A DNA stretch of 63,996 nt, counting the filler, from Candidatus Hydrogenedentota bacterium (lineage in GTDB: Bacteria > JBFMHD01), in assembly GCA_040752395.1 (NCBI GenBank). It is 13 parts of 13 records of this genome, joined end to end, with 100 filler letters (N's around TTAATTAATTAA, not from the genome) between each part and the next. Parts side by side here need not be neighbours in the genome. Positions count along the whole stretch, not along the records: positions 39,025 to 42,851 come from JBFMHD010000242.1; positions 42,952 to 46,750 come from JBFMHD010000243.1; positions 46,851 to 50,595 come from JBFMHD010000244.1; positions 50,696 to 54,367 come from JBFMHD010000245.1; 9 more parts are not named here. One strand, written 5' to 3'. Below the pieces are notes generated by a model. The model was not told the origin of the DNA, made no database searches, and saw only the letters and a program-made list of their open reading frames with translations. Below are positions 1-63,996 of this stretch, one piece after another. Each line of letters begins with the position of its first letter. Within the stretch, counting starts at the first letter, position 1. Made by a program: the position numbers and the translations under genes.

Positions 1-189
1 GCCCGGAGCCTGCTGAAAAGTCTTGAGTCTTGAGTCCTGTTTTGACTCACGACTTGCGACTCACGACTCTTTTTATATCATCTTTAGTTTTTCATACTTT
101 GTGTAGAGCACAAGAACGCAATAACCCAATAACCCAATAACGCAAGAACGCAATAGTGTAGAGCGTAAACCTCGTTCATGTTGACTCCT
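1..189 (-). repeat. Mosaic intergenic repeat (modules A-B-C-D, start of E) downstream of dxr
   Basis: Reverse complement closely matches 4847-5030 and 46851-46975. Confidence 0.9.
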
Positions 190-232
190 ATCAGGATATA
201 GTGTCACGAACCAGAAAAGTCAATGGAAAGTT

Positions 233-1357
233 TCACGTTTTTATCTTGTTTTTTACAAAATCGATAAATTGTAGCAAATCAGATATGTTTGTTATTACAA
301 CATTGTCAATATCAGCCAGAGCATTTTCTATTATTAGTGGTATATCAGTAAATTTTATTTTTTTCTGCAAGAAAGACACCACACTTTTATCATTTGCGAC
401 ATTTAGAACACAGGGTTTGGTACCGCCTTCTCTCATTGCTTCATAAGCTAATTTTAGACAGGGATACCGGGCAAAATCAACCTCTTCAAAATTTAAGTGT
501 TTGATCTCTTTTAATGAGAATTGAGGTATGCTTCTTTTTAATCTCTCAGGATATGAGAGAGCATATTGTATAGGTAGTTTCATATCAGCTGGTCCCAGTT
601 GAGCAAGAAGACTGCCATCCACTGTTTCTATAAGAGAATGAATTATACTTTGAGGATGTATAACAACTTCTATTTTATTAACGTCCATATCAAACAGATA
701 GCAGGCTTCTATGACTTCAAACCCTTTATTCATCATTGTTGCTGAATCTATTGTTATCTTTTTTCCCATATTCCATGTAGGATGATTCAAGGCTTGTTGT
801 ACAGTAACTTCTTTTAATTTTTTAAGTGGTAACTTTCTAAAAGGGCCGCCGGAAGCTGTGAGTATTATTTTCTCTATATTTTTTTTAAGCTCGGCCTGAA
901 TACATTGAAACACGGCGCTATGTTCAGAATCTATGGGTATTATCTCGGCTTTGTTTTTTTCTGCCACCTCTTTTATTATTTTACCGCCGCTTACAAGGAC
1001 CTCTTTGTTTGCAAGCGCTACTCGTTTGGCTGATTTTAAGGCTTCATAAGTCGGGAGTAGACCACAGACACCGGAAAAAGCACTTACCACGATATCTACA
1101 TCATCGCTTTTAACTATATCAAGCACATATTCAATCCCGTATTTTAATGGTATGGATTTATCTTTTATTTTGTTATTTTTTTCAGTTAAAATAATTAATT
1201 CAGGTTTGAATTTATAAAACTGCTGGATTAATAGTCTGGCATTACTACCTGCGACAAGAGCCTTTATTTGAAATCTATCTTTATGAAGGTTGATAACCTC
1301 AAGAGTGTTTCTGCCGATAGAACCAGTTGACCCTAATATAACAACCTTCTTTCTCAA
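233..1357 (-). CDS. dxr: 1-deoxy-D-xylulose 5-phosphate reductoisomerase
   Basis: ILGSTGSIG, LANKE, PIDSEHSA, TASGGPFR, HPTWNMGKKITIDSATMMNKG motifs; frr-uppS-cdsA-dxr order. Confidence 0.97.
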   Translation of the reverse strand: MRKKVVILGSTGSIGRNTLEVINLHKDRFQIKALVAGSNARLLIQQFYKFKPELIILTEKNNKIKDKSIPLKYGIEYVLDIVKSDDVDIVVSAFSGVCGLLPTYEALKSAKRVALANKEVLVSGGKIIKEVAEKNKAEIIPIDSEHSAVFQCIQAELKKNIEKIILTASGGPFRKLPLKKLKEVTVQQALNHPTWNMGKKITIDSATMMNKGFEVIEACYLFDMDVNKIEVVIHPQSIIHSLIETVDGSLLAQLGPADMKLPIQYALSYPERLKRSIPQFSLKEIKHLNFEEVDFARYPCLKLAYEAMREGGTKPCVLNVANDKSVVSFLQKKIKFTDIPLIIENALADIDNVVITNISDLLQFIDFVKNKIKT

Positions 1358-2232
1358 AAATTGCCACCCCTGATTAATGAATAAATTAACAATGGCAGGG
1401 CATTAAAAATTGTACTGTCAAGTGCGTCTAAAATACCTCCATGACCGGCTAATAATATCCCTGAATCCTTAACACCTGCTTCTCGCTTAATCAATGATTC
1501 AACAAGGTCACCAAATTGACCCGTCAAAGATAAAATAATCCCCAAAAATAGAATACTTTTTAAACTCACAGAAAAATATCCCAGCTTAAATAATATTAGT
1601 GATGTTATAACACTGAACAGTATACCTCCGATAGCTCCCTCAACAGTTTTATTCGAGCTTACTCTTCTTGATAATGGTCTTTTACCTATGAGACTACCAA
1701 TTATAAAGGCGCCAACATCTGTCATCCATGAGATAATAAAAAAACAGAGTATGTAATTATCCGCTTTTTCTGTCTGTCTTATAAGAATGTAGAGAGAAGA
1801 TAAAACAGGCACATAAAAGAAGCCTGCTACAGAGAGACTTGCGGCTTTAAAAGCATTCTGAATATTATGTCTGATGATTGAAAATAACAATGAAAATAGT
1901 ATAATAAACATTCCTATAAGCATTATACTCGCTGATAAGAGAAAAAAACCATAGACAAAACTTATTTTGATCACAGCATTTTTAATAAAAAGCGAAGCGA
2001 TAAGCAATGATAACCCTGAAACTAAAAAAATAATACCATTTATCTGGGGTTCTATATTTTTTAATAGATGATACAATTCAAGATTACCCAATATAAAAAT
2101 AACAATCATTAAAATATCAAAAAAACTGATGTTTATACCCTTGTATATATTAAAAGAATAAGATGATTTAATGCAAAAAATTATAATCGGGATAAAAACA
2201 ATAGCTACTAAAATACGTTTTAATAAATTCAT
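1354..2232 (-). CDS. cdsA: Phosphatidate cytidylyltransferase
   Basis: Multi-TM; KTVEG, GDLVESLIKR..GVKDSG..GHGG.LD motif; synteny. Confidence 0.93.
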   Translation of the reverse strand: MNLLKRILVAIVFIPIIIFCIKSSYSFNIYKGINISFFDILMIVIFILGNLELYHLLKNIEPQINGIIFLVSGLSLLIASLFIKNAVIKISFVYGFFLLSASIMLIGMFIILFSLLFSIIRHNIQNAFKAASLSVAGFFYVPVLSSLYILIRQTEKADNYILCFFIISWMTDVGAFIIGSLIGKRPLSRRVSSNKTVEGAIGGILFSVITSLILFKLGYFSVSLKSILFLGIILSLTGQFGDLVESLIKREAGVKDSGILLAGHGGILDALDSTIFNALPLLIYSLIRGGNF

Positions 2233-2975
2233 ACTGTACCGAATCTCCTTACACGTTTCTGATAATCAAGTATAGCCTGTATAAATTCTTGTGGCGTAAA
2301 ATCGGGCCAGAGGGTATCTGTAATCCATATCTCAGCATACGCAGACTGATAGAGAAGAAAATTACTGATTCTATATTCACCACTTGTTCTAATAAGCAAA
2401 TCCACATCAGGCTGGTCTTCTGTATAAAGATATCTTTTGAAGGTATCTTCATCAAGTTTATTAATGATATTTTTGTTTTCTTGCAGTATTTTTTTACAGG
2501 CATCAACTATCTCAGTTTTAGCTCCGTAGTTCAATGCAAGGGTCAGTAGGGGGCCTGTATTTTTTTTAAGTCTATCAATACTTTGATAAAGTATTTTAAC
2601 AATTTCCCGTGGCAGTTCATTAACTCTACCTATTGCATTCAGTCTTACATTATTCTCATCAAGTTCTTGTACTTCTCTTTTTAGATATTCTTTTAACAGT
2701 CTCATCAGTGCGTTAATCTCACTTGCAGGTCTCTGCCAGTTTTCTCTGCTGAAAGCATATAATGTAATATATTTAAGTCCGATAATCTTTCCAGTTTTTA
2801 CAATCTTTTTTACTGTTTTCACTCCTTCTCTATGTCCAAAAATTCTTGGTTTCTTTCGAAGTTTAGCCCAGCGGCCATTACCATCCATAATAATAGCAGT
2901 ATGTTGAGGTAGTCTTGTATAATCTATTTTATTCAATAAAGGTTTTATCTCCTTTTGCCAGGATTCTTCAGACAT
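2229..2975 (-). CDS. uppS: Undecaprenyl diphosphate synthase
   Basis: IIMDGNGRWA, FSRENWQRP, DLLIRTSGEYRISNFLLYQ. Confidence 0.97.
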   Translation of the reverse strand: MSEESWQKEIKPLLNKIDYTRLPQHTAIIMDGNGRWAKLRKKPRIFGHREGVKTVKKIVKTGKIIGLKYITLYAFSRENWQRPASEINALMRLLKEYLKREVQELDENNVRLNAIGRVNELPREIVKILYQSIDRLKKNTGPLLTLALNYGAKTEIVDACKKILQENKNIINKLDEDTFKRYLYTEDQPDVDLLIRTSGEYRISNFLLYQSAYAEIWITDTLWPDFTPQEFIQAILDYQKRVRRFGTV

Positions 2976-2980
2976 AAATT

Positions 2981-3535
2981 TTAGACTTCCGTAATCTCTT
3001 TTTCTTTAGCTGCCACAAGTTCATCTATCTTTTTTATATAATCATCTGTAATTTTTTGTATTTCTTTTTGATTTCGTCTCTCGTCATCCTCGGTGATCAA
3101 AGTTTTCGTTTTCATAGATTTTACTTCTTCGTTTGCATCACGTCTTATATTTCGTATAGATACTCTCATTTCTTCAGCGGTCTTTTTAATCATTTTAACG
3201 AGTTCTTTTCTTCTCTCTTCAGTTAAAGGAGGTATCGGGACTCTTATTATATTACCATCATTCGAGGGATTTAAACCAAGATTTGAGGAACGGATAGCTT
3301 TTTCTATTGCTTGAATTACACTTTTATCCCAGGCCTGGATTGTTATCATTCTTGGTTCTGGAATATTCAGGGAACCGAGCTGATTTATTGGCATCTGAGT
3401 TCCATAGGCTTCTACTTTTATAGCATCAAGCAGATTTAATGATGCCCTGCCTGTACGTATTGATTGAAACTCTTTCTTTAAAGCCTGAATAACTTTCTCC
3501 ATTTTTTCTTTTACTGTTTTAATAACTTTCTCCAT
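2981..3535 (-). CDS. frr: Ribosome recycling factor (likely start ATG 3535)
   Basis: IRTGRAS, PPLTEERRKELVK, RNIRRDAN; the ORF extension to 3577 lies in repeat DNA. Confidence 0.96.
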   Translation of the reverse strand: MEKVIKTVKEKMEKVIQALKKEFQSIRTGRASLNLLDAIKVEAYGTQMPINQLGSLNIPEPRMITIQAWDKSVIQAIEKAIRSSNLGLNPSNDGNIIRVPIPPLTEERRKELVKMIKKTAEEMRVSIRNIRRDANEEVKSMKTKTLITEDDERRNQKEIQKITDDYIKKIDELVAAKEKEITEV

Positions 3536-3544
3536 ATAGAACCC

Positions 3545-3952
3545 CCTTTTGTTGCTTCGCTCCATTGCAAATTGCAAATATTAAATTGCAAAATGTTTCT
3601 TCCCATCACTTTACAATCTCCAATCTTTACCCCGTTAGATAAGTCAAAATTACATCTAATCATAATTAGATACCACCAGGTATCTAAGGTGGTGAAATTT
3701 GCAATTCGACATGCGCGGCGAGTCGACTCAGTCTACTACGGGTCTTGTGCCCCTCACTACTTCGAAAAACTTCGCAACTCTAATAATTCGGGGTACAGAC
3801 TACAGGCTACGGACTACAGCCGGCTGGAGACAAAAGCCCGGAGCCTGCTGAAAAGTCTTAAGTCTTGAGTCTTGGGTCTCGAGTCCTGTTTTGACTCACG
3901 ACTCTCGACTCCCGACCCCTAACCCCTAACCGACGCCCCCTAATATACCCCA
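3545..3952 (-). repeat. Mosaic intergenic repeat (D-E, G variant, palindromes, TTGCAAT heptamers) upstream of frr
   Basis: 3780-3915 matches 4970-5095 in reverse; palindrome ttagatacc-acca-ggtatctaa at 3666-3687; the contig ends in it. Confidence 0.85.
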
Positions 3953-4052
3953 NNNNNNNNNNNNNNNNNNNNNNNNNNNNNNNNNNNNNNNNNNNNTTAA
4001 TTAATTAANNNNNNNNNNNNNNNNNNNNNNNNNNNNNNNNNNNNNNNNNNNN
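3953..4052. other. Artificial contig linker. Same linker at 8005-8104, 12001-12100, 31019-31118, 34995-35094, 38925-39024, 42852-42951, 46751-46850, 50596-50695, 54368-54467, 58120-58219, 61849-61948
   Basis: Identical 100-nt N-run spacers with a central TTAATTAATTAA six-frame stop. Confidence 0.99.
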
Positions 4053-4237
4053 AGCTTTTGACCGAGGAATGAGGCGTCATCTTCCTAATCGTGGTCATGC
4101 CACACATTTTATGAAGACGTGTTCCTCATCACCTCGGAATAACATATACAATAATTTGCAATTTTTGCAACTAAACAGACAATTATTATGAGAGAAATGA
4201 AAGGAGAAATAACAGGATTACTTTTGAGGGGTTATAA

Positions 4238-4837
4238 ATGATTGAGAGTATAAAAGGAAGACTTATAAGAAAAGAACCGTTAACAGTCTATCTTGAGGTC
4301 GGTAGTTTCGTATTAAAAATAAATGTTCCTTTATCAAGTCACGATAAATTAGGAAGGATTGGTGATAATGTTACTCTTTTATGCCATCTCTATATAAGAG
4401 AAGATGACCTTCAGATTTATGGCTTTGCTACCGAAGAAGAAAGAACCCTCTTCAGATTACTGATAACTGTAAAACAAATCTCCTGCAGGATAGCATCCCA
4501 GATACTTTCAAACATTGATATCGAAACTTTAAGTAAATCAATCGCTACAAAGGACGTTGCTTTACTTCGCACTATCCCTGGTGTCGGGGAGCGGCTCGCA
4601 GGAAGGATCGTTGTTGAACTCGCTGATAAAATAAAAAAGATTAAACCAGCAATAGGTAAAGCTGAAGCCGGATTGGGGATTGATGAAAGTTTATACGAGG
4701 ATACCAGAGATGCATTGATAACTTTGGGATATAACAAGAAAGAATCTGAAAATGCTATATCAAGGGTTTTACGAAGTGGATATAAACCACTTGATACAGC
4801 AGATTTGATAAAAAGATGTCTAAAAGAAATGATATAA
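4238..4837 (+). CDS. ruvA: Holliday junction DNA-binding protein RuvA
   Basis: HLYIRED..IYGF..EER..FRLL, IPGVG..LA.RIVVEL, ALITLGY; upstream of ruvB. Confidence 0.93.
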   Translation: MIESIKGRLIRKEPLTVYLEVGSFVLKINVPLSSHDKLGRIGDNVTLLCHLYIREDDLQIYGFATEEERTLFRLLITVKQISCRIASQILSNIDIETLSKSIATKDVALLRTIPGVGERLAGRIVVELADKIKKIKPAIGKAEAGLGIDESLYEDTRDALITLGYNKKESENAISRVLRSGYKPLDTADLIKRCLKEMI

Positions 4838-4846
4838 GTTTTTTAG

Positions 4847-5103
4847 AGGAGTACTCATGAGCGCGGTTTGCGCTCTACACTATTGGGTTCTTGGGTTATT
4901 GGGTTATTGCGTTTTTGTGCTCTATACAAAGGATGAAAAACTAAAGATGATATGAAAAGAGTCGTGAGTCGCAAGTCGTGAGTCAAAACAGGACTCGAGA
5001 CTCAAGACTTTTCAGCAGGCTTTGGGCTTTTTGCTTCAGCCGGCTGTAGTCCGTAGCCCGTAGCCCGAATTATTAGAGTTACAGCGTTTTTCGAAGGAGC
5101 TAT
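4847..5103 (+). repeat. Most complete mosaic element (A-B-C-D-E-G) between ruvA and ruvB
   Basis: Starts AGGAG-tactc-ATG-GAGCGC hairpin and ends agagttacagcgtttttcgaAGGAG before the ruvB ATG. Confidence 0.9.
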
Positions 5104-6117
5104 ATGGTTGATAGATTTATTAAACCTACACAAGTAGAAGAAGCTGATATTGAAAATAGTTTAAGACCTAAAACTATTGAAGAATTTATAGGACAGGAGG
5201 AGATAAAATCAAACCTCAGAGTTTTTATTGATGCTACAAAAAAAAGGAACGAACCACTTGATCATGTGCTTATTTATGGGCCACCTGGTCTTGGAAAAAC
5301 CACGCTTGCTTATATTATTGCCTCTGAACTTAATGCTACAATAAAAGGCACCTCTGGTCCTGCGATAGAGAAAAAGGGTGAGTTAACGGGCCTGCTCACT
5401 GATTTAGAAGATAAATCCGTATTCTTTATTGATGAGATACACAGACTTAATCCGATGATTGAAGAGATTTTATATCCTGCGATGGAAGATTTTGAGTTTG
5501 ATATAGTAATTGGTAAAGGGCCTGGTGCAAGAAGCGTGAAAATTACAGTATCACCGTTTACTCTTGTTGGTGCTACCACACGTGCAGGTATGCTGACCTC
5601 GCCTTTACGGGAAAGGTTCGGGATAGTTTTTAAACTGCAATTTTATAATTATGAAGAGATAAAAAAGATTATTTTTCGGTCCGCAAATATACTTGGAGTT
5701 AAAATAGACGAGAAAGGGGCTGATATTATTGCGAGGCGCAGCAGGGGCACCCCACGCGTTGCTAACCGTTTGTTAAGAAGAACAAAGGATTTTGCTGAGA
5801 TACTCGGTGACGGCTCTATAACTGAAAAAATCGCTATTGAAGCAATGAGACGGCTTGATATAGATGAGGAAGGATTGACTTCGGAAATCAGAGAATATCT
5901 TAAAACTATTATTGAAAAATATTCCACCGGCCCAGTAGGATTGAAAACACTTGCTATATCAATCGGTGAGAGTGAGGATACTATTGAGGATATTTATGAA
6001 CCTATTCTTATTCAAAAAGGCTTTATAAAACGAACACCATCAGGTAGAAAAGCTACTGAAATCGCTTGCAAATTTCTCGGTTATAACATAACTAAAGACC
6101 AGACAGATATTTTTTGA
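5104..6117 (+). CDS. ruvB: Holliday junction helicase RuvB
   Basis: LRPK..EFIGQ, GPPGLGKTTLA, FIDEIHRL, GATTRAG, RGTPRVANRLL. Confidence 0.98.
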   Translation: MVDRFIKPTQVEEADIENSLRPKTIEEFIGQEEIKSNLRVFIDATKKRNEPLDHVLIYGPPGLGKTTLAYIIASELNATIKGTSGPAIEKKGELTGLLTDLEDKSVFFIDEIHRLNPMIEEILYPAMEDFEFDIVIGKGPGARSVKITVSPFTLVGATTRAGMLTSPLRERFGIVFKLQFYNYEEIKKIIFRSANILGVKIDEKGADIIARRSRGTPRVANRLLRRTKDFAEILGDGSITEKIAIEAMRRLDIDEEGLTSEIREYLKTIIEKYSTGPVGLKTLAISIGESEDTIEDIYEPILIQKGFIKRTPSGRKATEIACKFLGYNITKDQTDIF

Positions 6118-6177
6118 TTAAAAAAGTAAACTTTTTTGTTAAAATTGTCGTCTAATATAGAAGAACGAAATCTCTCA

Positions 6178-6266
6178 GAACGTGTGAAAAAATTAGACTT
6201 TTTCAGAAAACAGGGGCTGATAATAAAAGAGTTGCCCGGTATTAATGATGGTTATTTCACACGTTC
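6178..6266. mobile_element. 89-bp MITE-like element with 12-bp TIRs and TCA direct repeats
   Basis: tca-GAACGTGTGAAA...TTTCACACGTTC-tca. Confidence 0.6.
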
Positions 6267-6352
6267 TCAGTTAGAGGTGGTAAAGAAATAAGAAGTGAGA
6301 AGCAAGATTAAGTAACTCCACGAAGAATGAGGGGATAGCAGAGGAAAATTAT

Positions 6353-7477
6353 ATGTTTAAAAAAACAAGATTTTTTTTAATAAGCTTATTAATTATAATA
6401 TTTATCTGGTTAACGAGGGGACTACTTATCTCAATAGAAGGGAAAGGTGTGAACAACTTTTTTAGTGATGGTTATATAACTTTTTTTGAAGGCGATGTTT
6501 TTTATTATAGCTATATAGATGATACATGGGAGACCGTTACTGATTCTTTCCCCATAGGTATGAATGATATTATAAAAGTAAATGATGATTCTTTGTGTGA
6601 AATAACTTTTAAAGATAAAAGCATCATTACGCTTGAAGAAAATACTCAAATAGAAATAAAAGAATTACGAATAAAAGATAGAAAGAAAAATATTAAGCTT
6701 CATCTTGACTATGGTAACCTTAATTCACTTGTTGAAAAAATTTCGTCCTGGGGTTCTTATTTTGAAATAGAATCACCTGCTGCTGTAGTAGGTGTAAGGG
6801 GTACTGAGTTCGATGTCAGTTATGAAAAAGAAGATGAGGTTGAGGTTGATGTGTATGATGGTGAGGTTGAGGTTGGAAGAAGAGATGATAAAGGGAATAT
6901 CGTTGAAAAAGATTATCTAAAGAAAGACCAGTTTGTTAATATTCTGAAAAATAGAGAGATACAGAAGTTCCATAAACTCAATGAAAACAGGAAAGCTTTA
7001 AGAGAGTACGTAAAAAATCGTATCCAGTATGCTAAACTTGATAGATCAGTCCGGGAGCTTAATAAGAATATAAATACTCTCCAGATGAAGGCTATTAAAT
7101 CATCACAAAAGGAGCGTCAGATAATCCAGGAAAAACTTAATAGACTTTATGAATCAAGAGAAGAATTATCACAGAGCCGAAATCTCAAAGCTATTAAACT
7201 TTCTAATATGGAAGAAAAAGTTAAAAATTTAAGAGATAAAAGAAAAGAGAAAATTAAAGAATTCAAAAAGAGTGTGATGAATAGATTTAAAGATAGAATT
7301 AAACAATTACCAAAGGATAAAAGAGAGAAGATCATAAAAAACAGGCTTCAGAGATTATCACCAGAGAAACGTCAACAATTAATTAAAAAGAACCCTCGTT
7401 TACAGGAAAAGGTGCAGAGGTTAAAACCACAAAATAAGAGGGATAAAGAAATAAGACGCCCTGTACGTCGAAGATGA
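6353..7477 (+). CDS. Membrane-anchored/exported FecR-domain protein with basic coiled-coil C-terminus
   Basis: N-terminal hydrophobic helix; EIESPAAVVGVRGTEFDV...VDVYDGEVEV FecR-like motif; K/R/E-rich tail. Confidence 0.7.
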   Translation: MFKKTRFFLISLLIIIFIWLTRGLLISIEGKGVNNFFSDGYITFFEGDVFYYSYIDDTWETVTDSFPIGMNDIIKVNDDSLCEITFKDKSIITLEENTQIEIKELRIKDRKKNIKLHLDYGNLNSLVEKISSWGSYFEIESPAAVVGVRGTEFDVSYEKEDEVEVDVYDGEVEVGRRDDKGNIVEKDYLKKDQFVNILKNREIQKFHKLNENRKALREYVKNRIQYAKLDRSVRELNKNINTLQMKAIKSSQKERQIIQEKLNRLYESREELSQSRNLKAIKLSNMEEKVKNLRDKRKEKIKEFKKSVMNRFKDRIKQLPKDKREKIIKNRLQRLSPEKRQQLIKKNPRLQEKVQRLKPQNKRDKEIRRPVRRR

Positions 7478-7910
7478 CCTAAAAGAAGCTCTGGTCAACA
7501 TCTTCTCATCAGAACAAGTTATCGGCCACGAATCAACCCATATACTCCAGCAGCGTGAGGCTATCTCAACTAGCACAGATGCGTGGCTTCATGAAGGCGG
7601 TGCTGAGTGGGGAGGGAATGCAGGTCAGGTACGATCCGAGGGTTTAACACCAGCAATACTTAACGGACTTGAAAATCCATTAATTCTTGGATTTACATCT
7701 GATGATTACGCTGAAGCTTATGAAGCACACAGATATATACAAGAAACTTATGGCAACAAAGTACTGGCTGATTTTTACCGCGGGCTTGAAGATAACCCTG
7801 CTTGCACTACGACCGATATCCATAATGCTTTAATCGTAGCTATCCAGCAGGTCGATCCTTCAGTGACGACTTTTGAATGCTTGTCTTTATGCCGCCCAGG
7901 GTCCCACTAA
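7455..7910 (+). pseudogene. Start-less zinc metallopeptidase (gluzincin-type) reading frame
   Basis: Manual translation: ...EQVIGHESTHILQQ...DAWLHEGGAEWGG...DDYAEAYEAHRYIQETYG...; absent from the ORF track because it has no early ATG/GTG/TTG. Confidence 0.6.
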
Positions 7911-8104
7911 GGTAAGTCCCGATGTTTCCACCTATGACTTTTTTCAACTCCTGTCTGCTGATCTTCTGGTTCTTTTTTAAATCCTTAATCTTGATTTTTA
8001 TTATNNNNNNNNNNNNNNNNNNNNNNNNNNNNNNNNNNNNNNNNNNNNTTAATTAATTAANNNNNNNNNNNNNNNNNNNNNNNNNNNNNNNNNNNNNNNN
8101 NNNN

Positions 8105-8988
8105 ATAGAAACTGAAATATTTGTGCCGTACATAAAATAATCTCTATGCATTAAAGCATTAGAAATTGCTTCTCTTAGAGCTTCTATTGGGAGCTCGTAT
8201 ATATCCTCTCGTCTCCAATCTTTTCTGTATCGATATCGTACATTAAGATGTTCTTCAAAAAATATTCGTGTTCTGGATAGATTTTCTAATAATCCGCTTT
8301 TAAATATTTTTCTATCAATCACATCAAATCGCTCTTTACCTTTAAAAACCACAGCATCTACATAGGCGCTTTGAAAAAATCTGCAGGGCTCTTTTGCGAA
8401 AAGAAGCACACCTGCATTATTGAATAAAAGATTATTCGATTTTTTTTGAGCAATATTTAAATTAATTAACACATCCTCTGTTTTATACTTTGTACTAATG
8501 TTAGCAGCTTCAAGATATTGTTTCCATAAGCTTTTATCAAAATCTTCAGGGTAGATAAAATTGTGGTTGATTTGAGTATCAAATCGAATTTTTGATTCAT
8601 CTATGGCAAATTGAATTATCTGGTCTCGGCTTAATTTTTGAGAATTCGGTCCCTGCCTTAAAAAAAATCCCTCTTTACATTGATAAGGTTTATTTGCCCC
8701 CTCTTCAATAGTAACAATAATAACGTTTCTCAGTGTCTGCATCGTAACTGGTATCTGGGGATCGCAATTTTTGGCAAGGTCAGTTATCTGGGATTTTAAA
8801 TTGTTAGTTATATTTATGCCCTTTATTTTACTGCTATCATCAATACCGATAAAAATATGTCCCCCTATGGAATTAGCAAACGCAGTTATATCTTTTGCTA
8901 TCGACGAGGTAAAAGATTCCTTAAATTCAATCGTCTGTCCTTCTCCTTGTTGCAATATTATTTCTAAATCTCGTTTAGTCAGTTTCAT
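8105..8988 (-). CDS. Schlafen/AlbA_2 plus RecG-C-like ATP-binding regulator (3' truncated by gap)
   Basis: GEGQTIEFKES, AFANSIGGHIFIGIDD, ALREAISNALMHRDY. Confidence 0.85.
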
Positions 8989-9009
8989 ATATTAATCTCT
9001 ACGTTAATG

Positions 9010-9037
9010 ATTATACTATAATAAACTCTAATGTCAA
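9010..9037 (-). promoter_or_regulatory. sigma70-type promoter of the AlbA_2 gene
   Basis: TTGACA-16 nt-TATAAT on the minus strand. Confidence 0.6.
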
Positions 9038-9053
9038 AAAAATATTCATTAAC

Positions 9054-9272
9054 AAAATCATAACTATAAATCCATGGATTATTGTGGAAGCAGTCCGCGG
9101 TGTAAAGAATTATAAGATGAATTATTGGGATTCTCTCATTTGGGCATCAGCCAAGTTAAATTAAATATTTGTGGTGATAAGTGAGGATTTTAACGACGGT
9201 GTGATTATTGAAAACGTAACGTTTCATAACCCTTTCAAACAAGGTTTCAGCATACATAAGATAAACCTGTAG
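9054..9272 (+). pseudogene. PIN/VapC toxin C-terminal remnant
   Basis: Translates YWDSLIWASAKLN*IFVVISEDFNDGVIIENVTFHNPF; in-frame TAA at 9162-9164; no start. Confidence 0.7.
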
Positions 9273-9528
9273 ACAGTATAAATACATCTGTAAAATATTT
9301 TATAAATTGGGGGCATTTCACTGAAGCAGTCAGCAATGACGGCAATAAAAACATTAATGTTAAACAAACCAAGATAACTTTTTTCATAACTTTTTCATCT
9401 CTCTAAGGGTACTTTTTTAACCACCCAACTAGCATAAAATGAATAATATTTAGAAGCAGTATAGTCCAATCACTTTTTCTAAGTTTTGCAGCAAAACTTT
9501 TCTGCCGGGGAACAAATAAGTTTAATCT

Positions 9529-9717
9529 TCAAAACTTGGGTTTAAGTCCTGCTTGTTTGCATAATTCATTTGCCGTTATCCTATCAATTATTCTATGTCT
9601 CTTAATAGGTACAGTTTTAATATCATCAGTATAGATAGAGTGATTTTTCCCTTCTCTTAATATATAATACCCATTCATTTCAAATTACTTTATTAAATCT
9701 CTTCGATATACGGATAT
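9529..9717 (-). pseudogene. hicA: HicA toxin pseudogene
   Basis: (ATA)SVYRRDLIK*FEMNGYYILREGKNHSIY...VPIKRH...ELCKQAGL; start is ATA, in-frame TAA at 9685-9687. Confidence 0.8.
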
Positions 9718-9718
9718 A

Positions 9719-9937
9719 TTATACCTCTACGGGTATCTGTTCTAATAAAGCTCTTCCGCGGGGGATTTTTTTATTTTGTTGTTTGTAAGCTACTATCATT
9801 CCCCCCAAAGCATCCTGTATCAATTCCCTACATTCTTCCAAGGTTCTTCCTTCTGTTATGACTTCAGGCCATTCAACTAATTGTCCCATATAACCGTTTT
9901 TTATTTGTATATATTTTGCCGTATAATTGCTTAACAT
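9719..9937 (-). CDS. hicB: HicB-family antitoxin (start ATG 9937 after AGGAGG)
   Basis: GYMGQLVEWPEVITEGRTLEECRELIQDAL; adjacent to the hicA remnant. Confidence 0.85.
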   Translation of the reverse strand: MLSNYTAKYIQIKNGYMGQLVEWPEVITEGRTLEECRELIQDALGGMIVAYKQQNKKIPRGRALLEQIPVEV

Positions 9938-10059
9938 TTGTCCTCCTTGAAACCTGCTCATTTTTTGTGATCAACGTATCTTAATTAATAAAAAACATCA
10001 AGATATTTTTCGTTATCGCAGGCCGAAAGCCCATGCCTTGGAAGTTGTTATTAATTAAC

Positions 10060-10849
10060 TCAAAAGTTCTGTAAACCGGGAATATTATACCTTCGGTAAA
10101 ATGCGGTAATAGTTTTCCATAGATGGCGGGACAATTGTTTTTTTACCTGCTGTAGTATTGCATCAGGGACCTCATGGTAGAAAGCTTCAGCAATACTTCC
10201 AGCAATACAAGCCTGAGTATCACTGTCACCACCCAGTGATACAGCATTGCGTAGCGCGTCCTCGAACGAGGTTGAATCAAGAAAAGCGATAATTGCTTCA
10301 GATACTGATCCCTGACAGGTGACATCAAGCCTGTAATAAGGCCGAATTTCATCAATTGTCCGGTTCAGATTATAATCGAATCTTTTGGATATTATTTTTG
10401 CGTATGGATTCTTTATCTAAACCTGTCCGTGCTAAAAAAATCGCAAGAGCTGTGGCTTGGGCACCCTTGATCCCCTCAGGATGGTTGTGGGTACATATAG
10501 CAGAACGCTCTGCTTCACACAATACTTCTGTTTCTGTATTATATGCATATGCTATGGGACTAATGCGCATAGCTGAACCATTACCAAAGCTGTTATACGG
10601 TCCAAGCCATGGCATAAGCACCCAGCAAAGAAAACGTGGTCCATAGCCCCGCATAGGATAACGCAGTGCATATTTTCTGTACATACTGCTATATGGTTGA
10701 CTGCTCATTAGTGCATCAGCAGTAGCAACCGTCAGAACAGTATCGTCAGTATATGTTGAAATCATGGAAAACAATTTAAAATTTTTCTGTTTAGTATGTT
10801 TAAATTCAAAAACAGAACCGATGATATCTCCTGCTATCGCTCCTAACAT
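10060..10849 (-). pseudogene. ADP-ribosylglycohydrolase (DraG/ARH family), frameshifted near 10390-10400
   Basis: MLGAIAGDIIGS, YTDDT, SFGNGSAMR, THNHPEG; after a +1 shift it continues RFDYNLNRTIDEIRP...SLGGDSDTQACIAGSIAEAFY to TGA 10060. Confidence 0.85.
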
Positions 10850-11295
10850 AATTTTATTTCAGGTTCAATTAGTATTATTTCATTATCCGGTTGATTATAA
10901 ATAAGTTTTAATTTATTAATGACATCACGGCCAAGTAAAGATGGTATTCGTAATATTTTTATACTATCGTCCTTTTTCATTGTTTCGATGTTATGTTTTA
11001 GGAAAAGAACTGGTAATTTTAATTCTAACTGACCTATATTAGTTTTAAAAATCAATATAGTATCATCAAGTATATAAGTTTCAACGGAACCACCTATACC
11101 AAACATTTTCTCACTACTTTTTCTTAACTTATCATAATCAACCTTAAGAAAAATGGCATCTTTATCTGAAATAACAGTTCTACTTGCTCCTGTATCAAGT
11201 AAAAAGTTAATTGACTGGTCCAACAACAATCTGGATGAAACAAGATGAACTTGAATAAAGGCACATCCTTCTCTAAAAAATCCGGAAATAGTCAT
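10843..11295 (-). CDS. Retropepsin-like aspartyl protease
   Basis: FLLDTGASRT and SLLGRDVI motifs. Confidence 0.85.
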   Translation of the reverse strand: MTISGFFREGCAFIQVHLVSSRLLLDQSINFLLDTGASRTVISDKDAIFLKVDYDKLRKSSEKMFGIGGSVETYILDDTILIFKTNIGQLELKLPVLFLKHNIETMKKDDSIKILRIPSLLGRDVINKLKLIYNQPDNEIILIEPEIKLC

Positions 11296-11534
11296 AGTAT
11301 CAAATTTAACGGTTTATCAGTAGCATATTCCACATAAACAGAACTAATATCAACCCCCTTACTTTCCACTTTATCCCTGAGTTTTGCAATATCTTCATCA
11401 CTATCAATGACTAATTCTCCCGCCACTGCTACAAACATATCACGATAATCTTTTAAGATTTCTTCGAGATGTGCCCAATACCACTTCTGATTTTTCTGAA
11501 ACTCCTCTAAATGTTTTATTGGATCTTTACACAT
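11292..11534 (-). CDS. Small DUF5678-like protein (start ATG 11534)
   Basis: W...LEEILKDYRDMFVAVAGELVIDSDED pattern; overlaps the retropepsin start. Confidence 0.6.
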   Translation of the reverse strand: MCKDPIKHLEEFQKNQKWYWAHLEEILKDYRDMFVAVAGELVIDSDEDIAKLRDKVESKGVDISSVYVEYATDKPLNLIL

Positions 11535-11613
11535 CTTCTTAAACCTCCATTTAAATTTCTTCTCTATTATTATAGAGCACAATAAACAATAAAATCAAGA
11601 AAATTTTCTCAAG

Positions 11614-11920
11614 GATAATGTATAAAGTTTAGTGCAAATTGAATATTGAAAAGAAATAAAAAAGGGCATATTCTTCCTTAATTAAGTATAAAAACTCTTA
11701 AAAAGGAGGAACATACCCTATGAAAAGCATGAGTAAGCTGTTAACAGCCTTAACAGAATCAGACTTATGAAAAGAAGTCAAGGTCGAAGAGGAGGATATC
11801 TGGGGAGATTTGAAACCCCAACATTTAGAGATGTTAAAGAAAACGTTAGAAGCAGCTATAAGTACAGATCTCCTGAGTTTGACAGTTTACGGAGTGGCAG
11901 ATATCAAAAAAGTCAATTAA
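11614..11920 (+). mobile_element. IS256-family left end and truncated transposase remnant
   Basis: GATAATGT... terminus, RBS-sequestering inverted repeat, ATG 11720 giving LTESDL*KEVKVEEEDIWGDLKP..LEMLKKTLEAA with TGA at 11768. Confidence 0.55.
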
Positions 11921-12177
11921 ACCCCAATAAATGCACTTTATAGGCAAAAAAGATTTTAAAATTCTAAAAGCGTAGTGAAAACTATTTTATTAAAATAATA
12001 NNNNNNNNNNNNNNNNNNNNNNNNNNNNNNNNNNNNNNNNNNNNTTAATTAATTAANNNNNNNNNNNNNNNNNNNNNNNNNNNNNNNNNNNNNNNNNNNN
12101 ACAGTCTCTTCAGGGAAAGATAAGAGGTGCGATTTAAGTACTTGTTTTTGTAAAATATAATATATCTTTTTCACCTT

Positions 12178-12438
12178 TTATAATAAACACAATTTTTCTA
12201 TCAGCTCCCCACCACCTGCTGTAGGGCCGGATAATGGATTAGCGACATCGTAAATTGGACCACTTGCCATATTAAGCTGTACCGCAGTTGTAGCACCTGT
12301 ACTGTTAATTACCTCATCATGCTGAGCATCAGACCAGACTGTTACGATATGACCCGAAATTTCAATATCTGCGTATAACAGTCCCGCAAACCCAGATAGA
12401 CAAATAGTAACGACCAGAAATATTACTATAGTTCTCAT
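12178..12438 (-). pseudogene. Signal-peptide-bearing 86-aa ORF, probably a truncated exported/outer-membrane protein
   Basis: GGAGG RBS, Sec signal ending LYA, DIEISGHIVT strand-like start, abrupt end. Confidence 0.4.
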
Positions 12439-12535
12439 AACACACCTCCAAGCTTATATAGCGTTATAGTGCTACGATATATATTTTTGTGTTACTTATC
12501 AAGTATTTTTTTACAAATTTTATGAAAAACGCGGT

Positions 12536-12641
12536 AAGGCACGAAATTAAATTCAAAATTAAAAATTAGAAGACAGGAGACAGACTTCTTGCTTCTACTT
12601 GATATTATTAGAGTTACAACGTTTTTCAGAGGAGGTCTTAT
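12536..12641 (+). repeat. Mosaic element (H, short F, G) ending in GAGGAGG
   Basis: Matches 63842-63940 in reverse and the G module of 25343-25394. Confidence 0.85.
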
Positions 12642-12773
12642 ATGTTTCTTCGAGAAATTAAGTCCAAAGGTAAAACCCATCTTAGTGTTATCGAATCATA
12701 TAAAAAACAAGGTAAAGTTAAGCAAAGATATATTGCTTCTTTTGGCTGTATTGATTATGAACCTGTTGCATAG
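12642..12773 (+). mobile_element. IS1634-like transposase N-terminal fragment (43 aa)
   Basis: MFLREIKSKGKTHLSVIESYKKQGKVKQRYIASFGCID resembles IS1634 transposase N-termini. Confidence 0.5.
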
Positions 12774-12833
12774 GTTAGCAAACAGGCACATTATAATATT
12801 ATAAAAAGCAAGGAAAAATTATCAATTAAAATA

Positions 12834-13682
12834 TTAATCTTTGGATTCAATTTCTTTTATTAATTTCGGAAGGTTTGCCTCGATCTCTTTGATAATCCTA
12901 TCTTTTTCTGCAGGATCGATGTCCTTTTCATCTGTTGACAATAATTTTTTCAATTCATCCATTCTGATAACTTTATCCTTCTGATATTTTTTAATAGTAT
13001 TTTTAAATTCCTGAAGACCGTTTTCTCCCCAAATATCTTTTAAGCTATCCTCTGCCTTCTGCATATCACCGGTCTCTGTATATTCTTTCAAAATCTGATA
13101 CATCTGAAAAAGAGAAACTTTTTTATTGATATCAGCCTTAGAACTGATTTCTTCTACTTTATTTAAATAAAACAAAATCGCAGAAACAAAAATAAAATTT
13201 ATGACCACAATAGCGGTAACCAAAGGTAACGTTCTATCAATATTATAGATAACATATTTTCTTACAAAACGAGAAAGTCTATTATGGATTGGATGAGCTC
13301 TCCTTTTTCTAACAACTACGTTTGTTACAACAACCGATTTTTTATTGCGTTCTTGCTCCTCATCAGTATCAAATCTGAAATCAAATTCTCCCTCCATTTC
13401 CATCATTTCATCCGTTATATGTTCTAATGAATCTAATAAATATTTTTTAATCTGGTCTATGTTTTTTATATGTGGAAATCTTGTGATAAAAAGTTCACAG
13501 GCTATTTTACAATATACCCATTGAGACAATTTATAATAGATATAAATTATACAATATAATGCTCCTGCTTTCTTTTCTAACGAATTATTTTTATCTTTGT
13601 ATAATTGATAGCACTTCCGAGCCACCTCATTTAATCTTTTAAAATCTTTATTTTTTATCAATACATCAATGCTGGTTATCAT
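12834..13682 (-). CDS. Hypothetical single-TM protein with TPR-like N-terminus
   Basis: 282 aa; one TM segment; overlaps the PilZ gene stop. Confidence 0.6.
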   Translation of the reverse strand: MITSIDVLIKNKDFKRLNEVARKCYQLYKDKNNSLEKKAGALYCIIYIYYKLSQWVYCKIACELFITRFPHIKNIDQIKKYLLDSLEHITDEMMEMEGEFDFRFDTDEEQERNKKSVVVTNVVVRKRRAHPIHNRLSRFVRKYVIYNIDRTLPLVTAIVVINFIFVSAILFYLNKVEEISSKADINKKVSLFQMYQILKEYTETGDMQKAEDSLKDIWGENGLQEFKNTIKKYQKDKVIRMDELKKLLSTDEKDIDPAEKDRIIKEIEANLPKLIKEIESKD

Positions 13683-14023
13683 AGATTCTTATTTATATAC
13701 TCAATAATTCTTTGCTGATCTTCTCTGCTAATATCTGTAAAACAAATTCCCCAATCATACTTTTTTTCTTCTAACTCTTCTACCCAGACAACTCTGGCCT
13801 GAGTCACTATAGGTGGTCTTTGATCAGGGAGATGTATCTCAATTTTGATAATTGTTCCTACAGGTATATTTTCATCAGTTTGAAACAGCAGACCGTTTCC
13901 ACTTATGTTTTTTGTAACCGTCCCCTCACCAATATCACCCATGACTCTTGATGTTAAATAATAGGTAATTAATTTGTGTTCGATTCTGAAATATTTTCTT
14001 CTCTCTGGTCCTGTATAATTCAT
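13679..14023 (-). CDS. PilZ-domain protein
   Basis: ERRKYFR and NISGNG (RxxxR / [DN]xSxxG). Confidence 0.9.
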   Translation of the reverse strand: MNYTGPERRKYFRIEHKLITYYLTSRVMGDIGEGTVTKNISGNGLLFQTDENIPVGTIIKIEIHLPDQRPPIVTQARVVWVEELEEKKYDWGICFTDISREDQQRIIEYINKNL

Positions 14024-14300
14024 CTTCTATAAAACTCCTCTGAAAAACGCTGTAACTATAATAATATCAAGTAGAAGCAAGAAGCAAGAAGCAAGAAGCA
14101 AGAAGCAAGATAACGGAAGAAGTGAGAGGTATCAGGACGGGCGACAGGCTACGGGCTACAGCCGGCTGGAGCCAAAAGCCCAAAGCCTGCTGAAAAGTCT
14201 TGAGTCTTGAGTCCTGTTTTGACTCACGACTCTCGACTCTTAACTCCTGACTCTTTACGCCTCCACCCAATCCCCTATAACCTACCCCCTAACTACACCG
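14024..14300 (-). repeat. Mosaic element (D-E-F-G) between tRNA-Ser and the PilZ gene
   Basis: Near-identical in reverse to 50415-50595; (aagcaag)n array; ends cagaGGAG. Confidence 0.9.
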
Positions 14301-14357
14301 TCCCCGTTTTTCAAATAAGGTCGGCGCAAAATGTCTGTTCAAATCCATGTAATTAAC

Positions 14358-14451
14358 TGGCGGAGAGGGAGGGATTTGAACCCCCGGTCCACCGTAAGGC
14401 AGACACCTGATTTCGAGTCAGGCCGGATCAACCGAACTCTCGCACCCCTCC
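14358..14451 (-). tRNA. tRNA-Ser(CGA)
   Basis: Cloverleaf with long variable arm; anticodon arm cctga-ctCGAaa-tcagg; encoded CCA. Confidence 0.95.
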
Positions 14452-14506
14452 AAAAGATAAAGTAAAAAGTTAAAAGTAAGAAGTATCAGAAAAAAATTTT
14501 AATCTT

Positions 14507-14974
14507 TCAATCTTTTAATCTCCTTTTATTCTGAAAGAATTTTTGCATTAATGATTTACATTCTAAAGCACAAATACCTGATACGACCTCGACTTTGTGG
14601 TTTAAACGGCGATCGGTGAGGACGTGATACAGAGATTTGCATGCGCCTGTTTTGGGGTCATCTGCCCCATAAACGAGGCGTCCAAGCCTGCTTAAAATGA
14701 TTGCTCCTGTACACATAATACAGGGTTCTACTGTAACATATAAAGTTGCTTTATATAAATATTTACATTTTAGTTTTGTCAAAACATTATTAATAACAAT
14801 CATCTCTGCATGTTTTAACGGATTTTTTTCTGTTTGTATAGTATTTCCTGATCTTTCTATTATTTCATTATTGATTACGAGTATAGCTCCAACAGGTACT
14901 TCACCTTTATTAAAAGCGGCTTCTGCATCTTTTAATGCTTCCTTCATAAAATTGGTATCGATATCAGTGGTCAT
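14507..14974 (-). CDS. tadA: tRNA adenosine(34) deaminase
   Basis: GEVPVGA, HAE, LYVTVEPCIMC, LNH; next to tRNA-Arg(ACG). Confidence 0.95.
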   Translation of the reverse strand: MTTDIDTNFMKEALKDAEAAFNKGEVPVGAILVINNEIIERSGNTIQTEKNPLKHAEMIVINNVLTKLKCKYLYKATLYVTVEPCIMCTGAIILSRLGRLVYGADDPKTGACKSLYHVLTDRRLNHKVEVVSGICALECKSLMQKFFQNKRRLKD

Positions 14975-14977
14975 TGG

Positions 14978-16120
14978 CTATCCTTTTAGTAAAAAACTGA
15001 AGAAATCAGGGTTTCTTGTATAATGTCTGAAGAGATTTTTTATTCTTTTTTGTAAAAATAATTTTTGTGAATATTGGGTGTGATGGAAATAATATCTACT
15101 TACAATTATAAGTGATTTACTGATATAATCTTCTGTATTTGATTCTTTTAGAGCATTTGCATAGGTACGTATCAATTCGTATGTAACAGCCCAGATGACA
15201 TAAGCATTCCATACGGTCTCATGGTTTAAGAAGAATCTGCTATGTATTGAATTTATAAAAAACCGTTCAACAGTCGATTCATTATTAATTGAGACATTCT
15301 GTGAATTTATCATACGTAATTTAAGTGGTATATTTTTTGCGGAGTGCAGATAGATATCACCTAAGCCGAGCAGAAATTTAAAACTAATAAAAGTGCGTCT
15401 TAATATACTATATTTTTTGAGTGAGCTCTCATTAGATATGATTAAACTGGTAAGTAAGATGTTTTTATTATTAACAGAATATTTCAATGTTAGTTTACGT
15501 TTTTCATACTCGGTGGTATCGAGTAATTTAAAAGTACCGGATATAATATCATTTAATAAGAAAGAGCCGTATAATATCTTATTATTGAGGCTTATTTGTA
15601 ATAGGAATATTTTATTCAGGTTCTCAACGAATTTTTTATAGATTGAGAAATCGAGCAATATTGTCTCGGTAAATTTTATTTTTTGTGGTAGTTTCAGGAT
15701 CGTCTCTTTTTCTTCATCTATGAATGATTTTATTTCATCTTTAGTAATAGTATTACCTGTGTTATGTACGATTGAGGGGCAGGCAAAAGAACAAGTAATA
15801 TTCACATTATCTCCATCATAAAAAAACTGAAACGGGAAACAGCGACAGGGAAAAGGTTTATAATCATAACCGGACTCTTTATGAATTGAGCAGAGTTTAT
15901 CCGAGTCAAGAAATACACAATCTCTATTATTCTTATGTTCAAGAAAATAGTTATTATTTTCTTCGTGATAGAAGTTTTTAGCAGGATAACACTTCTTTAA
16001 TTTTTCGACTTCATCCTTTACAAGTCTTACCTGCCATTCTCTACAGCAGTTACCGCACATTATACATTCAAATTTTTGTGATTCATTTATTTTAATACTA
16101 TAATTTTCATCGATCCCTAT
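14978..16120 (-). CDS. YkgJ-family cysteine cluster protein (true start probably upstream of ATG 16060)
   Basis: FECIMCGNCC, CVFL...CSIH...KPFPCRCFPF. Confidence 0.75.
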   Translation of the reverse strand: MGIDENYSIKINESQKFECIMCGNCCREWQVRLVKDEVEKLKKCYPAKNFYHEENNNYFLEHKNNRDCVFLDSDKLCSIHKESGYDYKPFPCRCFPFQFFYDGDNVNITCSFACPSIVHNTGNTITKDEIKSFIDEEKETILKLPQKIKFTETILLDFSIYKKFVENLNKIFLLQISLNNKILYGSFLLNDIISGTFKLLDTTEYEKRKLTLKYSVNNKNILLTSLIISNESSLKKYSILRRTFISFKFLLGLGDIYLHSAKNIPLKLRMINSQNVSINNESTVERFFINSIHSRFFLNHETVWNAYVIWAVTYELIRTYANALKESNTEDYISKSLIIVSRYYFHHTQYSQKLFLQKRIKNLFRHYTRNPDFFSFLLKG

Positions 16121-16179
16121 TTTTGTACCCTCCGCTTATAGCTGAAATTAATAAACACGGAGCAAGAAACGGCACGAAT

Positions 16180-16322
16180 TAGATGCAAGAGGCAAGATAA
16201 CGAAAAAGAAAGATAACGAAAGAAGCAAGATAACGAAAAAAGTAAGAAGTAAGAAGTATCAGAAAAATGCGGAATGCGGAAATCTGTAGTCAGCAGCCAG
16301 AATTTAGAACGCAAAAACGCAA
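16180..16322 (-). repeat. Repeat mosaic (F-type heptamers) downstream of tRNA-Arg
   Basis: ctgatacttcttacttcttac...cgttatcttgcttc matches 25250-25340. Confidence 0.8.
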
Positions 16323-16324
16323 TA

Positions 16325-16401
16325 TGGCGCGGCCTGAGAGAGTTGAACTCCCAACCTGCTGATCCGTAGTCAGCTGCTCTATCCAGTTGAGCCAAGGCCG
16401 C
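16325..16401 (-). tRNA. tRNA-Arg(ACG)
   Basis: 77-nt cloverleaf; anticodon loop ctACGga; encoded CCA. Confidence 0.96.
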
Positions 16402-16498
16402 ATTTTTTTCTATGATAATCTATATTTCGATTTGATGTCAAGATGTTGTTGACGCCAAGAGCAAAACATAGTAAATAGAGGTAAAGGAGTTAACAAGT

Positions 16499-19054
16499 AT
16501 GGCTTTTGTTATTGAAACCTATCCGTTTGCTGAAATAGAGACTAAGTGGCAGAAGCTGTGGGAAAAAGAAAAAATTTTTGAAACTATCGAAAACCCTGCT
16601 AAACCAAAATTTTATGTTCTTGAGATGTTTCCCTATCCAAGTGGTAAGCTACATATGGGACATGTTCGAAATTATACTATAGGTGATTGTCTTACAAGAT
16701 TTTTGCGAATGAACGGGTACAATGTTTTATATCCTATGGGTTATGATTCGCTGGGGCTGCCTGCTGAAAATGCTGCGATTGAAAAAGGAGTCAATCCCAA
16801 AGACTGGACGCTTGCACGGATCAATGAGATGAGAGAGCAACAGAAACGTATGGGGTTCTCGTATGATTGGGAGAGAGAAATAATAACCTGTGATCCGGAA
16901 TACTATAGATGGAACCAGTGGCTATTTTTAAAGATGTTCGAGAGTGGGCTTGCTTATAAAAAAGAAGCGCCTGTTAACTGGTGTGACAGCTGCGGTACTG
17001 TGCTCGCTAATGAACAGGCTGAGGGTGGAGTATGCTGGAGATGTAACACTATTGTTAAAACTAAAAAACTCTCTCAATGGTTTTTTAAGATTACTCACTA
17101 TGTCGAAGAACTATTATCACGGCTTGATGAACTTAAAGGCTGGCCTGAAAATGTTATTACTATGCAGAGGAACTGGATCGGGAAATCATACGGGACTGAA
17201 ATAGAGTTCCAGATAATTGATGACACTCGTAAAATCAGAGTATTCACCACAAGACCAGATACGGTTTATGGCATAACCTATCTTGTCATTGCACCAGAAC
17301 ACCCAATGGCTTTAGACCTTGTTAAAAATGCTAAATATGAAGAACAGGTTATTGATTATATAGCATTAACTGGTAGAAAGACAGAACAAGAACGAAGCAG
17401 TACAAAAGAAAAAAGCGGTGTGTTTACTGGCAGGTATTTTATAAATCAGTTTACCGGCGATAAATGCCCTATTTATGTGGCTGATTATGTATTGATGGGT
17501 TATGGTACAGGTGCTGTTATGGCTGTACCGGCTCATGACCAACGAGATTATGAATTTGCTAAAGAACATCAGCTTCCTATAAAGACCGTAATTGTGCCAT
17601 GGGTTGGCGAACCACCAGATGATAGAGCATACGAAGAACCAGGTAAGATGATTGAATCAGCTCAATTTACGAATATGGATTCAGAAACCGCAAAAAATGC
17701 GATAACTGATTACATAGAGAACCAAAAATGGGGTAAACGAACTGTTCAGTACAGATTAAGGGATTGGTTAATTTCAAGACAGCGATACTGGGGTACCCCG
17801 ATACCTGTTATCTACTGCGATAAATGCGGTATTGTTCCTGTGAAAGTAGAGGATTTACCAGTAATACTTCCTGAGGGCGCGAAGTTTACTGGCAAAGGTA
17901 ACCCGCTTGAGACTGTTAAAGAGTTTATTGAAACAGAGTGTCATAAATGCGGGAATAAAGCGAGACGCGAAACCGATACTATGGATACGTTTGTTGATTC
18001 ATCATGGTATTTTTTAAGATATATTTCTCCGGATAGTAAGGATAAACCATTCGAGAGTAGGAGAGTAAATTACTGGATGCCTGTGGATCAATATATTGGT
18101 GGCGTTGAGCATGCAGTATTACATCTTCTTTACTCCAGATTTTTTACCTATGTTTTAAGAGATTTAGGGCTTATAAATTTCAGCGAGCCATTTACGAATC
18201 TTTTAACCCAGGGTATGGTATGTATGCCAACATTTTATGTTCCTTCGCTTGGTTATGTTTTACCAGAAGAGGTTGAGAATAATATTCATAAACCCACAGG
18301 CAGACCCGTAGAGATAGGACCGAGTGAGAAGATGAGTAAATCAAAGAAGAACACCGTGGATCCTGGCCGTATAATAGAAAAGTACGGTGCTGACACCTCA
18401 AGACTCTTTATTCTTTTTGCATCACCACCAACAAAAGAGCTTGAATGGTCTGACCAGAGTGTTGAGGGCTGTTTCAGATTTTTAAATCGGGTATACAGAT
18501 TTGTTTATAAATTTAAAGATAAAATCAATGCTCACGAGAGAAATCTTATTCCTGAAACTTTACACGCCAGAACCATTAACAGAAAACTTCATCAAACGAT
18601 AAAAAAAGTATCACTTGATATAAAAGGGAGGTTTCATTTCAATACTGCGATAGCAGCGATAATGGAGTTCGTTAATGAACTTTATAAATGGGAGATTACT
18701 GAGAAAGATTTCCCTTTTCTAAAAGAGGTTATAGAAAAACTCGTTTTGCTATTATCACCTTTTGCACCCCATATCGCTGAAGAACTTAATCTGATGATTG
18801 GTGGAAAAAGTTTTGTATGTTTAAAAGAGTGGCCGCAATACAATACTTTGATTGCAAAAGAAGAGACCATAACCATTGTTATTCAGATTAATGGTAAAGT
18901 GAGGCATAAACTTGAAGCCCCTTGTGATATAACTGAAAATGAAGCAAAAGACATTGTGATGCAGGACGAGATTGTTAAAACTAAAATCCAGGGTAAAGAG
19001 ATTAGAAAGATAATCTATGTTCCAGGAAAGTTAGTGAATATTGTACTTGGATAA
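16499..19054 (+). CDS. leuS: Leucine--tRNA ligase
   Basis: [36 protein letters not shown]. Confidence 0.98.
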
Positions 19055-19126
19055 TGTGAAAAGTCCTATTTTCGGTAGCGCCTCTACTGGCTGGAGAAAT
19101 CGCGACGCTACAAAGAGACATAAACC

Positions 19127-19876
19127 ATGATTACATTAACCACTGATTTCGGGTATCAGGATGCGTATGCTGGTATATTAAAAGGTATTCTTTTGAGTGA
19201 ATTACCAGAAGAAAAAGTTATTGATATAACCCACGATATACCACCTTGTAATTATTTATCCGGCGCCTATGTTCTTAAAACTTATTATAGATATTTTCCT
19301 CCTTATACCTTTCATCTCGTAGTAGTTGATCCAGGTGTGGGTTCTGTAAGGAGAGGATTAATAGTAAAAACAAGAGACCAGGTATTCATAGGTCCTGACA
19401 ACGGAGTATTCTCTTATCTTTTTAGAGATAATGCTGATGTAGAATGTTTCTTGATTGATGAATCGATGTACCACGCTGCGAGTAAAACATTTCATGCAAG
19501 AGATATTTTTGTACGAGAGATAATACGGATAAAAAAAAAGGGTATCGGTGATTTGAAGAAAGTTTATGACCCGGTATCAATACTTCCTGCGATATCGGTT
19601 GATGGAAACTTATACACCGGTGCCGTGATACACATTGATAAATTCGGTAATCTTATAACCAATATAGAAAAAAAGGATGGGATTTTTAAAAGATGCATAA
19701 GGATTGGCAGAAAAAGAGTCAATATTGTATTTAAAGAAATTTATAGTTATATAAAGCAGAATAATCCGCTACTTTTATTAAATTCACAAGACCATTATGA
19801 AATAGCAATTAATAGGGGTGATGCTTATAAAAGATTTAAAGCGAATACAGGGACTCCTATTATACTGGAGAAATAA
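19127..19876 (+). CDS. SAM hydroxide adenosyltransferase (DUF62, chlorinase/fluorinase family)
   Basis: ITLTTDFG, VVDPGVGSVRR, GPDNG, TFHARD, IDKFGNLITN. Confidence 0.9.
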   Translation: MITLTTDFGYQDAYAGILKGILLSELPEEKVIDITHDIPPCNYLSGAYVLKTYYRYFPPYTFHLVVVDPGVGSVRRGLIVKTRDQVFIGPDNGVFSYLFRDNADVECFLIDESMYHAASKTFHARDIFVREIIRIKKKGIGDLKKVYDPVSILPAISVDGNLYTGAVIHIDKFGNLITNIEKKDGIFKRCIRIGRKRVNIVFKEIYSYIKQNNPLLLLNSQDHYEIAINRGDAYKRFKANTGTPIILEK

Positions 19877-20499
19877 TGCTTGATAAACACATTATAGGTA
19901 ATATTCTTATTGATTTAAGTGTTGATAAAGTTAAGCGACGTTTGAGTATAAAAAAAGCAAGATTGGATAAAGAGATAGAGACTGCCATAGAGGAGGTGAG
20001 AACATATTCTCAAACAAACGTGGTGATCTCAGAGTTTGTCATTGATGCTATAACTGAAGAAAGTATAATTTTCAACCGTGGCAAGAGAATAGAAAGTAAG
20101 AACATAGCTAAACTTTTAGAAAACTCTAATCGGATTTATATCTTTGCAGTAACTCTGGGGATTGATGTTGATAACAGGATAGAATTTTATTTTAAAAACA
20201 GAAATGAATCAAAGGGATTAATTCTCGATGCTGCGGCGAGCGAGTACGTAGAAGCGGTTGTTTCTTTTACTCACAATTTTTTAAAAAACAGAGCAAAAAG
20301 ATTTCAAGGAAGTATTACTCCAAGGTTTTCACCAGGTTATGGTGATTTAAGTTTGGATAATCAGAGATTGATTTTAAAATTAGCCGGGGCACGTAAAATT
20401 GGTATAAAGCTTCTTTCTCCCTCGATGATAATGATACCGCGAAAAAGTGTGACCGCAATTTGTGGGATGGATAAAATATTTGACAAAGATAAAAAATAA
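19876..20499 (+). CDS. Stand-alone methionine synthase reactivation domain
   Basis: FAVTLG, DAAASEYVE, RFSPGYGD, PRKSVTA. Confidence 0.85.
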   Translation: MLDKHIIGNILIDLSVDKVKRRLSIKKARLDKEIETAIEEVRTYSQTNVVISEFVIDAITEESIIFNRGKRIESKNIAKLLENSNRIYIFAVTLGIDVDNRIEFYFKNRNESKGLILDAAASEYVEAVVSFTHNFLKNRAKRFQGSITPRFSPGYGDLSLDNQRLILKLAGARKIGIKLLSPSMIMIPRKSVTAICGMDKIFDKDKK

Positions 20500-20535
20500 A
20501 GACATTATGAAATTGAATACAAAAGGCATACCTAT

Positions 20536-20817
20536 ATGAAGTATTATGACTGGGATGATGATAAGAATGAGTTTATTAAGAAAATGCGCGGGGTATCATT
20601 TGAGCAGGTTGAACTAGCTATTGAGTCCGGGAACTTAGTTGATCGATTAAAACATCCAAACACGCAAAAATATCTGAATCAGAAGGTATTTTTAGTTAAG
20701 ATTGAAGATTATATTTATTCAGTGCCTTATGTTGAGGATAATGAAAAAATATTTTTAAAGACAATTATCCCAAACAGTAAAGCAACGAAGAAGTATTTAG
20801 GAGGAAATAAGAAATGA
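20536..20817 (+). CDS. BrnT-like toxin
   Basis: YDWDDDKNE...RGVSFE...HPN..KY..Q...VPYVE..IFLKTIIP. Confidence 0.8.
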   Translation: MKYYDWDDDKNEFIKKMRGVSFEQVELAIESGNLVDRLKHPNTQKYLNQKVFLVKIEDYIYSVPYVEDNEKIFLKTIIPNSKATKKYLGGNKK

Positions 20818-21113
20818 GAAAAACATTTTACATGGATAAAGAGGAGATAGAACTGGCTAGATCGCTTGAGAACGAAGAATGGGTTTCTGATCTGACCAAG
20901 AGCGCTAAAAAACAATATAAAGAATATGCTCGCTATAGTTTAAACAAGAAAAAAAGAATCAATATCAGGATAAATGAGCGGGACTTAAAAAAAATTCAAG
21001 CTAAAGCAGTTGAAGAAGGGTTACCGTACCAAACGCTTATATCTATGTTAATTCATAAATATAATGAGGGGAAAATATCTATGATATTATCGAAAAGGGG
21101 ATCTATGGTCTGA
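20814..21113 (+). CDS. BrnA/CopG-like antitoxin
   Basis: KKRINIRI..DL..IQAKA.EEGLPYQTLI; ATGA overlap with the toxin. Confidence 0.8.
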   Translation: MRKTFYMDKEEIELARSLENEEWVSDLTKSAKKQYKEYARYSLNKKKRINIRINERDLKKIQAKAVEEGLPYQTLISMLIHKYNEGKISMILSKRGSMV

Positions 21114-21120
21114 AAGTAAT

Positions 21121-23505
21121 ATGAGAAAAGACAGTATATTAGATTTTATAGGTAAAAAAATCGTGATCTTCGATGGCGCTATGGGCACAATGCTTCAACA
21201 TAAAGGATTAAAATTAGGTGAATGCCCCGAGTTATGGAATATAACAAAACCCGATTATATAAAAGAGATACACAGAGCATATATTGATGCAGGTGCTATG
21301 GTTATCACAACTAATACTTTTGGGGGGAATGTTTTTAAACTTAAAGAGTATAATTTACAAAACGAGATAGAAAGAATTAATGCCAAAGCTGTGAAATTAG
21401 CAACAGAGGTTGCTACTGATAAAGCTCTTATTGCTGGAGATATTGGACCTACTGGATTATTATTAAAACCGCTTGGGGAACTAAGTTTTGATGAAGCAGT
21501 AGCTACGTTCTACACCCAGGCAAAATACCTTAAAAACGCAGGTGCTGATTTAATAATAATTGAGACTATGTCAGATTTACTTGAACTAAAAGCTGCTATA
21601 ATCGGCGCTAAGGAGACACGGCTTCCGGTTATTGCTACGATGACTTTTGAAAAAGGCAGAACACTAACAGGAACCGACCCAACAACGTTTGCAATTACAG
21701 TTGAAAACATTGGGCTTATTGCACTTGGTAGTAATTGCTCAAATGGACCAGGAGAGATGATTGAGATTGCAGAAAAAATAACTGATTCTACTAATCTTCC
21801 AGTAATAATCCAGCCGAACGCAGGAAAACCGAAGATAGATGAAAATGCAAAAGCTGTATATGATTTATCAATAAAAGAATTCGTTAATTGCTCGTTGAAA
21901 TACATAGCCAATGGCGTGAGCATTGTCGGTGGATGTTGTGGAACTACGCCTTTACACATCAAAGCGCTTCGAGATAGGTTACATGGACGGTCTTTGAAAA
22001 GAAAACATATAATTTCTGGCTTAAAATGTAGTTCGAGAACTAAGTATGTTGAGATAGGGTTGGATAGGAGGCTCTGTATAATAGGTGAACGTTTAAACCC
22101 AACTGGCCGAAAAGATTTATCAATAGAGCTCAGGGAAGGCAAGAGTGGACTTATTAGAAAAGAAGCGATAGCACAGAAGAATGCAGGAGCTCATATCCTG
22201 GATGTTAATGTCGGTATACCTGATATTGACCAGATAAAAGCGATGGAGGTTGTTCTTTCAGCTCTATTGGGTGCTTGTGATTTACCTTTAAGCATAGATA
22301 CGACCAATGCCGGCGTCTTAGAGACTGCTTTGAAGATGTATCCAGGTAGGGCTTTAATTAATTCTATAAGTGCAGAGAAACGTAAAGACAGATTTTTCGA
22401 ACTCGCTAAAAAGTATGGTGCAGCACTTATTCTTTTACCAGTAGATGAAAGCGGTGTTCCACAGAAACTTGAAAAAAGAATCAATATCGCTAATAAGCTG
22501 ATTAGAGAAGCAGAGAGAAGGGGGTTCGGTCGAGAAGATATGTTGATAGATGTGATAGCATTACCTATTGCTACAAACCCTGAAGTAACAGGCCATATAA
22601 TGGAAATGATAAGATATTTTAATAAGAATGGTTTTCTTACAACTATTGGATTATCCAATCTATCGTATGGTTTACCTGAAAGAGAGTGGCTTAACACTAT
22701 TTTTCTACACTTTGCTATTTATAATGGTTTGAGTTCAGCGATATTAAATCCGCTCTCTTTAGTAACGAGAAAATCTTTGTTAGCATTAGCTGCTATATGT
22801 GATATGGAGCATGGGGTAGAAAAGTTTATAAATGCTTGTAAACAGGGGAAAAAAAATGCTACCCAATGTGGGATGAGTATAGAACAAGAGATTAAAGCAA
22901 TGGTTTTAAGTGGTGATAAAGAGAATTTAATATCATTATTAAAAAAAGCATTGAACGATTATAAGCCAAAAGAGATATTAACCCGGATGATTATACCAGC
23001 TTTACAGGAAGCAGGTGTTAGATTTGAAAAGGGTGAGTTTTATTTACCAGAGATGATTAAATCAGCTGAGACTATGCGTGAAGCATTCGAGTTTTTAAAA
23101 CCTGAATTATTAAAAGTTGGCGAAAAAATAGAATCATCTGGTCGAATTGTTATGGCTACTGTGAAAGGCGATATACATGATATCGGGAAAAATATTGTTG
23201 TTTTACTCCTGTCAAACAATGGTTTTGAGGTATACGATTTAGGTAAAGATGTTTCAAAAGAAGAGATAGTTAATAAAGCAAGAGAATACAAGGCTGATAT
23301 AATAGGTTTATCAGCCTTAATGACAACAACAGCTGTCGAAATAAAAAATGTTATTGAATTAGTAAGAAAGGAACTAAAAACTACAAAGGTTATGTGTGGA
23401 GGAGCTGTTGTGACAGATGTGATGAGCAAAAAATTTGGTGCTGATGGCTATGCAAAAGATGCGTTTCACGCAATAGCGGTCGCAAAAGAGTTGATTAGGA
23501 AATGA
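21121..23505 (+). CDS. metH: B12-dependent methionine synthase (homocysteine, pterin and cobalamin domains; no reactivation domain)
   Basis: DGAMGTML, GGCCGTTP, IGERLNPTG, VKGDIHDIGKNIV, GLSALMTTT. Confidence 0.9.
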   Translation: MRKDSILDFIGKKIVIFDGAMGTMLQHKGLKLGECPELWNITKPDYIKEIHRAYIDAGAMVITTNTFGGNVFKLKEYNLQNEIERINAKAVKLATEVATDKALIAGDIGPTGLLLKPLGELSFDEAVATFYTQAKYLKNAGADLIIIETMSDLLELKAAIIGAKETRLPVIATMTFEKGRTLTGTDPTTFAITVENIGLIALGSNCSNGPGEMIEIAEKITDSTNLPVIIQPNAGKPKIDENAKAVYDLSIKEFVNCSLKYIANGVSIVGGCCGTTPLHIKALRDRLHGRSLKRKHIISGLKCSSRTKYVEIGLDRRLCIIGERLNPTGRKDLSIELREGKSGLIRKEAIAQKNAGAHILDVNVGIPDIDQIKAMEVVLSALLGACDLPLSIDTTNAGVLETALKMYPGRALINSISAEKRKDRFFELAKKYGAALILLPVDESGVPQKLEKRINIANKLIREAERRGFGREDMLIDVIALPIATNPEVTGHIMEMIRYFNKNGFLTTIGLSNLSYGLPEREWLNTIFLHFAIYNGLSSAILNPLSLVTRKSLLALAAICDMEHGVEKFINACKQGKKNATQCGMSIEQEIKAMVLSGDKENLISLLKKALNDYKPKEILTRMIIPALQEAGVRFEKGEFYLPEMIKSAETMREAFEFLKPELLKVGEKIESSGRIVMATVKGDIHDIGKNIVVLLLSNNGFEVYDLGKDVSKEEIVNKAREYKADIIGLSALMTTTAVEIKNVIELVRKELKTTKVMCGGAVVTDVMSKKFGADGYAKDAFHAIAVAKELIRK

Positions 23506-23573
23506 TAACGACTCACGTCTGTTATCTTGCTTCTTGCCTCTTGCATCTTGCTTCTTATCATAGGGGTTAGTTT

Positions 23574-24374
23574 ATGAGTAAAACAACATTAAGAACTATA
23601 AAAGAAAAGTATGAAAAAAATGAAAAACTTGTGATGATTACTTCGTATGATTCGTTAATGACCGAGTGGCTGGTACAGACTGATATCGATATGATACTTG
23701 TTGGTGATTCTGTTGGTATGGTACTGCTTGGGTATGAAAATACCATCCCTGTTACAGTTGAAGATATAATTCATCATACCAGAGCAGTGAAGCGGGTTTC
23801 TAAAAATAAATTTGTTATAGCTGATATGCCATTTATGAGCTATCAGGTATCGACTGAAGATGCTTTATATAATGCAGGCCGAATAATTAAAGAAACGCTC
23901 GCTGATGCAGTGAAGATCGAAGGTGGTTTAGAGGTGTCCGAGATAGTTAAACGTATGGTTCAAGCAGGTATCCCGGTTATGGGCCATATAGGATTAAATC
24001 CACAGCATCTTCTTGCTGAAGGTGGTTATAAAGTTAAGGGAAGAAGCGAGCAAGACAGAGAAAGACTTTTACTTGAAGCAAAGTCATTAGAGCAAAGTGG
24101 TGCATTCTCAATAGTTATAGAGACCGTACCAGAAAATGTTGGTAAAATTATTACTGAGAATGTAAGTATCCCGACTATCGGGATAGGTGCTGGTAGATAT
24201 ACCTCGGGTCAGGTGCTTGTTATCTATGACATCCTTGGAATGTATGAAAAGATTAAACCTAAATTTGTCAAACGATATCGTGAACTCGGCAAAGAGATAC
24301 TGGCTGGCATCAATGAATATATTAACGAAGTGAAAATAGGTAAATTCCCGGATGAAGAACATTCATTTAAATAA
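23574..24374 (+). CDS. panB: Ketopantoate hydroxymethyltransferase
   Basis: LVGDS, ADMPF, KIEGG, GHIGLNPQ, IGIGAG. Confidence 0.97.
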   Translation: MSKTTLRTIKEKYEKNEKLVMITSYDSLMTEWLVQTDIDMILVGDSVGMVLLGYENTIPVTVEDIIHHTRAVKRVSKNKFVIADMPFMSYQVSTEDALYNAGRIIKETLADAVKIEGGLEVSEIVKRMVQAGIPVMGHIGLNPQHLLAEGGYKVKGRSEQDRERLLLEAKSLEQSGAFSIVIETVPENVGKIITENVSIPTIGIGAGRYTSGQVLVIYDILGMYEKIKPKFVKRYRELGKEILAGINEYINEVKIGKFPDEEHSFK

Positions 24375-24397
24375 AGAAGACAGGAGACAGGAGCGGT

Positions 24398-25228
24398 ATG
24401 AGGATTTTTAAAAGAATCAAAGATTACAGAGACTGGAGAGATAGAATAAAAGGCAAGATTGGTTTTGTTCCAACTATGGGTGCGTTACACCAGGGTCACA
24501 TTTCACTGATTAGAGAAATGAAAAAGGAATGTGATATATCAGTTGTAAGTATTTTTGTAAATCCGCTTCAATTTGGAAAAGGCGAAGATTTTAACAAGTA
24601 TCCACGACCACTAAAAGATGATTTAAAAATTTGTAGAATAGAAAAAGTTGATTGTGTATTTTTGCCTGATGTTAAAGAAATGTATCCACAAGAGGTTAAA
24701 ATAACAATCGATCCAGGTTGGATGGGTGATGTCTTATGTGGTATAGACAGACCAGGCCATTTTGCAGGTGTTCTTACAGTTGTTTTGAAGCTATTTATGA
24801 TTATCAAGCCAGAGATAGCCTATTTTGGGAAAAAAGATTATCAGCAATATGTTTTAATTAAAAGGATGACGAAGGATTTAAATATAGCTATAAAAATTGT
24901 CGGGTGTCCCACCATACGAGAAAAAACCGGGCTCGCATTAAGTTCAAGAAATAAATATCTTAATGAAAATGAGAAAAAAGATGCATTACTTATCTCGAAG
25001 AGTTTATATTATGCCAGAGAGAGATTTAGCGAAGGTATAAACAAAGCACGTCAGTTGCAAGGATTTATTAAAAAAATTATTAATACCGGAGCAAATAATA
25101 AAATTATTTACATTAAGTGTATAGATTTTGAATCGTTACAGGGAAAGAAAGTACTTAGAAGAGGGGATGTTATAGCTATTGCTGTAAGAACTGGTAATAC
25201 AAGATTGATAGATAACATTGAGTTATGA
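24398..25228 (+). CDS. panC: Pantoate--beta-alanine ligase
   Basis: VPTMGALHQGH, SIFVNPLQF, RPGHF, GLALSSRN, RLIDN. Confidence 0.97.
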   Translation: MRIFKRIKDYRDWRDRIKGKIGFVPTMGALHQGHISLIREMKKECDISVVSIFVNPLQFGKGEDFNKYPRPLKDDLKICRIEKVDCVFLPDVKEMYPQEVKITIDPGWMGDVLCGIDRPGHFAGVLTVVLKLFMIIKPEIAYFGKKDYQQYVLIKRMTKDLNIAIKIVGCPTIREKTGLALSSRNKYLNENEKKDALLISKSLYYARERFSEGINKARQLQGFIKKIINTGANNKIIYIKCIDFESLQGKKVLRRGDVIAIAVRTGNTRLIDNIEL

Positions 25229-25249
25229 ATAAAGATTAGTATTCTAATG

Positions 25250-25394
25250 ACCTGATACTTCTCACTTCTTACTTCTTTCGTTATCTTGCTTCTTGCTTCT
25301 TGCTTCTTTCGTTATCTTTCTTTTCCGTTATCTTGCTTCTTGCTTCTACTTGATATTATTATAATTACAATGTTTTTCAGAGGAGGTATACATA
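25250..25394 (+). repeat. Mosaic element (F-G) carrying the RBS of the MEMO1-family gene
   Basis: (tcttgct)n then cttgatattattataattacaatgtttttcaGAGGAGG. Confidence 0.9.
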
Positions 25395-26243
25395 ATGATC
25401 CGTCAACCAGCTGTCGCAGGTAGTTTTTACGAAGGCAATAGAGAGAGATTAATTGATTCTATTAAAAAATCGTTCAGTTCAAAATTTGGACCAGGCAGTT
25501 TAAAAGAAACAAAAGATATGATAATTGCAGCGGTATCGCCGCATGCAGGTTATTTTTATTCAGGTGCTGCTGCGAGCTTTGTTTATTCAAATTTAGCAAA
25601 ACGAGACTGGCAGGGAACCATTGTTTTACTCGGGTTCAGTCATCAGGGGTTAGGAACAGGTGTATCTCAAACTGACTGGAAGACGCCGCTTGGTATAATT
25701 GAGACTGATAAAGACTGGCTCTCTCGAATAAACAAATTGTTACCCGTTGATGACAGGGTTCATTCTTATGAACATTCGATTGAAGTACAGCTACCGTTTA
25801 TACAATTTATCGCTTGTGAATTTAATCAGAAAATCAAAGTCTTATGCATAAGTGTTGGTAGAGAGACAAAATCTGAAAACATTGCAAACGCTCTTTTACA
25901 AACAGAAAAAGTGGAAGCTGTATATATCGCAAGTTCTGATTTCACGCATTATGGTCATAGATTCGGCTATGCGCCCTACGCAAGGAATGCTAAAGAAAAA
26001 ATGAAAGAAGTGGATTTAAAAATTGCTGATACTATAATTACTCTTGATATAACCAAATTCGATGAATTACTTGATTCTACCGAAGCCACAGTCTGTGGCA
26101 CCAGCCCTATAAGAGCGCTTATGTATCTTTTAAAACTTAAAAATGCTAAAACTGGTAAAATATTGAAATATTATACAAGTGGTGATGTGATCGGTGATTA
26201 TGAAGATATGGTCGGTTATTGCTCAATAGTCTGGGAAAGGTGA
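25395..26243 (+). CDS. amrB: AmmeMemoRadiSam system protein B (MEMO1 family)
   Basis: RQPAVAGSFY, PHAGYFYSG, EHSIEVQLPF, SSDFTHYG. Confidence 0.9.
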   Translation: MIRQPAVAGSFYEGNRERLIDSIKKSFSSKFGPGSLKETKDMIIAAVSPHAGYFYSGAAASFVYSNLAKRDWQGTIVLLGFSHQGLGTGVSQTDWKTPLGIIETDKDWLSRINKLLPVDDRVHSYEHSIEVQLPFIQFIACEFNQKIKVLCISVGRETKSENIANALLQTEKVEAVYIASSDFTHYGHRFGYAPYARNAKEKMKEVDLKIADTIITLDITKFDELLDSTEATVCGTSPIRALMYLLKLKNAKTGKILKYYTSGDVIGDYEDMVGYCSIVWER

Positions 26244-26259
26244 TTAAAAGAAGACAATT

Positions 26260-27246
26260 ATGCAAGAAGCGAGATTTTATGAAAAAAAACAAAATAGTAT
26301 GGTACAATGCCAGCTTTGTCCGCATAATTGTCTGATTAAACCTGGTAATACTGGTGTTTGTGGCGTTAGAAAGAATATCGATGGTGTATTATATGCAATG
26401 TATTATGCTATTGTTTCTTCGGTTGCTATGGATCCTATTGAGAAAAAACCGCTCTATCATTTTTATCCTGGATCTGATATACTTTCTATTGGCAGTTATG
26501 GTTGTAATTTTAAATGTAAGTTTTGTCAGAATTATCATATAAGTCAGAATTACGAACGTGGCGAAACTTTATCTAGCCTGAAATTATTAGAAATAAATAA
26601 AAAACATCGTAGTATAGGGCTCTCTTATACTTATAACGAACCTTTAATTAATTATGAATATATCTATGATTGTTCCAAATTATTAAAAGAGCACGGCTTT
26701 TATAATGTTTTAGTTACAAATGGGTATATAAACCCTGAACCATTAAATGAGCTTCTTCCTTATATATATAGTGCTAATATAGACCTGAAAAGTATTAACA
26801 ATGATTTTTATAAAAGATTATGTAGCGGAACAGTTGAGCCTGTTAAACAAACCATTAAGACTATATTTGAGAAAGGAGCATTAGTTGAGGTAACAAATCT
26901 TATTATTCCGGGAGAGAATGATAAAGATGAAGAAATAGATGGTATAATTGATTTTATTTACAGTATAAGTCCTGATTTACCGCTACATTTCTCAAAATAT
27001 TTCCCGAGATATAAATTTAATGCTCCAGAAACACCGGATGATAGACTAATTTATATTTATAAAAGAGCTAAAAAGAAGCTTCATTATGTCTACACCGGGA
27101 ATATGTATCATCAAGAGTCAAGCAACACATATTGTCCTGATTGTAATGAGTTATTGATTGAGAGATTTGGCTATAATATAAAAAGCTATATCAGTGCAAA
27201 CAGGTGTAAAAAGTGTGGGAAAGAGATTTATTTAAAAATCAAATAA
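26260..27246 (+). CDS. amrS: AmmeMemoRadiSam radical SAM enzyme
   Basis: CQLCPHNC, DPIEKKPLYHFYPG, CNFKCKFCQN, YTYNEP. Confidence 0.93.
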   Translation: MQEARFYEKKQNSMVQCQLCPHNCLIKPGNTGVCGVRKNIDGVLYAMYYAIVSSVAMDPIEKKPLYHFYPGSDILSIGSYGCNFKCKFCQNYHISQNYERGETLSSLKLLEINKKHRSIGLSYTYNEPLINYEYIYDCSKLLKEHGFYNVLVTNGYINPEPLNELLPYIYSANIDLKSINNDFYKRLCSGTVEPVKQTIKTIFEKGALVEVTNLIIPGENDKDEEIDGIIDFIYSISPDLPLHFSKYFPRYKFNAPETPDDRLIYIYKRAKKKLHYVYTGNMYHQESSNTYCPDCNELLIERFGYNIKSYISANRCKKCGKEIYLKIK

Positions 27247-27324
27247 AATTTATAAAAACTCAAGGATAATGAACCCTCCTGTGTAACATAATGTCAATTA
27301 CTATTCTTTTGGGCAATGCTTTGT

Positions 27325-28881
27325 TTATTCAGTTGTTATCCAGGTTTTCATTTTCTGGTAGGTTTTATCACCGACTCCAGCGACATTTTTTATTTCCTCT
27401 TTGTTTTTGAAACGTCCTTTTTTCTTACGGTAGTCGATAATTTTTTGAGCTATAGTAGGTCCGACACCAGGTATATTCTGCAACTCTTCAAGACTTGCGG
27501 TATTAATGTTAATCATTTTACCTGTAATATTTCTGTATGGGGAAAGATATTCAAAGACCAGTTTAGGATCAGCCTGTTTCTCTGTACGCACAGTAAGTTT
27601 TTCACCGTCTGTATAAAACTCTATAGTACCGTGCATATCAGTACGCAATAAATTTTTTTCAGGGTTAAAAAACTTTTTCGAAAACATTTCTTTGTAGCGT
27701 TCAAGCACCTCAGGTTTGGGGTGGCCGAAACTATTTTTGGCGCCAACGCATATAACCGCGTAATCTGGATCCACACACTTCAAGAATCTTGCAGTGCTTG
27801 AGGTGGCTGATCCGTGGTGTGGAACTTTTAAAACAGTACTTTTAAGATAATCTTTTACATATATTGTGACCTCGCGTTCCAGTTCCTGTTCAATGTCGCC
27901 TGCTAATAAAAAACTTATTTTGCCATAAATCAGTTTTAAAACAATACTTACGTTATTGGCATCTGAGTTGGTGCCTCTGGGCTCAGTTTTAGGGCTTAAC
28001 ACGAGTGCTTCTATCTTGTCATCAAAATGCAGTCTTTGTCCACGACGCACAGGTCTATATTTTACGTCAAGGGTTTTTAACACTCTCAGCAGTTGTTCAT
28101 ATTCTGGAGTGATTATATTCTCAGGTTTTGGATCGATGTACACAGGGAACGGCATTTTTTTCATAACAGTCATCAAGCCGCCACAGTGGTCAAAATGCGG
28201 ATGAGACATAATAACATAATCCAGTGTTCTTATGTTCTGTGCATTAAGATATTGTACAACTTTTTCACCCTGGTCAAAAAACGAGAATCTTGATTTATCT
28301 ATACCCATCCCTGAATCGAGTACTATACGTTTATCCCCTGGTGTGCGTATAAACACTGCGTCTCCCTGACCCACATCTATAAAAGATACCAGAAGTTTAC
28401 CAGGTTCCCATAACGTAGCGTCAAATGGATAGGGATTATAATTAGTTTTGTCAGAATCGTCTCCCGTATCAGTCGCAGTGATTGCAGATTTATCTACACG
28501 GGATGAAAAATATTTTACGAGGAATGGTGAAGCTATGGCTACTGCAAGTATTAGAAGTATTATTATCGATGCTGTTATCTTCTCGCTGCTTGTAAGCTTT
28601 TTACCACTTATTTTATCTTCAGCTTCTCTCTTCTTGTCTTCACCCTCTATCTTCTCTCTTCTCTCAACCGCCACTTCTAATTTCGACACCTGTTTCCATT
28701 CCTGTGAACTTTGTTCAGCAAACAATCCCTCAATTATACTTGCAGCACGCCAGTCACTCAGCCCCTCATACCAGATATAACTCTCACTTGTAACAACACC
28801 CTGTGCTACGAATTGTTTCAGGTCATCTATGCTAAAAGGTCCGCGGATCTCGCCGTTAATGTATAGATAATACTGATTCAT
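27325..28881 (-). CDS. GYF_2 - TM - ComEC-type metallo-beta-lactamase - ComEA-type HhH fusion (start likely ATG 28881)
   Basis: GPFS...W.EGL.DW; FIDVGQGDA, SHPHFDHCGG, KVPHHGS, FGHP; ININTAS.EEL..IPGVGP..AQKII. Confidence 0.85.
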   Translation of the reverse strand: MNQYYLYINGEIRGPFSIDDLKQFVAQGVVTSESYIWYEGLSDWRAASIIEGLFAEQSSQEWKQVSKLEVAVERREKIEGEDKKREAEDKISGKKLTSSEKITASIIILLILAVAIASPFLVKYFSSRVDKSAITATDTGDDSDKTNYNPYPFDATLWEPGKLLVSFIDVGQGDAVFIRTPGDKRIVLDSGMGIDKSRFSFFDQGEKVVQYLNAQNIRTLDYVIMSHPHFDHCGGLMTVMKKMPFPVYIDPKPENIITPEYEQLLRVLKTLDVKYRPVRRGQRLHFDDKIEALVLSPKTEPRGTNSDANNVSIVLKLIYGKISFLLAGDIEQELEREVTIYVKDYLKSTVLKVPHHGSATSSTARFLKCVDPDYAVICVGAKNSFGHPKPEVLERYKEMFSKKFFNPEKNLLRTDMHGTIEFYTDGEKLTVRTEKQADPKLVFEYLSPYRNITGKMININTASLEELQNIPGVGPTIAQKIIDYRKKKGRFKNKEEIKNVAGVGDKTYQKMKTWITTE

Positions 28882-29051
28882 ATATCCCCTCGGTCTAAGG
28901 GTTCTCTTGAAAAACTTCCTTTTTGAAAAAAGGTAGTTTTTCAAAATATATTTTTATAACCTATAACAAAGGTTTTGTAAACTTTTTTTTGAGTGTGGAA
29001 ATCACGAAATTTTTTCTTGTAAAATACTGTATAAAATGTTTGTATCTGTTT

Positions 29052-30758
29052 ATGCAGGACTATAATAAGAAAGCGTTTATATTATTCTGTATATCTATCA
29101 GCGCTGTTTTAACAGTACTAAAATTCGTGTTGTTCTATGTAAGCAGTAGTCTGGCATTACTGGCCGAAGCCTGGCATAGTTTTGCCGATATAGGGACCAG
29201 TGTAATAGCGCTCATAGCTGTAATTTTTGATGAGATATCCAGAGTCCCACCACCACCAGATAAAAAACCTTCATTTATCCGAAAACTGGTTAATACATTT
29301 TCTGTGCGTGACCCGGAACTTCAGGCATCTGTACTGATAGGATTCATTCTTCTCATTGTGTCGATCAACTTGTTTTTTTCAATAGTCTACAGAAAAGAAG
29401 TAATTATTAACTATTCTTTACCTGTTGGTAGTGTTATAATCATATTTTCAGTATTCTCCTATTTTCTGTATAAACTGAAACTCTCTATCGCTGATAAGAC
29501 CGGTTCCAGGATTATTTACGCAGACGCAATACATTCTGCAAGCGATACAGTAACCGTGTTCGTCACTGGACTGAGCATAATTTTATACAATATTGGTATA
29601 AATATAGACAGGTTTCTTGGGCTTGGAATATCGGCAATAATATTTCTTCTGGCTATAGAACTCATTGTCAAATCCCTGTTATGCGTAAAAAAGGAGAGCA
29701 AGGATATACTCTTCAAAGGTTCAGTACATTCGGTGTTTCATTTTCTTTTGTTTCAAAACCTGATAAACAGTCTTTTAAAACGTACTGATGCAACCCTGAT
29801 TTATTCTATAATTAAAAACAGGTACCTCCGATATTCATTTATAATCATCGTGATTATAATTTTATGTTACTCGTCCTTATTTATAGTTCCTCCGGATTCC
29901 TGTGCAATATGTGAGCGTTTTGGCAAGCCTTTACAGAGTGAACCAGGAAAACTTTTACAGCCGGGACTACATATAAAGATTCCGTTTATCGATCAAATAA
30001 GGCTTCTGGATAATAAAAAAGTACGAAAGATAGACATAGGAAATATTGCAACCAGGTTTCTGGTATGGAACAGGACACACAGGGAAGAGATACATTTTCT
30101 TTCTGGTGACGACCAGTTTCTCGACCCGTTTATCACAGTGCATTATTCTATAACTGACCCGTACAGATATTTATATGCCTGTTCGAATTCTGAGATAGTT
30201 CTTAAACGGCTGATGACCTCGATTTTGACCCACAATTTCATATCGTACGATTTTTATGCTGCAGCAATCGATTTCAGGGAAAGCCTCGAGGTTTATAAAA
30301 CACTTCTGCAGGAGAATATTGACAAACTAAACCTCGGCATAAAAGTCGAATCAGTGCTTGCAAAGGATATACATCCACCGGTTGTAATAATAGATTCTTA
30401 CGACAGGGTTATTGCTTCGATGCAGGAAAAAGAGCAACTTATAAATGAGGGGTTAAGTTACAGAAACTCGCGCATACCTGAAGCCAACGCTGAACGTGTA
30501 AAACTCGTGGAATCCGGATACTCTTATAAATTCAAACGTGTATCAGAATCACGTGGGGTGTCAAACGCGTTCGTTGACAGGGTTTCAGGATTGTCTTCCC
30601 ACAGAAACGATATAAAGTTTTCGCTGATTCTCGAAAACGTCTCTGAGTTATTGAACGATAAAAAAGTTTATATAATTGACCCGGAAGCAAAAACTATAGG
30701 ATTATGGAGAAACGTTATCAGTTTTTCAGAATATACGGAGGATAAAAGCAATGAATAG
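29052..30758 (+). CDS. Cation diffusion facilitator domain fused to HflK-like SPFH domain (start likely ATG 29052)
   Basis: SLALLAEAWHSFAD and ADAIHSASD; ERFGK..PGLHIKIPFID, DIHPP, IPEA. Confidence 0.75.
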   Translation: MQDYNKKAFILFCISISAVLTVLKFVLFYVSSSLALLAEAWHSFADIGTSVIALIAVIFDEISRVPPPPDKKPSFIRKLVNTFSVRDPELQASVLIGFILLIVSINLFFSIVYRKEVIINYSLPVGSVIIIFSVFSYFLYKLKLSIADKTGSRIIYADAIHSASDTVTVFVTGLSIILYNIGINIDRFLGLGISAIIFLLAIELIVKSLLCVKKESKDILFKGSVHSVFHFLLFQNLINSLLKRTDATLIYSIIKNRYLRYSFIIIVIIILCYSSLFIVPPDSCAICERFGKPLQSEPGKLLQPGLHIKIPFIDQIRLLDNKKVRKIDIGNIATRFLVWNRTHREEIHFLSGDDQFLDPFITVHYSITDPYRYLYACSNSEIVLKRLMTSILTHNFISYDFYAAAIDFRESLEVYKTLLQENIDKLNLGIKVESVLAKDIHPPVVIIDSYDRVIASMQEKEQLINEGLSYRNSRIPEANAERVKLVESGYSYKFKRVSESRGVSNAFVDRVSGLSSHRNDIKFSLILENVSELLNDKKVYIIDPEAKTIGLWRNVISFSEYTEDKSNE

Positions 30759-31018
30759 AAAGATTGTTATATCAATAGCTGCTTTAGTCATAGTGCTGGT
30801 TTTCATTTACATCTCTGCATTTATTGTTCACCAGAACGAACTGGCAATACATACAAGGTTTGGGAGACCGATAAGGGTTGTAGCCGAACCAGGGTTGTAT
30901 TTCAAACTCCCTTTTAACATCGACCGCGTCTACCGATTGAGTTCCAGACTTCAATCATTCGAGTCTGACGTAGTCCAGTTGATGCTTAAGGATAAAAACC
31001 CCATAATAGTAACATGTT
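30751..31018 (+). CDS. HflC-like SPFH protein (truncated by gap)
   Basis: TM then AFIV...TRFGRP..V.EPGLYFKLPF. Confidence 0.8.
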
Positions 31019-31118
31019 NNNNNNNNNNNNNNNNNNNNNNNNNNNNNNNNNNNNNNNNNNNNTTAATTAATTAANNNNNNNNNNNNNNNNNNNNNNNNNN
31101 NNNNNNNNNNNNNNNNNN

Positions 31119-31611
31119 CAGCAACGCGGGATATGAGTTTTAACACATCTATCATCTGTTTTGAGTTAGTTACTATTTCAGGGAATTTAACAGTCTCTTC
31201 TTTTTTTTCTTCTTCTTTTTCTTCTTTTTCTTCTTTTTCTTCAGCGAACCTTTTAATAATAGTGTCTACAATAAGCTCTATCTCTTCTGGTTTAAAAGGT
31301 TTATTTATATAATCGAAAGCGCCAAGTTTCATTGCTTCAACAGCGCTCTCAACGGTGCCATAAGCTGTTATAAGTACGACTTCTGTATAAGGAGATATCT
31401 CTTTTGATTTTTTTAATACTTCTAATCCATTCAAATACGGTAGTTTTAAATCTGTTATAAAAATCTCATAAAATTTTTCTTTAAGTTTTTTCAAGGCGGT
31501 ATAAGGTTCTGCGGTGCATTCTACATTAAGTAGTTTTCTTTTCAGGGTTTCTTCAAGGAAATCCCTCATTATAACTTCATCGTCAAGGATAAGAACAGAA
31601 GCTTGTTTCAT
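31119..31611 (-). CDS. NtrC-type response regulator (3' truncated)
   Basis: LILDDE, ITDLKLP, ITAYGTVESAVEAMKLGAFDYINKPF, start of sigma54-activator region. Confidence 0.88.
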
Positions 31612-31684
31612 AAATAGAACCTGTTCCGTAACTAGGTGGTTACAGGTGATATATAGAAGCAAGAAGCAAGATAAAGAAATCTGT

Positions 31685-33754
31685 CTAACCAGTGGTATAA
31701 AGTGTTATGTTAAAAATGGCTCCTTGCGGTTTAGCACGCTCATACCATAGTTTACCATTATGCTCTTCTATGATTTTCTTTGTTATTGATAAACCCAGTC
31801 CCAGTCCCTTGGGTTTTGTTGTAAAAAATGGATCCCAGATTTTATCAACGATATCATCTGCGATGCCGGGTCCATTATCTTTAACACTAACTATGACCTG
31901 ATTATCACTTGAGTTATGTTCAGTAGTAATAACAATAGTACCTCCTTCCTCAAGTGCTTCTACTGAATTTAAAACAAGATTTTGTATAACCTGTCTAATT
32001 CTTTCAGGGTCGACTGCAATTTTAAAATGTTCGTCTATTTTGTAATTTTTTTTAAGTTTTATACCTTTAGCAGTAATTTCATCCTCAATGTAAGTGATCG
32101 AATTATCAACAAGTGAATTAAGTGGTACTTCAATTTTAACAGGCTGGCTTCTGCTTGTAAAGAGCAGGAGTTGTTTTACGATTTTGTTAAGGCTATGGGC
32201 TCCCTCACTTATTTTTCTTGCAAGGTTTGCTTTGGTCGGGTCATCTTTTAAATCTCTTTCTAATAATGCTGCGAAACCCTCAATGCCGCCAAGCGGATTT
32301 CTTATCTCATGAGCAACGCCAGCAGCCATCTCGCCGAGTGTAGCAAGTATTCTCTTATTTTCAAGTTCTTCTTCTATTTCTTTTTGTTTTGAGATATCTC
32401 TAAAAACAAAGATCCAACCATTTTTATATTTACCTTCTGCCCTGAGTGTAGATACGGAGAGTTGCACAGGTATCAATTTCTTTTTATTATTTTTAAAATA
32501 TACCTCTTTTGAAAAAATTATGTTTTCTTTAAAAGAATCAAATATACTTTTTTTATCAATAGCTAACAACTTATAAAGATTTTCACCGAGTATTTCATGT
32601 TCATGAAATCCGAGTAACGAGGCGGCTGATGGATTAACGGTCTGAATAATACCATTCTCATCTATTGCGATCAGGCAGTAGGATATACTGTTCATAAGTA
32701 AATCTCTATAATTTTTCATTTCGAGAACCTGACTGTGCAGTTTAGCATTTTCAAGAGTAATCTCAATCTCATTTATTATTATGTTAAAAAGCTCAAAATC
32801 ATCATCAGTAAATAAATCTGCTCCGCTTTTATTAGCTACAATAAGCACTATCCTCATTTCTTCGATATCCAGTAAAACAGACATTAAGGATCTAATAATT
32901 TTTTTTGCTTTTTTATGGTCATAAAATTTTTCGTATCTATCAAACCTTTTAATTATCATTGGTCGACGATTAGCCTCAGCCCAATCAATGATACTAATAT
33001 CACCTTCTTTGTGCAGCAATTCATAAAGCGTAAATTTAGAAGGATTATGTTCAATAAATGGTTGATACCCTTTCTCTTTTTCATCATATATGTATATTCC
33101 ACCATACTGAGCATTCAATATAGACATAGTTATATCTAATATCAGTGAAAGTATCCTGTTTTTTTCAAGCGTGGCTTTTAATAATTTGCTTATTTCATTC
33201 AACGTTGACATTTTTGAGACACGCTGAAAAATAGCGCCTTCTGTCCGTTTTTTATGCTCGCTTAAGAAACCTATCATTAAGGACAAAATAAAAAGAATTA
33301 TCCATCTGCTTGTTACGGTTTGAAGTTCTGCTGAATTATTAGTATCTGCAAAAGAAAGATAAGCAAAAAAAAGTAACATCGTAACCCCCAAACTGCCAGA
33401 TAAACCGTAGTTGATAGCACCGGTGAATATAACAATATAATAGACAAAAAAGAACTGGCTGTTAACCCCTCCTGTATAAGCTATAAGGAACTGACTCAGT
33501 ATAAGATAAATACTGATAAGTAAAAGGGTTGCTACATTACGCGGGATGACTGTTTTAATCCACGGGTCTATTAACCAGAATATACTTGAGGCTATTACAA
33601 AAAATATTATATGGAAGAGTTTTATATCTCCTGTAACTGCAGCAAGTATCACAAATAAAGCGAATACGGATAAAAATAAAGGTATGAATAAGGAGAAACC
33701 CCAGACCTCTCTGTTATGTTTTTTAATTTGCTCTAAGATGTTTCTAATTTTCAT
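31685..33754 (-). CDS. Membrane sensor histidine kinase (TM-GAF-PAS-HisKA-HATPase)
   Basis: LGEMAAGVAHEIRNPL, NLVLN, DNGPG, PFFTTK..GLGLGL. Confidence 0.93.
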   Translation of the reverse strand: MKIRNILEQIKKHNREVWGFSLFIPLFLSVFALFVILAAVTGDIKLFHIIFFVIASSIFWLIDPWIKTVIPRNVATLLLISIYLILSQFLIAYTGGVNSQFFFVYYIVIFTGAINYGLSGSLGVTMLLFFAYLSFADTNNSAELQTVTSRWIILFILSLMIGFLSEHKKRTEGAIFQRVSKMSTLNEISKLLKATLEKNRILSLILDITMSILNAQYGGIYIYDEKEKGYQPFIEHNPSKFTLYELLHKEGDISIIDWAEANRRPMIIKRFDRYEKFYDHKKAKKIIRSLMSVLLDIEEMRIVLIVANKSGADLFTDDDFELFNIIINEIEITLENAKLHSQVLEMKNYRDLLMNSISYCLIAIDENGIIQTVNPSAASLLGFHEHEILGENLYKLLAIDKKSIFDSFKENIIFSKEVYFKNNKKKLIPVQLSVSTLRAEGKYKNGWIFVFRDISKQKEIEEELENKRILATLGEMAAGVAHEIRNPLGGIEGFAALLERDLKDDPTKANLARKISEGAHSLNKIVKQLLLFTSRSQPVKIEVPLNSLVDNSITYIEDEITAKGIKLKKNYKIDEHFKIAVDPERIRQVIQNLVLNSVEALEEGGTIVITTEHNSSDNQVIVSVKDNGPGIADDIVDKIWDPFFTTKPKGLGLGLSITKKIIEEHNGKLWYERAKPQGAIFNITLYTTG

Positions 33755-34668
33755 TAATTCCCATACTCTTTTAATATTTTTTCAGCTTCTCTTACAACAT
33801 CATAATCTTTATCCTGCGCTTCATCATAACCTTCAATATTTTCACCGAGCGATTTTAAAATATTTTTACCCTCTGGAATTTTATCGAGTTTAAGTAAAGC
33901 ATTTTTTAATTTTTCTACAAGTTCTTTATTATTTTTAAGTAAATCCTCACGAATTAGGTATGGTTCATTTGGTATATCCGGTGTTTTTGCTATTATGGTA
34001 AGTTCTTCGACTTTTGACAGATTACTTTTAAACACAGTTTTTCTTGCATCATCGTAACAGGCACCTACATCGTATTCGCCTCTATGAACATTTAAGACGA
34101 CGTTGTCATGTTCACCGGCAAAAAACACTTTAAAATCTTTATTTGGTATTAACCCATGTTGTATCAAAAAAACTTTGGGGAATGAATAACCTGATGTAGA
34201 TTTCGGATCAGAAAACGCGAATTTTTTCCCCTTTATATCTTCGATCTTTTTAATTCTGCTATCAAACCGAGTTATTATTATACTTCGATAAAAAGAGCTC
34301 CCAAATCTCCTCGGTTTAAGCATCGCGATATACGGTGCTCCCTGGTCCCTTGCCTCAACATATGCCTTGGGCCCTACAATAACCATATCATAAGCTCCTT
34401 CTTTCATTTTCTCAATAATACCTGTATAATCAGGCCTGAACTTTAACTTTATTGTTTTACCTATCTCATCCTTTAGATAATCACAAAGTGGTTTAAATCT
34501 CTGCGCTACTTTAATAACATTAGCTGATGGCACATGCCCAATTATAAATACATCCTCTTCTTTTTCTTTATGTTCAAGGTCATCCATTGTCAATTCGGTT
34601 TCAAGCCTGCCCTTACCACAGGATAAAACAAACAAAAATATTAGAACCACCACTAATAGCTTTCGCAT
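33754..34668 (-). CDS. PhnD-like phosphate/phosphonate-binding lipoprotein (start ATG 34668)
   Basis: Lipobox VLSC; FAFSDPKSTSGY.FP, GEHD.V...V, IPNEP. Confidence 0.85.
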   Translation of the reverse strand: MRKLLVVVLIFLFVLSCGKGRLETELTMDDLEHKEKEEDVFIIGHVPSANVIKVAQRFKPLCDYLKDEIGKTIKLKFRPDYTGIIEKMKEGAYDMVIVGPKAYVEARDQGAPYIAMLKPRRFGSSFYRSIIITRFDSRIKKIEDIKGKKFAFSDPKSTSGYSFPKVFLIQHGLIPNKDFKVFFAGEHDNVVLNVHRGEYDVGACYDDARKTVFKSNLSKVEELTIIAKTPDIPNEPYLIREDLLKNNKELVEKLKNALLKLDKIPEGKNILKSLGENIEGYDEAQDKDYDVVREAEKILKEYGN

Positions 34669-34890
34669 AGAAACCTCCTCTGAAAAACGTTGTAACTCTA
34701 ATAATATCAAATAGAAGCAAGAGGCAAGATAACGGAAAAGAAAGATAACGGAAGAAGCAAGAAACAAGAGGCACAGAGGCACAAAGGCACAAAGTATGAA
34801 AAACTAAGGATGATATGTTGGCTTCAGGCTACGGGCTACGGACTACAGTCCGCTGGAGCCCGAAGCTTGCTGAAAAGTCTTGAGTCTTCA
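34669..34890 (-). repeat. Mosaic element (D-E, inverted C, F-G)
   Basis: G module ends GAGGAGG before ATG 34668; module C lies on the opposite strand. Confidence 0.85.
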
Positions 34891-34921
34891 CTATCTTTTC
34901 ATTTAGTTTATACCTTTGTAC

Positions 34922-34994
34922 CTAATCGCCTTTCACAAGTTTCTCGAATTCATCAGGACGTTGTGCCTTTCTTATCGCATCCTGATACGAAACC
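34922..34994 (-). CDS. C-terminal end of an upstream gene, possibly PilT-like
   Basis: VSYQDAIRKAQRPDEFEKLVKGD* at the contig edge. Confidence 0.3.
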
Positions 34995-35094
34995 NNNNNN
35001 NNNNNNNNNNNNNNNNNNNNNNNNNNNNNNNNNNNNNNTTAATTAATTAANNNNNNNNNNNNNNNNNNNNNNNNNNNNNNNNNNNNNNNNNNNN

Positions 35095-35370
35095 AAAAAC
35101 AGGGATGGAGAAGATATAGTTTTAGTGATAGAGGTAAAAAGTAATTTAACAATAAGGGAAGTAAATAAAATCGAGGAGGCACTAAGTCAATTCATAGAAT
35201 TTTTTCCAGAATATAGGGGTAAGAAGGTGATAGGAGTTGCGAGCGGGATAAGATTTGAGAAAGGTGCGGGGAGATATGCAGAGGAGCAGGGTTTATATGT
35301 ATTGGCGCCGTCAGGTGAGGATATAAGGATATTGAATAGTCGTGATTTTAAACCAAAGATATGGGAATAG
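35095..35370 (+). CDS. C-terminus of a PD-(D/E)XK (DUF3782-like) protein, 5' truncated
   Basis: VIEVKS.L...FFPEY.GKKVIG.......YAEEQGLYVL..SGE. Confidence 0.65.
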   Translation, partial: KNRDGEDIVLVIEVKSNLTIREVNKIEEALSQFIEFFPEYRGKKVIGVASGIRFEKGAGRYAEEQGLYVLAPSGEDIRILNSRDFKPKIWE

Positions 35371-35438
35371 TGTTGAGGAGTTGAAGAGTTAAGAAACTCC
35401 TGAACACCTGAACCCTTGAACTTATGAACTTATACAAG

Positions 35439-35512
35439 GGGCGATTAGTTCAGGTGGCGAGAACGCTTCCCTTACAAGGAAGAGGTCGCTGGTTCAAGTC
35501 CAGCATCGCCCA
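35439..35512 (+). tRNA. tRNA-Val(TAC), CCA not encoded
   Basis: gggcgat/atcgccc acceptor stem; cttcc-ctTACaa-ggaag; ggttcaagtcc T arm. Confidence 0.93.
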
Positions 35513-35567
35513 TAAATTAGAAGCAAGAAGCAAGATAAAGAAAAAGAAGCAAAAGGAAAGAAAAATT

Positions 35568-36566
35568 ATGATATTGAAAGATTCAAAGATTCAAAGATTC
35601 TCTGATACTTGTTACTTCTCACTTCTTACTTTCTTAATGATACTTCTCACTTCTTACTTCTTACTTCTTACTTACCTTCATGCAGAAAACAAAACCTACA
35701 AAGACCAGATATTTGCTATCGTTAATAATAATGCTATAACCCTATATGAAATTAAAAGTCTTATCGATGAGTATAAAAAGAAAAATCCGCTTATTAAGAG
35801 GGAACAGCTTGATGATATTAAAGAGAGATATTTAAAACGTAAAATAGAGGATTTACTGATCCTTGATGCAGCTAAAGAAGAGGGGTTTGTTGCTTCAACT
35901 GAAGAGATTAATTTTTATGTTGATGAGAGATTAAATGAATTAAAAAAGAGTTTCAAAACAGAGGAAGATTTCAAGAAAGCATTAGCTAAAGAAAATCTCA
36001 CAGAAGCTGAACTGAGAAAAAAATTAGGTAAAGATATGGTGAATGAGATCTTAAGAAAGAAGATTATTAATAAAGAGGTGGTCGCAAAAATAATTATCAA
36101 AGATGAAGATGTTGATAATTATTATAAATGGGTAAACAATGAGGTTACTCTGAGAAATATTTTTGTTCCCCAGAGGACTATAGCCGAGGACATTCTTAAT
36201 AAAATAAGTTCAGGTGAAGAGTTTGCAAAACTTGTTAAAGAGTTTTCACAATCACCCGATGTGGAAAGCGGCGGGCTGATGAAGAAAGTTAAGATTAAGG
36301 ATTTAAATCCTTATTTGAGGCAGGCTATTATTGATTTAAAAGAAGGAGATTATAGTAGCATTATTGAAAGCGAGAACGGATATCATATAATTAGAGTTGA
36401 GGGTATAGAAAAATCAGGTGAACTCCCTTCACTTGATGAAGAAGCAAAGAAAAATATAAGAAACCTGATTTTTCAAGACAGGCTTGCTAAAGAACTCGAA
36501 ACGTGGATAAAATCCCTTTTTGATGATGCCTTTATAGAAATACGTGATTATTTGTTAAATGAGTAA
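35568..36566 (+). CDS. surA: SurA-like periplasmic chaperone/parvulin PPIase (start likely ATG 35568)
   Basis: DQIFAIVNNNAIT, F..L.KEFS..P...SGG, S.IIES.NGYHIIRV; surA-pdxA-rsmA synteny. Confidence 0.8.
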   Translation: MILKDSKIQRFSDTCYFSLLTFLMILLTSYFLLLTYLHAENKTYKDQIFAIVNNNAITLYEIKSLIDEYKKKNPLIKREQLDDIKERYLKRKIEDLLILDAAKEEGFVASTEEINFYVDERLNELKKSFKTEEDFKKALAKENLTEAELRKKLGKDMVNEILRKKIINKEVVAKIIIKDEDVDNYYKWVNNEVTLRNIFVPQRTIAEDILNKISSGEEFAKLVKEFSQSPDVESGGLMKKVKIKDLNPYLRQAIIDLKEGDYSSIIESENGYHIIRVEGIEKSGELPSLDEEAKKNIRNLIFQDRLAKELETWIKSLFDDAFIEIRDYLLNE

Positions 36567-36639
36567 ATGAAGAGATGATATGAAAAGAGTCGTGAGTCAA
36601 AACAGGACTCGAGACTCAAGACTTTTCATAGGAGACATT

Positions 36640-37017
36640 ATGAAAGAGGCATTAAGGTATCTGGATAATGCAAAACAGATATTAAAAACCGTCAAGATTG
36701 AGAGTAATATTTATACTGATAAAAAACCTGTTAGAGAGGCGTTTGCTACAGCATATCTTGCTATCCTTGAAGCGATTAATGAATACTTGATAACTAAAAA
36801 AGGATTTACAGAAAAAGAATTACCAAGATCGGTTGATGTATACCGTGAAGTACTGAAAAAATATATTTCAGTGCATGATGGAAAACTAATGCGAGAGTTT
36901 AATAACCTGTATGATGCACTTCATATAGCTGGCTATTATCGTGGTTTAATATATGAGGTAAGTGCAGTGAAAGACTATTTCAAAGCTGCAAAACATTTTA
37001 TTGAACGAATAAATTAG
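36640..37017 (+). CDS. HEPN-like (DUF5618-type) protein inserted between surA and pdxA; preceded by C-D repeat modules at 36570-36635
   Basis: EALRYLDNAK..L...YTDKKPV..A...AYLAILEA...YDALHIAGYYRG. Confidence 0.65.
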   Translation: MKEALRYLDNAKQILKTVKIESNIYTDKKPVREAFATAYLAILEAINEYLITKKGFTEKELPRSVDVYREVLKKYISVHDGKLMREFNNLYDALHIAGYYRGLIYEVSAVKDYFKAAKHFIERIN

Positions 37018-37027
37018 TTGGGGGAGA

Positions 37028-38020
37028 ATGAGTAAAAGATTAATTAAACCGGTTTGCATCTCAATTGGAGACGTCGCAGGTATATCACCTGAAATAATTG
37101 TAAAATATTTCAATAACAAAAAAAAATTTAACCCGGTGATTATACCAACACCTTATATAGTATTTCAGAAGATTACAGGGAAGATACCTGCGAGATTTGA
37201 AATGAAAATAATAGATAGACTGCCACGTGAGCTTGATGAAAATGTTGTTTATATCCTTCACATAGATAGCAGCATAGAAAAAAATGAAGTAAGTGAAGGA
37301 AAACTTACTGAAAACGTAGCAAGACTCGCAGTGGATAGTTTGAAAAAAGGCATAGAATTAAATTTAAACAATGTCTGTTCTGGTTTATTAACTATGCCTG
37401 TCGATAAACGGGCCTTTTTATTCTCAGGCGAGAGGTTTGAAGGCCATACAGAATTCTTAAAAGAATATACACATACTAATTTTGTCACAATGCTTTTATG
37501 GTCAAGAAGAATAAAAGTTGTTCCGATGACAAGACATATCCCCCTAAAAGATATCGCTAAAAACATCAATGTCGCTGATTTGGATAAAGTATGTTTTCAA
37601 TTAAGAAGGTTTTATAAAAAAATAAATAAAAATAGAGAACCAAAAATAGCAGTGCTTTCTCTTAATCCTCACAACGGTGAGGAAGGGATGTGTGGTGATG
37701 AAGAGTTTGAGATTAACCATCAATTGAAAATATTAAAAGAAGAATATATTATTGAAGGGACATTTTCTCCAGATGGTTTCTTTGGAAGAAAGAGGTATAG
37801 AGAATTTGATTTTATCATAGGCTGGTATCATGACCAGGTACTTATCCCCTTCAAGCTTCTAACAATGAATAAAGGCGTGAATGTAACATTGGGAATCCCT
37901 TTTTTGCGAGTCTCGGTTGATCACGGATCAGCATACAATATCGCAAAACTTTATAAAGCAAATATAAATAGCTTTGTATATGCAATGAAATTTATTGAAA
38001 AATATGGCGGTAAGTGGTAA
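37028..38020 (+). CDS. pdxA: 4-hydroxythreonine-4-phosphate dehydrogenase
   Basis: GDVAGISPEI, GHTEFL, LNPHNGE, YHDQVLIPFK, RVSVDHGSA. Confidence 0.92.
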   Translation: MSKRLIKPVCISIGDVAGISPEIIVKYFNNKKKFNPVIIPTPYIVFQKITGKIPARFEMKIIDRLPRELDENVVYILHIDSSIEKNEVSEGKLTENVARLAVDSLKKGIELNLNNVCSGLLTMPVDKRAFLFSGERFEGHTEFLKEYTHTNFVTMLLWSRRIKVVPMTRHIPLKDIAKNINVADLDKVCFQLRRFYKKINKNREPKIAVLSLNPHNGEEGMCGDEEFEINHQLKILKEEYIIEGTFSPDGFFGRKRYREFDFIIGWYHDQVLIPFKLLTMNKGVNVTLGIPFLRVSVDHGSAYNIAKLYKANINSFVYAMKFIEKYGGKW

Positions 38021-38809
38021 TTGGGTTTTATGAGAAGAAATAATCGGGGTCAGCATATCTTAATAGAGAAAAATATTTTTCAGAATATTATTGAGTTACT
38101 ACCAACTAAATATTCTGAAATTATTGAGATAGGACCAGGACCGGGAAACTTAACAGAACTTCTGTGTAAAACAGGAAGACCAGTTATAGCTATCGAAATT
38201 GATAAAAAATATAAAAAGAGACTCGACAATTTACCATATCCTAATCTCAGTATTATTTACGAGGATGTTTTAAGATTACTAAAAAATAATAGATTCCCTT
38301 CAAAAGAGAATAGTATTATTGCAGGGAACCTGCCTTATTACATTACAAAAGAGATATTCAGATGGCTATTTTCTTATAGTGTAAAATGGTATCAGGCAAT
38401 ATTAATGGTTCAGAAAGAGGTCGCTCTCAGGCTGATGGCAAAACCCGGTAATAGAGATTATGGGATTTTAACAATATTCAGGGAGATATTTGCTGCTGGA
38501 AAAATGATAAAGATTATTAAACCACAGGCTTTCAGACCCCAGCCACGGGTAGACTCTGCTATTATATGGCTCGAAAAAAGAGAAAAACCATTAATTGAAG
38601 AAAAAAATATCAAGAAGTTCTCGTATTTTATTAAAACCGCATTTGCTGAAAGAAGAAAAATTATTCTTAATAATTTAGTAAAAATCGCAAATAAGGATGA
38701 AGTATTAAAGATTTTAGAAAAAAATGATATCGATATATTAAAAAGGCCCGAAAACCTTACAATAACTCAATATGTTCGATTATTTGATGAATTCATTAAT
38801 TATTTATAA
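38021..38809 (+). CDS. rsmA: 16S rRNA m6,2A dimethyltransferase
   Basis: GQHIL, EIGPGPGNLT, GNLPYYIT, MVQKEVALRL, F.PQP.VDSA. Confidence 0.95.
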   Translation: MGFMRRNNRGQHILIEKNIFQNIIELLPTKYSEIIEIGPGPGNLTELLCKTGRPVIAIEIDKKYKKRLDNLPYPNLSIIYEDVLRLLKNNRFPSKENSIIAGNLPYYITKEIFRWLFSYSVKWYQAILMVQKEVALRLMAKPGNRDYGILTIFREIFAAGKMIKIIKPQAFRPQPRVDSAIIWLEKREKPLIEEKNIKKFSYFIKTAFAERRKIILNNLVKIANKDEVLKILEKNDIDILKRPENLTITQYVRLFDEFINYL

Positions 38810-39024
38810 AATAAACAATAAATACCGATAATTTAATAAGTATCCCCATCAGTTTAAAGACCATCACTACTTTGTGCCTTTGTACCTTTGTGCCTTAAAT
38901 TGGTGGATTACATTTAATAATAGTNNNNNNNNNNNNNNNNNNNNNNNNNNNNNNNNNNNNNNNNNNNNTTAATTAATTAANNNNNNNNNNNNNNNNNNNN
39001 NNNNNNNNNNNNNNNNNNNNNNNN

Positions 39025-39197
39025 TTGCAAATCTCTGGCAGAGCCGAGTTACAAGCTTATACAATAATACTTTGTTTGACCCTATAGACAAAAATTATAC
39101 TGTTGGAACAATGAACTACTCGCAGAAATATGCGGATGCAGTATTTAATGAAGGTAGGGATGTAGCCTTAAATATTCTAATCAGATATATCAATTGA
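39025..39197 (+). CDS. C-terminal fragment of an unknown upstream gene
   Basis: Open frame from the contig edge: ANLWQSRVTSLYNN...ILIRYIN*. Confidence 0.4.
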
Positions 39198-39252
39198 ATT
39201 TTTAAAAGTTTGACAGTATTATTGTTGCTATATAGATTTAGAATTATATCTT

Positions 39253-41043
39253 ATGAGCATATTTATTACTAAAATATCACTATATTTAAAATTGATTAGC
39301 CGAATAATAAAATATAAGCAAAAATATATTTCAATTATAGTCATTTTTTTGATCGCTTTATTGGCAAGAATAGTATTCTTTATCTTTGAAAAAAATAGTC
39401 CTCTTTTTCTTTATCCTATTATTGATGAATTGGAATATTTGGAAAGAGCTCAATATTTAGCTAATAATAATTTTTCTTATCCAAAGGTTTACTGGCATCC
39501 ACCTTTATATCAATATTTTCTTGCTATATTAATGAAGATAGGATTAGAGAATAAATCAATTCTTATTATACAGAATATTATGGGTATTTTAGGCACGTTA
39601 ATACTCTATTTTTCACTAGAGAAAATAAATAAAAAAATTGGTTTTTATACATCTTTATTATGGAGCATATATCCTATTCAATTGTTTATTGAAAATAAAT
39701 TTTTAATGGAAAATATGTATATATTCCTACTTATATTATTTACCCATAACATTTTAAAAGAAAAACAAAACTATATGACCATATTATTTTCAGGGTTTCT
39801 ATCAAGTTTATTAATAATAACCAAACCTACTTTTATATTATTTATAATATTATACCTACTTTTTATGTTATTTAAGTTAAATTGTTATAATATAAAAAAG
39901 ATTATTATTTATATAAGTATTTCATTATTGTTACCTTTAATGGTTACTATTAAAAATTATTATACCTCAGGAGATAAAATAATTTTCGTTTCGAGTAATG
40001 GTGCAGTTAATTTATATATTGGAAATAGTAATAATATAAGAAAAACATTAAATATCAGGCCGAAAGACTGGTGGGATAACTTTTTCGTTCCTATATATAC
40101 ACAAGTTGGTTTAAAGGAACCAGAAGAACAGAATCCATATGAACTCGATGATTATTTTATTAAAAAAGTTATAAATGAAAATAAAAATTTAGAAACTTTT
40201 GCAAAAAATTTACTGATAAAATTTATTGTTTCATTTTTCAGTTATGAAACTCCCAGGAATTTTGATATTTATAGTTATCGAGAAGTTAATAATTATCTCA
40301 GATATTTAATATGGAAAAAGCCACTATATTTCCCACTGTCTCTTTTTATTTATTCGGCGTTTCTTTTTATGATTAAAAATAATTGGAGAAAGGATAATAT
40401 TAAAATTATATTCTTATTAACAATATCACATTGGTTACCATTAATAATATTTTTTAATGCTTTTAGATATAGATTAATTTGTGTACCTTATTTAATATTT
40501 TTAAGTATAAATTTTTATTATTTATATTGGAGAAATATGAACTGGCAGATTGTAAATATCATTTTAATTATTTTATTAGGTACAGGTATATTTAATAAAA
40601 TTCTTATTATACAATATATTTCCCCCGCGGAAACTTATAATTACTATGCCTTTGCATTATTTAAAAAAGGAGAATTAAATAGAGCTCTGAATTATTATAA
40701 TAGGGCTTTAAGGTATAATTTAGAAGAGGATGAAAGATATGCTATTTTGAATGATATGGCTAGTATATACTTTATTAAGAAAGATTATCATTCTGCAAAA
40801 AATAATTTAAATATATGTCTTAATACTAAAGATGAGCATTTAAAAAATAAAGTTTTATTCAATCTTGCTTTAATATATTTTAGGGAAAGTGAATATGTAA
40901 AAGCTTATCATTTGATATCAAAAATAGAAAAACCCGATAAAGAAGCTTTACAATTAAGAGGAGAATTAATTCAGAGAATTTTAACCTCAAGTAACTCTAC
41001 TGAACAACTTAAAAGTGATACCAACAGAAAGGGGGAAAATTAA
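39253..41043 (+). CDS. GT-C (ArnT/PMT-like) membrane glycosyltransferase with C-terminal TPRs
   Basis: PIIDELEY, HPPLYQYFLA, SSNGAVNLYIGN, FRYRL; many TMs; TPR tail. Confidence 0.8.
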   Translation: MSIFITKISLYLKLISRIIKYKQKYISIIVIFLIALLARIVFFIFEKNSPLFLYPIIDELEYLERAQYLANNNFSYPKVYWHPPLYQYFLAILMKIGLENKSILIIQNIMGILGTLILYFSLEKINKKIGFYTSLLWSIYPIQLFIENKFLMENMYIFLLILFTHNILKEKQNYMTILFSGFLSSLLIITKPTFILFIILYLLFMLFKLNCYNIKKIIIYISISLLLPLMVTIKNYYTSGDKIIFVSSNGAVNLYIGNSNNIRKTLNIRPKDWWDNFFVPIYTQVGLKEPEEQNPYELDDYFIKKVINENKNLETFAKNLLIKFIVSFFSYETPRNFDIYSYREVNNYLRYLIWKKPLYFPLSLFIYSAFLFMIKNNWRKDNIKIIFLLTISHWLPLIIFFNAFRYRLICVPYLIFLSINFYYLYWRNMNWQIVNIILIILLGTGIFNKILIIQYISPAETYNYYAFALFKKGELNRALNYYNRALRYNLEEDERYAILNDMASIYFIKKDYHSAKNNLNICLNTKDEHLKNKVLFNLALIYFRESEYVKAYHLISKIEKPDKEALQLRGELIQRILTSSNSTEQLKSDTNRKGEN

Positions 41044-41044
41044 A

Positions 41045-42851
41045 ATGAGAAGTAATATTTTTTATATTGTAATATGTATTATGATAATTTATTCGCAACC
41101 TTTAAATGCTCTAATGTGGTATATTAATGATACATCGACGTTAAATGGTGATATTTATACTACAGAAATTGGTAATGATTCAAATAGCGGATTAACCCCA
41201 TCTTCTCCAAAACGTTCTTTAGCCATTATATCAGGACTAATTAAGGCAGGAGATACAATATTTATTGATGCTGGTATTTTTTATGAAACATTAAATATAG
41301 AGACAGATTATCTAAACATAATCGGAGTGGACCCACAGAAAACAATCATTAATGCAAGTGATAGTAAAATAGAGTCTATATCCGGAATAAAGGCATATAG
41401 TACTAACAATATAATGATAAAAAATATAAAAGTTATAAATTCTTATTATGGTATAGATATAAGAAATCTTAGTACTCCTTACGAAGGAAGTCTAATTGAA
41501 AATTGTATCACTAATAATAATACTTTTGGCATTTTTATAAGTAATTCTGGTGGTATATCGCAGAATATTAGAATTGTTAACAATAGGTGTTACAATAATG
41601 CCTATTATGGTTTTTATTGTGAAGGAATCAATCATAGAATAATAAATAATGAGTTTTATAATAATAAGCGAGCGGGTCTTCGTTTAACAAATAGTAATAT
41701 ATGCATAGTTGAAAAAAATATTAGTTATGATAATGCTGGAAACGGACTTGAAATAATGAATACTTATGGTGGTTCACATATTGTAAGAGATAACATTTGC
41801 TATAATAATAGTGGTGACGGGATACTATATGAAGGCGTCACCAATGGAGTTTTGGAAAATAATGAAGTATATAATAATTCAAATAATGGTATTTTTATCT
41901 ATACTCGATACTACGGAAATGTAATAGGTAATCATATAAAAAATAATAAAGTCATAAATAATTTTAATGGTATTCGTATTGAAGGTACAGCTGGAAGAAA
42001 AGCTTTTAATAATATGATCTATAATAACACACTAATTTTAAATAGTAATTATGCTGTAATTATAGAGGGCACATCATATGATAATATTTTTACTAAAAAT
42101 AATATTATTATAGGAGAATCCGGAACTGGAATTTACAATAATAGTCCAAATTCTTTTAATTTTACCAGAAATTACTGGGGCACAACAAATGAAGATACAA
42201 TCTATAATATGATCCAGGGACCAGGAAGAGATTTAATAGTATGGAATCCTTACAGATTTAATTTTATTGATACTACTATTGGTGCAGATACTGTAGCGCC
42301 TGCATCACCTGATATAATCACAGTAGAGAATATTACCGAAGGAATATTGATAAGTTGGAATGAAGTTACAAAGAATGAGGAGCAAGGAGGTTATCCGTTC
42401 CAGTTGAATGGGTACAGGATATACCGTTCAACTGATCCCAATATACCAGATTGGCAACCGCCTTTAGGGGAAGTATCTTCAAGTGAGACACAATATATAG
42501 ATAATGATATTATGCAGGGGGAGACTTATTATTACAGAGTTACATCATTTGATACGTATATAACAGATGGAGTAGTATATGAGAATGAAAGCTGGTATTC
42601 TGATATAATATCAGTCTTTATTCAAGAATCGAGAGATACCTATGTTAAAGATGAGATGCTGGTTAAGTTTGATAAGCAATATCAATATATAGAGGTTATA
42701 GGCGAAACAGAGATAAGGATATCGGGTCCGAGCAAAGAAGATATAGAGAATTTTAATAATTTGCAAGGTTGTGAGGTGAAATACTATGACCCTGTGCTTA
42801 AGTTTTATCAGTTGAAAATACCTGCAAATAAAACAGTGGAAGAGATGATAC
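41045..42851 (+). CDS. Secreted beta-helix + FN3-like + S8 prodomain-like protein (3' truncated)
   Basis: Signal peptide; N..YNN..GI beta-helix repeats; GYRIYRS/YYYRVT; YVKDEMLVKF...FYQLKIP..KTVEEMI. Confidence 0.75.
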
Positions 42852-42964
42852 NNNNNNNNNNNNNNNNNNNNNNNNNNNNNNNNNNNNNNNNNNNNTTAAT
42901 TAATTAANNNNNNNNNNNNNNNNNNNNNNNNNNNNNNNNNNNNNNNNNNNNACTATCAAAAACT

Positions 42965-43699
42965 CTACACATGAGATTGAAAATCTTTATCTATCTCTTT
43001 GACCACTGTATATTTTTTTCTTAAACTCCTATAAAAAGCGATACCAATCCCGGCTAACGCATATAAATTGCATATAACAAACATAGTCTGATAAAACCAT
43101 TTTATGAGAATTATAATGAATAAAAAAGAGACCCAGATTAATCGCGTAGGGGTCCGTCGCCTGAAATCGTATTTTTTAAATGTTGGATAAGGTAGAGTAC
43201 TTATCATTAAATAAGATATAAGTAGTAAAGTAGCAATAAAAATAATAGACGGCAATTTAAGTTTAATAGTATAATCAATCATAACAAGCGATACAACTAC
43301 ACCGCTTGCAGCCGGGATGGGTAACCCTATAAAATAATCCTCTGGTTTTTCAGAGGACTTTATTTTAAATCTTGCAAGTCTCAGACCACCACTAACAAGA
43401 TAAATCATACAAAAGAGCCAGCCCACTGCAGTATCATATAGATAAATAAGTAAAGCAGGTGCGATACCAAAAGATATAATATCAGCTAATGAGTCGAACT
43501 CAATGCCAAACCTGCTGGATGTGCCTGTTAATCGTGCTATCCTGCCATCAAGCGCATCACATATAGCAGCAACAAGCACAAAGATACCTGCTTCGTCATA
43601 CCTTTTATGTAGGGCAAGAATAATAGAGTAAAAACCACAAATCATATTACCGATAGTAAGGAAACTCGGCAATACATAAGCACCTTTTTTTAAACGCAT
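42965..43699 (-). CDS. pssA: Phosphatidylserine synthase
   Basis: DALDGRIARL..SRFGIEFDSLAD, LRLARF, FIGLPIPAA. Confidence 0.93.
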   Translation of the reverse strand: MRLKKGAYVLPSFLTIGNMICGFYSIILALHKRYDEAGIFVLVAAICDALDGRIARLTGTSSRFGIEFDSLADIISFGIAPALLIYLYDTAVGWLFCMIYLVSGGLRLARFKIKSSEKPEDYFIGLPIPAASGVVVSLVMIDYTIKLKLPSIIFIATLLLISYLMISTLPYPTFKKYDFRRRTPTRLIWVSFLFIIILIKWFYQTMFVICNLYALAGIGIAFYRSLRKKYTVVKEIDKDFQSHV

Positions 43700-43719
43700 A
43701 AAACTCCGCCCTTACCCCA

Positions 43720-44340
43720 CTATTCACCAAGAATGGTTTTACCGGCAAAGACTTTATCGCCCACTGATACAAAGGTCTTTAAATTTCTATCAATATATAA
43801 TTCTACACGTGAACCAAACTGAACTATACCAATCCTTTCACCACGCCGAACAAAATTATGCTCTTTAACATAGCTTACAATCTGTCTTGCTATAATTCCT
43901 GCTATCTGTCTTAAAACCATTTTTTTCCCGTCCTCAAGCTCAATAAAATAAGTCCTGCTTTTATTAAGTTCGCTTGCCCTTCGGTCGTTAGCAGGGTATA
44001 ACTTTTCGCCTCGATTAGTAATTTTTATGATCCTTCCTGATAACGGCATCCGATTAACGTGTACATCATAAATCCGCATAAAAATACTTATTTTTTTGCA
44101 GGTCTCAGCAAAAAAATCGCCGTCAAATACATCTTCAACCTCTAAAATTATACCGTCTGCAGGCGATACTACACCTTTTTCTCTATCAGGTATCCTTTGT
44201 AGATCCCTGTAAAAGTATATAAGAAATAATGCAATTAAAAATAAGAAAGAAGCTATTATTTTCAGAGAGGAAAGCGCAAAAAGTAGTGCTGCAACTAATA
44301 AGATAAATATTTTTGCTATCCCTTCTTTAGCAATCCCCAT
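43720..44340 (-). CDS. psd: Phosphatidylserine decarboxylase proenzyme
   Basis: VSPADG, ISIFM...DVHVNRMP, QIAG.IAR, FGSRVE. Confidence 0.92.
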   Translation of the reverse strand: MGIAKEGIAKIFILLVAALLFALSSLKIIASFLFLIALFLIYFYRDLQRIPDREKGVVSPADGIILEVEDVFDGDFFAETCKKISIFMRIYDVHVNRMPLSGRIIKITNRGEKLYPANDRRASELNKSRTYFIELEDGKKMVLRQIAGIIARQIVSYVKEHNFVRRGERIGIVQFGSRVELYIDRNLKTFVSVGDKVFAGKTILGE

Positions 44341-44345
44341 AAAAA

Positions 44346-44834
44346 TTATCCAGATTTCTGCACTTTTCCGAGAGCCACCACACCTGTTCGTGCTATCTCT
44401 TTAATCCCAAAACCCTTCATTGTATTAATAAACGAATCTATCCTCTCAGTATCTCCAGTAACTTCTATCAGAAAAGTTTTATCATTTAAATCAATAACTT
44501 TAGCATCAAAAATACGTATATAATCCAATAATTCAACTCTCTTCACAGGCTCAGAGACTGAAACTTTAACAAGTAATAACTCGCGACAGGCAGCAGGCGA
44601 GTCCTTAAAATCTATGACTTTTATAACATCTATCAGCTTATTTAATTGTTTACAGACCTGCTCAAGTATCCTGTCATCACCCGAGACAACAATGGTCATT
44701 CTTGAGACAGTAGGGTCATCAGTCTCACCAACTGTTAAACTATCGATGTTAAATCCTCTACCTGAAAAAAGGCCAGAAATTTTAGCAAGTACACCAAAAT
44801 GGTTCTCAACTAAAACTGATATCGTATGTTTCAT
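44346..44834 (-). CDS. ilvN: Acetolactate synthase small subunit
   Basis: HTISVLVEN..GVL....LFSGRGFNIDSL, EIARTG. Confidence 0.95.
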   Translation of the reverse strand: MKHTISVLVENHFGVLAKISGLFSGRGFNIDSLTVGETDDPTVSRMTIVVSGDDRILEQVCKQLNKLIDVIKVIDFKDSPAACRELLLVKVSVSEPVKRVELLDYIRIFDAKVIDLNDKTFLIEVTGDTERIDSFINTMKGFGIKEIARTGVVALGKVQKSG

Positions 44835-46516
44835 GCGAGATCACTCCTGTCTATCATTTTACTTATCGGCATACCAGCTGGCACCATAGGTAAAACATTC
44901 TCTTCTCTTCTAACTTTAAAATCAATAAAAACCGGTTTATCTTTTATTGTTAATGCTTTTTTAATTACCTCTTCAACCTCTTTATTTTTTGTAGCTCTTA
45001 AACCAACAGCACCATAGGCTTCAGCAAGTTTTACAAAATCCGGTGCTTTTGATAAATCGACACCACAGTATCTTTTATTGTAAAAAAGTTGCTGCCACTG
45101 ACGAACCATCCCAAGATATTGATTATCAAGTATAGCAACAATTACATTGACTTTTTCACTAACCGCGGTCATTAACTCTTGAATGTTCATTTGAATACTT
45201 CCATCACCTGCTATGTCAAAAACTATTTCATCTGGTCTTGCGACTTTAACACCGATCGCTGCAGGAAAACCATAACCCATAGTCCCTAATCCACCTGATG
45301 AAAAAAAGCTTCGTGGTTTTTTGGCTTTATAAAATTGTGCTGCCCACATCTGGTTCTGACCTACCTCGGTTGTTATAAGTGCTTCACCATCTGTTAACTT
45401 ATGAATCGTCTCTATAACAAACTGCGGTGGTATCCCCAAAGTATCGTCCCTGTCATAGACTATCGGAAATTTTTCTTTCCATTCCAGAACATCCCTTAAC
45501 CACTCTTTTCTACTTTTTTTCGCAATAAGTGGTAGTAACTCCTCTAATATCTGTTTTACATCACCTACTATCGGGATATGGACCTCAATTATTTTTGAGA
45601 CACTTGATGGGTCTATATCAAGATGAATGATAGTTGCATTTAAGGCGAACTCGTCGGTCTTACCAGTAACTCTGTCATCAAACCTTACACCTGCTGCTAT
45701 GATAACATCAGCATTGGATATAGAAAGATTAGCAGCTTTGGTGCCGTGCATCCCGAGCATACCAACACATAGTTGATGCTCATCCGGGAACCCACCTTTA
45801 CACATCAGTGTATAACCAACCGGAATATCCGATTTCTCAGCTAATTGTAAAATAAGTTTAGCTGCCTCGGAGATTATCACACCGCCACCTATATACAAAA
45901 ACGGTCGTTTGGCTCCATTAATTATCTCAGCAGCTTTTTTAATCTGTTTGGGATGACCTTTATAGGTTGGTTTGTAACCGCGTAACTCGACTTTTTCAGG
46001 ATAAACAAATTTAGACTTTGCACGTGCGATATCAACAGGTAAATCAATTAGAACAGGTCCGGGTCTACCAGTAGAAGCTATAAAAAATGCTTCTTTAACA
46101 ATCCTCGGTAAATCTTTAACGTCTTCCACAAGATAATTATGTTTTGTTATAGGTCTTGTTATACCTGTAATATCAGCTTCCTGAAATGCGTCATTACCAA
46201 TGAGATGCGTTGCCACCTGACCAGTTATCGCAACTATCGGTACTGAATCCATATATGCTGTAGCTATGCCTGTAACAAGATTAGTTGCACCCGGGCCTGA
46301 TGTAGCGATACATACCCCAACTTTTCCGCTCGAACGAGCATAACCATCAGCCATATGCGCAGCACCCTGTTCATGACGCGTCAATATAAATCTGATATCA
46401 GAGTCATATAAAGCATCAAAGACAGGAAGTAACACTCCACCCGGATACCCGAACAAAACTTCGACATTCTCTCGCTTCAAACATTCAATAAGTATCTTAG
46501 CCCCTGTAATTTCCAC
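44831..46516 (-). CDS. ilvB: Acetolactate synthase large subunit (start likely GTG 46516)
   Basis: FGYPGG, RHEQGAAHMADGYAR, TSGPGATN, GDGSIQMN. Confidence 0.96.
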   Translation of the reverse strand: MEITGAKILIECLKRENVEVLFGYPGGVLLPVFDALYDSDIRFILTRHEQGAAHMADGYARSSGKVGVCIATSGPGATNLVTGIATAYMDSVPIVAITGQVATHLIGNDAFQEADITGITRPITKHNYLVEDVKDLPRIVKEAFFIASTGRPGPVLIDLPVDIARAKSKFVYPEKVELRGYKPTYKGHPKQIKKAAEIINGAKRPFLYIGGGVIISEAAKLILQLAEKSDIPVGYTLMCKGGFPDEHQLCVGMLGMHGTKAANLSISNADVIIAAGVRFDDRVTGKTDEFALNATIIHLDIDPSSVSKIIEVHIPIVGDVKQILEELLPLIAKKSRKEWLRDVLEWKEKFPIVYDRDDTLGIPPQFVIETIHKLTDGEALITTEVGQNQMWAAQFYKAKKPRSFFSSGGLGTMGYGFPAAIGVKVARPDEIVFDIAGDGSIQMNIQELMTAVSEKVNVIVAILDNQYLGMVRQWQQLFYNKRYCGVDLSKAPDFVKLAEAYGAVGLRATKNKEVEEVIKKALTIKDKPVFIDFKVRREENVLPMVPAGMPISKMIDRSDLA

Positions 46517-46750
46517 GTTCGCTCCTCTGAAAAACATTCTAACTCTAATAATATCAAGTAGAAGCAAGAAGCAAGATAAACAAACATCTGGTTTTTCATA
46601 CGTTGTGTAGAGCGCAAACCGCGCTCAGGACTACTCCTTTAAAAGCCAGAAGCAAGAAACTCATCCGGCTTAATCAGTTGTCAGTTTCGAGTCTTTAGTC
46701 ATCAGTCTTTCTTGACTCACGACTTATTGACTGATTTTCTGACTTACAAG
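46517..46750 (-). repeat. Mosaic element (A, partial C, F-G) carrying the ilvB RBS
   Basis: AGGAG-tagtc-ctgagcgcggtttgcgctctacac...cttgatattattagagttagaatgtttttcaGAGGAG. Confidence 0.85.
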
Positions 46751-46850
46751 NNNNNNNNNNNNNNNNNNNNNNNNNNNNNNNNNNNNNNNNNNNNTTAATT
46801 AATTAANNNNNNNNNNNNNNNNNNNNNNNNNNNNNNNNNNNNNNNNNNNN

Positions 46851-47062
46851 ATTGGGTTATTGGGTTATTGCGTTATTGCGTTCTACACAAAGTATGAAAA
46901 ACTAAAGATGATATGAAAAGAGTCGTGAGTCAAAACAGGACTCGAGACTCAAGACTTTTCAGCAGGCTCCGGGCTTTTGGCTCCAGCCGGCTGTAGTCCG
47001 TAGCCTGTAGCCTGTCCTGATACCTCTCACTTCTTACTTCTTACTTCTTCAGAGGAGGGGTT
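46851..47062 (+). repeat. Mosaic element (B-C-D-E-F, cagaGGAG end)
   Basis: Near-identical to 4890-5065 and 50380-50550. Confidence 0.9.
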
Positions 47063-47386
47063 ATGAAAAAATACGTAAAGATAGATACTCCTGAGAATTT
47101 TGATATGACGTATATATTTGATTTAAAAAGCAAAATGTCGAATTTCCCTTATGAACAGAAATATTCTATAATTTTTGATTTTAAAAAAACTAAATTTCTT
47201 TCAAGTTTAGGGGTTGGAGTACTATTGTATCTTAATGCAAGAACAAAAAAGAATAATGGCGAGATGAGACTCATTAATGTTAATGAAACAATAATGAACA
47301 CCTTTCATTTACTTGGTGCTGACCAGGAAGTGACTATATCAGAATCAGAAGAAATACCAGCTGGATGGGAAGAAGTGATTTTTTGA
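47063..47386 (+). CDS. STAS-domain (anti-anti-sigma-like) protein
   Basis: IIFDFKKTKFLSSLGVGVLL. Confidence 0.8.
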   Translation: MKKYVKIDTPENFDMTYIFDLKSKMSNFPYEQKYSIIFDFKKTKFLSSLGVGVLLYLNARTKKNNGEMRLINVNETIMNTFHLLGADQEVTISESEEIPAGWEEVIF

Positions 47387-49269
47387 TGGTTTTTTATAAA
47401 AAGAAGTCTTTATTTTTTAGTAGCTTTCTAATTATCCTCTCTTTTATATCAATACTTTTAGGTATTAATAATTTCAGGGTAATAGGCATTGCAGGTTCTT
47501 GCTACTATAATGAACTGAAAAATTATGAGAAAAGCATAGTAGATTTATTGATGAATGTAAATAAGGATATGGTTTTCCGTACTTTAGCAAGAAGTAGTAT
47601 AAAAATAAAGGGGCACTATAAAACAAAGATTTTTATAGGTCAGCTCTCTGAAATATTAATAGAGAATGTTAATGAAGACTATGTGCAGTTAAAACTTATT
47701 GATGGGATACTGGCTATAGAATGCGTTAAATCGAGTACCCCATTTTATATAACCTCTGAAAATAGAAAAATAGAGATATGCGGAACCACAAATAAAGTTA
47801 TGATAAAAAAAGAAAAGCGATTTATTAATAAGAAGATGGATGTCGTTACACTTGGGTATATTATTGAGGGAGAAGTAAAAGTCGATGAAAGAGTAATGGA
47901 AGGTCAATATAAATTTGAAATATCAGATAACAGAATTGAAATTAATGAATTATATTTATCTGATTTTAAATATATTAAAAATGATTTTTGTAATTTACTG
48001 GATGATGATTTTATATCTTATGAGAGATTTATTACTTCGGAGATAGAAGTTAAAGAGATAAAAGAGAAGAAGAAACCAGGCGAAGAATTGATAATGAAGG
48101 ATGAGATACCGCCTATTCTTGTAATAACAAGAGTAGTACCTGAGATTGATGGAATTATTACTTTATATGGTTATACAGAGCCAAATGTAACAGTTGAGGT
48201 CGATGGTTACCCAATAGATGTTTTACCGGATGGCTCTTTTAGACAGCGGCTTGATTTTATAAAGCCTCAACGTATCCCTGAAATAATAGCCCGTGACCTC
48301 GCAGGTAATGAAAACCGATATGTTTTGACTGATATAGGTGATTATTATAGCCTACCGCAGGATTTTGAAGTTACTGCAAACCCGAGTGTGGTTGATGCAA
48401 AAGGACCAGGTTCACAAATAGTTAATGTGCGAGCAAGATTTATAACAAGCTCGGGCAAGACACCGTCACCAACCTTTGTCCGTTTTGAAGCTGTTTCAGC
48501 TACTGGTAAAAAGATGGGTGAGATTTTAGGCAGCAATGTTGTGTTTACAGATTTTAATGGTGAAGCGAATATCCAGTTCAGGCCCGGCTATTTCCCTGGT
48601 CAAGCCTTTATGAGGGTTTATAATCATACAAACGGTGAAGAACTCGGCTCAACAAGTATAACTCTAAGAGACGCAGTACCTGATAGAGTTCCTGGTTCTA
48701 TTATTGAGGTACAAAATTCTATATTCGGTAACAATACTTTGCTTTTAACATGGAGTGGTGGGAATATCGAGGAAGATTTGTTCGGTTACAGGGTTTATAA
48801 AAACAGCTGTCTTGTAGCTACGTATCCCATTGGTACCACATCATATTATGAAGATAATCTTATAGAAGATGAGGTCGTAACCTATGAGATTCGAGCTATA
48901 GATATAGCTGATCCGTTGATACTTGAAAGTGAATCTTTGAGTAAGACAATAACTATAAAGGACAATTCCGCACCTATAGTTCTTGGGGCAGGGGGCGTGA
49001 CAGGAGCAACAAGATATATAGATGTAACTTTTTCAGAGGATTTGTCTTATAATGGGAATTATACGTTATTGACAGTTTTCCCTGGTGATGTACCTTTACC
49101 AAAAGTTATGTCAAATCAATTTATAGGTAATGGTACGGTAAGATTGGGGCTTGATGCGGATCTGGTTCTTTATCACAGTTATGAGTTAGAGATAAGTGAT
49201 GCAAAGGACGATGGCTCTATTCAGAACACAATGCAGCCCAATCCAACCCGGGTTGTGATAAATTATTGA
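47386..49269 (+). CDS. Exported protein with degenerate FecR-like, Ig-like and FN3-like domains
   Basis: N-terminal TM; DEIPPIL..G.TEP...V.VDG...DGSF...ARDLAGN; GYRVYKN, YEIRAID. Confidence 0.6.
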   Translation: MVFYKKKSLFFSSFLIILSFISILLGINNFRVIGIAGSCYYNELKNYEKSIVDLLMNVNKDMVFRTLARSSIKIKGHYKTKIFIGQLSEILIENVNEDYVQLKLIDGILAIECVKSSTPFYITSENRKIEICGTTNKVMIKKEKRFINKKMDVVTLGYIIEGEVKVDERVMEGQYKFEISDNRIEINELYLSDFKYIKNDFCNLLDDDFISYERFITSEIEVKEIKEKKKPGEELIMKDEIPPILVITRVVPEIDGIITLYGYTEPNVTVEVDGYPIDVLPDGSFRQRLDFIKPQRIPEIIARDLAGNENRYVLTDIGDYYSLPQDFEVTANPSVVDAKGPGSQIVNVRARFITSSGKTPSPTFVRFEAVSATGKKMGEILGSNVVFTDFNGEANIQFRPGYFPGQAFMRVYNHTNGEELGSTSITLRDAVPDRVPGSIIEVQNSIFGNNTLLLTWSGGNIEEDLFGYRVYKNSCLVATYPIGTTSYYEDNLIEDEVVTYEIRAIDIADPLILESESLSKTITIKDNSAPIVLGAGGVTGATRYIDVTFSEDLSYNGNYTLLTVFPGDVPLPKVMSNQFIGNGTVRLGLDADLVLYHSYELEISDAKDDGSIQNTMQPNPTRVVINY

Positions 49270-49585
49270 TTGCTATATAAAATAAGAGGCACAAAGTAGT
49301 GATGGTCTTTAGAACCGTGGTAGGCAAATAAATTTGCAATTTTGCAATTTGCAATCTCCAATTTACAATTCGAAATTCAAAAGAATTTCGAACATCTTGG
49401 TTCTTGCTTCTTGTTTCGAGAACTTTTGACCTTTTAACTTTTTATGGACAGTAAGCAGTCAGATATCAATAATATTGATAAATAACTTTAAAAACTAAAG
49501 GTCCGACCCTATTGTAGAAAAAAAGATACTTGATTTTTTTATATAAGTAGTTAATATATTAAAAATTATATGACGGGGTTTTTAT

Positions 49586-49819
49586 ATGACGACTATTGAA
49601 ATAATAAACCAACTAAGAAGACTCAATTCTGATGAGCTAATAAATATTATTGAAAATGCAGTTGCGGTGCTTGAATCAAAGATTCAATCATCAAATAAGA
49701 CAAAAAATAGGTCAAAAAAACAATTATTCAAAGCTGCAAAAAAATTGGTTTCAGAATATAAAAACAATAGTGAACTGACAGCATTTACTTTGATTGATGG
49801 TGACGAATTTTATGCGTAG
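49586..49819 (+). CDS. Putative antitoxin of the MazF-family toxin
   Basis: AAKKLVSEYKNNSELTAFT..DG.EF; overlaps the toxin start. Confidence 0.65.
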   Translation: MTTIEIINQLRRLNSDELINIIENAVAVLESKIQSSNKTKNRSKKQLFKAAKKLVSEYKNNSELTAFTLIDGDEFYA

Positions 49820-50153
49820 GGGTGAAGTATGGATGGTCAATTTAAATCCTACGATTGGTGCTGAAATAAAGAAAACCCGGCCGGCAGTGATTGTAAACGA
49901 TGATGCGGTTGGGATACTTCCACTTAAAATTATTGTACCTATTACAGAATGGAAATCTTCGTTCAAGGATGTGCCATGGATGGTGCGAATAGAACCATCA
50001 ATAACAAATGGTTTACGTAAAGTTTCGATCGCCGATGCGTTTCAGGTAAGATCAATATCACAGTTAAGACTTATTAATAAAATTGGTGTTTTATCAGCGA
50101 GTACTATGAACCTAATTACCAAAGCACTTGCTCTTGTCTTAGGTATGGAATAA
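49812..50153 (+). CDS. PemK/MazF-family toxin
   Basis: RGEVWMVNLNPTIGAEIKKTRPAVIV, NGL.K.S.AD.FQVRSIS..RL. Confidence 0.9.
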   Translation: MRRGEVWMVNLNPTIGAEIKKTRPAVIVNDDAVGILPLKIIVPITEWKSSFKDVPWMVRIEPSITNGLRKVSIADAFQVRSISQLRLINKIGVLSASTMNLITKALALVLGME

Positions 50154-50179
50154 AAGTGTATTGGTTAATTTTTTCATTA

Positions 50180-50595
50180 TCTTTCCTTTCCGTTATCCTG
50201 CTTCTAAATAAGGGCAAATGAATTTGTATTCCATTAGTCTTCAGTAGGATTCCGTAATCTTGCCTCTTGCTTCTAAAGTATAAGTTCTACTGCACCAATA
50301 ACTGAGGCTTTACATGAATTTGCAATTTGCACTTTACAATTTGCAATTTATAATTTAAAATAGACCGAAGTGACAGAGAGGCACAAAGGATGAAAAACTA
50401 AAGATGATATGAAAAGAGTCGTGAGTCAAAACAGGACTCGAGACTCAAGACTCAAGACTTTTCAGCAGGCTTTTGGGCTTTTGGCTCCAGCCGGCTGTAG
50501 GCCGTAACCTGTAGCCCGTAGCCCGTCCTGATACCTCTCACTTCTTCCGTTATCTTGCTTCTTGCCTCTTGTTTCTACTTGATATTATTATAGTT
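50180..50595 (+). repeat. Long mosaic element (F and TTGCAAT arrays, C-D-E-F-G), cut by the contig end
   Basis: 50380-50595 matches 4925-5065 and 14055-14240. Confidence 0.9.
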
Positions 50596-50695
50596 NNNNN
50601 NNNNNNNNNNNNNNNNNNNNNNNNNNNNNNNNNNNNNNNTTAATTAATTAANNNNNNNNNNNNNNNNNNNNNNNNNNNNNNNNNNNNNNNNNNNN

Positions 50696-52154
50696 GTATC
50701 ATCTCTTCCACTGTTTTATTTGCAGGTATTTTCAACTGATAAAACTTAAGCACAGGGTCATAGTATTTCACCTCACAACCTTGCAAATTATTAAAATTCT
50801 CTATATCTTCTTTGCTCGGACCGATTAGTATATATTGTGTCTCACCATGAATTTCAATCGATTGTTCTTTAAATTTAACCAAGATTTCATCTTTTACATA
50901 CATTTTTTCGGTTTCAGAAACACCCTCAACTGCACCAATATCAACTGGTTTAGACCGAAGATTACCATAGAAATCAGTCATTGGAGTAGAATATGTATCG
51001 TATCCAGCATCAATACATGGGGACCCTGCTTGTGGTTCGTATGTTAGTAAAGATATTTGTGGGTCCTGTCCCATGATCTCATTTCTTATGTCAATATATG
51101 AGGCATCTAATACTGTAGACGGTTCTGAAGAAGGTAAATAATAAAACAAATTATTATACATTAACAAAGTGGCACAGTAGGTAATCTCATATAACAGAAC
51201 CTCGGGGAAGTTGAGTTCAGCTTCAGTGTTATACATAATGATATTATTGATAAATTCCACTTCGACCGCATATCCTATAGTGGAAAAACAATTGATTAAT
51301 GTGTTATTATATGCTTTGCAAATATATGTATGTTCATCAACATACGCATTCCCACCAAAATTTATGCGGGTATATCCTGAATTCTCATCAGTTGTAGTCT
51401 TAAAAATATTATTCTCAAAATAACTGTAAAGTACATAATCACAACCTATGCCGCCTTGACTTGCAGTAGCGTCCACCTCGAAATAGCAATTTCTCATGAT
51501 AAAAGTATCAGTTCGACAACATAGAGAAAAGTTCCCCATATCTAATATTATGGGATCTATTGTCCTTAAGCCCTCCATTATAATTGTACTGACATAATCG
51601 CCATAACTATCTTGCGTAAATATTACTACATCCCACCCTGTTTTATTATGAATCCCAGAAAAGTTTATATTTCTTAATGTCAGATTATCAAATAAATTGG
51701 CAGGCATGTAGAAAATTGCACTGCTACCTCGAGGCCCTCTCCATGCATTCGCATAATAATTCCTGATAGTAAAATCCTGCAAAATTAAACCATCTGCATT
51801 AATGAAAAATAGAGATATATCCATCTCAGAAACAGTTGTTCCATCGATAACTGCTTTGTCGCCAGGTCTAGACATTATAGTTAAATTAGGAACATTAATA
51901 TTTATGGTATTATCTGGTATTAATGTTATTTCTTCCCCTCTGTTATTCGCCATAATGTATATGGTATCAGCTGGTGAGGCAGATGCGATGGCATTAGCTA
52001 AATCAGAGAAAGCCGTTGCCCAGTTCTCTGTAAATCCATCGGAATTATCGCCGTTCGGATTCACGTAAATAATATTGGCATTTATTTGCGGAATATGAAT
52101 TACATAAATTGTAGCAAATACAAGTAATAATGATAAACGTTTAAAGTATAGCAT
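50696..52154 (-). CDS. Secreted beta-helix protein with choice-of-anchor-Q-like motif and S8 prodomain-like segment (3' truncated)
   Basis: Signal peptide; IYVN..G...DG...WATAF; SPCIDAG...DFYGNLR..PVDIGAVE; last 127 nt identical to 42725-42851. Confidence 0.75.
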
Positions 52155-52176
52155 TTAATATTTCTCCTCCTCTTGT

Positions 52177-54015
52177 TTATTTAATCGAACCTGAATAATT
52201 TTTATGCTTATATCCATATAAAATTTCATTAATGGCACTTCTCATAAATGTCTTAAATAAAGGTGATTTTGTATCCACGAATGAGTATTGAGATAATTTA
52301 TCTATAAAAATATTAATATCATTGTTTAAAATATTTATTAGAGATTGCAAAGGAATACTTTTGTCATAATTATGTAACTTAATTAAATTAACAGATATAT
52401 TGATATCTAATTTACCAGCTGGCCGAGCTTCTTTAAAATAATACTCAGCCATAACCTTTCCTTTATTAATTAGATTCGAGATAATTTCTTTGCTTTGGTT
52501 TTGCGGCAATATTTCGATAGCATAGGCATAAAAATCCAGACTATAGTATTCATGACGTTCATTTATTTTGTATTTGTTAATATCATCAGGTGGTATATAA
52601 AAAAGAGAAACAAATAATAAAGAAAATATGAGCATCGTCCTTATAGGTAAATGATTGTTCACAGATGAAGGTTTACTTCCTGCGACTGATATTATACTCA
52701 ACATCCTCCCTATAGATTGGTAGATAAGTAATGATATAGTATTAATTATCTCCTTTAAAAAACCTATAAAGCCTATGCACCAAAATGGTATCAAATAAAT
52801 CCTATATCGTGAACAGGGAAAGGCATATAGAGTAATAGCAATAACCATAAGAATGGTAATAACATAAATATTCCTAATATTTTTTTCTTTACTAAAAAAA
52901 AGATAAGGTATTCCTAATAAATAAAAGACTCCCGGGAAAATAAAATATTTTGATATATATACGGTTTTGAAATGAATTTTATCCTGCAATTCGTAAATCG
53001 GAAAACTTCTAAATAATTCAAGCGGAGATAAAAGCTGCCTTATCTTGTAAATTAATTCCTTAAACCAGATTTCAGGATAATGTCTTATAAAATATAAGGC
53101 TATCTTATAAGAATAAACTGGTTTATAAAATAGATAATTCTTTTCTTTGATTCCATAATAATTTATCCCAACATAATAAAGGTAATCGGCCTGCAACTGA
53201 GAACTATCTTTAATTGAGACGTTATATCTTTTGAAATTATAATTGCCGCTATTAGCTATCCAAAAATTAATTGGTCCATTATAAGACATAAATATACTTC
53301 TGTAATTGACAACGGAAAATAAGATAATAGCAAATAGCGGAATAGATGATACAAGTATTCTTTTAACATTTTTTATAGACAGACCTCTGTAAAGAATTGT
53401 CAGCCAATATATTCCAATAAATAATATAAACCATGCACGGATAATATAACATAATGCTAATATTATGCCGCAAATAAAATCAATTTTGGCCGACCCTTCT
53501 TTAATTTTTAAAAGATAAATAAACAGTAACAATAAAAATAAGGTTGGTAATTCCGGCAATAACAATAATGTTTCATGTATAATAATCGGGGAAAGAGCAA
53601 ATAAAACCGTTGCAAAACATGCGAATACTTTCGATTTCAATATATCGACGCTGATTCTATAAACAAGCAAACAAGAGCTTAAATATAGCAACAGGTAAAT
53701 ATATCCTGTAAAAGTATGCACATTGTCTATATTAAAACATTTAAATTTCAACAAAAAATAATAGTAAAATATCAGTCCCGGCGGTTCGCAAAAACCGCCT
53801 TTTTCCTTTGCTTGCTTAAATAGATCTGGATTATTCGCCCATGATACATACTCACCACTATCGGGAATCTCTCTTCTTAAATATTCTGGAATATTATGGT
53901 GATAACTTATAAAACAATACAGAATTACAGATAAACAAAATATTTCAGTTAAAATAAAAATATAGTCAATATTTTTGGTAAAGCATCGTGCACTTTCGAT
54001 AATTTTTTTTTGCAA
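52177..54015 (-). CDS. GT-C (ArnT/PMT-like) membrane glycosyltransferase
   Basis: PDSGEY, EPPG..YY, LLPEL, SYNGPINFWIAN, SRYRI; many TMs. Confidence 0.7.
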   Translation of the reverse strand: MQKKIIESARCFTKNIDYIFILTEIFCLSVILYCFISYHHNIPEYLRREIPDSGEYVSWANNPDLFKQAKEKGGFCEPPGLIFYYYFLLKFKCFNIDNVHTFTGYIYLLLYLSSCLLVYRISVDILKSKVFACFATVLFALSPIIIHETLLLLPELPTLFLLLLFIYLLKIKEGSAKIDFICGIILALCYIIRAWFILFIGIYWLTILYRGLSIKNVKRILVSSIPLFAIILFSVVNYRSIFMSYNGPINFWIANSGNYNFKRYNVSIKDSSQLQADYLYYVGINYYGIKEKNYLFYKPVYSYKIALYFIRHYPEIWFKELIYKIRQLLSPLELFRSFPIYELQDKIHFKTVYISKYFIFPGVFYLLGIPYLFFSKEKNIRNIYVITILMVIAITLYAFPCSRYRIYLIPFWCIGFIGFLKEIINTISLLIYQSIGRMLSIISVAGSKPSSVNNHLPIRTMLIFSLLFVSLFYIPPDDINKYKINERHEYYSLDFYAYAIEILPQNQSKEIISNLINKGKVMAEYYFKEARPAGKLDINISVNLIKLHNYDKSIPLQSLINILNNDINIFIDKLSQYSFVDTKSPLFKTFMRSAINEILYGYKHKNYSGSIK

Positions 54016-54224
54016 CGCTCGTCATCCTCTCCTCTCAAATTATTTAGTCGACTCGCATGTGATGAATCTTTTCCCATCATTTGTAATAAGTACCCATATC
54101 CGAGCATTGTTCACCATAAACTCACTTATGATTCTATAATCTTTGAGCGTGTGGTATAAGTTAACAAACAGGCTCATATTTTAAAATAACATTATTTCAA
54201 ACAACAAATTTTGTCAAATTTTTA

Positions 54225-54367
54225 TTAGACGCTTGTACCATGACCATTACCGTCTTCTGGTATATTATCATTTCCCACGAAATCCCAGCCGTTTATATCA
54301 TCTATATATCCATTCCCATCGTTATCTATACCTTCTATTATTTCGCCGATGTTTACCCACAGGTTAT
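54225..54367 (-). pseudogene. S8 subtilisin catalytic-domain fragment ending just after the catalytic His
   Basis: Manual translation NLWVNIGEIIEGIDNDGNGYIDDINGWDFVGNDNIPEDGNGHGTSV then TAA TAA. Confidence 0.8.
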
Positions 54368-54467
54368 NNNNNNNNNNNNNNNNNNNNNNNNNNNNNNNNN
54401 NNNNNNNNNNNTTAATTAATTAANNNNNNNNNNNNNNNNNNNNNNNNNNNNNNNNNNNNNNNNNNNN

Positions 54468-54640
54468 GTAAATATTTTCTGAAATTGAAAAATTATCTTG
54501 TCAAAACTTGCGGGTGGCTGTATACTTTGCTGTGTATTAAGCATTGTAGATTCCTCCGTATAGTAAGATTATTAAATTATAATCAATATTATACAGAGGT
54601 CTTTCTATTTATTCAATAGAAAAGTGCTTAACTATAGTTC
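54468..54640 (-). mobile_element. Possible IS left end with transposase start at the contig edge
   Basis: GGAGG RBS paired in an inverted repeat; ATG 54544 MLNTQQSIQPPASFDKIIF runs off the contig. Confidence 0.3.
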
Positions 54641-54735
54641 TATTAATGAAAGGGAAGGTTATTCAAAAGAATTGAGATTAGCCATTCCTCTTTAATGCAG
54701 CAGTAAGATTGAAAAATAGAATTTATAAAAAATAC

Positions 54736-54763
54736 TTGACAAAAGCAAAATATCGGATATAAT
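54736..54763 (+). promoter_or_regulatory. sigma70-type promoter
   Basis: TTGACA-16 nt-TATAAT upstream of the AAA ATPase. Confidence 0.6.
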
Positions 54764-54802
54764 ATACTTTATAAAATATAATTGTTTGATATTTTGATTT
54801 TT

Positions 54803-56014
54803 ATGAAAATTATAAGGGATATAACTTTAAAATTAAAAAAATATTTAGATAAAGATGAAATCTTGCTAATAATTGGTGCAAGGCAGGTTGGTAAGACCAC
54901 TGTTCTTTACCAGTTAAAAGAGATACTTGAAAATAAGAAAAAAGTCTGTTATTTTCTTAATTTAGAAGACCGGGATTATCTCTCCTTAATTAATGATTCA
55001 CCAAAAAATATATTTAAAATTTTTCCAATCGATTTTAAAAACAGAAATTATATTTTTATTGATGAAATTCAATATTTAAATGACCCGTCGAATTTTTTGA
55101 AATATATTTATGACGAGTATAAGGATAGAATTAGAATCATAGCTTCAGGTTCCTCTGCATTTTATTTAGATACAAGATTTACCGATTCTCTTGCGGGTCG
55201 AAAAAGAATATTTAATCTTTACACACTTTCCTTCCAGGAATTTTTACGATTTAAAAATGAAGAGGTATTAAGTCGAAAATTATTCGAGAATCCTGCTCTT
55301 GTGGAAAGAGAAAAAATCATCATTTATTATCAAGAATATTTGAGATTTGGGGGTTATCCACGAGTTGTCCTTGCCGATGGAGATGAAGAAAAAATCGAGG
55401 TGTTAAGGGATATTGCTTATTCTTATATAAAAAAAGACATATATGATTCTAATATCAGACAGGATGAGATATTCTACAAATTGTTTAAGATATTGTCCAA
55501 CCAGATAGGAGGGTTAGTGAATAATTCAGAATTAGCTTCAACCCTGAGTGTATCCAGGACCGCTATTGATAATTATTTATATGTTATGCGGAAATCTTTT
55601 CATATCTGCAATGTGTTGCCTTTTTACAGAAACATCCGGAAAGAATTAACCAGAATGCCCAAAATATATTTTATGGACCTTGGATTGAGAAATTTTTTTA
55701 AAGGCAATTTTGATTTATATCATAATCGGGATGATAAGGGTATGATATTGGAAAATGCTTTATTCCGTCAATTGATAGAAAAGTATGAGCCAGACCAGAT
55801 AAAATTCTGGCGAACGATTCAGAAAAAAGAGATTGATTTTATAATTGATGAACTTTATGCTTACGAATCCAAAACACAGATACGGAATATAAAATTACGT
55901 GATTACAGACTTTTTCTCGAAACATATCCCGATATAAAGTTTCAGTTTGTATCTTTTGAGAATAAACAGGAAAAAGTTTTATTTTTTCCTGTGATTGAGG
56001 TCTGGCAAATATGA
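54803..56014 (+). CDS. AAA_14/DUF4143 ATPase
   Basis: GARQVGKT, IFIDEIQY, SGSS, SLAGR, PKIYF.D.G, FWRT...EIDF. Confidence 0.9.
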   Translation: MKIIRDITLKLKKYLDKDEILLIIGARQVGKTTVLYQLKEILENKKKVCYFLNLEDRDYLSLINDSPKNIFKIFPIDFKNRNYIFIDEIQYLNDPSNFLKYIYDEYKDRIRIIASGSSAFYLDTRFTDSLAGRKRIFNLYTLSFQEFLRFKNEEVLSRKLFENPALVEREKIIIYYQEYLRFGGYPRVVLADGDEEKIEVLRDIAYSYIKKDIYDSNIRQDEIFYKLFKILSNQIGGLVNNSELASTLSVSRTAIDNYLYVMRKSFHICNVLPFYRNIRKELTRMPKIYFMDLGLRNFFKGNFDLYHNRDDKGMILENALFRQLIEKYEPDQIKFWRTIQKKEIDFIIDELYAYESKTQIRNIKLRDYRLFLETYPDIKFQFVSFENKQEKVLFFPVIEVWQI

Positions 56015-57840
56015 AAGTAGTGGTTGCCAATTCAGTAGGTATAGATTATCAGAATAAAAAGATTATTCATTCTCCGAGCCGGTGGACCAACAGCACTACA
56101 GACCTGAACTTTTTTACGTATTATCCCTGGGAACTTGCCTATTGTTCATCACTTTTGAAAAGAGAGACCGATGCTGAAGTAAAATTTATTGATGGATGTC
56201 TTGAAAAACTTGACCACGAAAGATATTTTCAGAAACTCATCTCTGAAAAACCGGATTATCTTGTGATGGAGAGTTCCACACGCACCATTAACGAGGATTT
56301 ACGGCTCGCTTTAAGACTTAAAAAAATTATTGGTACAAAACTGATATTCTGTGGTCAGCATCCTACAGTGTTTCCTGATGAGGTATTAAAAGGTAAACTC
56401 CAGCCGCGTAAAAATGAGGACATTACAAAATACGATACCACACTCGATTTTGTCTGTCAGGGTGAATACGAAGAGACAGTGGTTGAGATAGTTAAAGGTG
56501 TCGAACCTGAAAAGATATTGGGCTTGTATCCAAATCCAAGAAGACTTCTCATAAATGTCGATAACTTACCGTTACCTGAAGATGAAGATGTTCAGCGTAT
56601 AGAATACGCATATCCCAATGAACCATCCTGCGAATATATCGAGATTCAGGCTTATGCCACTCGCGGTTGCCCGTTCAACTGTTCATTCTGTGTCTGCAGA
56701 AACATATATTATCACAAACCCAACTGGAGACCAAGAAAAGTGGATAATATTATTTACGAAATACAGTATCTGAAAAATAAGTATCCGATGATGGAAGGAA
56801 TATTTTTTGACGAGGAGATACATAACGGCAGCAAAAAGTTCGTAATAGAATTGACCGATGCAATAAAACGATATGGACTTAATAATCTGCATTACAATGC
56901 TATGTGTGCGTACTGGAATATGGATAAAGAAATGCTGGAAGCATTTAAAAGTGCAGGATATTATCTTCTTCGTATAGGGATCGAGACCGCAAGTGATGTT
57001 ATAGCAAAAGAGATGAGGCTTGGTGTAAAATTCAATCTGAATAAATTATATGAAGTATTAAAACTTGCAAAAGAGGTTGGTATTGATATGTATGGTACCT
57101 TCACATTTGGTGGTCAGGGGTCAACACTTAAAGAAGATACAAGAACACTTGATTTAATTTATCGGCTGATCTCTGAGGGGTTACTCAGACGCATACAGAT
57201 GTCAATCAACACGCCACAGCCCGGAACATCATTTTACAATTGGGCTGATAAACATAATTACATTATTTCAAAAAACTGGGATGATTATGATGGCGGCAAC
57301 AATGTGGTCATAGAATATCCACATTATAAACGTAGTGAGATTGAAAAAGTGTACTCTGAATCGTTCCGAAGATACGACCAGGGAATGATACACTACTGGG
57401 CACCAAAAGTGGACCAGAATATCGATAACTTGTTAAAAAAGTTACCGGTACTTAAAAAAGTGTTGATATTAAGAACGAGCAGGATATGGCATTTCAATAA
57501 AGTACTGGGTATGATTAAAACCCTGTATCCAGACTCGCAGGTCTATGTACTTACAAGCAAACGTTCGAAGAACGAGCTGGTCGATAACATCAATATCACA
57601 AGACTTATTGTTTTTGATTCTGATTTTCTTGATATTTACCGTCTGAATGATGAGATTATAGATTTAATCACTTCGGAACGATTCGATCTAGCCATTGCTC
57701 TGTACAGCGATTTTGCCGGTACTGGTTATGACCATATAAACGAGTTTGTAAGCCGTGTCATATCGACCTATAGATTTGGTATAAACATTTCAGGTGAAAC
57801 ATTTTTTATCAAACCGGTAGTAAAACAGAAAATATTTTAA
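56011..57840 (+). CDS. B12-binding radical SAM enzyme with extra C-terminal domain
   Basis: YYPWELAY, GQHPT, TRGCPFNCSFC, GIETAS, TPQPGT. Confidence 0.85.
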   Translation: MKVVVANSVGIDYQNKKIIHSPSRWTNSTTDLNFFTYYPWELAYCSSLLKRETDAEVKFIDGCLEKLDHERYFQKLISEKPDYLVMESSTRTINEDLRLALRLKKIIGTKLIFCGQHPTVFPDEVLKGKLQPRKNEDITKYDTTLDFVCQGEYEETVVEIVKGVEPEKILGLYPNPRRLLINVDNLPLPEDEDVQRIEYAYPNEPSCEYIEIQAYATRGCPFNCSFCVCRNIYYHKPNWRPRKVDNIIYEIQYLKNKYPMMEGIFFDEEIHNGSKKFVIELTDAIKRYGLNNLHYNAMCAYWNMDKEMLEAFKSAGYYLLRIGIETASDVIAKEMRLGVKFNLNKLYEVLKLAKEVGIDMYGTFTFGGQGSTLKEDTRTLDLIYRLISEGLLRRIQMSINTPQPGTSFYNWADKHNYIISKNWDDYDGGNNVVIEYPHYKRSEIEKVYSESFRRYDQGMIHYWAPKVDQNIDNLLKKLPVLKKVLILRTSRIWHFNKVLGMIKTLYPDSQVYVLTSKRSKNELVDNINITRLIVFDSDFLDIYRLNDEIIDLITSERFDLAIALYSDFAGTGYDHINEFVSRVISTYRFGINISGETFFIKPVVKQKIF

Positions 57841-57842
57841 TA

Positions 57843-58119
57843 TCAGGAAAAATAACGATTAAAAGAACGTTCATCATAATATTTAATGATTTTTTCTTTG
57901 GGGACAGCTTTTTTCAACAGGATGGATGCTATTTTTTCCTGGTGACCCATAGAAGAAATAATGATTTTATCAAAATTATTTTTTAATAATGATAAATTTT
58001 TATAAATAGATATGCCCCGGTAGGAATGTTCATTCATTGATTTATCAATAATGCCAACAACCTGGTATTTATTCTTTAATAAATAATTCGATACCTCTCT
58101 ACCAGTAGCAGATAAACCA
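57843..58119 (-). CDS. C-terminal Rossmann-like domain of a 5'-truncated gene
   Basis: Frame open from the contig edge: ..YQVVGIIDK..YRGISIY..FDKIIISS.. Confidence 0.5.
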
Positions 58120-58250
58120 NNNNNNNNNNNNNNNNNNNNNNNNNNNNNNNNNNNNNNNNNNNNTTAATTAATTAANNNNNNNNNNNNNNNNNNNNNNNNN
58201 NNNNNNNNNNNNNNNNNNNACTAAACTAACAACTATTATGAGAGGTTTTT

Positions 58251-59267
58251 ATGGCAAAATTTTATTTTAATAAAGATGCTGATCTAAAATATCTAAAAAA
58301 CAGAAAGATCGCTGTTATCGGATACGGCAGTCAGGGACATGCTCAATCCCAGAATTTAAAAGACAGCGGTATGAATGTAGTGGTAGCTGATGTACCGAAT
58401 AGTGATAACTGGAAAAAGGCGCTAAAGGCTAAAATGAAGATTATGAGAACCAGTGAGGCAAGTATGTGGGCAGACGTTATTATGCTTGTAGTCCCTGATA
58501 CTATACAATCAATAGTTTATGAAAACGAGATAAAACGTTATATTTGTCCTGAGAAAGTATTAATGTTTTCGCATGGGTTTAATATACGCTATGGTCTTAT
58601 TAGACCACCTGAATATATCGATGTAATTCTGGTGGCTCCTAAGGGACCGGGTCATCTTTTACGTAGTGAATATCAGCAGGGTCGAGGCGTACCTAATCTT
58701 ATAGCAGTGCATCAGGATTTTTCAGGAAACGCCAAAAATATCGCACTTGCTTATTCAAAGGCAATAGGTGGAACGCGTGCGGTTGTTATAGAAACGACTT
58801 TTGAGGAAGAAACCGAGACCGATCTTTTTGGAGAGCAGAATGTTTTATGTGGCGGTATATCACAATTAATTATTTCAGGTTTTGAGACCCTTGTCAAAGC
58901 CGGTTATCAACCTGAGGTAGCATATTTTGAATGTTTACATGAGATGAAACTTATAACTGATATGATATATGAGGGTGGGTTATCGTGGATGCGGTATTCT
59001 GTGAGTGACACTGCTGAATGGGGTGATTATTATCAGGGTAAAAATGTTATAGGGAAAGAAGCAAGAAAAGCTATGCGAGAATCATTGAAAAGGATACAGA
59101 ATGGGTCGTTTGCAAAAGAATGGGTTTCTGAGTACAGAAGCGGTGGCAAGCGGTTTTACAAGTATAGAAAACAAGCACAGAATCATTTAATAGAAAGGAT
59201 CGGTAAAAGGCTGAGAAATTATATGACATGGATTAAGAAGAGGCAGACAGAGACAGGCGGGCGATAG
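58251..59267 (+). CDS. ilvC: Ketol-acid reductoisomerase
   Basis: IGYGSQGHA, VAPKGPGH, ETETDLFGEQ.VLCGG, SDTAEWGDY. Confidence 0.97.
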   Translation: MAKFYFNKDADLKYLKNRKIAVIGYGSQGHAQSQNLKDSGMNVVVADVPNSDNWKKALKAKMKIMRTSEASMWADVIMLVVPDTIQSIVYENEIKRYICPEKVLMFSHGFNIRYGLIRPPEYIDVILVAPKGPGHLLRSEYQQGRGVPNLIAVHQDFSGNAKNIALAYSKAIGGTRAVVIETTFEEETETDLFGEQNVLCGGISQLIISGFETLVKAGYQPEVAYFECLHEMKLITDMIYEGGLSWMRYSVSDTAEWGDYYQGKNVIGKEARKAMRESLKRIQNGSFAKEWVSEYRSGGKRFYKYRKQAQNHLIERIGKRLRNYMTWIKKRQTETGGR

Positions 59268-59363
59268 TATCGGTGAACCGAACACCGGGTACCGAAAGCC
59301 AGATACCGAGCTTAAGAACCCCACCCGGGACCAAAAAATAATATAGTAAAAAGAAAAATATAC

Positions 59364-59392
59364 TTGACAAAATACCAGATATATGGTAAAAT
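59364..59392 (+). promoter_or_regulatory. sigma70-type promoter with extended -10
   Basis: TTGACA-17 nt-TAAAAT with TG before the -10. Confidence 0.55.
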
Positions 59393-59411
59393 ATCCTAAA
59401 AGGAGGAGATT

Positions 59412-60674
59412 TTGAGTGAAATAAAAGAGAGAAAACTTTTTTCTAAAATAATAAAATATATCGATGATAAAGAGATCATTGTTATTCACGGTTCACGTCA
59501 GGTTGGTAAGACCTCTTTACTACATTATATTATAGATAATCATCTAAAAAAGATAAGTTCTGATACTAATATCTTTTATTTTGATCTTGAAGATTTTTAT
59601 TTTCTTGATCTTTGCAACTCCTGCTGTGATGATGTGGTCTCTTATTTGAAAGCAAAGGGTGGAGATTTCGATAAAAAAATATATCTAATTATTGATGAAG
59701 TACAATACCTGAATAATCCATCCTCATTTCTTAAACTCTTTAATGATAAGTTTAATAAACAGATAAAATTGATAGTAAGTGGTTCATCGAGTTTTTTAAT
59801 AAAAAAGAGATTTAAAGATTCATTAGCCGGAAGAATACTCGACTTTGAACTTTTTACATTAGACTTTGAAGAGTTTATTCAGTTTAAAGGATTAAGATAT
59901 AATTTAAAAGATGATTTACCTGAGATTATTCATAATGAAATTAAAAAACTATATACAGAGTATATTATTTTTGGTGGGTATCCTGCTTGTTGTTTGGAAC
60001 CATCACTCGAAAAAAAAGAGATGAAACTGAAACAGTTGATTAATACATATATTAAAAAGGATATCAGGGATTTAGCTGAAATTCGTGAAATAGATAAATT
60101 TAACGACCTTCTTAAAATACTTGCTTCTCAAACAGCAAATTTATTAAATATTTTAGAACTATCTAATACTTTAGGAATATCAAAACAGACTATTCAGGAA
60201 TATATTTTCTTACTAGAGAATACTTATATTATAAAAAGGATAAGACCATTTCATAAGAATATAAGAAGTGAGCTAACTAAAATGCCAAAGATATTTTTCG
60301 AAGATACAGGACTTGCTAATATTTTAGCGAATAAAACCTTCTTTTTAAAAATTGATAGCTCTTTATTAGAAAATAGTATTTACTCTGAGCTAAGAAAAAA
60401 TATTAATAGTGAGGATATATATTTTTGGCGAACAAATAAAAAACAGGAGATAGATTTTATTATTGATTATATAGATATAAATAATAACAGAAGACTTATC
60501 GCTATTGAGGTTAAAAATATATTTTTGAACAAATATACTACTAATCTTCGGTATCTCAAGAGAAAATATAATAATGCAGAGACTTTTATCTGCTCACTTG
60601 AAAGAAAAGAAAAAAAAAGAGATAAAAATATCAATATCATATTCCCGTGGCAGTTGTTAACTCTAATCCGGTAA
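59412..60674 (+). CDS. AAA_14/DUF4143 ATPase (paralog of 54803-56014)
   Basis: GSRQVGKT, IIDEVQY, SGSS, DSLAGR, FWRT..QEIDF, AIEVK; AGGAGG before TTG. Confidence 0.9.
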   Translation: MSEIKERKLFSKIIKYIDDKEIIVIHGSRQVGKTSLLHYIIDNHLKKISSDTNIFYFDLEDFYFLDLCNSCCDDVVSYLKAKGGDFDKKIYLIIDEVQYLNNPSSFLKLFNDKFNKQIKLIVSGSSSFLIKKRFKDSLAGRILDFELFTLDFEEFIQFKGLRYNLKDDLPEIIHNEIKKLYTEYIIFGGYPACCLEPSLEKKEMKLKQLINTYIKKDIRDLAEIREIDKFNDLLKILASQTANLLNILELSNTLGISKQTIQEYIFLLENTYIIKRIRPFHKNIRSELTKMPKIFFEDTGLANILANKTFFLKIDSSLLENSIYSELRKNINSEDIYFWRTNKKQEIDFIIDYIDINNNRRLIAIEVKNIFLNKYTTNLRYLKRKYNNAETFICSLERKEKKRDKNINIIFPWQLLTLIR

Positions 60675-60728
60675 ATTTTAATAATCCCTCGGAACCATAA
60701 AATTTTTGTTGTAGAAAAAAATAGACAG

Positions 60729-61848
60729 ATGTATAATATAAATGTGCAAAAAGATAATAAAACATACAAAAAAACAGGCATCATTGTATTTCTTATAGTT
60801 GTTTATATCCTGGTTAACATTGGTGGATGGATTTTTTATTTATCTCTAAGTGATGCATTTGATTTATCAATAAATGATAGTTTAAGAAGTATTCTTTTAA
60901 CGTTAAGATTAAATTTTCAAAATGTAGAAGTTGAGGTATTGAAAAACAGGCTCAATGATTTTTTTAAGGAAGGCATTGTTCAGAGTATTGTATTAGTGGA
61001 TAAAGACTTTAATGTACTTTATGATTCAGAGAAAAGATTTGAGACAGGTAAGAAATATCCGCTCTCGCCTTTAATCGAGCACGGTATTAAGAGTAATTAT
61101 ATTTATATTACCGAGGCTTATGAAAAAGATGAAGAAATTTACAAGATCGGGGTTGTGGAGATCGCTGATAATTATCTTATTATTATTACACCAACCTTTG
61201 TAAAAGACAAAATGAATAAGTTAAAACGAATATTATATGTGGTAGCTTTTATAAGTTTTATAGGGTTATTTATACTCTGGTTTATAATGGATATCCTGAT
61301 AAAAAAGATAATGACAGCGCAGAGAGAATTATCAGCGAGTGAGAGATTACTGGCACTTGGAAGATTGAGTGCAGGTGTGGCACATGAGATAAGAAATCCG
61401 CTTGGGATCATATCGGGTACCGCCGAGGTCCTGAAAAAGAGGCAGAATATAGACGAAAAAGACAAAGTCTTATTGTCATACATAGAAGAAGAAACAGAAA
61501 GAATAGAAAAAGTTGTTAAGAATTTTTTAAAATTCTCTGAGGGTAGATTTGAAACAAATTCTCAAGAAACTGTAGATTTAAATGAAGAACTTGAAAAAGT
61601 TATAATAAAAGAGGAACATTTATTAAAAGAAAGAAATATTGAGATTGATATTAAATTAGACCCCAATGTAGAAAAGGTAAAATTTTCACAAGATGAGATT
61701 AACAGTATAATCAGAAATCTTATACAGAATGCTATTGAATCGTTTGACAATCTAAAAAATAAATTAATTATCATAAAGACTATAAACAGGGGTGATTATA
61801 TTATTTTATCGATAGAAGATAGTGGTGTTGGGATACAGGATAATATAA
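60729..61848 (+). CDS. Sensor histidine kinase (3' truncated)
   Basis: Two TMs; LGRLSAGVAHEIRNPL, NLIQNA, DSGVG. Confidence 0.9.
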
Positions 61849-61948
61849 NNNNNNNNNNNNNNNNNNNNNNNNNNNNNNNNNNNNNNNNNNNNTTAATTAA
61901 TTAANNNNNNNNNNNNNNNNNNNNNNNNNNNNNNNNNNNNNNNNNNNN

Positions 61949-62029
61949 CATGCTTTGTGTAGAGCGCAAAAACGCAATAACCCAATAACCCAATAGAGTA
62001 GAGCGCAAACGCGCTCATGTTGACTCCTT
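61949..62029 (-). repeat. Mosaic element start (A-B), cut by the contig end
   Basis: AGGAG-tcaac-ATG-agcgcgtttgcgctctac-(ttattggg)n. Confidence 0.85.
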
Positions 62030-62105
62030 CCCACAATCGGGTAAATGAGTGAATGATGAATTTGTATAAGGTCTCTGTAAACTTCCTGCTTTAAAAAAGA
62101 GAGGT

Positions 62106-62654
62106 TTATAATAAATTTTTTATATAATTATATATTCTCATATCCTCTGATTCATCAGATAATTTCTGAGCCCATTCTAAAAGATATTTTTTGTCCAGTT
62201 TATTTATATATCTTTTGGCAATATTTTCTATGTCTGCGATATCCATATGTCTGGCAGGTATTATTTTCATTAATATTAAATCTTCAGGGGTTGGGAAATT
62301 TGCTTTAATTCCATAAATATTTATCCTCTGTCTTCTTGAAAAGGCAACCTTCTCAAATTTGGATGATACAATAATAAAATCTATATGAAGGTCTTGATAT
62401 AGAATTTGAAATGTTCCTGTTTCCTTTACTCTGTTAATAACTATATTTTCATCAAATGAAAACCCCTCATTTTTAAACTTCTTCAACAAATTTTTAATCT
62501 GCTGTTTCTTAACAAATAAGATGATATCAACATCTTTTGTAAACCTTGGATATCCTAAAATAGAAGCCGCTATCCCGCCAATTATAAGGTAACCAATTTT
62601 ATTTTTCTCAAGAAAAATAATTATTTTTTTAAAGATATTATCTAATGATACCAC
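62106..62654 (-). CDS. Nucleotidyltransferase-fold protein (DUF6036-like)
   Basis: IIGGIAA...G.PRFTKDVDI, PEDLILMKI...R..D..DI. Confidence 0.8.
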   Translation of the reverse strand: MVSLDNIFKKIIIFLEKNKIGYLIIGGIAASILGYPRFTKDVDIILFVKKQQIKNLLKKFKNEGFSFDENIVINRVKETGTFQILYQDLHIDFIIVSSKFEKVAFSRRQRINIYGIKANFPTPEDLILMKIIPARHMDIADIENIAKRYINKLDKKYLLEWAQKLSDESEDMRIYNYIKNLL

Positions 62655-62862
62655 TTTTGATTCTCTTTAAGCATTTTTTTAATGATACGGGATTATCAGG
62701 ATAAGATTTATAGTTTACCTTATATTGAGAAAATATTTTGGGGTCAGTAAGGGATTCAAAAATTTCAACACTTTTTTCAATGGTTAAAGTCTTAAGAAAT
62801 TTATCTTTTTCCTGTTCCAACCATTGAAACCTTTTTCTATCAAATAATTTTTTATTTGTCAT
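62638..62862 (-). CDS. Small partner of the nucleotidyltransferase
   Basis: 74 aa, overlapping upstream gene, TA-like layout. Confidence 0.55.
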   Translation of the reverse strand: MTNKKLFDRKRFQWLEQEKDKFLKTLTIEKSVEIFESLTDPKIFSQYKVNYKSYPDNPVSLKKCLKRIKSGIIR

Positions 62863-63040
62863 TTGTAACCATAATACCGAAATTTTTAAAAAATGGCAAG
62901 GTAGTTTTACAAATTCTCCAACTGCTCTTTCCAGTCTACCAACATACTGAAAAAGATAGCACCTGAAAGGGTTAATAAGCTAATAACTAGTGAATGGGTA
63001 GTGGTTGGGAATCAAAGGTGAAGTAATTGGGAATGCGAGA

Positions 63041-63223
63041 TTAATTGGTTTGTTTTTGTTCTGTAATTTTTTTATGTAATTCTTCTTCTATGAATTTTTT
63101 ATAATCAGGATTTAACCAGATAAATACAGCCAGAACAGTTAAGAATACCATTATAAGTATAAGTATGTGGTCAAAGGTAATGTTTTCTTTAATTTTTAAA
63201 ATCAACTTTTTCAAGGAATTCAT
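63041..63223 (-). CDS. Small single-TM protein
   Basis: 60 aa with one hydrophobic helix, overlapping the upstream gene. Confidence 0.45.
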   Translation of the reverse strand: MNSLKKLILKIKENITFDHILILIMVFLTVLAVFIWLNPDYKKFIEEELHKKITEQKQTN

Positions 63224-63623
63224 TTAAAATACCTACTAATCTGTGTAAATAATCATTTTTTCGTATCTTAATTTTAGAAATAATCTTTTCTTTGATCATT
63301 TTTTTCAAATCTTCCTCAAGTCTGAATACAGGTCCTGCTATACGATTAGAAAAATATATTGATGTAAGGGTCATAAATACAATTAATAAGAGAAAGGTAA
63401 CAAAAGTTCTAATTAATTTATCAGCCACTCTACTTATTACTAAATTTAGTATCTCAGGGTTCAGATTCACCATAACAAATATTAATTCCTCAATCAATTT
63501 CCAGATAATTATACCACAAATCATATAAGTTAATAACATACCGAAAAAAATAAACCAGAGTATGGGTATCTGGATTTCATTTTTTATAAGAAATCTTTTT
63601 CTTATCTGGTATTGTTTTTCCAT
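63189..63623 (-). CDS. Two-TM protein with HAMP-like C-terminus
   Basis: RKRFLI...Q; SNRIAGPVFRLE...IRKND....L...LN. Confidence 0.7.
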   Translation of the reverse strand: MEKQYQIRKRFLIKNEIQIPILWFIFFGMLLTYMICGIIIWKLIEELIFVMVNLNPEILNLVISRVADKLIRTFVTFLLLIVFMTLTSIYFSNRIAGPVFRLEEDLKKMIKEKIISKIKIRKNDYLHRLVGILNEFLEKVDFKN

Positions 63624-63626
63624 AAC

Positions 63627-63839
63627 TCAAAACTTCCTGATAATAGTTAGAATTAAAGTTAATATAATACTTAATAAAATGCAAGTAGTCAATGGAAAAT
63701 AAAAAGTAAAATTCTTACCTTTTATATTTATATCACCAGGCAGGTGACCAAAGATGCCCTGTTTTTCAAAGAGTAAAACTATGCCGCCTAAAAGCACTAA
63801 AGCCAAACCAATAAGAATTATAATTTTGCCGATACCCAT
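63627..63839 (-). CDS. DUF2905 membrane protein
   Basis: GHLPGDI.IKG.NF.FYFPL.TCILLS. Confidence 0.85.
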   Translation of the reverse strand: MGIGKIIILIGLALVLLGGIVLLFEKQGIFGHLPGDINIKGKNFTFYFPLTTCILLSIILTLILTIIRKF

Positions 63840-63940
63840 TGTTCTCCTCTGAAAAACGCTGTAACTCTTCTGTCTCCTGTCTCCTATCTTCTAATTTTTA
63901 ATTTTTAATTTTGAATTTTAAATTTAACTTTGTGCCTTTG
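63840..63940 (-). repeat. Mosaic element (H-G) carrying the DUF2905 RBS
   Basis: (aaaatta)n-(acaggag)n-agagttacagcgtttttcaGAGGAG-aaca-ATG. Confidence 0.85.
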
Positions 63941-63996
63941 AAAGTAAAAAGTAAGAACTGATATCATATCACTAAATTCTGCTGCGTTTAATGTTT

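Follow-up and report, generated by a model that had tools for sequence, protein, structure and literature searches.

A mosaic intergenic repeat with a Shine-Dalgarno-bearing end module ahead of unrelated genes in a Candidatus Hydrogenedentota assembly

The window and the ruvA-ruvB spacer

The spacer between ruvA and ruvB (4838-5103) holds the fullest copy of a mosaic intergenic repeat, and it carries two AGGAG motifs, at 4847-4851 and 5095-5099, the second of which stands just ahead of the ruvB ATG at 5104. That this copy sits between two AGGAG motifs had been said in the original prediction, and the coordinates bear it out. The whole stretch of DNA that was analysed, called the window here, is 63,996 bases long with a GC content of 33.7%, and consists of 13 contig pieces joined by 100-nt linkers (44 N, TTAATTAATTAA and another 44 N). 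The readable material is 64 kb of a fragmented assembly (Candidatus Hydrogenedentota bacterium, GCA_040752395.1). Six contig ends fall inside the repeats studied, so several repeat copies are incomplete.

Read along the plus strand, the ruvA-ruvB copy consists of a G-type tail followed by modules A, B, C, D, E and G. The tail, GTTTTTTAGAGGAG (4838-4851, +), comes directly after the ruvA stop codon. Module A (4847-4880, +) begins at the AGGAG within this tail and continues with a 5-nt spacer, an ATG at 4857 and a GC hairpin of 6 bp (4859-4875). The ATG opens a mini-ORF of 32 codons (4857-4955, +), which runs on through module B (4881-4920, +), an array of tandem 8-nt units of the TTGGGTTA type. 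Module C (4921-4958, +) is a unique linker containing AAAGGATGAAAAACTAAAGATGATATG. Module D (4957-5012, +) makes up hairpin 1 from inverted heptamer arrays (GAGTCNN / GACTCNN), and module E (5013-5066, +) makes up hairpin 2 from (GGGCTTT)n, the palindrome CAGCCGGCTG and (GTAGCCC)n. Module G (5067-5099, +) is a U-rich tract and then AGGAG (5095-5099), which ends 4 nt before the ruvB ATG. In other copies a module F lies between E and G, with CU-rich arrays such as (CTTCTTG)n and an ACCTCT motif, and heptamer-type arrays are found in modules B, D, E and F.

The two ends of the ruvA-ruvB copy, 4838-4851 and 5086-5099, form an imperfect 14-nt direct repeat in which 11 of 14 positions agree. They do not pair with each other, and no terminal inverted repeats were found in this copy. 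The left tail matches the G consensus at 13 of 14 positions, and the copy's own 3' tail at only 12 of 14.

Module A occurs four times in the window, and all four copies begin exactly at AGGAG: similarity sets in at an invariant AGGAGT, and the DNA upstream is unrelated from copy to copy. The original prediction had module A starting at AGGAG, and on this point it was right in four copies out of four, although two of the coordinates it gave (46639 and 62029) were off by one. The motifs lie at 185-189 (-), 4847-4851, 46634-46638 (-) and 62024-62028 (-). The first belongs to the copy at 156-189 (-), which lies 43 nt after the dxr stop codon, and the last to the copy at 61996-62028 (-); both of these elements run off a contig end. 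The remaining copy (46605-46638, -) is part of the repeat upstream of ilvB, where a CTTGCTTCT array and then a G-like tail, GGCTTTTAAAGGAG, stand ahead of it. Five nucleotides after AGGAG comes an ATG in three of the four copies and a CTG in the ilvB copy. The pieces joined at the GGAG of module A also differ: the G tail described above in ruvA-ruvB, the G-like tail in ilvB, which agrees with the consensus at 10 of 14 positions, and the head of module F in the copy at 156-189.

The mini-ORF of module A is 10-32 codons long in the different copies, hydrophobic, and extends across the 8-nt array; an additional unit of 8 nt changes its frame, and every frame of the array is hydrophobic. Two candidate functions were tried. 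A conserved small protein or type I toxin was rejected because the frame differs between copies, and a leader-peptide attenuator for ilvB was rejected because that copy has CTG and 10 codons, with no terminator found.

Module G and the start codons it precedes

Conservation of module G extends through GTTTTTCAGAGGAG; beyond it come spacers of 4-11 nt that differ from gene to gene, and then the starts of eight unrelated genes, as had been predicted: ruvB (5104), a 43-codon ORF (12642), PilZ (14023, -), Memo/AmrB (25395), a PhnD-like gene (34668, -), ilvB (46516, -, GTG), STAS (47063) and DUF2905 (63839, -). The copy at 12595-12634 (+) ends 7 nt before the ATG of the 43-codon ORF, the N-terminal fragment of a transposase. 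The copy at 14035-14074 (-), with D, E and F upstream, ends 11 nt before the PilZ ATG. The copy at 25346-25385 (+) has no module other than F arrays upstream and ends 9 nt before the Memo/AmrB ATG. The copy at 34675-34714 (-) ends 6 nt before the PhnD-like ATG and follows a mosaic in which module C is inverted, and the copy at 46522-46561 (-) ends 5 nt before the ilvB GTG. Two genes are served by shorter forms: DUF2905 by a 24-nt 3' part of module G (63844-63867, -), 4 nt before its ATG, and STAS by a short tail, CTTCTTCAGAGGAG (47044-47057, +), which is joined to a (CTTCTTA)n array and lies 5 nt before its ATG. The short form at the STAS gene is where the original prediction put it. There is also a 5' part of module G cut by a contig end (50576-50595, +), and a degenerate copy ending in GTTTTTCGAAGTAG (3757-3787, -), in which GGAG has become GTAG and the Shine-Dalgarno (SD) site is lost. 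The degenerate copy lies about 180 nt from the next start codon, that of frr, and is the sole start-distant copy of module G (n=1). All ten copies of module G run in the direction of the flanking gene (10/10).

The start codons of the genes served by module G are credible because Pfam domains begin close to the N-termini: Pfam supports RuvB, PilZ, Memo/AmrB, Phosphonate-bd, TPP enzyme (ilvB), STAS and DUF2905, with domains starting at residues 4-43. Three PF01609 (DDE transposase) proteins, 527-539 aa long, share 68-77% identity with the 43-codon ORF at 12642 at their N-terminus, and searches with the ORF against NCBIfam and by plasmid tblastn returned nothing.

The feature is real and lies far beyond chance. 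The 30-mer end of module G has five matches in the window at up to three mismatches, against 0.00 expected, and the 14-mer tail GTTTTTCAGAGGAG has 13 matches at up to two mismatches, against 0.59 expected. Those 13 matches comprise eight G tails before starts, the one tail before module A (4838-4851) and four isolated look-alikes outside any module context (43345, 49028, 52750 and 56238).

To locate the boundary, nine copies were anchored on GGAG, eight from the window and one from a contig of another assembly (C128 of MAG G001, described below). In the last 31 columns of module G identity is 6-9 of 9, except for one column at 4 of 9, and immediately past GGAG it falls to 3-6 of 9. Between GGAG and the start codon lie 4, 7, 11, 9, 6, 5, 5, 4 and 9 nt, and these spacers show no relatedness in sequence. 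GGAG follows the module core at a constant 0 nt in all nine copies, and the distance from SD to start varies over 4-11 nt. Because the SD site keeps a fixed position in the module, it belongs to module G and moves with it, and is not each gene's own. The original prediction proposed aligning the 3' ends of module G genome-wide and measuring the distance to the start; within the window, all eight intact copies fall at 4-11 nt.

A census of AGGAG points the same way. There are 103 occurrences in the window, and an occurrence was counted as a gene start if a start codon opening an ORF of at least 60 codons lay 3-13 nt downstream. By this rule seven of the eight intact G tails precede a gene start, or eight of eight with the 43-codon ORF included, compared with 14 of the 85 occurrences outside repeats (Fisher p = 8e-5 for 7/8 and 3e-6 for 8/8). 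Repeat DNA holds nine genes with AGGAG at the start, and there are about eight real gene starts with AGGAG outside repeats, the latter figure being the author's reading of the 14 ORF matches. About half of the strong (AGGAG) gene-start ribosome-binding sites in the window are thus supplied by the repeat, with the joints between repeat and gene exactly at the SD site. Repeat modules other than G also abut SD sites. Modules C and D with a tail remodelled to TTTTCATAGGAG (36573-36634, +) place an SD site 5 nt before the DUF5618 ATG at 36640, where the Pfam match to DUF5618 begins, and a (GACAGGA)2 array (24375-24393, +) supplies an AGGAG 4 nt before the panC ATG at 24398.

Across the copies the order A-B-C-D-E-F-G is kept, and copies differ through internal deletions. 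Their 5' extents are nested on a fixed 3' end: A to G in ruvA-ruvB, D to G at PilZ and PhnD, F to G at Memo, then a short F with G (at 12549 and in the proximal part of the ilvB copy), 24 nt of G at DUF2905 and 10 nt of G at STAS. Repeat blocks run with the flanking gene in 20 of 23 cases (p = 2.4e-4; blocks delimited by the author's reading), the three against the rule being 6283-6328, 35518-35562 and 49287-49311. The anatomy of the copies, this orientation bias and the adjacency to start codons are plain in the window. The 5' side is less uniform. Both ends are visible in only two elements, ruvA-ruvB and ilvB, and a 5' edge formed by module A is found in just one of the eight G-bearing copies, ruvA-ruvB. 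The ilvB copy has module A in its interior, with further repeat DNA upstream; a contig start truncates the STAS copy; and in the other five (12549, PilZ, Memo, PhnD and DUF2905) neither module A nor an AGGAG was found at the 5' limit. The earlier suggestion that the elements are bounded by SD sites on both sides therefore does not hold in general, fitting one of the eight copies.

Relatives, spread and competing explanations

A 21-nt pattern of module G was used to look for copies elsewhere. Among the matches listed in genome contigs, one was a true copy, on contig C128 of MAG G001, and one came without the other modules, which is the number expected by chance (about 1 by the author's estimate). 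In metagenome contigs there were three matches, none with similarity to the upstream modules. C128 is a 2.2-kb contig in which the modules follow the order A-C-E-G, with an ATG 9 nt after GGAG. MAG G001 overall has one true G tail and one look-alike, and the element as a whole is matched in it only by C128. The RuvB of G001, whose gene is not adjacent to ruvA, is only 58% identical to the RuvB of the window, so C128 probably does not share vertical descent with the remainder of the MAG.

In the phylum of G001, 7 of 25 genomes matched the element query, six of them by heptamer arrays alone (GAGTCNN, CTTGCTT) and G001 through C128. The unique modules were matched nowhere in these 25 genomes except on C128, and the core of hairpin 1 (module D) was found in 0 of 41 genomes (G001 and 40 relatives). 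Relatives of the transposase whose fragment lies at 12642 were found in the genomes of this phylum only at 26-41% identity. Because RuvA in the phylum is just 29-39% identical to RuvA of the window, kinship between the two is not established. At 4 of the 23 loci examined there ruvB lies directly downstream of ruvA, with spacers of about 0-130 nt without the element, and these four junctions are too distant to count as empty sites. Among 5.8 billion proteins the closest RuvA is just 43% identical and the closest RuvB 68%, so there is no informative empty site. The case rests on one fragmented assembly, from a lineage without a close sequenced relative in the databases searched.

In four regions scanned for consensus signals, the elements contained neither a sigma-70-like promoter nor an intrinsic terminator, with the proviso that the host's promoter type may differ, and for this reason the elements are probably read through as parts of mRNAs. 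In predicted RNA folds two hairpins recur, with z-scores of -2.18 and -2.14. The predicted probability that the SD site is unpaired is 0.02-0.09 in five copies with CU-rich F arrays and 0.35-0.90 in five non-repeat genes with AGGAG; by this prediction module G would not be simply a strong ribosome-binding site. Masking of the SD site by the CU-rich arrays was no different from that by shuffled upstream controls of the same composition. In an Rfam search of the window the gathering score was reached by tRNAs only; a relaxed search gave one match at chance level (22.5 bits against 44), which was absent from the second copy.

Putting these observations together, we lean towards the view that the AGGAG motifs are working SD sites in a gene-directed, 3'-anchored mosaic intergenic repeat, and that module G is a portable translation-initiation cassette. 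Module G would become fused 4-11 nt before unrelated starts, many of them belonging to the downstream genes of co-directional pairs (ruvA-ruvB, panC-memo). Each copy would retain its 3' end and a varying amount of the colinear A-B-C-D-E-F-G series upstream. At the 5' edge of module A the G cassette seems to have been used a second time, here opening the mini-ORF and the GC hairpin. The AGGAG there does not look like a target-site duplication, because an ATG follows it after 5 nt and, in ruvA-ruvB, a G-type tail precedes it. As to how the repeat spreads, we infer recombination, gene conversion or template switching between intergenic spacers, which the mosaic build and the nested 5' extents fit; the inverted internal module and the absence of inverted ends are easier to explain by recombination than by cut-and-paste transposition. 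Short stretches common to the spacers, namely the SD site itself and the 7-8-nt arrays, would be where the joints fall. The SD site would be the one sequence common to all recipients, and selection would then preserve it only where a start codon is served. The start-distant copy at 3757-3787, which has no GGAG, counts in favour of this view (n=1). A portable translation-initiation region was one of the two readings offered in the original prediction, and it is the one that the sequence supports well: the SD site has a fixed position in the module, and the 3' junction lies at GGAG(G) in every intact copy of G.

The other reading offered there, in which an A-to-G unit would insert at AGGAG and duplicate or regenerate the SD site, so that the downstream gene keeps its ribosome-binding site and precise excision is possible, appears unlikely. 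The ruvA-ruvB copy does lie between direct repeats (4838-4851 and 5086-5099) of the kind that insertion with duplication would leave, and removing 4852-5099 would give an 18-nt ruvA-ruvB spacer with a single SD site 4 nt before the ATG. The exact start of all four module A copies at AGGAG would also follow, and the presence of module G before a dead transposase fragment at 12642 hints at a mechanism that targets contexts of SD plus start, because selection for expression would not obviously keep it there. But the two-ended form is seen in only one of the eight G-bearing copies, five copies have neither module A nor an AGGAG at the 5' limit, terminal inverted repeats are lacking, and module C is inverted inside the mosaic at PhnD. 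No transposase or recombinase domain was found in the 53 window proteins scanned, and the 12642 fragment is the window's sole trace of a transposase. The left "duplicate" in ruvA-ruvB is nearer to the G consensus than the right one and has a U-tract, which argues for a piece of the module and against a random target. The two-sided, SD-bounded model with insertion at SD sites is thus kept as a minority possibility. Its most specific form, a mobile intercistronic cassette that would use the SD site as its attachment site, entering at AGGAG, rebuilding AGGAG at its 3' end and being removable without a scar by recombination between AGGAG motifs, is quite improbable on the present evidence; if true, it would add to mobile DNA a new class, safe within operons and directed at ribosome-binding sites. 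It is likewise doubtful, if compatible with the portable cassette as far as the spread of the element goes, that the repeat is a shared regulatory leader, an intercistronic RNA or 5' leader transcript (composed of the mini-ORF, the pair of hairpins, anti-SD-like CU-rich arrays and the SD site) that would put many genes under one post-transcriptional control, for example by an RNA-binding protein, temperature or ribosome loading. The orientation of 20 of 23 blocks towards the downstream gene, the recurring hairpins, the low predicted accessibility of the SD site in the F-array copies and the plausible read-through are what such a leader should show. However, the fold z-scores are just about -2.1, masking is matched by shuffled upstream sequence, the hairpin arms do not co-vary in unit number, the genes served are functionally unrelated, no Rfam family matches, and the same arrays are found before tRNA genes too.

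Two further explanations would make the association trivial. The SD site might be owned by each gene, with the repeat ending just upstream and the similarity through GGAG reflecting the universal ribosome-binding site. GGAG is common to every gene that bears an SD site, so any alignment must extend through it, and the base after GGAG is G in five of the nine copies, as selection for the SD site alone would give. Against this, it is the distance from core to GGAG that is constant and the distance from SD to start that varies, and the SD site is weak or absent in most other genes of the window; this explanation is very unlikely. What speaks for an assembly artefact, in which repeats were misjoined to gene starts in a fragmented draft, is the make-up of the window, with 13 contigs, linkers and six contig ends inside repeats. 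Five copies, however, each lie wholly inside a single contig with a unique gene to the left and to the right (ruvA-ruvB, tRNA-Ser-PilZ, panC-Memo, SurA-DUF5618 and panB-panC), and the independent assembly represented by C128 has the same module order and the same adjacency of G and start, which leaves an artefact hardly credible.

Should the mechanism be worked out, it would reveal how translation signals can be rewritten across a whole genome, operon interiors included, and the repeat might yield a natural, portable initiation cassette.

Comparison with known intergenic repeats

Unlike a MITE, the repeat has no terminal inverted repeats and only internal hairpins, and where a MITE would show a target-site duplication there is one copy (ruvA-ruvB) with an 11/14 direct repeat. 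REP and BIME elements with RAYT consist of short GC-rich palindromic units and have an associated Y1 (RAYT) transposase. Palindromes are present here as well, in the module A hairpin and in CAGCCGGCTG, but there is no Y1 transposase among the 53 window proteins.

An SD-bearing repeat before unrelated genes is a rare but already known kind of arrangement, and in their logic the nearest cases are REP2 and the Borrelia IR sequences. The REP2 repeats of Neisseria and similar IR sequences of Borrelia plasmids lie directly upstream of unrelated ORFs and carry the ribosome-binding site, and the 120-150 bp REP2 unit is said to include a promoter and the ATG itself (PMC3184786). As described there, they share with the present repeat the intergenic position and the ribosome-binding site directly before unrelated ORFs (eight of eight intact G copies, and C128), two internal stem-loops without terminal inverted repeats, and the question of how a sequence resembling a 5'UTR multiplies. 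The G repeat differs from the REP2 of that description in that it stops at GGAG and leaves the spacer and start codon gene-specific, with only module A bringing an ATG of its own. It also has no sigma-70-like consensus inside its elements to set against the REP2 promoter (four regions scanned; the host may use another promoter type), and it is a variable mosaic of 7-8-nt arrays and unique linkers.

The mycobacterial MIRUs, in the same review, lie inside operons between genes transcribed together, contain small ORFs that overlap the adjacent stop and start codons, and have short direct repeats flanking the filled sites (PMC3184786). The intra-operon position, the small ORFs and the short direct repeats at the flanks are all seen here, but the mini-ORF at 4857-4955 stops about 150 nt short of ruvB and is clear of both flanking genes, ruvA and ruvB, unlike the ORFs of MIRUs as they are described. 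The BOX elements of Streptococcus pneumoniae, in the account drawn on here, end in inverted-repeat-like sequences, occur preferentially between genes that are convergent or co-transcribed, are co-transcribed with neighbouring genes, and contain ORFs without a good SD site (PMC3049150). On that account they resemble the present repeat as modular composites with variable tandem internal units that can create small ORFs and encode no transposase. The two differ in that BOX has the form boxA-(boxB)n-boxC with pairing ends, whereas the ends here are direct AGGAG repeats that do not pair, and the 3' end is tied to start codons.

For the arrays themselves, the likeness is to heptamer repeats. In marine Beggiatoaceae, TAACTGA direct repeats are described as ending one to a few nucleotides from the start codon and mostly replacing the SD site, about 10% of the repeat-bearing spacers having one (PMC4679880), and in Nostoc tandem 7-nt units are described in intergenic regions (bioRxiv 10.1101/2022.06.06.494920). 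As far as these descriptions go, 7-nt tandem units in spacers, oriented mostly towards the start, standing before unrelated genes and suspected of a role in translation are common to those systems and this one. The present repeat differs from them in having many different units together with unique modules, and in that its last module supplies a canonical AGGAG before the start. The exception among the arrays of the window is the one before panC, in which the SD site lies inside the array itself.

Repeat DNA and the N-termini of two proteins

At the N-terminus of SurA, a stretch of repeat DNA may have been turned into coding sequence. The start of this gene is likely the ATG at 35639, from which translation would give a signal-peptide-like sequence, MILLTSYFLLLTYLHA (35639-35690), that is coded by a (CTTCTTA)n-type repeat array. 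The start at 35424, which opens a longer reading frame in this region, was rejected because that frame overlaps tRNA-Val. In a second gene, modules C (the linker) and D (hairpin 1) at 36580-36639 form an open frame in phase with DUF5618, and they could possibly supply a 20-codon N-terminal extension of that protein. The Pfam match and the Shine-Dalgarno sequence favour ATG 36640 as the DUF5618 start, against this extension.

Arrays beside tRNA genes and in other genomes

CU-rich arrays of the element's own family are found directly upstream of tRNA-Ser (14454-14494) and downstream of tRNA-Arg (16180-16320), and are therefore not restricted to the leaders of protein genes. Telomere-like G-rich arrays, with TTAGGGG or TAGGGGN units, make up the far 5' portion of two mosaics, at 3890-3952 and 14250-14300.

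Long heptamer arrays made of the same units as those in the window are present in other uncultured genomes, for example (GAGTCAG)n facing (GACTCAA)n. The loci are L029 and L036 (contigs C22 and C137 of genome G022), L028 (G023, C44), L071 (G015, C13) and L021 (C2 of G001, the metagenome-assembled genome with at least one outside copy of the element). Some of these arrays appear to run in frame within open reading frames. In G001, (GAAATTG)n arrays form a hairpin upstream of ruvB.

Possible kinship among modules

The core of module G, GTTACAGCGTTTTT (5078-5091), is similar to the sequence with which the array of 8-nt units ends, GTTATTGCGTTTTT (4903-4916), and the tail of hairpin D, TTTTCAGCAGG, is similar to the tail of module G, TTTTCAGAGGAG. 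Judged by these similarities, the modules may derive from one another. An extra small module (…CACAAAGTAGTGATGGTCTTTA…) occurs after ksgA (38855-38895) and after a 634-aa ORF (49287-49311), in opposite orientations.

Make-up of the window

As a pseudo-molecule, the window strings together 13 contig pieces with linkers of N44 + TTAATTAATTAA + N44 between them (3953-4052 and 11 further sites), and 'genes' on either side of a linker are not truly adjacent. Two of the contigs are probably direct neighbours in the genome, since one end of each (42725-42851 and 50696-50822) is the reverse complement of the other over 127 nt. The window also carries toxin-antitoxin genes: a BrnT-like and CopG-like pair inserted between metH-related genes (20536-21113), and a MazF/PemK-like gene (49794-50153) followed by a long repeat mosaic.

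Follow-up and report, generated by a model that had tools for sequence, protein, structure and literature searches.

The DNA analysed here, a window of 63,996 nucleotides from Candidatus Hydrogenedentota bacterium (GCA_040752395.1), is made up of 13 MAG contigs joined by N44-ttaattaattaa-N44 spacers. Two of these contigs, C160 and C163, carry gene pairs that we refer to as cassettes A and B (Table 1). Their layout is common to both, as a preliminary description of this DNA had noted: an ORF for a GT-C glycosyltransferase is followed by one for a protein with a signal-peptide-like N-terminus, which is still open at the contig end. That description also had the two contigs converging on one segment. 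The order of contigs in the window is a concatenation, roughly by length, so that their adjacency and apparent convergence are uninformative and the latter is an artefact; C161 and C162, which lie between C160 and C163, are unrelated housekeeping DNA. The ORF ends at 42907 and 50640 are likewise artefacts, the stop codons lying within the spacer.

Table 1. Features of cassettes A and B and their flanks, in window coordinates.
Feature	Position	Strand	Description
C160 (G000:C160)	39025-42851		Carries cassette A
First 127 nt of C160	39025..39151	+	Match the terminal 127 nt of C110 in reverse complement; k=127 graph overlap
Truncated giant-surface-protein fragment	39027..39197	+	56 codons; 'ANLWQSR...NEG' common with C110, then 'RDVALNILIRYIN' and a stop; upstream of cassette A
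GTC_A	39253..41043	+	596-aa polytopic membrane protein; PMT_2 residues 82-229; C-terminal TPR repeats from residue 459
BH_A	41045..42851	+	Signal-peptide-like N-terminus, right-handed beta-helix, FN3-like module, first part of S8 prodomain; ORF open at contig end
127-nt stretch, cassette A	42725..42851	+	Prodomain residues 'GPSKEDIENF...TVEEMI'; putative entry into collapsed constant segment
C163 (G000:C163)	50696-54367		Carries cassette B
Same 127-nt stretch, end of C163	50696..50822	-	Identical to the cassette A copy
BH_B	50696..52154	-	Signal-peptide-like N-terminus; Pel9A/DUF1565-type right-handed beta-helix 25-410; choice-of-anchor Q domain 370-410; S8 prodomain 414-486; ORF open at contig end
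GTC_B	52177..54015	-	612-aa polytopic membrane protein; divergent GTC_A homologue
S8 catalytic-domain stub	54222..54367	-	'NLWVNIGEIIEGIDNDGNGYIDDINGWDFVGNDNIPEDGNGHGTSV', then TAA TAA (54222-54227); cut just after catalytic His motif; ~210 nt upstream of GTC_B start

The two glycosyltransferases are only distantly related. GTC_A matches PF13231 (E 5.1e-10; 40.2 bits, with a cut-off of 26.1) and TPR_2 (E 1.6e-5), and GTC_B gave no Pfam or NCBIfam match at E values up to 0.1; by BLASTP the two proteins align at E 1e-8, with 27% identity over 255 aa. PF13231 is matched by four of the five GT-C paralogues of the genome, and one Asp, D58 of GTC_A, is invariant in our alignment A3. Against solved structures, a profile of the five paralogues retrieved TPR proteins only, among the 60 matches shown of 93.

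The downstream gene of cassette A starts with an ATG at 41045, 2 nt past the GTC_A stop. Its product matches PF13229 (E 1.6e-33), NosD (E 7.3e-13) and, at residues 537-612, PF22148; the FN3-like module of BH_A was recognised by eye in the sequence and not by Pfam. BH_B matches NF041518 (E 1.9e-8), and its Atlas model superimposes on Pel9A-like, DUF1565 and Beta_helix clusters with a TM score by query of 0.70-0.76 in nine of ten rows and 0.63 in one. The right-handed beta-helix is therefore identified by PF13229 sequence match in A and by structural match in B. As first described, the two proteins become similar at 'YVKDE.LVKF'; they are unrelated up to that point and share 75% identity over 77 aa beyond it. 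The proposal that this common segment is an S8 prodomain holds as well: PF22148, the Fervidolysin N-terminal prodomain (cut-off 21 bits), is matched by B (E 4.9e-6, 27.3 bits), by A (E 0.0039, 18.0 bits alone and 25.1 bits when taken with its neighbours in frame) and, at full length, by a third copy on contig C149 (E 5e-12, 46.5 bits, profile positions 12-81 of 81).

At the nucleotide level, the terminal 127 nt of C160 agree at every base with the reverse complement of the terminal 127 nt of C163, and each stretch runs up to an N spacer, so the original observation is confirmed. Beyond the 127 nt, identity between A and B falls to 17/30, 15/30 and 9/30 in successive ungapped 30-nt windows, and immediately upstream of the block only 28 of 60 bases agree. 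The exact length is a property of the assembler. Among the 349 contigs of the assembly there are 22 groups of contig ends with a common terminal 127-mer, as expected for a k=127 graph, and further 127-nt end-to-start links exist besides these. According to the COBRA paper, contigs from metaSPAdes and MEGAHIT overlap at their ends by the largest k-mer where they meet repeats or strain variants, and a common metaSPAdes setting goes up to k=127 (PMC10914622). The contig ends described here do not differ from such overlaps, which fully account for the 'exactly 127 nt' part, and the identity is best read, as had been anticipated, as a collapsed repeat that both contigs enter by one k-mer. Both an exact match of k-mer length between contig ends and the apparent orientation of neighbours in a concatenated MAG are assembly products; they point to a repeat without being features of it, and this is the more certain lesson of the analysis.

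The copy on C149, which lies outside the window, indicates that the gene pair is no isolated coincidence. Its prodomain continues in frame, after a single TAG, into the start of the S8 catalytic domain, in agreement with the earlier assignment to this family: the frame reads 'TTPDDP...VVIGIIDSGMDL' and reaches the S8 Asp box 'VVIGIIDSG', and across the TAG it is collinear with proteins of the usual pro-S8 type (35-40% identity, 121-136 aa). The TAG occupies positions 3969-3971, the last 127-mer starts at 3970, and exactly 127 nt follow the T of this TAG before the contig ends. In a k=127 graph this T would, by the geometry, be the last base to differ from the merging path, and the same contig geometry suggests that the TAG is private to this copy. 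Recoding of TAG was rejected; it is an ordinary stop, which ends 249 of the 1413 long ORFs of the genome, and read-through lengthens ORFs little. Compared with A and B, the C149 copy is a mosaic of identity, 44/72 followed by 55/55.

An Asp box after the prodomain was seen in C149 only, past the in-frame TAG; the contigs of A and B end before that point. For the cassette genes, no complete PF00082 domain that includes His, Asn and Ser was found in the bin, which is 94% complete. The three PF00082 genes of the bin, on C60, C28 and C247, are separate from the cassettes, and those on C28 and C247 have their own prodomains. The remaining S8 part may lie on unbinned contigs.

A further piece of S8 sequence precedes cassette B, and cassette B only. 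This stub, the C-terminus of which reads 'GHGTSV' followed by the two stops, is 52-78% identical to 120 listed proteins, all with a precomputed PF00082 assignment, and shares 39-48% identity with the genome's other S8 genes. None of those listed proteins, the best of which is 78% identical, is the intact S8 body of these genes. In alignment A4 the stub begins seven residues after the C149 tail ends, and the first 127 nt of the upstream end of C163 run as far as the His codon and end within it, right ahead of the point where the stub leaves the S8 consensus. Either contig end could also be a coverage dead end and not a branch.

The flanks of the other cassettes are of different kinds. Upstream of cassette A lie the truncated surface-protein fragment and the overlap with C110, a contig that carries a giant surface-protein gene, and cassette C is preceded by the end of another gene. 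The tandem array that had been proposed is consequently supported at one place, where an S8 stub stands upstream of the C163 GT-C gene as a tandem order would predict, but it is not uniform, given that A and C have other upstream sequences. No conserved cassette-boundary sequence (recombination site or promoter) was found outside the prodomain region by blastn between the three contigs, and a sigma-70 promoter scan was uninformative, with 25 and 40 sites where shuffled sequences averaged 24.3 and 32.0.

Cassettes A (C160), B (C163) and C (C149) are three copies of the gene pair. We consider it moderately likely that the genome carries at least these three as paralogues, that their constant part was collapsed in assembly and that at least two of them are in tandem. 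The first protein would be a PMT_2-type GT-C membrane glycosyltransferase, and the second, encoded directly downstream, is predicted to be Sec-exported, with a variable N-terminal beta-helix of ~400-530 aa and a C-terminal fervidolysin-type subtilase prodomain that would continue into an S8 catalytic domain. To judge by gene adjacency alone, the enzyme may glycosylate its secreted neighbour in the periplasm. Two unrelated kinds of beta-helix occur, NosD/Beta_helix with an FN3-like module in A and C and a Pel9A/DUF1565-type helix in B. The constant part at the 3' end would measure ~465 nt, spanning the second half of the prodomain and the stretch up to the catalytic His, with almost no differences, if any, among copies. 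An assembler that builds a k=127 de Bruijn graph would have collapsed it into nodes below the 1.5-kb cut-off of the bin, whose shortest contig has 1508 nt, so that the contigs stop there with a 127-nt overlap; the nodes themselves are absent from the data, and we infer their existence, length, coverage and exits. C163 would leave the collapsed segment at its stub end and re-enter it at its prodomain end, a course that suggests the graph signature of at least two tandem cassettes. The block-wise identity between copies points to gene conversion or recombination over the constant part. Where an intact S8 domain follows, autoprocessing at the prodomain junction could free the beta-helix passenger from the protease.

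Several of these features could also be produced by co-existing strains, the contigs being variants of a hypervariable surface-protein locus, or of two such loci, with conserved flanks as the shared ends and no tandem array in any single genome. The assembly has many branch points, namely the 22 same-exit groups, and in 15 of these the arms are unrelated right at the branch (ungapped identity of 0.19-0.39 in the adjoining 150 nt), as they would be if strains differed in gene content. At its left end C160 branches off from C110, where the giant-protein gene is intact, in the manner of an insertion polymorphism, and the G+C content of the cassette contigs, 0.26-0.32 against 0.35 for the genome, is typical of variable islands. 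We nevertheless regard strain variation as an unlikely explanation: the upstream flanks of A, B and C all differ, and hence they are not alleles of one commonly flanked locus, the estimated contamination of the bin is 0.45%, and the S8 stub upstream of B would even so call for the constant part to occur twice on the molecule that carries B.

Three complete beta-helix-prodomain-S8 genes dispersed in the genome, with recently duplicated S8 parts that were collapsed and lost from the bin, would account for the frame that continues from the prodomain into the S8 Asp box in C149. Repeats of higher coverage are commonly lost on binning, and the genome does have other S8 genes with prodomains of their own (C28 and C247). 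The stub would then be an unrelated, decayed S8 pseudogene, and two coincidences would have to be accepted, its start exactly seven aligned residues past the C149 tail and the start of C163 127 nt before the departure of the stub from the S8 consensus; moreover, the stub resembles the other S8 genes of the genome at just 39-48% identity. Dispersed full-length paralogues therefore seem quite improbable. A chimera, in which the prodomain tail was wrongly joined to unrelated beta-helix genes, might be suspected in short contigs that end in a repeat, yet it is very improbable, because the junction between beta-helix and prodomain lies 100-225 nt inside unique sequence in all three contigs, exists in three different nucleotide versions and leaves the reading frame unbroken in each.

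The interpretation offered in the preliminary description is thus borne out in part. Its notion of 'one protease body' that receives swapped N-termini is a conjecture, because all that has been seen of S8 is one stub truncated past the His motif and one copy with a TAG in its frame. If the tandem cassettes that we favour are taken a step further, they could form a replacement array of reversed polarity, in which beta-helix modules with their own GT-C genes are recombined through the ~465-nt segment onto a single functional subtilase gene, and older modules are pushed upstream with a protease stub only. The TAG-bearing cassette C and the copy that is truncated past the His motif would be such displaced modules, and recombination in the constant segment could switch the glycosylated passenger carried and released by the protease. 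This extension is doubtful. In a bolder variant, truncated products that end in the prodomain might dock in trans on a surface protease through prodomain-protease binding.

Arrays of orphan cassettes are familiar from Rhs/CDI polymorphic toxin loci, which have a variable C-terminal part, an immunity gene and a full-length main gene. The cassettes described here resemble them in three respects, the pairing of a variable module and a companion gene, the retention of a short and highly similar piece of the constant region on a putatively displaced copy (the S8 stub), and block-wise identity suggestive of recombination. They differ in that the polarity is reversed, the variable part being N-terminal, that the companion is a glycosyltransferase, and that no full-length 'main' gene was seen; Pfam and NCBIfam scans of four cassette proteins revealed no toxin or immunity families. 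In the S8-PTS of Gram-positive bacteria, a BetaH-toxin fusion is the substrate of a separate S8 peptidase, with an immunity gene next in order (PMC13556192). A subtilase genetically tied to secreted polymorphic proteins is common to that system and to ours, but its components differ, and it was rejected as a model since a separate peptidase, a BetaH-toxin fusion and an immunity gene were not seen in the cassettes.

The closest protein architecture is that of thermitase/fervidolysin-type subtilases, which consist of a signal peptide, a PF22148 prodomain, a PF00082 catalytic domain and variable C-terminal domains. The last ~130 residues of C149, comprising the prodomain, its 'YAEPNY' end, the 'TPDDP' linker and the Asp box, align with this type at 33-40% identity, and the stub upstream of GTC_B has the His motif region at the 52-78% identity given above. 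In all 24 relatives scanned with Pfam the S8 domain begins between residues 144 and 257, or in one case at 350, and any prodomain detected falls within the first ~150 residues. The cassette proteins depart from this type in having 410-530 beta-helix residues ahead of the prodomain and in lacking, so far as was found, a complete catalytic domain. The position of the prodomain had been called atypical; such a large N-terminal extension is indeed rare, but it is not unknown, as P0277 has ~380 aa before its prodomain. Beta_helix was present in none of 13 longer-protein relatives. Pontiella-type S8 peptidases (P0310, P0269 and P0289) also combine a subtilase and a right-handed beta-helix (PF13229/NosD) in one polypeptide, with S8 at 234-491 and the beta-helix at ~1300-1550, C-terminal to the protease, and this order is reversed in the cassettes.

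Should the tandem, recombining arrangement prove true, it would represent a cassette system that varies an N-terminal passenger together with a dedicated glycosyltransferase, and not a C-terminal toxin tip, in a bacterial lineage without another genome in the searched collection. It would also provide a subtilase with a large folded module ahead of its prodomain, and it raises autoprocessing as a possible means of passenger release. A phmmer search with the C149 protein against 1.8 billion representatives returned 574 proteins at E values up to 0.001; among the 150 listed, which are represented by their best stretches, the combination of beta-helix and prodomain was unseen elsewhere, the best stretch ending at about query residue 450-486, once at 516, in all except the query and P0003 and P0004 of the same genome (G000). 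An exact 43-nt pattern from the shared segment had no match in the metagenome contigs searched, a set that may leave out same-genome records. All 40 genomes compared are related at the domain level only, and G000 is the sole member of its phylum among those searched. The unrelated genome G039, which has the same beta-helix module, contains a single GT-C match on C4, a contig without any listed beta-helix match. In both G039 and G013, the beta-helix/FN3 module occurs many times inside giant proteins.

The most conspicuous features in the preliminary description of this window are artefacts of assembly and concatenation. The repeat beneath the overlap is real, and consists of an S8 prodomain and the N-terminal part of the catalytic domain. 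The 63,996 bases are 13 contigs of one MAG (G000; 349 contigs, 2.84 Mb, 93.8% complete, 0.45% contamination), joined by N44-ttaattaattaa-N44 spacers, and not a single genomic stretch. The contigs were placed approximately by length, so that adjacency and relative orientation in the window carry no meaning; the proposed convergence of the two cassette contigs, C160 and C163, is a product of the concatenation. Contigs C161 and C162, which sit between them, are unrelated to the cassettes (see the table).

Direct comparison confirmed that the 127 nt that end C160 and the 127 nt that begin C163 are reverse complements of each other, and identity drops immediately beyond this overlap (17/30, 15/30 and 9/30). 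A terminal 127-mer is common to contig ends in 22 groups of the G000 assembly, with unrelated arms past the overlap in most of the end-sharing groups, and other ends join head-to-tail by 127 nt. The COBRA paper (PMC10914622) states that maximum-k end overlaps remain at repeats in metaSPAdes and MEGAHIT assemblies, and gives 127 as the highest k in a common metaSPAdes setting. The length of the overlap is an assembler property, as had been supposed from the de Bruijn k-mer size. For the real identical stretch, 127 nt is therefore a lower bound.

Both C160 (cassette A) and C163 (cassette B) carry a gene for a polytopic membrane protein followed, after 1 nt and 22 nt, respectively, by one for a protein with an N-terminus that by eye resembles a signal peptide. 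For the membrane glycosyltransferase GTC_A, the PMT_2 match exceeds the curated cut-off, and TPR repeats are present; its counterpart GTC_B had no Pfam or NCBIfam match and is homologous to GTC_A (BLASTP, E 1e-8). PMT_2 and TPR matches were found in 4/5 GT-C paralogues of G000. The secreted protein BH_A is of the Beta_helix/NosD type (E 1.6e-33), and BH_B has a predicted structure of the Pel9A/DUF1565 kind of beta-helix (TM by query 0.70-0.76 in nine of ten rows, 0.63 in one), together with a choice-of-anchor Q domain. Similarity between BH_A and BH_B begins only at 'YVKDE.LVKF', from where both match the fervidolysin N-terminal prodomain (PF22148). A third pair, cassette C, lies outside the window on C149; its GT-C is 29-30% identical to GTC_A, its beta-helix protein shares 42-46% identity with BH_A across ~400 aa, and its prodomain is a full-length match to the fervidolysin family (E 5e-12). 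The G+C contents of the cassette contigs (0.263, 0.310 and 0.320) are lower than that of the genome (0.348).

Features of the cassette contigs and of the two contigs between them
Feature	Window position	Strand	Remark
C160 (cassette A)	39025-42851		contig
Truncated surface-protein gene copy	39025-39197		upstream of cassette A
GTC_A	39253-41043	+	GT-C membrane glycosyltransferase
BH_A	41045-42851	+	open at contig end
C161, housekeeping run	42965-46567	-	CDP-alcohol phosphatidyltransferase, phosphatidylserine decarboxylase, acetolactate synthase small and large subunits
C162, STAS-domain ORF	47063-47386		upstream of PemK/MazF-type toxin
C162, 634-aa ORF	47365-49269		upstream of PemK/MazF-type toxin; no Pfam match
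C162, PemK/MazF-type toxin gene	49794-50153	+	E 4.7e-25
C163 (cassette B)	50696-54367		contig
BH_B	52154-50696	-	open at contig end
GTC_B	52177-54015	-	putative GT-C membrane glycosyltransferase, homologous to GTC_A
C163, S8 stub	from 54367 leftwards	-	upstream of GTC_B

The assignment of the shared segment to S8 proved correct, since the C149 frame, after the prodomain and a single in-frame TAG, continues as TTPDDPIQGWNLDQIDAYNGWDITTGDNDVVIGIIDSGMDL, a subtilase linker and Asp box, up to the contig end, and aligns collinearly across the TAG with ordinary pro-S8 proteins (35-40% identity, 121-136 aa). TAG is a normal stop in G000. The other end of C163 reads NLWVNIGEIIEGIDNDGNGYIDDINGWDFVGNDNIPEDGNGHGTSV, then two stop codons and ~210 nt of unrelated sequence before the GTC_B start. 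This stub of 46 residues terminates just past the catalytic His and shows 52-78% identity to the 120 proteins listed, all with precomputed PF00082. Aligned together with four relatives of full length, it begins exactly 7 columns past the end of the C149 tail, and the two are, as far as the alignment indicates, consecutive pieces of one S8 N-terminal region, ~21 nt apart. On the sequence evidence, the beta-helix proteins represent subtilase precursors with an extended N-terminus, or remnants of such precursors. The G000 bin contained no intact S8 body belonging to the cassette genes; its three PF00082 genes (on C60, C28 and C247) are complete and separate from the cassettes. Given that the S8 parts seen for the cassettes are one stub and one TAG-interrupted copy, all copies could be decaying remnants. 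The genes on C28 and C247 encode ordinary prodomain-S8 proteases, with C-terminal regions matching the tails of the relatives P0005 and P0011; these tails, presumably type IX secretion C-terminal domains for export, are matched by many other G000 contigs too.

Where a contig runs into another path of a k=127 graph, its end lies 127 nt beyond the final base at which the two differ. C149 (4096 nt) has its TAG at 3969-3971 and its last 127-mer starts one base past the T, which suggests that only C149 has this T, with AAG, CAG or GAG, a sense codon, in the path that it joins. The first 127 nt at the upstream end of C163 stop inside the His codon, and the S8 consensus is left a few codons later. 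From the contig ends we infer a collapsed constant segment of ~465 nt, beginning in the second half of the prodomain and reaching the His motif, split into edges of ~317 and ~275 nt, both below the bin minimum of 1508 nt. This segment would be entered by C160, C163 and C149, and exited also by C163. A contig leaving and then re-entering a node is the graph form of a tandem repeat; cassette A or C would thus lie directly upstream of cassette B, keeping only a protease stub. A search of the metagenome collection with a 43-nt pattern gave 0 matches. Strain-level variation in gene content could instead be behind the contig-end graph, being able to yield a similar one. The proposed tandem array gains from the third copy and from the stub, and loses from the lack of a uniform upstream layout: the stub precedes cassette B only, cassette A follows a truncated giant surface-protein gene fragment whose first 127 nt are common with C110, and cassette C follows the end of another gene. 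Taken together, a tandem, recombining arrangement is partially supported, and an exchange of N-termini on a single protease body is conjecture.

Cassettes A and B are identical at 127/127 positions, adjoining 28/60 just upstream, and C matches A/B at 44/72 and then 55/55. Gene conversion or recent recombination across the constant part is the simplest reading. Uniform divergence of the copies would not leave 55 consecutive identical nucleotides next to a stretch of 61% identity. Assembly chimera is excluded by the three beta-helix-to-prodomain junctions, which differ in nucleotide sequence and lie inside unique sequence. Surface-protein genes in G000 appear to recombine widely. Outside the window, C110 and C51 carry giant surface-protein genes, which run off the contig at one end or at both and of which 1712 and 1968 aa were readable; they converge on a common C-terminal part, with ungapped identity climbing from 47% through 73% and 85% to 127/127; the fragment upstream of cassette A is a truncated copy of the N-terminal part of one of them.

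GT-C enzymes of the PMT_2 type use lipid-linked donors for sugar transfer on the outer face of the membrane. The three GT-C genes diverge from one another, as do the three secreted proteins with which they are tightly paired, and this suggests that each glycosyltransferase modifies its neighbour. Prodomains of subtilases are removed by autocatalytic cleavage, which, with a folded module ahead of the prodomain, would part the beta-helix passenger from the protease. The claim that a prodomain after a long module is atypical agrees with the Pfam-scanned relatives, in 24/24 of which S8 begins between residues 144 and 257 (at 350 in one) and the prodomain, where detected, precedes it. It is weakened by P0277, a subtilase of 1009 aa with ~380 residues ahead of a fervidolysin-type prodomain, so that the cassettes are not alone in having an N-terminal extension as such. 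Beta_helix was found in 0/13 of the longer relatives. In Pontiella-type subtilases the beta-helix is far C-terminal of the protease, whereas in the cassette proteins it is N-terminal of the prodomain. G000 is the sole genome of its phylum in a 199,900-species collection, where its lineage has no sequenced neighbours and 40/40 of its 'relatives' share only domain-level kinship. Giant repeat proteins with the beta-helix/FN3 module but no prodomain recur among the matches listed from 1.8 billion representatives. In the genome G039, a BH_A-like beta-helix and FN3-like module occurs 49 times (31-45% identity to BH_A), often tandemly repeated within open frames of 2,000-9,114 aa (e.g. L009, L016 and L019).
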